NCBI GenBank assembly: GCA_030295235.1
Contig: AP026156.1
Location: forward strand, 62,001-126,000
Direction of reading: 5' to 3'
Length of the DNA stretch: 64,000 nt
Source of the DNA: Fistulifera solaris
Lineage: Eukaryota
Shown here: positions 1 to 64,000 of the stretch, piece by piece
Position numbering within the stretch: the first letter of the stretch is position 1
How the letters are laid out: the number at the start of each line of letters is the position of its first letter
Translations under genes and position numbers: made by a program
Notes under the pieces: model-generated
Told to the model about the DNA's origin: nothing
Databases searched by the model: none
What the model saw: only the letters and a program-made list of their open reading frames with translations

Positions 1-26838: not shown

Positions 26839-28470
26839 ATGTTCAATCACTGCTTTTCGACGACAAATCCGGAAAACAGGTTTCTGAGCAACCGTCTGTT
26901 ATGGATTACCGCGCTGTGGTGCACCGCCACCCTGGTGCTCGTGTACACTCGGTTGTCGAGCTTCGGGTTTCCCGCGCACTTTGAGGTCAAGATACAATAT
27001 ACATCGTACAATCCCGGCGAGCAATCCATCGATCGGTCACCTGCGTCGCCGCAAGAGACGGAGTCCTATGAAAGGAAGGAAGAAAAGCCACCTGAGTCTC
27101 CTACAGCCGAGTTGCCGCCGACAGAAACGCACGACACTCCGGAATCAGAAGTGAAATTTCCTTCCTTAGATACTTCAGACTCTCCCACAATCGAGAAGAA
27201 TATCGAAACAAAGGAAGAAGAAACACATTCAGAGCAGCTTTTGGAAGCTGTAGTTAAATCGCCATCCTTAGAAACACAAGACTCGCAAACAGTCGAGCAA
27301 AATATCGAAAGAAAGGAAGAAGAAACACAACTTGAACAACTATCGGAAGCTATAATAGAGTCACCAGTTTTAGAAACACAAGACTCGCAACCGATCGGTC
27401 AAAATACTGAAGCAGAACCTGCATCGCCATTCTTCTGGAATACCGTGTCCTGGAGTGAATTAGAAGCTCGTGCTGCGGTCACTAGTCCGTCTACTTCCTG
27501 TAATGAAACGCAACCCGGAGAACTCACATTCATGCCGAAATCGGATCAGTCCTTGATTACTTGGCCGGGTCCTCGCGACGGAGACAACACCATTTGTAAA
27601 TTCAATACGATACCGTGGTCCTTTCATCTTCCGCACATGATGCAATCGATCTACGGCTGCTGGTCTCTTTGGGAAGAGCGTGGTGGACATCTGGTTCTGG
27701 CGGGTCCCGTGGACCACGCCGGTTTCGATAAGCCCTTGAAAGACCGTTTCATGGTAGGATTGTTTCAAGCGATGGTCGACGTTTTCAATGTCACGATTAC
27801 GACGGTAGATCAACTCAGCGAAGCGGAACTGGAACGCGCCGTCAAGCCGCCGATTTGGGAAGGAGACTGGATGTGGACCTCCTTTTATATGCGTCGCTAT
27901 GTGGCCTGGAAGTGGACCGAAGCCCTGTTGAGAAGCGAACAGATTGAGAGAAAGTCATGTAACAGTGTCGTGCGTATCGGCATCATTAACCGGGAGGCTC
28001 ATTACGGTCGCTCGATTTTGAATGCGCAAGATATTATGGAACAATTGAAGCGCGTTTTCGGCGACAAAGTACAAGTCAATGAAGTCTATTTCGAGGATAC
28101 ATCGTTTCAAGAACAGTTGCAATGGTTTTCATCACATGATATCGTTTTGACGGGCCATGGAGCGCAAGAGACCGGGATGCCCTTTATGCCCAAGTGCGGT
28201 GTACTGTTAGAAGTCTTCCCCTTCAATTACTACATTCCCGAGTATTTTTCTGCCCTGACCGATTCGACTGACGTGCGGCATTACGTCATCAATAATGATG
28301 CGACTCATAGTGACCCGCAAGCGGCTACGAAGGAAAGTTCATCGAATCCGGAGACCGAGGGCCAAGCCAAGGCCACGAAATTGTGCCCAGCAACGCGTAG
28401 CACGGTGGAGTATCTATTGACCGCGGTTCGTGATTGGGACTCTTGTTGCCGTTCGTTAAATCAAAGATAA
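26839..28470 (+). CDS. GT61/DUF563-like glycosyltransferase, paralog 2
   Basis: Intact 543-aa ORF with TM, repeat stem and RIGIINR, FEDTSFQEQLQWFSSHDIVLTGHGAQETGMPFMPKCGVLLEVFP. Confidence 0.8.
   Translation: MFNHCFSTTNPENRFLSNRLLWITALWCTATLVLVYTRLSSFGFPAHFEVKIQYTSYNPGEQSIDRSPASPQETESYERKEEKPPESPTAELPPTETHDTPESEVKFPSLDTSDSPTIEKNIETKEEETHSEQLLEAVVKSPSLETQDSQTVEQNIERKEEETQLEQLSEAIIESPVLETQDSQPIGQNTEAEPASPFFWNTVSWSELEARAAVTSPSTSCNETQPGELTFMPKSDQSLITWPGPRDGDNTICKFNTIPWSFHLPHMMQSIYGCWSLWEERGGHLVLAGPVDHAGFDKPLKDRFMVGLFQAMVDVFNVTITTVDQLSEAELERAVKPPIWEGDWMWTSFYMRRYVAWKWTEALLRSEQIERKSCNSVVRIGIINREAHYGRSILNAQDIMEQLKRVFGDKVQVNEVYFEDTSFQEQLQWFSSHDIVLTGHGAQETGMPFMPKCGVLLEVFPFNYYIPEYFSALTDSTDVRHYVINNDATHSDPQAATKESSSNPETEGQAKATKLCPATRSTVEYLLTAVRDWDSCCRSLNQR
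27166..27410 (+). repeat. Coding tandem repeat, 102-bp (34-aa) unit, about 2.4 copies, in the GT61 stem
   Basis: TTAGAAACACAAGACTCGCAA recurs at 27268 and 27370; the unit is LETQDSQTVEQNIERKEEETQLEQLSEAIIESPV. Confidence 0.85.
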
Positions 28471-28641
28471 AGCTGTGCTGACCTGCAGAAAGAGGTTGTT
28501 CCTAATGTACAATTATCTACACGCTTTTTGCCTCCCATGAATGTGATTAATCCTTCGTATTCTAGGTTGATCTATTGTTTATTTTCGAGCAGGATGAATA
28601 GACTATGAACAAAGAATTTATCTACAGTGACACACAAACTA

Positions 28642-31523
28642 CTATCTATGGCGTTTATCTACGAGACATTGAGCACCCGAAGCTTTACTCAAAGTAATGA
28701 TTGTCCCCTCCTTCGAGATTTCGATATCCACCTTGTCTTTCGGTCGCAGATCAAGCACAGCCGCCGTTTCTTCGGAAATATCAGGGTACACATATTCATT
28801 TCGAAGCTCATCTTGCAGATATGCGTCTTTGAGGAAACGAAGGTCGATGCTGTCACTCATCTCGCTTTCAGCCTCCGTGGCTTCAATCGACGGAAGGTAA
28901 GAAGCAACACGGAAATGCTCCTGGCGAAGATAGGAATTGAAGAGAAGCGTAATGATGATAAGTGCTGATTACAAGACGACGAATGTAAGTGGTTAATAAA
29001 TCAATGAACGAAACAGGTAGCATTGTTTCACTTACGGATCATGAGCGGAGCGCCGATGCTCGCCTGTTTGATACCTAGCAAACCAGCGATCGTGACTTGA
29101 CCAATCACCATACAGGTCTGAATAATTCTGATAAAATTGAGCCAGATCACTCCTCCGCTGTCAGGGTTTGTCGGATAAATATAGACAAATTGATGGAGGA
29201 AGGATGGGTGTAGGACAAAAAGCAAAGTCCAACAATGTAAGACGTGATGGGGGCAATTACTTGGTACACCTTGGGAAGAAAAAGTAAGTAACAGCATCAA
29301 ACGAAAAGAGCACTAGCATATTACTTACGAAAATCACCATGAAGAAGAAGACATGCACAGAGGCCATGTTGGAAGCAAAGGAGAAAGGCGATGGGTCGGC
29401 AAGAGGTCTCAAGCCGTAGTAAGTAGTACGTTTTTGTTTCTCCGTAAAGCGAGGTCCGATGCACTTTCGGAGAAGTGCCATGACCAAAGCAACAATCCGA
29501 AGATTTTCAACGGCAAATCCTACTACTGTCCTGACAAAGACAAGCTGTACGAAGTACGTCGACTTTGCCGGTAAGGCATTGGCAAGCAAGTCGATTCCTG
29601 ACCACGGGTCGTCAATTATCTCTTTGATCGTTGTCAACAAGCTTCCAGCAACAGCCGACACAAAGAAAGTTTGAATGATCATAAATGCGGCAAGCTTTGA
29701 GAACGTCGAGGCTTGGACAACTGCTGCGGAGACTGGGCCTTCCAACATGGAAAGAGCTTCTAGAATAATCGGTAGCAAAGCATTGAATATGATCACGAAG
29801 AGGGGGCAATCTGTTGTAGGATGGGCTCCAGCGGTGGAAACGCATCGATCGCATCTTCGACCCACCCGAACTGGCTCTTTAGGCCTTCTACCGACGAGAT
29901 AGACGACAAAAAAAGCGATTGGAATAGTCCATAAAAGACAAAGAGCCACGGTAGCAGTAAAGCTGATAAGACTTCCGATTTGCAGATCAGCGTGTTCGCG
30001 CCCCACATTCGCCCAAAACACGTCAACTGGATCGGGCGCCTGCTTGACTTCCATATTAAAAGGTGCGTGATGATGGACGATTTGTATCGCAGTATTGGCC
30101 CGATTGAGGCTCGTGAACGTGACAAAGCCACCACTGGTGTTTTCCCCTTCTGTTGTATCTACAGCTTCGCTTTTGGTAAATAGCTTCCCTTGGTTCGCGA
30201 GGTCGTTCACTCTTTCTTCTTCGGCGGCGGTGACAGAGAAAGCGTCATTGTCTGCACTTTTCGGCGAGTCCGGAGTATGATGCTTCGATAATCTGCGATC
30301 CGTTAAAGTGGTGCGTTTGCGAATACCGCGGTTGAGAGCTCGGAGATCAGAGGCGTATCCTAGGAGGAAGATGTTAGAACTGGACTGGGTTCAAAAAAAG
30401 CCACACAACGAATCTCACCTTCAATCGAATCAACTTCAAAAGTCCCCTTGTCCTTGGATTTGACTTTTGTGCGTGGGACGCTTGCCAGTTGCATCGTTGA
30501 CCGAAACGGCGTACTCTAAATTCTCCACCGTTTGTGCACGAATTTGCAGGAGCTTCGTCACATTCGGTAGTTGGGCTTTCACGCGACTTTCGAACACTGC
30601 ATCATCGGAGAAGCACTTTTGAAAATACTTTGTCAGATCAGCATTGGTGCGGAATTGTTTCGGAATGTTCCTCACGTAAACTCTGTAAAAGAATCAAATA
30701 GTTAGTTTACCGACTCGATCATGAATTGGAACTTGAAGCATAGTCGTCAACGTACGCATAGTTTCTGGGCTTTCTCTGTTTCAAATATTTGTGCCGCATT
30801 TCTGTCGAAATTGAAGTAGAGGTGATTGTGAATCATCCTTTATAAATTGCAGTCGAGTTGAAAAGGCGTGAATGTAGCTTACCGATGAACCACTTAAAAT
30901 CGACATAGATCAAGTACATGGTATATCCGAACAGCAAATAGGATGCCAACGCGGTCGCAATTAGTCGCGCTGAACTGGACGGAAGATTTGCCACGGTGGA
31001 AGCTACGATTGCATCGTCAATGTTGGAGGTTTCCTCCGACTCATCCGCCGTGACATACAAAGGAATGAGCCAAAACGCGTTAAACATTCCCACCAGACAC
31101 AGCTTCGCTCCCATTTCCAGAGTTCGGAGGAAGCAAAGACTATCCATTCCACATTGTTCCATGATTTCATCGTCGGTAAACTTTTGGAGCATGAACACCC
31201 AAGAAATAAAACCGTACTGGTTCTTTGCCAAAGCGGTCTGTGGCGACAGCGTGAGATTTTTGGCCACACACAATGACACAAGATCGAACTAATTCTTTCA
31301 TTCAGTTTACCTTCAACTCTTCCTTTTCCGTCCAGCGACGAACCGTATAGGGCCGCGGATACTTCAATCGAACGAAACAGAAAAGAAGCCACACCACAGC
31401 GAAGATCGATCCGTACAAGATTGCCGTGTCACGGAGGATCGACTTGTCATCATACTGGATATCATCCGACGTCGAATTGCCTTCCTCCTCGAGAAGACGA
31501 GGCATCCATTCTAACTGGTTCAT
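28642..31523 (-). CDS. CSC1: OSCA/CSC1/TMEM63 mechanosensitive channel, paralog A (multi-exon, apparent frameshifts)
   Basis: CGMDSLCFLR, WLIPLY, VYVRNIP, GFVTF, APDPVDVFWANV, LLWTIPIAF, LANALPAKSTYF, HQFVYIYPTNPDSGGVIW, AYLQDEL. First donor at 31310. End approximate. Confidence 0.9.
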
Positions 31524-32463
31524 CTTTTACACACTCTCTCTCAGTTCTGTTGTAAATGAGTTTATTGATCTATTTTATGTCCGATTTGATTGATGCTGTT
31601 TTTCGTTTTCATGTTTGAAATATTGAGCAAAAGATTCTTTTGGATCATCGAGAAAAATGCAAGGAACGTTGTAAATACTCCGTCTTTTTTTTCTGTAGCT
31701 TGAGGCTTGAGTACTCGTGATCCAATTAGTGGATTTCTGGGCAACGACAACGTACCGGTACCTGTATCCAGTAATTCTGTTTCTCACTTATGCGCATCGG
31801 TACCCAGTCTATAAGTAAAATTAATCGTTAAATAGTCACACCAGTTTTTGCTGGAATTATGGATCTCTTTACGTAGTAGCTTACCTGGTATAGAAGAAAT
31901 TAGTGTAGATATTCGCAGTTCGCAGTTTTCGGTTCGCCAAACACACGCGCGAACGAGGCGGTAGGCGGGCAGGCGCCAGGCGCCAGACGCGAGATGCGAG
32001 GAGGAGTCAGTCGTCGTCGGTCCTCGGTCGTCGTCGTCGTCGGTCGTCGCCCACAGAAGCGAAAACACGCGACAAAAAAGCGACAAGCGACACACCGACA
32101 CACGTTGAATCCCGAATGAATTATTATTACTCCGAAAAACTCATTTGTTATGGTTGTTTTCCGGGACCTAGAAAATAGTACTTAAGCGAGCCATAGTTGA
32201 GTCCACACATTAGGCAATACCACCTTTTTAAATGCGCAGCGCGCAGCTCCGTTGTTTAAGCCCCGATTCAACCAAAAATACTCCGTAACCCTAAGGATTC
32301 TAGATCATCAAGTAGTCCTCCCTGGACCTTCTGACTACCAGTAGAAGTAGGAGGGTAGCCTCAGTTGTAATCGCTAGACTATATCGTAAATCTTACGGAG
32401 TGAAGCTTTGTGATCTAATCCTTGAATATAAGCGATAACTACAGTGTAAATCGACTAGTATTG

Positions 32464-35400
32464 CTAATCTCCTATCCATTCTTCTCGGAGAATACTTATT
32501 GTTTGGCAAGGCTCATCGAGAAAATAGACTGCCAAGTAGGGAGAGAGCCCTCGAGATTCAACATCGTCATCCTCCGCTTTGTTGCTTAGCGAATGTTGAC
32601 TCGATTCTAGAAGAGTTGTTGAAGACGGACTCGCTTCCTCTACGCTCTTTAGACCGAGCATTGCGAGGCGGGTGTCGTCGACATCTTCCGGAAACACTTC
32701 TTTGTCGCTCAGCTCCTTTTGAAGATACGCACCTTTACCAAAGAATCAGCAAAATTATCACCGTTTTGTATGTCCACTTTCAGGCACTCTTTTGTAGGCA
32801 GATATTCTGCGACTCGGAAGTGCTGTTGCTGCAGGTACGCGTTAAACAATATCGTGCAAATTATAAGAGCTAAAAAAAGAAGACGAAGTCATAAGAGCGA
32901 AATTGAGACAGATCGCAACGACACTTTGAAAACACTTACGGGCCATCAAAGGTGTCGCGATACCGGCTTTTTTCAGTCCCATAAGTCCCACCAATGTAAG
33001 TTGTGCCACTGTCATGCAAACCATGATGATCCGGATGAAATTGATCCAAATCCTTCCACCGCTATCCGGAAGCGTGGGATAAATGTACACGAACTGGTGC
33101 AGAAACGCAGGTCGCATGACCATAAAGCAAACACCGAGAAAGAAGCAAGTGAGAGGTGCTATTGACTGGTATACCTGTGACGAAAGGTGAGAAATCTTGC
33201 AAAAAAAGGAATAAATGCCCACGATTTCAGCCTTTCGACATACCATGAAAATCATAAAATAAAGCACCGAGAACTGCGCCATATTCGACGCGTGCTCAAA
33301 TTCAGAAGGGTCGGCAAGAGGCCGGAAAAAGTAGTAGCTAGTCTGGCGCTGTTTTTTCGTTACACGTGGTCCGACGAATCTCCGCACATATGCTAAAGCC
33401 AGCGGAATAATACGGATATTTTCGAAAGCGAGGCCAGTGACAGTACCAACGAAGGCGAGCTGAACAAAGAAAGTTGATTGTGCAGGAAGACTGGTTGCAA
33501 GGAGATCAATCGCAGAAAGCGGATCTTCGACGAGCTTTTTATTTCTTCCAGGATCGCTCCGGAAATTGCTGTGACAAAGAACGTTTGAATAATCATGAAA
33601 GCGGCAAGCTTGCTAAACGTCAACGCCTCCACAACAGATCCCGATACCGGTCCTTCCCACATGGAAAGCATTTCAAGAATCGCAGGGAGACTAGGCAAAA
33701 GTGAGAGGAAAACGTCAACCATCACCGATTGCGCGTTCGGGACCTACTTACAGTGAGTTAAACATGACCACGAGAAGAGGGGCAAGTTGCTGCAATATAG
33801 GCTCCAAAGCGGGAAAGGCTTCGATAGCATCCTCGACAAACTGAAACTGTTCTTTCAAACCCTCCACTGTTGACAGCGTTGCGAAAAATGCCATTGGAAT
33901 AGTCCAAAGGAGACAAATACCCACAGAAGCTGCCCGACTGAGAAGCTTTCCAATCTGAAGCTCTTTGTTCTCACGACCCACGTTGGCCCAAAACACGTCC
34001 TGTGGATCTGGAGCCTCCGCAACAGACATCATGAATGGCGTGTCATGGTGGAGCATCTGCAACGCGGCATATTTCAAACTGAGAGTTCTAAAGGATACAA
34101 AGCCTCCGCTATAATATTCGCCATCTCTATCTCCAGCGACTAAATTTACTGCGGACCCAACTGCATTTGTAGCGACTTTAGTAGCACCTTTTGCTGTATT
34201 GAGCACGGATCCGACAGCGCCCGAGGCAGTCTTCGAAACACTGGACGGTAAAAGTTTGATGCCGTTTCCATGACCGGAGTGTGATTCATTCGCAACCAAT
34301 GAATCATCAATCTTCTCGTCGGAGTAGCTTAATTTGTCGGATTGTACGCGCTCATCTGATTGAGAGAGTAGTTTGTCGTTTTCTGTCGATTCATACTTAA
34401 AGGGTTTTGATAGCCCGAAAATTCGTCGGGCGGACGGATTTAATTCGTCTAACGCGTCCGTCGATGCATTCCCTGAAAGAATGTCTTCCATGACCGTAAT
34501 ACGAGCCGAGATATCGGAATTCAATTCCGCTAACTCGCGCGCGAATGCTTTTCAACAAGCAAAACAAAAAAAAAACAAACTCATCGATGAGAACACTCTA
34601 TAAGTCATAGCATATCGAAGAAAAGAAGCCGGTAGCACGTACCGTCCACCGCATTGACACGATCTCCCGTCATAGCTCCACCGAAAACAGGGATGACCCC
34701 GACAGCGTCACTCACTCCAGGGATCCCTCCCACGAGACCCGTCTTGAGTGTGGGCGCTTTACCATCCCGCTCTTCCAAAGCCAGAGCATTCTCGAGCTTG
34801 GCTACTACCGCTTCGCGTTTCGTTACCAGACTCGACAGCTTATTGGCAATCAAACGAATTTTGGCATCCACCACTGGATCGCCACTGAAACAGTGGCGAA
34901 AGAATTCTTTCAACTGTTGGTTGGATCGTATCTCGGATGGAATGTTGCTCACGTACACGCTAAATGTTGGGAAAAAAAAACAGCCGTGAGTAAAATGAAA
35001 AGGCATGTATATTATGAAAGTACAAGACATGGATCACTTCACTTACGTGTAATTACAGGGCCTCGGCTTGCGAAGAAATTTGTGACGCATTTCTATCACC
35101 AAGAGATCGACTGGAGTGAGAAATAGCGTCGCCTACAAGAACAATTGCCCGTCTTTGTCCCGTTTCCACTCACCAATAAACCACTCAAACTCTTGTAAAA
35201 TCAGATACATGGTATACCCAAACGAAACATAGGCCGCCACGACGGTGGCCACCAACCGCGCCGATCCGGGCGGAACATGCGACACGGTGATTTGCACCAC
35301 CCAATCGGTGATGCGATCCGTTTCTTTCGAAGACTCGGCCGTCGCATAGATTGGAATGAGCCACAAGGCATTGAACATGCCCACCATACACAGCTGTTGT

Positions 35401-35858
35401 CCCATGGCCAGTGTGCGCAGAAAACAAACGGCATCCAAACCACAATGTTCGGCAATTTCGTCGTCATGAAAGGTAAAGAGCATACCAATCCACGAAAAGA
35501 ATCCATATTGTTCTTGAACGAGTGGATTCTGTCCGTAGAAGAAAGCGAATGGAATGAGCATTCATCTAGAAAAAAAAGGAAGAGAGAGTAGTAATAAGAA
35601 ATGATCGTCGTGCACGCGTACCTTCAAATCCTCCTCTTTCGTCCACATGCGAACCGTGTACGGTTTGGGAAAGGCTTTGCGGACCCAACAAAACCCGATA
35701 AAGGCTACGACAAAGATCGATCCGTAAATCATGACCATGTCACGGAGTATCGCCGAATCGTTGGGCATTCCGGAAGCGGTTGTTCCAGTATTCGAGCTAT
35801 TCTCTTCCTGCAACCATCGTGTTTCTGATTCCGATAGATGATTATTCGACGGCGACAT
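32464..35858 (-). CDS. CSC1: OSCA/CSC1/TMEM63 mechanosensitive channel, paralog B
   Basis: Same motif series: CGLDAVCFLR, VYVSNIP, GGFVSFRT, APDPQDVFWANV, HQFVYIYPTLPDSGGRIW. GT-AG introns include 33691-33751. Confidence 0.92.
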
Positions 35859-37064
35859 CCTTTCACTGTTTTGTCGATTAATGGTTGCTTGACGTCGTCA
35901 TGGATCTTCGCTCAGCTTTCTTGAAATAAAGAAGATCGAGAGGATCTTTTTCCTCAAACAAATACTTACATGGACATCGCAGGCCTTCATATTCTGCAAG
36001 AAAAAACTCGGGTTTGCGGGGGCAAAAGAGCAACGTTCTTCGAAAAGCAGCCCGGCGCGTGCAACGGAAACAAAACTACGTTCCGCGTGATAATACTTAG
36101 TACTCGCATCGTACGAGAAAGAGGGGCCGGTTAACTTCGTTCCATATGTTACTCCGCGCCTGCAATTGCAATAGCCCATAATTAAGTGGACGGCTTCCAT
36201 TGTTCTCGTCTCTCAAGACAGTCGGAAGACGGAATAAAGCAAAGAAAAACGAAGAAGCAGAGAAATGTTGCGGACTGCGGACAGCGGAGAAAATGATGAT
36301 GATGGAAAGAATTTATAGCGCTGGGATGCAACATACACAAGGTTATAGGTTATAAACTCCCTACTACTACTACTACAACTACACGTACGTAGTACGTAGT
36401 ACAAACCTGTCGCACGACAGAATCAAGACTGTTAAATTTAGCAACGGTCTTGGTGAGATACAAAAGTTGACGGAATCACAATGATACCTTCAATGGTGTT
36501 AAGTATTTCTCGATCTTTTGCCTAACATCCTCGCGAATTGTTGTATCATGTATAATGTAGTCGACTTTCTTTCACGACTGCTTTCAGTCATGAGTCAGTT
36601 TTTCAAATCCGCCCTGTTATCCTAGCTTCCGTTTACTTTGTAAGATGTTGAGATCGCAATGAAGTAACGTCTCAGAAGCAGTTGTGATTCGGGTCAGGAT
36701 TTGGTCAGGATTCAGTATGTCGAAAAGTCTTGCAAACGGTTGTTCCCAATATTTTATTTGCGACAAAGACGAAGGGTCGGCGACTTTCATTGACACGACT
36801 GTTCTTCTTCAGTCATGAATATCCACCTCCACGCTCCACGCATCATTGGGTCGTCTGGCGAATGGACGTTAAAATTCTGCCTCCAGTACAACCTTCTACG
36901 TAGCGTCCACGAAGAAGCAGAATTTTAACGCCGTTTCCGAATTGTGTAGGATGTATGATGTATGACGTGACTCAAAGCTCACAGAAAATCTGGAGATGTA
37001 GAATTTTGGGTCATCGTCATCGGAGGAAAATTTTTCATAATTCTTCTGTTTTTTTTTTTTTATA

Positions 37065-38440
37065 ATGATCTTCGTTCATTCAACTTGCAACATTTATTCC
37101 TTCTATGTACTATACTTCTTCTTCCTATGCATCTCTTTTCTTCGTAAACGTCTTATCTTTGGAATAGGACTCGCGTTGCTGCTACAAATTCCCTTGCTTT
37201 TTGTTTCACGCGACACAACAACAACGAACGACGACTCCTCTGTAGAGGATAATACCACAAAAGATGACGAGTCGAGCCTTTTCAACGATCATTATAGGTT
37301 TCCTCGTTGGGGGAATGAAGGAATTGGATTTGATGACTGGATGATCTTTGTCCAAGGACTTAAAATGGGACGGCATCGACCGTTGTTTCTCCCAAAACAC
37401 GGTCTCGGTTTCCCCGAAGTCTTGTATGTTGTCGACGCGCACGGCGTTTGGGTCAGTTCCATGCTGACGCAACGTAGTTTTTTCGGACAAACCAACATCG
37501 TCAAAAACTGACGGAACAACTGTTTACGGTAGCTTGGCAATTACTCATAGCACAAACCAACTCGACGCGATGGATACATCTACAACAAGCGTCGTCTCTG
37601 CAGGGATTTCCGTTCTTGGCGTGGTACGGAGACTATAAATCGTGTCAATACCACAATTGGAAGAATACCTCATCGATTCCTTTATTGACAACATGTGCTC
37701 CGGTTTCGTGTCCATACGCGTTTCCCATTCCCAATTATCAAAACGTTTGGAGTGTGCTATCGAATACGGAACAACAAACTTCCTATCAAACACAATACCC
37801 TTGGCCGTCAAAGCAACGACAATTGATATGGCGCGGTTCCTTGTCGGCACCCAATGAACATTATAATAGTACACGATGGCGCGTCGTAGTACACGCCCAA
37901 AACGATCCTCGGGTGGATGTTGGCTTTGTGTCCATTGGACACATGAATGCCCGTCTCCACATTCCATGGCCAGAAATTGGTGGTGGCTTGAAACCCACCA
38001 TTACACCCATGTCAGACTTTCAACAGTATTTTGCCATATTGGATATGGACGGCAATGCTTGGAGTAGTCGATTCGGTGAATTGCTGTGTTACAATTCGAT
38101 CGTTGTGAAAGTGGAACCGGTTTACGTCGAGTCGATCCAACGCGACTTGATTCCCTGGAAACATTACATTCCCATGGCGAGTAATCTATCAGATTGGGAC
38201 AGTGTTTTGGAATTTTTGTTCGATTCACGCAACGATGCGAAGATACAGAGGATGATACGAAGCGCGAATCGCTGGTGTCGTCAGCAGTTGACCATGCCGG
38301 CGTTGGCGGCTCGTCTGTTGGATGTTTGGGAAAATTATTTAGGGCACATGGAGGAAGGCAGTCCGCGGTGGCAAACGCAATGGTCCGAGTACAAAGCATC
38401 TATATTTCATTCCGATTTCGATATGGTCAAATTGAACTAA
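37065..38440 (+). CDS. Glycosyltransferase family 90 (KDELC/POGLUT/CAP10-like), type II membrane; apparent frameshifts in the 5' half
   Basis: YPWPSKQRQLIWRGS, VDVGF, ILDMDGNAWSSRFGELLCYNSIVVKV, LIPWKHYIP; N-terminal TM after RKR. Start may be 37105. Confidence 0.85.
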
Positions 38441-38598
38441 AATACTCTACCTCGACAGCACATTAGTGCGTTTAGTAGCGATGATGGGTCTACTTCTAAG
38501 TTCGGATCGCCGCGACTATCCAGAATTATATTGCTCTCAAAAATATGCACTGTCAATTAAAACTAAATTATTTAGTATCCAGAATTATCTTACGCTTT

Positions 38599-41439
38599 TC
38601 ACATCTTCGAGGCCGCCGCTTTCAATTCATCCGACATGGCCACGGTTGCCGCTTTTCCACAAATTCGGGCAATTCGTCAAAATTCAAATAACGGTAGGTA
38701 TCCGCGGCCGTGGCGTTGACTTCGCTCATGTAGGCCATGTATTCATCGACGGTGGGCAGCTTGCCTTCAATACTGGCAATCGCCGCGAGTTCGGCACTGG
38801 CCAAGAACACGTTCGCTCCTTGTCCCAAACGGTTGGGGAAGTTTCGGGTACTGGTCGAGACCGTCGTGCAGCCGGGAGCCACGCGAGCTTGATTGCCCAT
38901 GCACAACGAACATCCTGGCATCTCCGTGCGAGCACCGGCCGAGCCATAAATGCTGTAATAACCTTCCTCGATCAATTGCGCTTCGTCCATCTTAGTAGGC
39001 GGCGCCACCCAAAGACGAGTGGGAAGAACCTTTGACTTTTTGACCGCATGAGCGTTCAACAATTTACCCGCCGCACGGAAATGTCCAATGTTGGTCATGC
39101 AAGAACCAATGAACACTTCATCAATGGGTGTTCCGGCCACTTCCGAAAGAAGCGCCGAAGCATCTGGATCGTTCGGCAATGCCAACACGGGTTCTTTCAG
39201 CTCGTTCAAATCAATCTCAATGACTTGAGCATAGCTGGCCTTCTTGTCGGGTTTCATCAAGACCGGGTTGGCGACCCACTTCTCCATGGCTTTGATGCGA
39301 CGCTCCAATGTACGGGCATCGCCGTATCCTTCCGAAATCATCCATTTGAGCATCACAATATTCGAATTGAGGTACTCAATGATGGGTTCTTCGTTCAACT
39401 GAATCGTGCATCCAGCAGCAGAACGCTCGGCCGATGCGTCCGACAGTTCAAAGGCCTGTTCACATTTCAAGTCCGGAAGACCTTCAATTTCCAAAACACG
39501 ACCCGAAAACACATTCTTCTTTCCCTTCTTCTCCGTCGTCAACAGTCCTTGTTTCCAACGCCGTGTACGGAATGGCCTGAACCAAATCACGCAAGGTAAT
39601 GCCCGGTTGCATTTCTCCGTGAAAGCGCACTAGCACCGATTCGGGCATATCCAACGGCATAATGCCGGTCGCGGCCGCGAACGCCACTAAGCCACTTCCC
39701 GCCGGGAAAGAGATACCAATGGGAAAACGCGTGTGCGAATCACCACCGGTTCCGACCGTGTCCGGGAGGAGCATGCGATTCAACCACGAATGAATGATAC
39801 CATCCCCCGGTCGAAGCGAGACACCCCCACGCGTGCGGATGAAATCCGGTAACGTGTGATGGGTCACCACATCGACGGGTTTCGGGTACGCGGCCGTGTG
39901 ACAGAACGACTGCATCACCAAGTCGGCTGAGAATCCCAAACACGCCAAACCCCGCAATTCATCCCGGGTCATCGGTCCCGTCGTATCTTGCGAACCGACA
40001 CTGGTCATGCGGGGCTCACAATATTGTCCAGGGACGACACCTTGGCCTTCGGGCAGTCCACACGCGGCCCCGACCATCTTTTGGGCCAAAGTGAACCCTT
40101 CCACATTGGAATCGGGTTGCACCGGCATGCGAAAGACATCATCCACGGCCGATCCTCGTCCCAATGCCTCACGCGCCTTGGCCGTCAATCCACGTCCAAT
40201 AATGAGAGGAATACGACCTCCGGCCCGCACTTCATCCAACAAAACTTGCGTTTTGAGTTCAAAGGTCGTAATCGTGGCACCCGTCGCATGATTCTTGACG
40301 ACACCTTCGTACGGATACACATCAATGACGTCTCCCATGTGCAAATTGGAAACATCCAACTCAATGGGGAGTGCACCGGAATCTTCCATCGTATTGAAGA
40401 AAATCGGAGCAATCTTTCCGCCCAAACAAAGACTCCCGGTGCGTAGGTTCGGGACGTACGGAATGTCGTCTCCAAAGTACCACAAGACGGAATTGGTCGC
40501 ACTTTTCCGCGACGATCCCGTCCCCACGACATCACCGACGTACGCCAAGGGAAAACCAGTGTCTTGTTGTAATTTGCGAATTTGCGGAATGGGACCAATG
40601 GCACCATCTTGCACAGGTTCGATACCATCCCGGGCATTCTTGAGCATACTGGCCGCATGCAAAGGAATGTCAGGACGACTCCACGCATCTTGGGCCGGAC
40701 TCAAATCATCGGTATTCGTTTCACCCGTCACCTTGAAGACGGTCACGGTATATTTTTCGGGCACGTCGGGTTTGCTCAAAAACCATTCGGCATTCGCCCA
40801 CGACTCCAAGACGGTCGTGGCGGCCTGGCAGCCGCTCTCGTGCAATTCAATGACATCGTGCAAGGCATCAAAGACGAGCAAGGTATGCGACAATTGCTGG
40901 GCGGCCGTGTCGGCGACTTCTTTGTCTTGCAACAATTCAATCAAGGTAGCGACATTGTATCCACCTTGCATGGTCCCCAACCATTCGACGGCTTGTTTAC
41001 GGCTGACGAGAGAACACTGTTCACTGCCTTTCGCAATCGCACTCAACCACGTGGCCTTGACGTACGCGGCTTCATCGACACCGGGTGGAACTCGGTGCAC
41101 CAACAAGTCCAACATTTCTTGTTTTTCGGCTTCGGTGGCGTCCTTGCCTTGCAATTCCTGAATAAGAGTCGAAACTTGTTCGGCCGACAAGGGTTTCGGA
41201 GCAATTCCCAAACCGTTGGCTTCTTTCAAGCGTTCCGCGACATGGGCATGGTATTCCGGAAGTAATACGGAAGCTTCGGAAGGAAACGAACGACAGTAAT
41301 GGCGTGTTTGTTGTTGCAGAGCAGTTTTGGAAGACAAGGCAACAGCACGACGATGGGCCGTCTGCAAATTACGACGGGCGTGACTCGCCAACGTCCACGA
41401 AACGAGACTGCGTCGGACGGCTTGACGGGATAAGAACAT
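38599..41439 (-). CDS. acnB: Bacterial-type aconitate hydratase B with a mitochondrial-type presequence, intronless
   Basis: [111 protein letters not shown] 41439 gives an Arg/Ser-rich leader. One extra base near 39555 and one missing base near 38655. Confidence 0.97.
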
Positions 41440-42039
41440 GTTGATTAGTAAATGAATAGATTTCAAACGCCGTAAGACGAAAGGAATGCTTTTCCTTGTC
41501 AACAAAAAGACGGGTTTGTGTCCTTCGCTTTCTGATTTCGTTTTATGATGCGACGGCAAGGAACGGCGTGATCCGAAAGCGAAAGATCCCTTTGGAGTAT
41601 AGTGCAAAACAGTACACGACAGAACGAACATCGACGCGACAGATGACCGAAAGGATCACCGGTAATCATTTGGACTTTACGAGCGATAGTGTATCAGCGA
41701 AAGAACATCACTGCGACATTTACCTTTCTTCCGCAAAAGAACTTCCGCGCGGCCATCAAAAATCGGAAGGCAAAAATGCGCAACGTACGACGTACAAGCG
41801 ATTAATCAGTCACGAGAAAGTTGCCTATTGCTCTCCAACCATAGTCTAGTAAGTGATTAGCAAACACAAACTGATAGGAATACGACGCTGTGTGTCTCTA
41901 GATGTAGCATGACCAACAGCAGGTAAGAGTAAAACATTTTAGATGAAAAAAGTCACATCTAGCAACGTTTAGAGAAAAGACGGACACATTCTAAACTATA
42001 AGGATCCCAATCGCTTTCCATTCATTCCTACGAATGAAT

Positions 42040-42916
42040 TTAACGGTATCTATTGAAACAACAAACAGGGTAAGACTCACAGACACTTCACCAAAACGAC
42101 AACACTGCAACAAAGACACTTACAGTCCGTTGTTGATGCGATCAATGACGTAATCCGCACTGGGCTCTAGAGCCGTGAAACGACTTTCGTACTTTTTGAT
42201 CAATTCCTTCTCTTTGCCCGACAAGCCGGGAATGTTGTACAAGTCCGCTACGGACTTGTACGGTCCATTGGTGGCAATCTTTCCGGCGACCGTCGGGTAC
42301 AGACCGGGCATCTTGAGGTAGACACGGACATTGGCATTGTTGACATCGACAATTTCACTGCCACCCAAGTATCCAACATTGTCGTAATCACGAACGGCGT
42401 TGGCGGCCATGGGAGCGGCCAGAGCGGCGGCACCCGCCAAGGCCGACAAGAACTCGCGGCGTTCGGCTTGCAAGGCGACCGACGCGCGTTCGGCGCTGGG
42501 AGTCACAAACGCAGCGGCGGTGCTGTAATATTGAAGCAGAAAAGAAAAGAGAAGGTGAGAAAACAGGTGTGTTGATGTGATACAACATCTATGAAGAGAA
42601 ACAACAACTTCCGGTAGTCGAGATGTGTTGCGGATACTCTGTCGTGTGTAGTCGTTCTTACAGTCCTTGCGCCATTTTTTTCTCAGAAACGGGCCGTAAT
42701 TCATCAAACAAATTTATTATAATAACGCATGAATTGAAGATTGTCAAACGTATCGTTATTGACGGTGCTATTTGCCTCCGAAATGACTATCTTCCCGTCG
42801 AGCGGCGCAACCACTCGCGTTTTACCCGCCGTTCGCGCACGACTTGACCAAAAAACAAAAAATAACTACAGAATTCCCACTTACGTGAAAAGAGCGGCAA
42901 AGAGAGCGAGCTTCAT
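42040..42916 (-). CDS. psbU: Photosystem II 12-kDa extrinsic protein PsbU, three exons
   Basis: Exons 42885-42916, 42124-42522 and 42040-42049 give MKLALFAALFTTAAA-FVTPS...VDVNNANVRVYLKMPGLYPTVAGKI..NGPY...DRINNGLYR*. Bipartite leader plus an RR/AxA thylakoid signal. Confidence 0.96.
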
Positions 42917-43351
42917 GGTCAAAGTATCGTTCGGGGTATTGATTGTTGTTGTTGTTGTTGATGCTCTGCAGCGATCTCTTCGTTAGTGACGTGCTTCAAC
43001 TCACGCGTTGCTTGTCGTAGACTTTGTACCTTTGGTTGAGGGTGTATCTTTTCTCGATGAACGAACGTCGCGCGATCCTGCGCGTCATGGAGGGACGACG
43101 TGCAGACGTAGAGTCGTACCGGTAATGATTACTCACCGGTATTATACACTCATCAAAACTGTAGATTACTATTCTGTCAAAAGTCCAATCAATCCAATCA
43201 TCGTCCGCGCGACGAAACCACAAACGCAAAACATTTTCTGCGAAACAAAAAATAAATGTTCCAAATGGCAGAATTCGATGCGCCTCTTGTCATACTATTC
43301 GACCCAACCATCTACTAATGTTGTCTTTCTTCATGACATAATTTCACGCAA

Positions 43352-46300
43352 ATGGCGTTCCATTCACCCTTGCTACTACTCGATGATGACTCCTCATCAC
43401 GATGGCTCGGAGACATCAATTCAACAACAACGAATAATAGCACCAAGGCCATTCTCCAAGACTCGGCCATTTTGAGGGGATATGGGGGTCGTTTACGGAT
43501 CCTTACTCGTTGTTGTGTTTGTTATCTTTGTTATGTTCGCCTTTCATTTCCACGACCGTATACCATTCGGAAATGGCAGGAGGAATTAAAGGTACGTTTA
43601 AGTTGCCTCATTTCTTTACAAACAATTGTAATATTCATTACTTTTTCTCGCTTCAACAGAGTCCGTTGGCACAAAATCAATTTGGATTCCTTTCGTGGAT
43701 ATGGATGCTCTTTCGATTCGAGGATGACGAATTGGCCGAACATTGTGGTCTCGATGCGGTGTGTTTTCTGCGGACACTGGCCATGGGCAAGAAATTGTGT
43801 ATGGTCGGCATGTTCAATGCTGTGTGGTTGATTCCGATTTATGCGACGGCCGAGTCGTCGCCCGAAACCGATAAAATCACGGATTGGGTCGTTCGCATTA
43901 CCGTATCGCATGTTCCGCCGGGATCGGCGCGGTTGGTGGCAACCGTCGTGGCGGCCTATGTGGCCTTTGGGTATACCATGTATTTGATTGTACAAGAGTT
44001 CGAGTGGTTTATCGGTACGAATCGAATGTGTGCACACGAACAATTGTAGTCCAATTTCTCACAGCAGCTGGACAGGGATGCGTCACAAATTCCTTCGCAA
44101 GCCGAGACCCCGCAATTACACGTAAGTTCGTTGTGAGCGGCACGCAGAGCGAACCGCTGCCGTTTGTCTCATTCGTTCTACCGCAGAGTCTACGTCAGCA
44201 ATATTCCACCCGAGATACGATCCAATCAAAAATTGGAATCGTTCTTTCGTCACTGTTTCAATGGAGATCCGGTCGTGGACGCCCGTATCCGTGTGGTCGC
44301 GAACAAATTGTCCGCTTTAGTAAACAAACGAGATCATGTGATCGCCCAGCTGGAACATGCCTTGGCGGTGGAAGACAAAACCGGAACGGCACCCACGCGC
44401 AACACGGGCCTCGTGGGAGGTATCCCCGGAGTAGGTAGCGCGGCGGGGGCGATTCCGGTTCTGGGTAGCGCCGTTGCGGGAGAGCGTGTGAATTCGATTG
44501 AATGTGAGTCGTGGTGCATGTGAAAGAATGTTTGCAAACGTTGACTCAATTGATGTATGATTGCTGCGAATCATCCAGTCTTCTCCCGTGAGCTTGCGGA
44601 ATTGAATGCGGATATCTCCAATCGGATATTGCTGGTGGAGACTATGCTGAGTGAAACTGCAGCAACGGAATCGTTGGAAGAATTCAATCCTTCGTCAAAG
44701 CGATCGCGAGGACCGTTTGATACCGAAGAGCACGGAACAGAATCGGCCGATTCAATCAATCCAGAGACACGGGCCGAAGAAAAGATGGAAAGCGATTCCC
44801 TTCCGCACACAAGTTTCGACCCACTATCTCGACCGGAGGAACCGGAGGAAGAACAATTAACAGAAAATCGATCTTACTCTCAAAAGACATCAAACAATAG
44901 TTCGCTTCATGGTACATCTGCTCACTCAGTTCCCAATGACAGTTCGAGAAGTGCCATGTCATTAGCTTCCGGCGCTACGAAAAAGGCCACAAAAGCGGTC
45001 GGTACAGTTATCGGTAATGCGAAAGGCGCTTCCAAGCTCGCCACACACGCCGTCGGATCAGCTGTAAAAATGGTTGCCGGTGCTAGGGATTATGAGCACT
45101 ACCACGGAGGCTTCGTCTCCTTCCGGACACTCAGTTTAAAGTACGCAGCATTGCAGATGCTCCACCACGGGACCCCGTCCTTCATGACTGTTTTTGAAGC
45201 TCCGGATCCTCAAGATGTGTTTTGGGCAAATGTAGGACGTGAATACAAGGAGCTTCAACTGGGGCAGTTACTAAGTCGCTCGGCTTCGGTTGCTATTTGT
45301 TTTCTTTGGACTTTCCCAATGACTATCATTGCCTCGCTCTCCACAGTGGAGGGTCTGAAAAGGCAGTTTGATATTGTCGAGGATGCAATTGAAGCATTCC
45401 CAGCATTGGAGCCCATCCTTCAGCAACTTGCTCCCTTGTTGATTGTCTTGTCAAACGTTATGTAAGTACAGGTCCTTCTTGCCGATGTCTTTTTGTAACT
45501 TGTATCTGATATCGTGATGCAGCTTGCGGCAAATATTAAAAGCTCTCTCGATGTGGGAAGGGCCCGTTTCAGGATCTGTTGTTGAGGCGTTGACTTTCAC
45601 CAAGCTCGCCACCTTTATGATCATTCAGACATTCTTTGTGACAGCTATTTCGGGATCTCTATTGGAAGAGATCAAGCAAATTGCAGAAGATCCGCTGTCC
45701 ATTGTCGACCATCTCGCTAGAACACTTCCCGCACAATCTACATTCTTCATTCAGCTTGCCTTTGTCGGTACCGTGACCGACCTTGCCTTTGAAAACATCC
45801 GTATTATTCCGCTTATACAGGCATACTTGCGGAAATTTGTGGGACCGCGCGTAACAGACAAGGAACGAAGCAGAACTTTCCTTGGCCTCCGGCCTTTGTC
45901 CGATCCCTTGTATTTCCAGTTTTCATTGAACATGTCACAGTTCTCGATTTTATACTTTATGATTGTTATGGTAAGCGTCGCGACCGCTGCCTCTGCTGGT
46001 TCCCAAAACAATTCTCTTACTGCTCTTGCTTGCAGGTTTACCAGACCATAGCACCATTGACCTGCTTTTTTTTTGTGCTTTTGTTTCATCGTGCTGCGAC
46101 CTGCTTTCCTTCATCAATTCGTTTACATATACCCTACCCTTCCCGACAGCGGCGGGAAAATATGGATCCGATTTATTCGAATCATTCAGATTTGTATGAT
46201 TGTGGCGCAGATAACATTGGTGGGACTCATGGGGCTGAAGAAAGCCGGAATTGCGACTCCTCTCATGGCTCGTAAGTGTTTCATGTGGAACGTACACCGG

Positions 46301-46607
46301 GCAATGGTTTACGTTTCTAACTTCGAAATATTTTCATTTTCGTCCCCCAGCTCTCATTATATTCACGGTCCTGTTTAACGCATACTTACGACAAGAGCAC
46401 TTCCGAGTTGCAGAATACCTTCCGACAAAAGAGTGTCTGAAAGTCGATCTCCGTAATGGTGATAACTTTGCCGTTTCGCTGGTCCAGGGTGCCTACTTGC
46501 AACCGGAGCTCCGCGAAAAGGAGTTGTTTCCTGAAAATGTCGACCATCGTCGCTTGGTCGCATTTGGCTTGAAACAGAACCAAGGGGAGTCCTCGTCGTT
46601 CGTATAA
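43352..46607 (+). CDS. CSC1: OSCA/CSC1/TMEM63 mechanosensitive channel, paralog C
   Basis: Same motifs as paralog B. Donors at 43592, 44014, 44122, 45462, 45971 and 46272; mini-exon MRHKFLRKPRPRNYT. Confidence 0.92.
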
Positions 46608-46905
46608 TACACTGGATATTCAGCTGGACGTATTTGTACTTGTTTTGTATCGGATGCAAAATTTGGAGCTCAACTCACTCAGCTTCATATCGAAGATACG
46701 CGTGAACCCTGATCCAAATGGTTCTTTTTGAAAGGGACTCACATTTTGCGAACCCCCTAATGAGAAACGTGACCTTATGTTGTTCACAAAATGTTGGTGC
46801 GGCACCACTCGCGAACGTCTTGACTCTCTACGATCGCAATTTCGCTCTTAGAAATCAATCACCCCGAGGAGCTTGAAGCAACGTTGGTTAATAGGCTTTG
46901 AAACG

Positions 46906-49900
46906 ATGGCACAGAGTATCAACGAACCAGATGCCTTTCAGCGTACTTACCGAGATGCTTCTGTTCTCCGTGACATGGCAACTATTTACGGATCGTTGCT
47001 TGTCGTTGCATTCTTTTGTTCTGCATTGTGCGCATTTCGTTTCCACACCCATACACGATTCGTCGATGGACGGACAATGAAGACCTTAAGGTATGCCTTT
47101 TTTGGTCGTGACTTCTTTTTGCCTGCAATAGGTACTCGCACCGTACTTACTTGATGCTTTATTCCGCGCGAAGAATTCTCTTGCGGAAAATCAGTTTGGG
47201 CGCTTTTCCTGGATTTGGATGCTGTTTACGTTTAGTGATGACGAAATAGCAGAAGCGTGTGGCCTTGATGCTCTGTGCTTTCTCAGGACGCTTTGGATGG
47301 GAAAGAAAGTCTGCCTTTTGGGAATGTTGAACTCTCTATGGTTGATTCCTGTTTATGCAACATCCGAATCTTCTCCGGAGACGGACAAGGTCACAGACTG
47401 GGTCGTCCGTATCACAGTGTCTCATGTTTCTCCCGGATCTCCACGACTTATAGCTACCGTATTGTCTGCTTATATCTGTTTTGGATACATAATGTATTTA
47501 ATTGTGCAAGAATTTGAGTGGTTCACAGGTAAGAGTGATGAAACAACGGGGAGATTGAATTGAGACGATAAGTTGGCTAGCGAGCAAAGGGTGAGCGTCT
47601 TACCACATTTGCGTTTCTTTTTTTTTCAGCTATGCGTCACAAATTTCTTCGAAAACCGAGGCCGTCTAGCTACACGTGAGTTGGTTGGCTATGTATGAAG
47701 CAAGCCTTTTCATGTATCCGCTCACTTGTTGTTGTTCCTTCCATCTTGTCTCTCATAACAGGGTATACGTTAGCAACATCCCAGCAGAACTACGATCTAA
47801 CGACAAACTCGAAGAATTTTTCGGTCACTGCTTTAGTGGGAATCCAGTTGTTGATGTGAAAGTTCGAGTAATTGCTAATAAGCTATCTGATCTTGTGACA
47901 AAACGTGCGCAAACGGTAATAGCATTGGAAAATGCGCTAGCAATCAAGGAATCAAGCGGAAGTTCACCTACACGTACAACCGGTTCAATTGGTAATATTC
48001 CTGGAGTCGGAACTGCTGTAGCAGCTATCCCTATGGTTGGTAATGCGATTGTGGGTGAGCGACTGGACGCAATTGAAGGTAAACTTACTTTATTGTTACG
48101 CCAGCTCGACTTTTGATGTTAAAACTGACTCGTTGGTTGCATAGTCCTATCGCACGAGCTTGGTTGTCTCAACGCTGAAATTTCACATCGTATTTCTACA
48201 ATGGAGAGCATCATCTTTCGGCACGCACCGAGAGAATTCTTATCACAACCTATTTCATCGACGAGGAGCGGTCAGGGAGAATTTGAGGGCTACCGAGTCT
48301 GACAAATTGCTTTCCCAACAAAACGGAAGATCACCGGATCGCCTTTATTCTGAAGAGACAACGGGTGGAGACGTGCTTTCTCATACATCAGGGCACTCAA
48401 TGCAACCCGATGGACCGGAGAGACCTAAGGCGTTAGGCGTTTCCAATAAAGCCGCTAGCGCTGTTGGATGCGTAATTGAAAGCGCGAAAGGTGCATCTGA
48501 ACTAGCCAGCCATGCTGTTAGATCAGCTGGAAATATGATAGGAGTAGTAGCCGCAGGTCGCGATGGCGAGTACTACAATGGCGGGTTTGTGTCCTTTAGG
48601 ACGCTAAGTTTGAAGTATGCCGCATTGCAGATGCTCCACCACGATATTCCTTTCGTAATGTCGGTCTCTGAGGCTCCTGGCCCTCAAGACGTGTTTTGGA
48701 CAAACGTTGGACGCGAACATGAAGACCTTCAACTTGGGAGACTCTTTAGCCGCACAGCTTCTGTTGCTATTTGCTTTCTTTGGACAATTCCAATCGCATT
48801 CATTGCGTCGCTATCTAGTGTGGAGTCCTTGAAAAGGCAATTCGAATTTGTTGAGAAAGCAATTGACGAATTTCCAGCTTTGGAACCCATTCTTCAGCAG
48901 CTGGCTCCGCTACTTCTTCTTCTGTCAAACGTTATGTAAGTTGATAGTCGATCTTCGATCCTATGTCGATCCTGTGCCTGACCCCTTCTGTAGTCTTCGA
49001 CAGATTTTACGCGCACTTTCAATGTGGGAGGGACCTGTATCGGGTTCCATAGTCGAGGCATCAACGTTTACCAAGCTGGCCGCATTTCTGATAATTCAAA
49101 CCTTTTTCGTGTCTGCCATCTCCGGATCTCTGTTTAAAGAAATTAAGAAAATAATTGAAGATCCGTTGTCGACCATTGATCTTCTCGCCAACAGTCTTCC
49201 TGCACAATCCACATTCTTTATTCAGCTCGCCTTCGTCAGCACAGCAACTGGTCTCGTTTTCGAAACTCTGCGCATTGTTCCGCTGATACAAGCGTATCTG
49301 CGAAAGCTCTTGGGGCCACGTTCAACTGAAAAGCAGCGCCAGAAACCATTTCTTGGTCTTCGTCCTCTGTCGAATCCATCGCATTTTCAATATTCCTTGA
49401 ATGTGGCTCAATTCTCTATCTTGAACTTTATGATTGTGATGGTGAGTTTCATGATCAAATCTCTTTGAAGATGCCTAATCGGAAACATAACAATCTTACC
49501 ATTCTATCTCGAATATACGCAGGTGTACCAGGTAATAGCACCGTTAACATGCTTCTTCCTGTGCTTCTGTTTCATTCTATTGCGACCGGCCTTTCTGCAT
49601 CAGTTTATGTACATCTATCCTTCGCTCCCAGACAGCGGCGGAAAGATTTGGATCCGTTTTATTCGGATTATCCAGATTTGTATGATAGTGGCGCAACTCA
49701 CATTGGTGGGGCTCATGGGATTGAAAAAAGCCGGAATTGCGACACCACTCTTGGCTCGTAAGTGTTGTTTAAAACATACACACCGCAATGGTCTCCCCTT
49801 TCTAACGTTGGATTATTTGTCTATCGCTTGCAGCTCTCCTCATAATCACGATCTTGTTCAACGCATACTTACGGCAAGAGCATTTTCGAGTTGCCGAGTA

Positions 49901-50093
49901 TCTTCCCACGAAAGAGTGTCTTAAGGTCGATCTTCGCAATGGTGATGAGAACTTTGCCCTCTCGCTGGTCCAGGGTGCATATCTGCAACCGGAGCTCCGT
50001 GAAAAGGAGTTGTTTCCTGAGAATGCCGACGATCGTCGTTTGGTGTCGCTCGGCCTGAAACCAAACGATGAAGAGTCGTTAACGAACCTTTGA
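46906..50093 (+). CDS. CSC1: OSCA/CSC1/TMEM63 mechanosensitive channel, paralog D
   Basis: CGLDALCFLR, VYVSNIP, APGPQDVFWTNV, LANSLPAQSTFF, HQFMYIYPSLPDSGGKIW, AYLQPEL. Intron positions match paralog C. Confidence 0.9.
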
Positions 50094-50232
50094 GTGCTGC
50101 TTTGCTCGCCCAATAATTGTGTAAATAAAAAGTGGATATGCTTTGTCAAGATTATTTGTACTGTATTGCTTTTAGGAGTATTTGTTGCAACCCGGCCAAT
50201 ACGAGCAAAACCTCCCAATTGTTTACGCACAA

Positions 50233-51456
50233 TTATTGCGATGATTCCAAACGCAAATATTCTTGCAATTCCGCCACATCGTCCGCACTTCCCATGAAAC
50301 ACGGATACTTTTGATGCACTCGCTCGGGTGTTATATCCAGCAGCGACTGATCCGCATCCCCCAAAGCCCGACCTCCTGCTTTCTCGACAACGTAGGCCAT
50401 GGGCGCCGACTTGTATAAGAGTTGCAAATTCCCATTCGGGTGATCTTGATTGTCACGGGGATAACAAAAGATACCTCCGTACAACAAAGTGCGATGAATG
50501 TCACCCACCATGCTACCGACATAGCGATGTGCGTAGCGCTGTCCCGTTTGACCACGTCCCGTTTTGATGGTTTGTATGTATTGTCGAAAGGCAGGATCCC
50601 ATCCTTCACTGTTCCCTTCATTGCAACTGTACACATTGCCGCGCGTCGGAACTGTCAAATCCGGATGCGTCAATACAAATTCTTTCGTTTGTGGATCTAG
50701 CGTAAATCCCTGTACCGAATTTCCTATAGCCACGACCATGACGGTCGCCGAAGAATACAAACAATAACCCGCGGCCCGCATGTTTCGCGCGGGTTGTAAG
50801 ACGGCTTGAATGAGTGCTTCTTCTTCGTCACTGGGTTCGGATTGTTCAAAGACACCAAAGACCGTTCCGGTACAAATCGAAGCATCCGCATTCCCACTCC
50901 CATCCAACGGATCCAAGACTGCGACAAACGATCGTTTCTCTTGTTGCAACGACTTGGCAATGAGGACACCGGGTTGATGCGTGGCCGGCGATTCCGAATC
51001 CAACCGCACGGCCGGTTCGACGACTTGACATTTGCCCGTATATTTGAGGGCATTTTTCAAGACCAAGGTCGACAATAGATCCAATCGTTTCATGCTGTAA
51101 TAACGTCCATCGCTATAACTGTCTTTGTTGGAAGTCGGATTCACCAATCCGGCGCGATGCACCAAGGTGGAAATCGTTTTGCAGGCCATTTGGACGGCCA
51201 AATACAAGGACTCGAGGTCCCGCAATTCGGGCTCCTCTTGGACTTTGGCCTGCAAAAATCGATTTAGTGTGACCGGTGGGAGTGTCTGTATTTTTTGTGT
51301 TTGGAGGGGTGTTTCAAACAAGGAATAGTAACGGGCATCGACCGTGTCGGCGGCGAGACATGTGTGTGATAATCGTTGCCGTTGTTGCGGGATCCAGGCC
51401 TCGCTTGTGCAGCAGGCAAGGAAGAAGACGAAGCAGCTGTTGATTGTTGAATGCAT
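50233..51456 (-). CDS. fbp: Plastid-targeted class I fructose-1,6-bisphosphatase-like protein with a divergent active site
   Basis: Intact 407-aa ORF: DPLDGSGN, AAGYCLYSSAT, GFTLDP, YSCNEGN, RYVGSMVGDIHRTLLYGGIFCYP, PMAYVVEKAGG. The leader ...CCTSEA-WIP fits a signal peptide with an aromatic +1 residue. Confidence 0.92.
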   Translation of the reverse strand: MHSTINSCFVFFLACCTSEAWIPQQRQRLSHTCLAADTVDARYYSLFETPLQTQKIQTLPPVTLNRFLQAKVQEEPELRDLESLYLAVQMACKTISTLVHRAGLVNPTSNKDSYSDGRYYSMKRLDLLSTLVLKNALKYTGKCQVVEPAVRLDSESPATHQPGVLIAKSLQQEKRSFVAVLDPLDGSGNADASICTGTVFGVFEQSEPSDEEEALIQAVLQPARNMRAAGYCLYSSATVMVVAIGNSVQGFTLDPQTKEFVLTHPDLTVPTRGNVYSCNEGNSEGWDPAFRQYIQTIKTGRGQTGQRYAHRYVGSMVGDIHRTLLYGGIFCYPRDNQDHPNGNLQLLYKSAPMAYVVEKAGGRALGDADQSLLDITPERVHQKYPCFMGSADDVAELQEYLRLESSQ

Positions 51457-52535
51457 GTTAAGAAAAGAGAAACTGGTAATGCAAAAGGACTGAGAGATCT
51501 TTGCAATGCAACAAAACTGAGGCGACGACGAGAGTGTCGTTTGCGTTTCTTGCTTGACACTCTTACGTTTCGTTGCATACTATGGTAGTACTGACAGGCT
51601 ATCGTACCGTTATTAGATTTACTAACGACATAATCTGCTTTCCCTTGAACAATGAATAGCGGACGATATTCATTCCATTTTCGGTCCTTCATTTTGAAAC
51701 TATCTCAAATAATCTAGTTGTGTGTAGCAAAGGAAAATATTGGCGAGGTGACAATCTGACTCCTCGAACAACCTTGCGAACAACTACTCCGAAATACTGA
51801 CTCATGACTGAAATGCAATCGTGGTCTCCTAAAACCAACACTTTGGGCTTATAGTAAATACGGACAACAACGTTTCGCCGGCTTTTCAACCTACAAATAT
51901 CCAAGCGTGTAAGGCAAAACGCGGTTAAAGACTATTTTATCGCAACAATGACAGATGCAGCGCAAGGATTTGGTAACGTACGAATTGTAGGTAATAATAT
52001 TGTCGCTCGAGAGAATATCGAAATACGGACAACACATTGATCCATAGTAAAATACGGGTGGCAACGCTCAAGCATTTCGACGTAAAATATCAATGCGTGT
52101 GAAGCTACGAAAGACTATTTCATCCGCATTTCAGGAAAATTAGGAATAAATATGATACACTCTAGTGCTTTTTCAATAAGTTCAAAAAAAATTTCATTGA
52201 AGTAACGACAAAGAGCTCACTAAAAACGGCGAACGAACGAATTGTCGTTAACATTGTCGCCCGCAATGAAAATTAAATCATGACTGAATTACAGTCGTGG
52301 TCACACTTTGGGCTATAGTAAATGTGGTTTTCCTTACTTTGAGGCCGACGGAATTTCTGAGGCTCACAGTAACCATTGTACCTGTAGAATGTAGAATGCA
52401 CCGTTCGCGGCAAAACGCATTGCGATGCGATGCGAAAGATCTTCGAAACGACCCATGACACGCAAAGGAAATCATCGTGTGGCTTGAATCGCCCTTCTCA
52501 TTATTTTCTATTAATTCTTTCTACTTTGAGGCGTC

Positions 52536-53293
52536 ATGAGTCACAACAATCGGCGTCGAATGAATTCAGAAGAAGAACCGTTGATGGTAGAGTTGACCCG
52601 CAATTACTGGACGTTTCACAAAATTAAGAGAAAGCATCAACATCCTTCCTTTCCTTCGTCGTATAGGTATTTGGTAATCATATTAGCTGCTATTCTTGTG
52701 GGAATGTCATGGAATCATCCACATCAATTACAAAATACCGACAAAGAGATGATTTGGGATTACAATGCCTATCATCTCAATGCTTCTTCCTCCGTGCTCC
52801 TGGCGCAACAAGACGATCGCGAAACCGATCAGACGAGTTTGCCCATTCGTGCGTACGCACGACAGCGAGGAATGAATTATGTTCGATTTCAAAATGGTCA
52901 GCAACTTCAGGATTTGCTGCAATTGCCCTACCAAGTGATTGCCTTTTTCCGGCGAATGCGGTGTTGATTCATTTAGATCGTTCTCTGGAGGAATTGTTAC
53001 CCACGCAAGATCAAGTCATGACGGTCGGAACGACGACCGGATTCTTTGCGGTTCGCGTACGACATCCCGACATCGTGCCGGTGCAGCGAGCAGAATCCCT
53101 TTCCTCTCTGCGTTCCTTTTGGTTGTCGCAGGTCACCCAGGTTACGTATTTACCGGAACAAGCCGATGGATTTGTCGGCTCCAATCGTCTCTTACAATGT
53201 ATACCGCGTCAAATGCCCGAGTACGAAATGGTTGTGTCGACGACTGTGGCTTCGGTGTGTTATCGCTATTATCCAAAATGTGATGTATTGTAA
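52536..53293 (+). CDS. Hypothetical type II membrane protein, weakly GT34 (GMA12/MNN10)-like; one apparent frameshift
   Basis: TM YLVIILAAILVGMSW; IRAYARQRGMNY...YQVIAFF-PANAVLIHLDRSLEELLP...TTGFFAVR. One T added at 52944-52948 joins the two ORFs. Confidence 0.5.
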
Positions 53294-53349
53294 CAATAGA
53301 TAAAAGCTTCTGTATCATTTAAACCGCCAAATTGCATACTTTTCACTCA

Positions 53350-54201
53350 TTACAGGCGCGCTTGTACCCATTCGACCAAATCGTGTTCGATTTGATCCAA
53401 CAATGGCCTCGTTTCACACAACAATCCATGCAGCGCCCCCGGATATCGTTTCAGGGTCTTGTCGGGGCACTCGGCGGCGGCAAACAGTCGTTCGGCCCCT
53501 TCATTTTGCACAATGACATCTTCATCGGCCAACAAGATCAACAGGGGGGCGGTTGGCGCCACAGCCGAGACCCGTTTCGTCAATTGCACGCACGTATTGG
53601 CCGATCCGACACGAATGGTGTTGGTTTTGGGCACCAACGGATCGTCTTCACATTCCTGTCGCTTCGCAGGATCGCGGTATTGTAGATCCGCCGAGGTGGA
53701 TTTGGAGGGAATACAGGAAAGGGTCGGTAGTACTGCGGCCAAGCCCTGTAACACGACTTGTTCGAAGGACGACACGGACAATTGCAACATGGGCGCCAAC
53801 AAAATGACACCGCCCGTCACCGAGATTTGCTGTGACACACCCAAGGCGATGGCTCCACCCATACTGGATCCCACTAGAAAGAACTTTTTGGGCAAATACT
53901 TGTTTTGAACGTACTGTGTGACGGCGACAGCTTCTTGTACGACGGCTTCCGCACTCGGTAAATATCCCGACAATCCTTCCGAACGTCCGTGTCCTTGCAT
54001 ATCGTACGAAAGGACGCGCAAATTTTGTTTCTGTAAGACTTGTGCAGCATATTTGACCGTGGGATATAAACCATGGGCCAAGAAACCGTGAAACAAAAGT
54101 ACGACGGTGGTCGGTTCCGGAGTTGTTGTCGGATAATGGTGCAAACACAATTGGTGATCGCCGATTGGGATGAATTCCGAACGGATATCGTTCGTCGTCA
54201 T
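53350..54201 (-). CDS. Alpha/beta hydrolase, monoglyceride lipase/lysophospholipase family
   Basis: LLFHG, DMQGHGRSEG, nucleophile GSSMGG, acid residue in LADED, base in GALHGL; intact 283 aa. Confidence 0.92.
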   Translation of the reverse strand: MTTNDIRSEFIPIGDHQLCLHHYPTTTPEPTTVVLLFHGFLAHGLYPTVKYAAQVLQKQNLRVLSYDMQGHGRSEGLSGYLPSAEAVVQEAVAVTQYVQNKYLPKKFFLVGSSMGGAIALGVSQQISVTGGVILLAPMLQLSVSSFEQVVLQGLAAVLPTLSCIPSKSTSADLQYRDPAKRQECEDDPLVPKTNTIRVGSANTCVQLTKRVSAVAPTAPLLILLADEDVIVQNEGAERLFAAAECPDKTLKRYPGALHGLLCETRPLLDQIEHDLVEWVQARL

Positions 54202-55822
54202 TGTCGAAGAAGAGTCGAAACGAGAGAAAAGAAGAGAATGCCTTGCTGTGATGTTTCTTTACTGAGTTATACTTGCAGTAAAGAAAGATGAAGATTTCAG
54301 CAACTGCAAAGCATCCCTTTGCTTTCATTCAACATGCAACCAAATGGTTCATGCAATCTCTTGTGTCATTTTTTGGTTTGTTCCGTCGGCGTTGTACTAT
54401 AGCTCCAATGTGTAGTTCAATTCTCGAACGACTGGATCTCAGTCACGGGCTAACGTTGGTTTTGGATCGTTCGTTCCTCTTGGTCGTCTTTCGGTTTCCG
54501 GATGTGCAACAAGAGGAAATCCAGTCCTATAAAATATTTGTCAAAATGATGATGCAATATACAATGGCAACAAACCCCTTGATAGATCGACGGTGAGTCG
54601 AAAGAGGGGTTCTCCCGAGAGAATAATCAGGGATTGATAGAGACGAGCGAAACAATGTCGCAGATTGAACACCTCAAATCATATTTGTAAGACCAAGCGA
54701 GTCAGCAATCGTTACTGTTTGGGAGGAATCTTATTCGACTGCTGTATGCAGGATCGACCGCATTGCCAGCGGCTGCTTTGATCCACACAAAGAAAAGCTT
54801 TGCGTGGAGGCCCTTCACATGATCATCACGCGATCATCACTGACCCTTCATGCAAGACTAATTGAGACGAATTGAGAGAAATAACCTTAGCTAAGATGGG
54901 ACCAAAATAATAATCTGGAGAGTACGATTCAAACGGTCAAGTGTCAAGTGTCAAGTCCTCATAAAAAATGACTTAAGCCTTACGCCTTTTCGACTTTCTT
55001 GATCATTATCGGCTAAAGTGGCTATTGTAATCGATCAGTATTCGCAAAGAGTAGGGCGAACATCCCCAGTAATCGGACCTGTTTCCCGTTTCCTTTGGCT
55101 TTCTTATTGCATTAAGGGCGTTTATAAGAAGTATTTGGTTCACTTGGAACTTTTAATCTTGGTTCATTCACTAGACTACTATTCCTTACAGTAAGTAAAT
55201 TAGAAATTTGAATAAGGTACAGAAAACAGAAGTTCACCTTGAAAACCACCGCGTAGACGTGCACCACGTATCCGTCACAGCAACCAGTATGTTGTACGTT
55301 TTCTATTGAAACTTCAAGACGAAACGCTGGAGTAGAAACTTCAAGTTCAAGTTCAATGAGGGGCCGTTTCCAGCTAAGTATTATCTCATGGATCATCTGG
55401 TGGATGCATTTTTAGATTTAAGTTTGTTGTACCTTAAGTTTTATTGTACGTTTTAAGTTCAACTTGAAGTCGTGATTTTCCCTTCGAGATGTCGCGAACC
55501 GCGAGACCTCCTGTAAAATTTTGGCAAGATAGTTGAAAAACTCGCCCGGAAGTTCGCGTTTGTTGCCTTTCTCTTCGACGCCACCAGGACGGAGATGAAG
55601 AGAAGTACTTTCTTCGAGCGCTATCTTGGCCTCGTGCAGCCCTTGGTAGAAGTGCGAACCAGGAAAAACCCATCGATGCACCAATACGTATAGCCGTTTC
55701 AGCGAATAGGCACTACTTTTGGTTAGAAGAAGGCCGAAAGAGCAGTCTCGTGTATATCAGCAAAACGCAAAAAAGAAACATCTCCTTTAGAGTCAATCTA
55801 GTATAACCATCCATCAGTAACG

Positions 55823-56416
55823 ATGGAGCAATCATCCTCTCGAGTACGAAAGCATGGACTCTGGTCGGATTCAGCTTCTGCTACATCCAATTCATCCTTA
55901 CTATCGTCCTTATCTACCGAGCCCAGTGAAACTTCGCTTCCCTTACTATTAATAGACGGACCGCAGCGTGATGATGTAGTATCATTCGACAATGAAAGCT
56001 TTTCACCGTACGAACCTTCCGATTGGAACGAAGATATACCGAAACCCATTCCACTGAAACGTACACTGCATGAATTAGAGGAAGCCATTCAACAATACGG
56101 CCCCAATCACGTCAAGGTGGCTTCCTTATGGAGTGCACTCGGGTTGATTCGACATCACATGCAACACTTGACGGCTGCCGCCGTGAAATGTCACCGCGCC
56201 GCCATTGATATTTATCGTCAACACGACAACTGTAAGGTCGATTTGGCGGTCGCCTTGACGGATCTGGGGCGGTGTTATGAGTATCTTCACGAATCGGACA
56301 AGAGCGTACTCTTGTACCGAGAAGCAGCAGCTACTTTAGAATCGGAACCCACACACCAGCAGAGTTGTTTTTTGCAGTCAGTCAAACGAGCTCAGGCGCG
56401 TTTGGAGCGTCGTTGA
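55823..56416 (+). CDS. TPR-repeat protein (kinesin-light-chain-like TPRs)
   Basis: YGPNHVKVASLWSALGLI...AVKCHRAAIDIY and LAVALTDLGRCY...LYREA, after a Ser-rich N-terminus. Confidence 0.75.
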   Translation: MEQSSSRVRKHGLWSDSASATSNSSLLSSLSTEPSETSLPLLLIDGPQRDDVVSFDNESFSPYEPSDWNEDIPKPIPLKRTLHELEEAIQQYGPNHVKVASLWSALGLIRHHMQHLTAAAVKCHRAAIDIYRQHDNCKVDLAVALTDLGRCYEYLHESDKSVLLYREAAATLESEPTHQQSCFLQSVKRAQARLERR

Positions 56417-56653
56417 GTCCTTTTTCGGGTATCTTTCTCTTTTTTCCGTATCAACTACACACAATCTGCAGTTTTCCTCCAGCGAAAAAGGAATTTCTAT
56501 TGATCAAAATACTATTCATCTTGCACAAAGTAAAGCACGCCAAGCTTAATCACTTTTTAGAATAGATCATTATCACTTTATTTTGTTTCTAGCTGAATCA
56601 TCTAAGCTCGGCACTTTCTAAGTTACAACTCTTATTCATGAATTTCCGTCTCT

Positions 56654-57479
56654 CTAGCAGTTATCATCATGATACACCCAATCCTTTTGATATTGCCCCG
56701 GCTTGTTGTGTGCATGTGCGGCGTTGTCCATCGGCATGACCTTTTTGGGCGTCGAAGCGAGCATGGAAAGGATACTGATCGCAATCGATTGTGCGGTCAT
56801 GGTGGGTCTCCAGTCTTTGCCGAGCAGGGACAAACATATATCTCCGTTCGTATAAAAATGGGGGCCTCTGTGTACGGAATAGTGATGCAATTGTAAGACA
56901 ATTATCACAACCGATTCCATGACCCGTTCTGTTACTTACACAGGCAAATGCGGCGGCAAGAAATAGACACTGGGGGGTACGACTGGATATTGCGGCGGAA
57001 AGGATATGCGCAAACGAAAGGTCTCTCCTTGATAAATACCCGGTCCTTCCACTGTAACAATCCACACCCGCAAATTTTTTCCGACTTGCACAGAAAGACC
57101 GGGTGGAGGATCTTTAATGAATTCTTTCAGTTCGCGTTGGATGCGATAATTGGGATTTGTTGATTGAATGGGACGGGCGAGGTGTTCTTTGGCTTGTTTC
57201 GATGTTTTGGGCTTTTTTCGTTTGATTGGTTTTTTGGGTTCTACTGGTGTTTCTTCTTCATCCTTGGTAATTTTTTCTCCATCATCGTCCTCTGTCGCTG
57301 ATTCACTACTTTCCGCCTCGGCTCCTCCCTCGCAGAATCGTTACAGTATTCGGAGAGGGATGTCTCGATGCAGACTCAACCGCAAACGCACCATGAAGAG
57401 AAGGAGCGCGCGAGAAAAAGGGTGCCGCCGACACCACCGATAGCCATACGATCAGTAAGAACGCGTTCGTTGGGCTCAT
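56654..57479 (-). CDS. UBE2W: UBE2W-like ubiquitin-conjugating enzyme with an N-terminal signal peptide/leader; one intron, one apparent frameshift
   Basis: NYRIQRELKEF..DPP, WIVTVEGPGIYQGETFRLRISFPPQYPVVPPSVYF, intron 56868-56939, PHFYTNGDICLSLLGKDWRP, and the UBE2W-type end WVYHDDNC. ATG 57479; one extra G at 57327-57329. Confidence 0.88.
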
Positions 57480-58146
57480 TCTTGGCTGAACTTGTTGCTG
57501 ATCGTTTGCTTAATGCGAACTTAATGAGATTATTGATCAAAATGGAAGGTATTTAGTTAAGTTGTAAAGAGATGGGGTGTTGTTTTTGATGCTATTCATG
57601 TTGTGGTTCGGACGAGGTTTTGACGTTCACCACGTTCAACGTGGAAGAGAACACTCGTGAATAACGCTCAAAAATAAGTCCGGGACTGAGTTTCAATGAT
57701 CGTCACTCGACGCTCGACACTTTGTACCACAGTCAAAAAAGAAGGAGGGAAATCTTCAAAATGTCGTAGTATCAGCCATCACTACGAAGTCGAGTACCGC
57801 TATCACGTCATTCTGAGCCGACGTCCGCATGACGCTGCGGCTCGATGCGAATTTATTTGTTGCAGCGCAAATCCTTGCATTTCCAACACTTCTTCGGACA
57901 AAGAGTCATTATCGTTCAATAGGGTAAGTACGGCAATGTGATGAAAGAATTCTGGAAAATGTATGGAAAGAGAGGGCGGCGAGGAGAAGAGACGAAAGAA
58001 TAAAATGAGCAGTCATTTGACAGGACAGCGACAACAGCGGATTATTACTTGCTGACTATATTGAAAGAATCCGAAAGAAATCACCACCAACTCACTCTTT
58101 GCTCTTGCATTACTTGCTAGAATCTTGGTAATCTTCAATTGTCATC

Positions 58147-58539
58147 ATGTCTTCGATTAGCAAGGTACGTGAAAAGAAAGCAATTTACGAACGAAAGAGA
58201 AGTTTACAAATTTTGTAACTCACACACTCCCAACAGGTCTTTACGGAACAACCACCGGAACTGAACAAGGAAGAAAAGGCCCGATTGAACATGATCGCCG
58301 CCGCTCGTACCACTCCCCGCGATGACCGTTTCCCTCACACCAACCAAGCCTTGCATTGCTGGAATCGTTACAACGAGTGGATCGTCTGTGCCCAACAGGG
58401 CAGTGAAGACGATTGCAAGCCGTTGCGTCAATACGCGGATTCGATCTGTCCCGGTGCCTGGTTGGAGAGTTGGGATGAACAGCGAGAGGCCGGTAGTTTC
58501 GGTGGTGTCGGTAGTCGATTCGATCACAAGGCCCATTAA
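58147..58539 (+). CDS. COX6B: Cytochrome c oxidase subunit 6B
   Basis: TTPRDDRFPHTNQALHCWNRYNEW..C.......C........ICPGAWLESWDEQREAGSF. Exon 1 58147-58164; intron 58165-58236, in frame. Confidence 0.95.
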
Positions 58540-58799
58540 TTGTTGAAGTACATTCGATTCGGAATGAATAATAATTTAAAAAAGTATAATTGATTGGCGA
58601 TTGGTAATTTTTGCTTCCTGTTTGCTTTTAGCGTAGACTAGATCGAACGATATAAATACTCAGTATTGAGATAGACCTTCACCTAGCATTCGTGTTGATG
58701 GACAGACGGTCGCGGTACTTACAAGGCGGCGCGATGCTTGAAGATTTTTTCGAAATCCTTTTTCTCATAAAAAATTCATTTTTGCCGTCAACTCTTACC

Positions 58800-59778
58800 A
58801 TGAAGACTCTCCTTTTGTTTCTTCTCTACTGGAATCTTTCCGAAGCCTTGTCACCACGAACGGTGGCGGTCATTGGCCCTACTGGACGTTTGGGACGCCA
58901 AATCGTGCAGGAATTGTCCACCCAAGGCATCTCGACACGTTGTTTGTTGCGACACGAAATTCCTGCCTCTACTTCCATAAAATCTCTCGAGGAAGCACAA
59001 TCTTCCGCTGAAATTGCCGCGTACTTGCAATCGTTGCCAAATGTGACTTTCGTGAAAGGTGATTTGAGCGATGTGTCATCGCTGCGACGCCTTTTGGAAG
59101 GATGCGATGCCTGCGTTGCGGCACACGGTGCGCCGGCCCCCAAACCGTTTTGGCGTTCTTTGATTCTGCCAAATATCTTCTATTCGGAAACATTACCGCA
59201 ACATCCCAAGCAGGTCAATTATCAAGGATTGAAAAATGTACTGCAGGTCATGAACGAAACTTCTTGCAAGACGATCGTCCGCATTACCGGCAAAGGGGAA
59301 TCACCGTGGTCCTTCTTTTCCATTCTCATCAATGCCCTGGGTGCCTTGGCCAAGGCGTGGAATTATGAAGGAGAGCAGTTGTTGCGCAGCAGCGGGATGG
59401 ATTATATCATCATTCGACCCGGTGTTATGAAAGATTCGGTGGAAGAGAATACTCGATACGGATTACGCGACAATGGTGAAGATATGAAAGTGACGTCCGT
59501 TTCCTACCACCAAATTGCCGCATTGGCCATTCAAAGTTTGGAGTACTCGAATTGTCGCCGCGCGACTCTGACGGCCATGAACGATGCTGATGGAGGGGGA
59601 AACCTCGTATGCGCCCTTGTTGGCCCGAGTCCAACCCGATCGGCGTGTCTTTCCAGTTTCGTTACTCGAAGAACACCGCAAGGCGGCACGTGTCGGTGGA
59701 TTGACGATTGTCACAGTCTTGGTGTGGATGGCACAAGCCACTGTGAAAGTGGTTCTCCATTTGGTGGGAAGCTTCTAG
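58800..59778 (+). CDS. Atypical SDR / NAD(P)H-binding Rossmann protein with signal peptide; one apparent frameshift
   Basis: VAVIGPTGRLGR, VKGD, VNYQG, GEQLLRSSGMDYIIIRPG; leader MKTLLLFLLYWNLSEA-L. The frameshift in the G run near 59595 leads to a C-terminal hydrophobic segment. Confidence 0.85.
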
Positions 59779-60053
59779 ATGTGACACCCTAGCTTCAAAA
59801 TCAGTCACTAGTCGCACTATGGCATTTCAGTACCGCTACGATCTCTCTTCGAACGCGGGAAAGCCGGCCTGCGCGCACATTTGTGTTTTTCCCTCCACAT
59901 CAAAAAAGACGCAACAACGCAAAAACAAACTCATCATTGCTCGTCGATAACATTCATCGCACCATACGAACTACCATTTGAATAATAAGAAGTTATTGCC
60001 ATCTAAGTAGCCAGTACATCACTTTGTGAGACGTTTGTTTGCTTTGCGTCAGA

Positions 60054-63000
60054 ATGAATCAAGGCAAACCGACTGTCGTCAAGAACCCTTACGCGAAAAC
60101 CAGCAATCCTTACGTGAAAGCCAACAATCCTTACTCGAAGTCATCGACCAGCCATACTACAAATAAAGTTCCTCTCTCAACTGCTTCGTCACTGACTACT
60201 GCTGTGAAAAAGTCAGACGTTCCTCCTCCGAAAGCGAAAGAAATGCCGAAACCGGAAGTACCGAAGAACCCAAATGCAGCCAAGCCCACGGAGACGCGCA
60301 CATTCGACAAAAAGAATCCTCCGTCTCTAAAAATGAAACTCAAAAAAGAAATTGAAGACCTCAAGAAACACCAGCAACGTCAAAAAGAGCGACTGGAAGC
60401 AGAACGGCATCGACGAAAGTTAGAGAAACAAAAGCGAAAGCAGGAAGCAGAGCAGTTGAAGCAATTAGAGGAACGACGAAAGCAGGAAGACGAAGTCAAG
60501 CAACATCCAACACTGCCGACACCATCATCGAAGAAAACAGCCAATGCTCATGTCACGCCGTCGCCTCACTTTGAGCAGTCTAAAGAAAGTTACGTCAACA
60601 GTCACCCAAATAAAATGTGCACCCAGAATCCTCCCGAGACTCCTTTTATGAATTCAAAAGCTGCGAGTAACTCACTAGAAAACGCCCAATTGGATGCTAT
60701 TGCAAAGCTGGAAAATCACGGATCGTCGACTCATCCCTTTGCTAAGCCGTCAATGCATTCTCATGGAACAGCTCCGTTTGTCGCACCCACTGCTGCACCG
60801 CATCCTCCCACCACAGCCCTTGCCGCTCCACCTGAAATTCGTTCGCATCATGAACATCCGTTGATTGCCAATTCTATGTCACATCCCTTGTGGATCGAAC
60901 CATCATCTGTCTCAAACACAAGCTATGGCAACAATCCGTTCGCGTTTGCATCCAGCAACAATTTGATTCCGCAGATAGTGCAATCAAATCCATTTGCACA
61001 TCCGATGCCCGACGCAGCAGCAATGTATTCGAATCCCTACGCGTTCTCTTCGGGTCCCTGGATGCCCACGTGGCAGCAAGCCGTGTATCAGCTTCAGCAA
61101 CAACAGCTGCAGCACTTTTACTACGGCGCCCCTCCCACAAATATCTTGACGGCTCCTATGAATCCCTGGACCATGACCATGGTCGCGGCTTCGATGGGCC
61201 AGGGATTGCCACAGGCACAGTCCGTCCGGCGGACTCAGAAAAAGAAGACTCCTTCGCAGCAGCAAGATTGGCGCCTCATTTCGACTCCTTGTCGTTCTCC
61301 CTCACCATTTGCCCGCACTCATGAGATCTTGCCGTATTCGATCGTCATGGTCAAGCATGCCCAGGATCACAAAGGTTTTGGTGTGACCTTGAAGAAGGTT
61401 GCCGAATGCGCTCTCGTTGGTTTTGATGAGTGGCCGATGCACGAATTGGTCCCCAGCGAAACAACGAAAGGAGTCAAAGCAGAAATGACAAATACCCGTG
61501 TTTCTGCTTCTAAAGAGAACAAAGTTGCGGTCAGTGACGTGAATGAAATCGATAATGCCGAAAACGCAGATCCACAGGGCCACCAGAATGGCTCAGTAGA
61601 GATGATCGACGCAGCAAACGATTCCAATGAACACCCAAAGGATGATCGCCTCGCAGTCTTGGATACATGCCTAAAAGTTACGCAAAACGATGCCACGATG
61701 GCGGCCAGTTCTTCGACCGCCGTCTCAGATAGCCCAAATGCAACTGTAGCGTCCTCATTGATACCCGACGAACGCGACGCCACAGATGCGACTCCTCTAG
61801 CGGCCACTTCGGTTTGGATACAAGTCAGACCGTGGCAGACAACGACACTACAATGCATGAAACGCTTTTCGATCCGTTAGAACCAATGATTATCGATTCG
61901 ACGACAGAAGCCTCTCATCCTTCTCAAAGCTCATCATCTCTTGTGCCTACCGAAAGCGTCAATGGGTCTTCTGCCATTTCCGCTTCTATCGGAAATCAAT
62001 TAATCGCAGACCAAGGGAAAATGGATGAAGCACCTACCCAACAGTCAACGTTACTTGGGGACAAGTTGATTCCCGATTCGTCTGAACCGTCGCCCTCATT
62101 GACAAAGACTGAGCTGAAAGATTCGAGTCCCATTAATACCTCGTCCTTAGCAGAAGCTTTGCAAAGCAGTCACGATCGACAACGCAAACGCCGGCGTCTT
62201 TTCTTCTGTGCCATGGAGGTTTTGAATGTGACAGAGCAAAACCAGCGATCCCATCCTTTGAAAGACTCGAACATGCAATTGCAAGAAGGAGATATTATTC
62301 TTACAATTCAGGGCGAACAAACGGGACGAAAGTCGTTTGACGATGCTGTCAAGATGTTTGCTTCTGTTACTGCTGTCGGCGACGACGGATTTATCCAGTG
62401 TGTGGTCACTGTGGCTCGCCGAAAGAAAGTAGCTCCGCCACCAGCCCGCCTTCCAAAATACATTCCATCGATCATGAAAAACGGTTCATCTCCTCTTACT
62501 GAACTTGATTACAAAGCTCTAGCTGCAGCTATGATTGATGTTGCGAGAAATCAAAACCGGCTTTTGGGCAATGTCCTTAGCCCAAACTTCATGAATGAGT
62601 TGTTCCAAGCTTGTTCATTGCTATCTACACGTACTGCGGATTACTTGATTTCTTCTTGGGAGGCCATAGTTGAGAGAATCAAGCGGGAAATGAGACGAAG
62701 AGCTGCTGAGCATTGGGCATCGAAATGGCAACTTGAAACAGCGGAAATCAAGGCCTCGACCAAATCGCCCTTGTCGGACGCTCAAAGAAGTTCACGTAGA
62801 GCACGACCGAGACCGGCGAGGGGCTGCCGCTGCGGAAGTCAGGAGCACGAATACGTCAACGACCCAAATTGCCCACTGTACAGCAACCTCAGACGTCTAA
62901 AGAACAATGACTTGGCGGAAGAGGTTGAACCGAAGTCTAATCGCCCTAAGATTAAAGGTCCAAAAGATTTGAATGCTGTGGAGAAAGCGTTTAAGGAAAG

Positions 63001-64000
63001 GTTCATTCGAATGAAAGAAGAAGAGGCAGCCCTTGAAGCAGAAGCCGCGTTCGTTGGAGAAATGGAGACCATTCAACTTGAGAAATGCGGCATGGCAATC
63101 TTCGCTCCAGGAAGTCTTGCTGCGATGGTTCTATCTGCCGTATCCGAAGTAGAGCCAATGTTTCATGGCCGGCAGGTAGCCCGACCACTTGAACATAAAG
63201 AAGTGCCGAAATTAGCTGAAAAAGAGGCCAAGGACGATTCCGACGACGACGATGATGATGACGTTCCTCTCACCTCTTTGGGAAAGCGAAGTGCAAATGA
63301 AGCTACTCCGTCTCATAAGAAGAAGACGAAAGCAGAACCGCAAATTCCTTTGGATTATCTGATTTCGCTGATTCGATATGTGTGTTCGAGATGGGGACAC
63401 GTCTATCGGGAACCCTCTGAGCTAGACTACGCATGGTAAGTTACCGGTCGCGTTTCTTTCACAACATCACCGTCCATATCATGTTCTGAAACTCAAATGA
63501 TGTATCTGTTTTGTAGGAGATGGGAAGTTTATCATGGTCAGTTTTCACTGGCAGATTCGACAACCGCGTGTAAGAATCCTAGACGCGCGGGCGCTTTGAG
63601 CTTGGAGCAAGTATCCTTTTTATTCGATACTGAATTGGTGAATGAAATTGAGAATTGCAATGGGCTTCTAACGAACTTATCAATGAACACTCTAAACATC
63701 GCTGCGTTCGCTGTGCTACCTTCTGCGACCGGAGTCATCGATGAGCTTTACGCTTTATTGCGTAGTTCTATCCTCACGTTAAATGAAGCCGGTATTCCCC
63801 AACTGGCTCCGCAATGGTTCGCCAACGTCGATGTTCTGCTTTTGGATGATATGGACTCTTATTGGGGCATTCGAGCTGACCCAACTGGGAAATTTGGCAT
63901 GTCGCAACACCTTCGTGCAACGCTCCATCGTGAATGGAAAAAGACCGATGAGGGATGGATTTTGGTGAACGAAGATCCTTACGATGTGGTGTACGAATTT
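60054..64000 (+). CDS. Large hypothetical protein (NPY repeats, coiled coil, PDZ-like domain, Cys/His motif); continues beyond the window
   Basis: Long ORFs 60039-61880 and 61814-63439 overlap by a frameshift. Intron starts at 63436 (GTAAGT) with an acceptor near 63517. Motifs GFGVTL, LQEGDIILTIQG, GCRCGSQEHEYVNDPNCPLY. Confidence 0.7.

Follow-up and report, generated by a model that had tools for sequence, protein, structure and literature searches.

The closest described relatives of P0001, a protein of Fistulifera solaris, are chloroplast fructose-1,6-bisphosphatases (FBPases) of the cpFBPase1 type. The enzymes from Physcomitrella (5iz1), pea (1d9q/1dbz) and spinach (1spi) were its best matches (E-values of 1e-71 to 1e-75, 37–39% identity, TM ∼0.89). 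They share with P0001 two Pfam domains, the DPLDG motif and the 6-phosphate residues of the NEGN, RYxGS and YP motifs, and a plastid location is expected in both cases. These enzymes are redox-regulated. P0001, on the other hand, is devoid of SEE, D68, K274, R276 and E280, and has a DGR[YF]Y insertion, an HQPG loop and an N-terminal DxxYY of its own. Its regulatory insertion (FEQSEPSDEEEALIQAVLQP, residues 203–222) is shorter than the pea 1d9q/1dbz segment and has no Cys; the thioredoxin-target cysteines of the cpFBPase1 insertion are C153, C173 and C178 in pea. A model from an unrelated family is offered by BAM4 and BAM9 of Arabidopsis, beta-amylase-like plastid pseudoenzymes that regulate carbohydrate enzymes. 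They have lost catalytic residues, are kept under selection and act by binding, and P0001 might be analogous.

Diatoms have four plastid FBPases, FBPC1–FBPC4, that have been treated as isoenzymes (Kroth et al. 2008, PMC2173943). They resemble P0001 in being nuclear-encoded FBPase paralogs of diatoms with bipartite plastid leaders (a putative one in P0001), and the P0001 clade differs from them in its rebuilt catalytic site. A second, redox-insensitive plastid paralog, cpFBPase2, is reported from diatoms and other algae (Li et al. 2019, PMC7195585). Compared by description only, cpFBPase2 is presented as an enzyme, unlike what the rebuilt site of P0001 would suggest, and the accessible cpFBPase2 text of PMC7195585 has no mention of catalytic or active-site residues. 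The Toxoplasma FBPase paralog TgFBP1, as summarised in PMC7729029, has little demonstrable in vivo activity and cannot replace the active isoform; it differs from P0001 in being cytosolic and in being described as an isoenzyme with measurable kinetics, and the accessible part of the summary does not say that catalytic residues are missing. No diatom FBPase with changed catalytic residues is mentioned in the accessible parts of PMC2173943, PMC7195585, PMC7378808, PMC6477932, PMC5462543 and 10.1101/2023.10.26.564148. The identifiers B8C3D2, XP_002290348 and EED92100 were absent from the searchable main texts, and B8C3D2 was not found in the accessible part of the PMC6683858 supplement. The literature searched contained no description of the P0001 clade, and no assay of its activity or binding.

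The P0001 gene and its active site

P0001 is encoded on the reverse strand of the window (the whole 64-kb stretch of DNA that was analysed). The preliminary description had reported an unbroken frame, and the gene is indeed a single open frame of 407 amino acids from its ATG. Its features are as follows.

50233..51456 (-): whole CDS of the FBPase-like protein P0001, 407 codons plus stop, no intron, ATG start
51394..51456 (-): signal-peptide-like hydrophobic N-terminus, residues 1-21, ending in SEA, followed by W; first part of a putative diatom-type bipartite plastid leader
51325..51339 (-): DARYY, residues 40-44, the clade-specific DxxY[YF] in the N-terminal extension
50662..51270 (-): Pfam FBPase N-terminal domain (PF00316), residues 63-265, 3.4e-33
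51079..51111 (-): DGRYYSMKRLD, residues 116-126, rebuilt catalytic loop, D74 kept as D126
50965..51030 (-): CQVVEPAVRLDSESPATHQPGV, residues 143-164, strand B1 and then a longer loop where the SEE metal ligands stood
50890..50913 (-): DPLDGSGN, residues 182-189; D118, L120, D121, G122 and S123 kept, S124 changed to G
50611..50631 (-): YSCNEGN, residues 276-282; N212 kept, clade-specific C278
50509..50526 (-): RYVGSM, residues 311-316; R243, Y244 and M248 kept
50254..50652 (-): Pfam FBPase_C (PF18913), residues 269-401, 1.1e-41
50410..50433 (-): GNLQLLYK, residues 342-349, in place of canonical GKLRLLYE (K274N, R276Q, E280K)

By its Pfam domains (115 and 142 bits, both above the cut-offs), its matches to solved chloroplast and animal FBPases (5iz1, 1.3e-74; pea 1d9q/1dbz, ∼1e-73) and its modelled fold, P0001 is a member of the class I FBPase family. 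The AlphaFold2 model had a mean pLDDT of 88 and a pTM of 0.85, with core blocks at 91–99, and Foldseek returned pea and pig FBPase as the best matches (TM 0.89–0.91, normalised to the target). The model gives an intact FBPase fold with confidence, and in it a helix starts at residue 117.

Canonical residues are given in pig numbering, which was checked on the human FBP2 chain 4he0. There, K274, R276 and E280 lie in GKLRLLYE, N212 in NEGY, R243 and Y244 in RYVGSM, Y264 in YP, D118 and D121 in DPLDG, E97 and E98 in SEE, and D68 and D74 in GDxxKKLD. In FBPase, metal 1 is held by E97, D118, D121 and E280 and metal 3 by D68, water is activated by E98 and D74, and the 1-phosphate is bound by R276; R243 reaches into the site of the neighbouring subunit.

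The C-terminal motif is the clearest replacement. K274, R276 and E280 are N343, Q345 and K349 in P0001, and the codons of GNLQLLYK on the reverse complement are GGG AAT TTG CAA CTC TTA TAC AAG. The preliminary description had the motif right, and its position (about 50418–50441) was 8 nt off, the true one being 50410–50433. Its loss of SEE was likewise borne out: the hhalign profile-profile alignment sets S96, E97 and E98 on P148, A149 and V150. MAFFT instead sets E97 on E155 (94 E and 10 D among 121 clade rows), with Q, S, G or a gap at the E98 position, and in neither register does E98 have a conserved acidic equivalent. Within the loop of CQVVEPAVRLDSESPATHQPGV, H160-Q161-P162-G163 hardly varies among members of the clade, which also conserve P148. 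D68 falls on a variable position, D112, in hhalign, followed by an 8-residue insertion, SYSDGRYY, whereas MAFFT sets Y120 there. D68 is without a conserved equivalent, and the insertion holds the conserved D116, G117, R118, Y120 and S121. The loop that had been called degenerate (N..G(D/E).QKKLD) has lost D68, gained the insertion and retained D74.

The remainder of the old site is preserved. In P0001, D118 and D121 are D182 and D185, D74 is D126, N212 is N279, R243 and Y244 are R311 and Y312, M248 is M316 and Y264 is Y332, and the DPLDG, YSCNEGN and RYVGSM(V) motifs are intact as first described. D182, P183, D185, G186, S187 and D126 were each found in 121/121 clade rows, as were N279, R311 and Y312 of the 6-phosphate site (Y332, 119/121). 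Of the substrate-binding site previously claimed, the 6-phosphate and sugar half survives and the K274 and R276 contacts are lost. Conservation is highest in the old pocket: among 66 non-redundant clade members, with the three defining positions left out, the 16 old active-site positions had a mean column entropy of 0.16 bits, compared with 1.15 bits in the remaining core (Mann-Whitney p = 1.7e-5).

Variant sequences in diatoms

Among the best 120 database matches (48–92% identity), 116 carry G-[NHQ]-[LI]-Q-L-[LV]-Y-K, with K at the E280 position, and 109 read exactly GNLQLLYK. None has the canonical motif; the other four have no motif match and look like fragments. The exceptions at position 274 in the clade are H or Q, in P0028 and P0130. 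We aligned 233 sequences of 300–620 amino acids, out of 269. N/Q/K stands at 274/276/280 in 121/233 rows and K/H/R-R-E in 89/233, the latter chosen by E at 280; of the other 23, a few outside the clade also lack E280.

A tree of 121 rows (25 picked from the 121 variant rows, and all 96 other full-length rows) placed the variant rows in one clade (SH-aLRT 95; with the sister P0128, support 100 and a stem of 0.5). The nearest canonical clades were eukaryotic plastid-type FBPases. By this tree, the variant sequences are of one origin, derived from a plastid-type class I FBPase. Named members of the clade come from both pennate and centric diatoms: Fistulifera, Fragilaria, Epithemia, Pseudo-nitzschia, Entomoneis, Odontella, Ditylum, Cyclotella and Thalassiosira pseudonana (B8C3D2). 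The sole non-diatom name, Alexandrium, was on a record that clusters with the T. pseudonana protein at 90%, and no Phaeodactylum-named match was present among the best 120. The ESM Atlas clusters matched were named only as FBPase or SBPase, and were commonest in Bacillariophyta and Haptophyta. Expression of orthologs is suggested by records from the source 'mmetsp' with 'Transcript_' names, MMETSP being a transcriptome project.

The preliminary description had proposed a test for purifying selection on a conserved clade, and this selection is strong. Of the six pairs that L003, L004, L006 and L008 form, five had a Nei-Gojobori dN/dS of 0.036–0.046; the sixth, L003–L004, gave 0.16 in an alignment that includes the leader. 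When P0001 was compared with metagenome loci, synonymous sites were saturated in 40 of 55 pairs, and only close pairs were usable.

The closest records to P0001 were P0271 (99.8%), P0270 (96.3%) and P0002/P0273 (94%), with identical motifs in all four records. Because the motifs recur there, they are not errors of the assembly GCA_030295235.1, in line with the earlier statement that they are substitutions and not indel errors. P0270, named Fistulifera solaris, is probably a homeolog of P0001, and both Fistulifera-type copies are intact. Residue N246 of P0001 is D in all close relatives.

The clade also has a fixed set of features of its own, namely the 8-residue insertion with DGR[YF]Y, the invariant HQPG, five conserved cysteines, the N-terminal DxxYY and the plastid-type leader. 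Counts over the 121 rows were 120 for H160, 119 for Q161, 118 for R118, 121 for S121, 121 for C195 and 117 for C278 (P0001 numbering). Among the variant-clade rows in which 45 or more residues precede the domain, 71/81 have DxxY[YF], as do 0/15 canonical rows; D40 and Y43 were conserved to at least 90% in A2.

The bipartite plastid-targeting presequence of diatoms (ASAFAP type) opens with a signal peptide, and the residue next to its cleavage site (+1) is aromatic. The best 12-residue window at the N-terminus of P0001 had a Kyte-Doolittle mean of 2.16. Among the 73 orthologs having a hydrophobic stretch, 65 have [AGSC][WF] directly after it; shuffled tails gave 33 on average and 42 at most. 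P0001 apparently carries a plastid-type leader and would be sent to the plastid.

Possible functions of the altered site

Proteins of this clade are probably not normal FBPases, despite their database labels ('fructose-1,6-bisphosphatase I' or 'fructose-bisphosphatase'). A pseudoenzyme is expected to combine purifying selection with missing catalytic residues, and the clade shows both. The reading that we favour, at about even chances, is a plastid sugar-phosphate-binding protein that no longer hydrolyses FBP as a Mg-dependent phosphatase. In the active site, the half that serves the metals, the 1-phosphate and the catalytic water has been converted into a new fixed residue set: E97, E98, D68, R276, E280 and K274 are lost, and in their place stand P148, the longer HQPG loop, the DGR[YF]Y insertion and N343/Q345/K349. 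The fold, the sugar and 6-phosphate half (N212, Y244, Y264, M248), the cross-subunit Arg243 and D118/D121/D74 are retained, and FBPase-like oligomers are presumably still formed. The old pocket may bind a phosphorylated sugar, either F6P-like or FBP held without metals, with Mg-dependent hydrolysis of FBP probably gone. The putative role is that of a non-catalytic binder, which would act as a sensor or regulator, or in partnership with active plastid FBPases. No canonical plastid FBPase of the same species lies within the 64-kb window.

The fixed N/Q/K and the new invariant residues are as compatible with a new chemistry or ligand site as with a 'dead' enzyme. Since D118, D121, D74 and G122-S123 are invariant and an acidic residue is kept at 155 in 104/121 rows, the remaining ligands could still bind one metal. 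A neofunctionalised enzyme, whose rebuilt pocket (K349, N343, Q345, H160/Q161, R118, S121 and C195/C278, with the 6-phosphate anchor retained) catalyses another reaction on a phosphorylated sugar or other substrate, independently of metal or with one, is a real if somewhat unlikely alternative. It would account for the strict fixation of the replacements (N/Q/K, H160, Q161, R118, S121, C195, C278), for a pocket conserved beyond the rest of the protein at dN/dS ∼0.04, and for the keeping of D118, D121 and D74. However, regulatory ligand sites can equal catalytic ones in conservation, no such activity was found in the literature searched, and we know of no FBPase/IMPase superfamily member that works without a Glu or Asp equivalent to E280. 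We also consider, tentatively and with rather more doubt, that K349 and the new Arg/His loop replace the metal cluster. The protein would then be either a sensor of F6P/FBP or a metal-free enzyme with a sugar phosphate of the Calvin cycle as its substrate. A sensor may join active FBPase subunits, to which it would supply Arg243 over the dimer interface, and may set the flux of the Calvin cycle.

It seems improbable that phosphatase activity persists, whether the protein were an FBPase of weak or unusual activity or the plastid SBPase that is 'missing' in diatoms. DPLDG, D74 and the 6-phosphate residues are intact as such an enzyme would need, but E98, E280, R276, K274 and D68 are all replaced, and in pig FBPase mutations at such residues lower kcat by orders of magnitude. 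In addition, the SBPase-like B8BY12 of T. pseudonana retains SEE, DPLDGSS and KLRLLYE (accessible part of the PMC6683858 supplement). Decay of a pseudogene, or motifs arising from assembly or sequencing errors, is scarcely credible. The indel errors noted earlier elsewhere in the window and N246 would fit it; it is contradicted by the open frame, by motifs that are the same in the four independent close records and in 116/120 best matches, by dN/dS ∼0.04 and by the contigs of sequencing run X1, which have no differing letters at both gene ends.

A constrained pocket without the canonical catalytic residues points to an unrecognised regulatory or enzymatic part of plastid carbon metabolism, in organisms to which about 20% of global carbon fixation is attributed (accessible part of PMC2173943). 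Because the clade proteins are labelled as FBPase in databases, it may be a mistake for metabolic models and transcriptome studies to treat them as isoenzymes of FBPase. Regulation of the Calvin cycle in diatoms differs from that in plants: according to the accessible parts of PMC2173943 and PMC7378808, direct evidence for control by thioredoxin exists for FBPase alone, and neither PRK nor SBPase is redox-regulated. If the protein is a sensor, it might set Calvin-cycle flux in a lineage with weak or no redox control of PRK and SBPase.

Locus and sequencing runs

Run X1 covers all 30 bins evenly and is DNA-like. Contigs of run X2 skip GT..AG intervals in neighbouring genes (47526-47760 and 49757-49834), and on the P0001 gene they span 50234-50603 (19 differing letters) and 50729-51033 (20), at ∼94–95% identity. 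These X2 contigs probably come from the other copy, and are a weak hint of transcription of the P0001 gene, the type of the run being guessed. The 40 of 228 letter differences listed from runs X1–X3 do not by themselves exclude differences in the variant codons, and no joints were listed for these runs within the gene. The neighbours of the P0001 gene are aconitase B, PsbU, pieces of an RSN1/OSCA-type channel and an alpha/beta hydrolase, with no functional link to it.

Gene, fold and catalytic residues

P0001, a 407-aa FBPase-like protein, is encoded by a single uninterrupted ATG-to-stop frame of 407 codons at window 50233–51456 (− strand), and the unbroken frame reported in the preliminary description is confirmed. 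Residues 63–265 match the Pfam FBPase N-terminal domain and residues 269–401 the C-terminal domain. The closest solved structures are plant chloroplast class I FBPases (Physcomitrella 5iz1, 1.3e-74; pea 1dbz/1d9q, about 2–3.5e-73), and the pig and human liver enzymes come behind them (about 1e-65). The AlphaFold2 model of P0001 (102-sequence alignment) has a mean pLDDT of 88 and a pTM of 0.85, with low confidence confined to the leader (residues 1–60), residues 100–120 and the region around 150–160. Modelling, proposed earlier as a check, returned an FBPase fold, Foldseek matching it to the pea, pig, human, Leishmania and moss enzymes at target-normalised TM scores of 0.86–0.91. F. solaris is allodiploid, and the 96.3% identical GAX21788.1 of this species is probably the homeolog of the window gene. 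The adjacent genes are unrelated in function and encode aconitase B, PsbU, an alpha/beta hydrolase and fragments of an RSN1/OSCA-type channel.

In FBPases (pig-kidney numbering), metal 1 is bound by E97, D118, D121 and E280, metal 2 by E97, D118 and the L120 carbonyl, and metal 3 by D68, while E98 and D74 activate water. R276 serves the 1-phosphate; the 6-phosphate and sugar are held by K274, N212, Y215, Y244 and Y264, plus R243 from the neighbouring subunit. Numbering was transferred through an alignment between human FBP2 chain 4he0, whose index is the pig-kidney numbering, and a database FBPase. One alteration is the following.

Window 50410–50433, − strand, residues 342–349: GNLQLLYK in place of GKLRLLYE, that is K274N, R276Q and E280K

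These substitutions had been described correctly, at a position 8 nt off. DPLDG (D118, D121), D74 (D126), N212 (N279), R243/Y244 (R311/Y312), M248 and Y264 (Y332) are kept; the alignment bears out the earlier reading of DPLDG and the 6-phosphate residues N212, R243, Y244 and Y264 as intact. Loss of SEE and an altered metal loop, also claimed before, were recovered in a profile–profile alignment of 38 members of the variant clade (relatives with N/Q/K at 274/276/280) against 43 canonical FBPases (K/H/R-R-E): S96/E97/E98 fall on P148/A149/V150, and D68 aligns with a variable residue followed by the 8-residue insertion SYSDGRYY. The model agrees with this register because strand B1 (143–146) runs straight into E-P-A. 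The MAFFT register differs, placing E97 opposite E155, where 94 of 121 rows have E and 10 have D; even so, the E98 position holds Q, S, G or a gap.

Extent and constraint of the variant clade

Among the best 120 matches from a 5.8-billion-protein collection (48–92% identical to P0001), 116 carried the variant motif G-[NHQ]-[LI]-Q-L-[LV]-Y-K, 109 of them as exact GNLQLLYK, and none the canonical motif; the four without any motif match were short or partial sequences. A wider alignment of 233 proteins of 300–620 aa, from 269, had N/Q/K at the three positions in 121 rows, K/H/R-R-E in 89 and other residues in 23. Six of these last sit inside the variant clade: P0139, P0126 and P0133 run into unrelated sequence beyond about residue 318–335, as is usual where gene ends are mis-called, P0129 shows a gap of 4 residues, and P0028 (H) and P0130 (Q) vary genuinely, at position 274 alone.

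In a quick maximum-likelihood tree of 121 rows (25 of the 121 variant rows, picked for names and diversity, together with every one of the 96 remaining full-length rows), the variant rows were monophyletic with an SH-aLRT of 95; the question whether the substitutions define a conserved clade is thus answered positively. Named members span centric and pennate diatoms (Thalassiosira pseudonana B8C3D2, Cyclotella cryptica, Odontella aurita, Ditylum, Fragilaria, Epithemia, Pseudo-nitzschia, Entomoneis and Fistulifera); the one exception, an Alexandrium-labelled record, shares a 90% cluster with the T. pseudonana protein. The name Phaeodactylum did not occur among the best 120 matches. This model diatom may be without the gene or its record may be nameless, which could account for the clade going unnoticed.

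Purifying selection, suggested earlier as a check, was evident in orthologs encoded on ten metagenome contigs, where synonymous sites were saturated in most pairs. Nei–Gojobori dN/dS was 0.036–0.046 in five of the six pairs among contigs L003, L004, L006 and L008; the L003–L004 pair, whose alignment takes in the leader, gave 0.16. The two Fistulifera-type copies differ mainly in leader and loops and keep all motifs. Conservation in the clade reaches 95% or more at 123 of 316 core positions. The old pocket is still constrained, since mean entropy was 0.16 bits at 16 old active-site positions (the three clade-defining ones excluded) versus 1.15 bits in the remaining core (66 members filtered at <80% identity; Mann–Whitney p = 1.7e-5). 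We infer a conserved lineage, the product of neither decay nor error.

P0128, known from an MMETSP transcript and metagenome copies, is the sole sister of the clade; the grouping has support 100 and a stem of 0.5 substitutions per site. P0128 is degenerate in another way (D74M, D118N, R276H, no SEE; K274 and E280 retained), which points to catalysis having already gone, or being on its way out, along the shared stem.

Clade-specific features and possible function

Many residues are fixed in the clade at places where canonical FBPases vary or have another residue: D116, G117, R118, Y120 and S121 of the insertion that precedes helix H3, P148, and H160-Q161-P162-G163. G188, replacing S124, and cysteines C195, C232, C278 and C386 are also clade-fixed; C92 is conserved too, but is common to part of the canonical set. 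Chloroplast FBPase has a redox-regulatory insertion, whereas its counterpart in P0001 is short and cysteine-free. Upstream of the domain lies a candidate docking motif.

Window 51325–51339, − strand, residues 40–44: DARYY, the DxxY[YF] motif of the N-terminal extension

Among clade rows whose upstream sequence is long enough it occurs in 71 of 81, and among canonical rows in none of 15; it lies 18–44 residues ahead of the FBPase domain, and S/T-x-x-E-x-P often follows it. A hydrophobic N-terminal stretch is present in 73 of 81 full-length clade rows, and in 65 of these a small residue and W/F follow directly (SEA|W in P0001; shuffled tails, mean 33, maximum 42). The N-terminus thus resembles a bipartite plastid leader of the diatom type.

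Judged by its aligned residues, P0001 lacks the metal and 1-phosphate half of the site (E97, E98, D68, R276, E280) and K274, and retains the remaining 6-phosphate/sugar half with the cross-subunit arginine. We regard the clade as an FBPase-derived family whose active site has been rebuilt. Its proteins are labelled FBPase in databases. Four plastid FBPases are given as isoenzymes in the available text of Kroth et al. 2008 (PMC2173943); that of Li et al. 2019 (PMC7195585) classifies plastid FBPases, catalytic residues being unmentioned there. In the accessible portions of the literature searched, changed catalytic residues were not mentioned for any diatom FBPase.

We give about even chances to P0001 being an oligomeric plastid protein that still binds a phosphorylated sugar without hydrolysing FBP in the canonical way. 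It might act as a sensor, regulator or partner of active FBPases, and Lys349 could plausibly pair with D182/D185 at the former metal 1 place, as was first proposed. The strictly fixed replacement residues would suit a new catalytic site equally well, and we regard new chemistry in the rebuilt pocket as a less probable, though serious, contender. Residual FBPase or SBPase activity is conceivable, given the plastid SBPase gap pointed out by Kroth et al. (PMC2173943), but the residues lost in P0001 are kept by canonical SBPases, as in B8BY12 of the PMC6683858 supplement, and we consider such activity improbable. A pseudogene or artefact is excluded for practical purposes. The binding protein without canonical hydrolysis is the reading we prefer.

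Other altered relatives and observations in the window

Elsewhere in the family, P0160 (337 aa, one Logan contig) belongs to the animal type of FBPase, matching human FBP2 at about 1e-105; it keeps GKLRLLYE and DPLDG, has V-PGE instead of SEE and QNLEE for KKLD, and may be a further independent degenerate FBPase. Outside the diatom clade, catalytic positions are altered in the representatives P0259 (D74N, R243D, R276G, E280K), P0248 (D118C, D121N, E280Q), P0247, P0269, P0194 and P0202. Unless alignment errors are involved, catalytic residues may have been lost several separate times.

Residue 246 (window 50719–50721, −) is N (AAT) in the window and D in P0271 (99.8% identical), P0270 (96.3%) and all close relatives; lying outside the motifs, it reflects either strain variation or an error in one base. 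Window 51800–52340, immediately upstream of the gene, has a depth of 164–287 in the DNA-like run X1 versus about 15–55 around it, with loose ends, and several alternative joints at 51824–52032; the stretch probably represents an intergenic element that is repeated or variable. At window 44557–48939 (+), RSN1_7TM/PHM7 (OSCA-type channel) matches extend across three separate ORFs, and contigs of run X2, the type of which is a guess, skip GT..AG intervals at 47526–47760. Either one gene with several exons lies here, or the split reflects the indel errors mentioned in the preliminary description.
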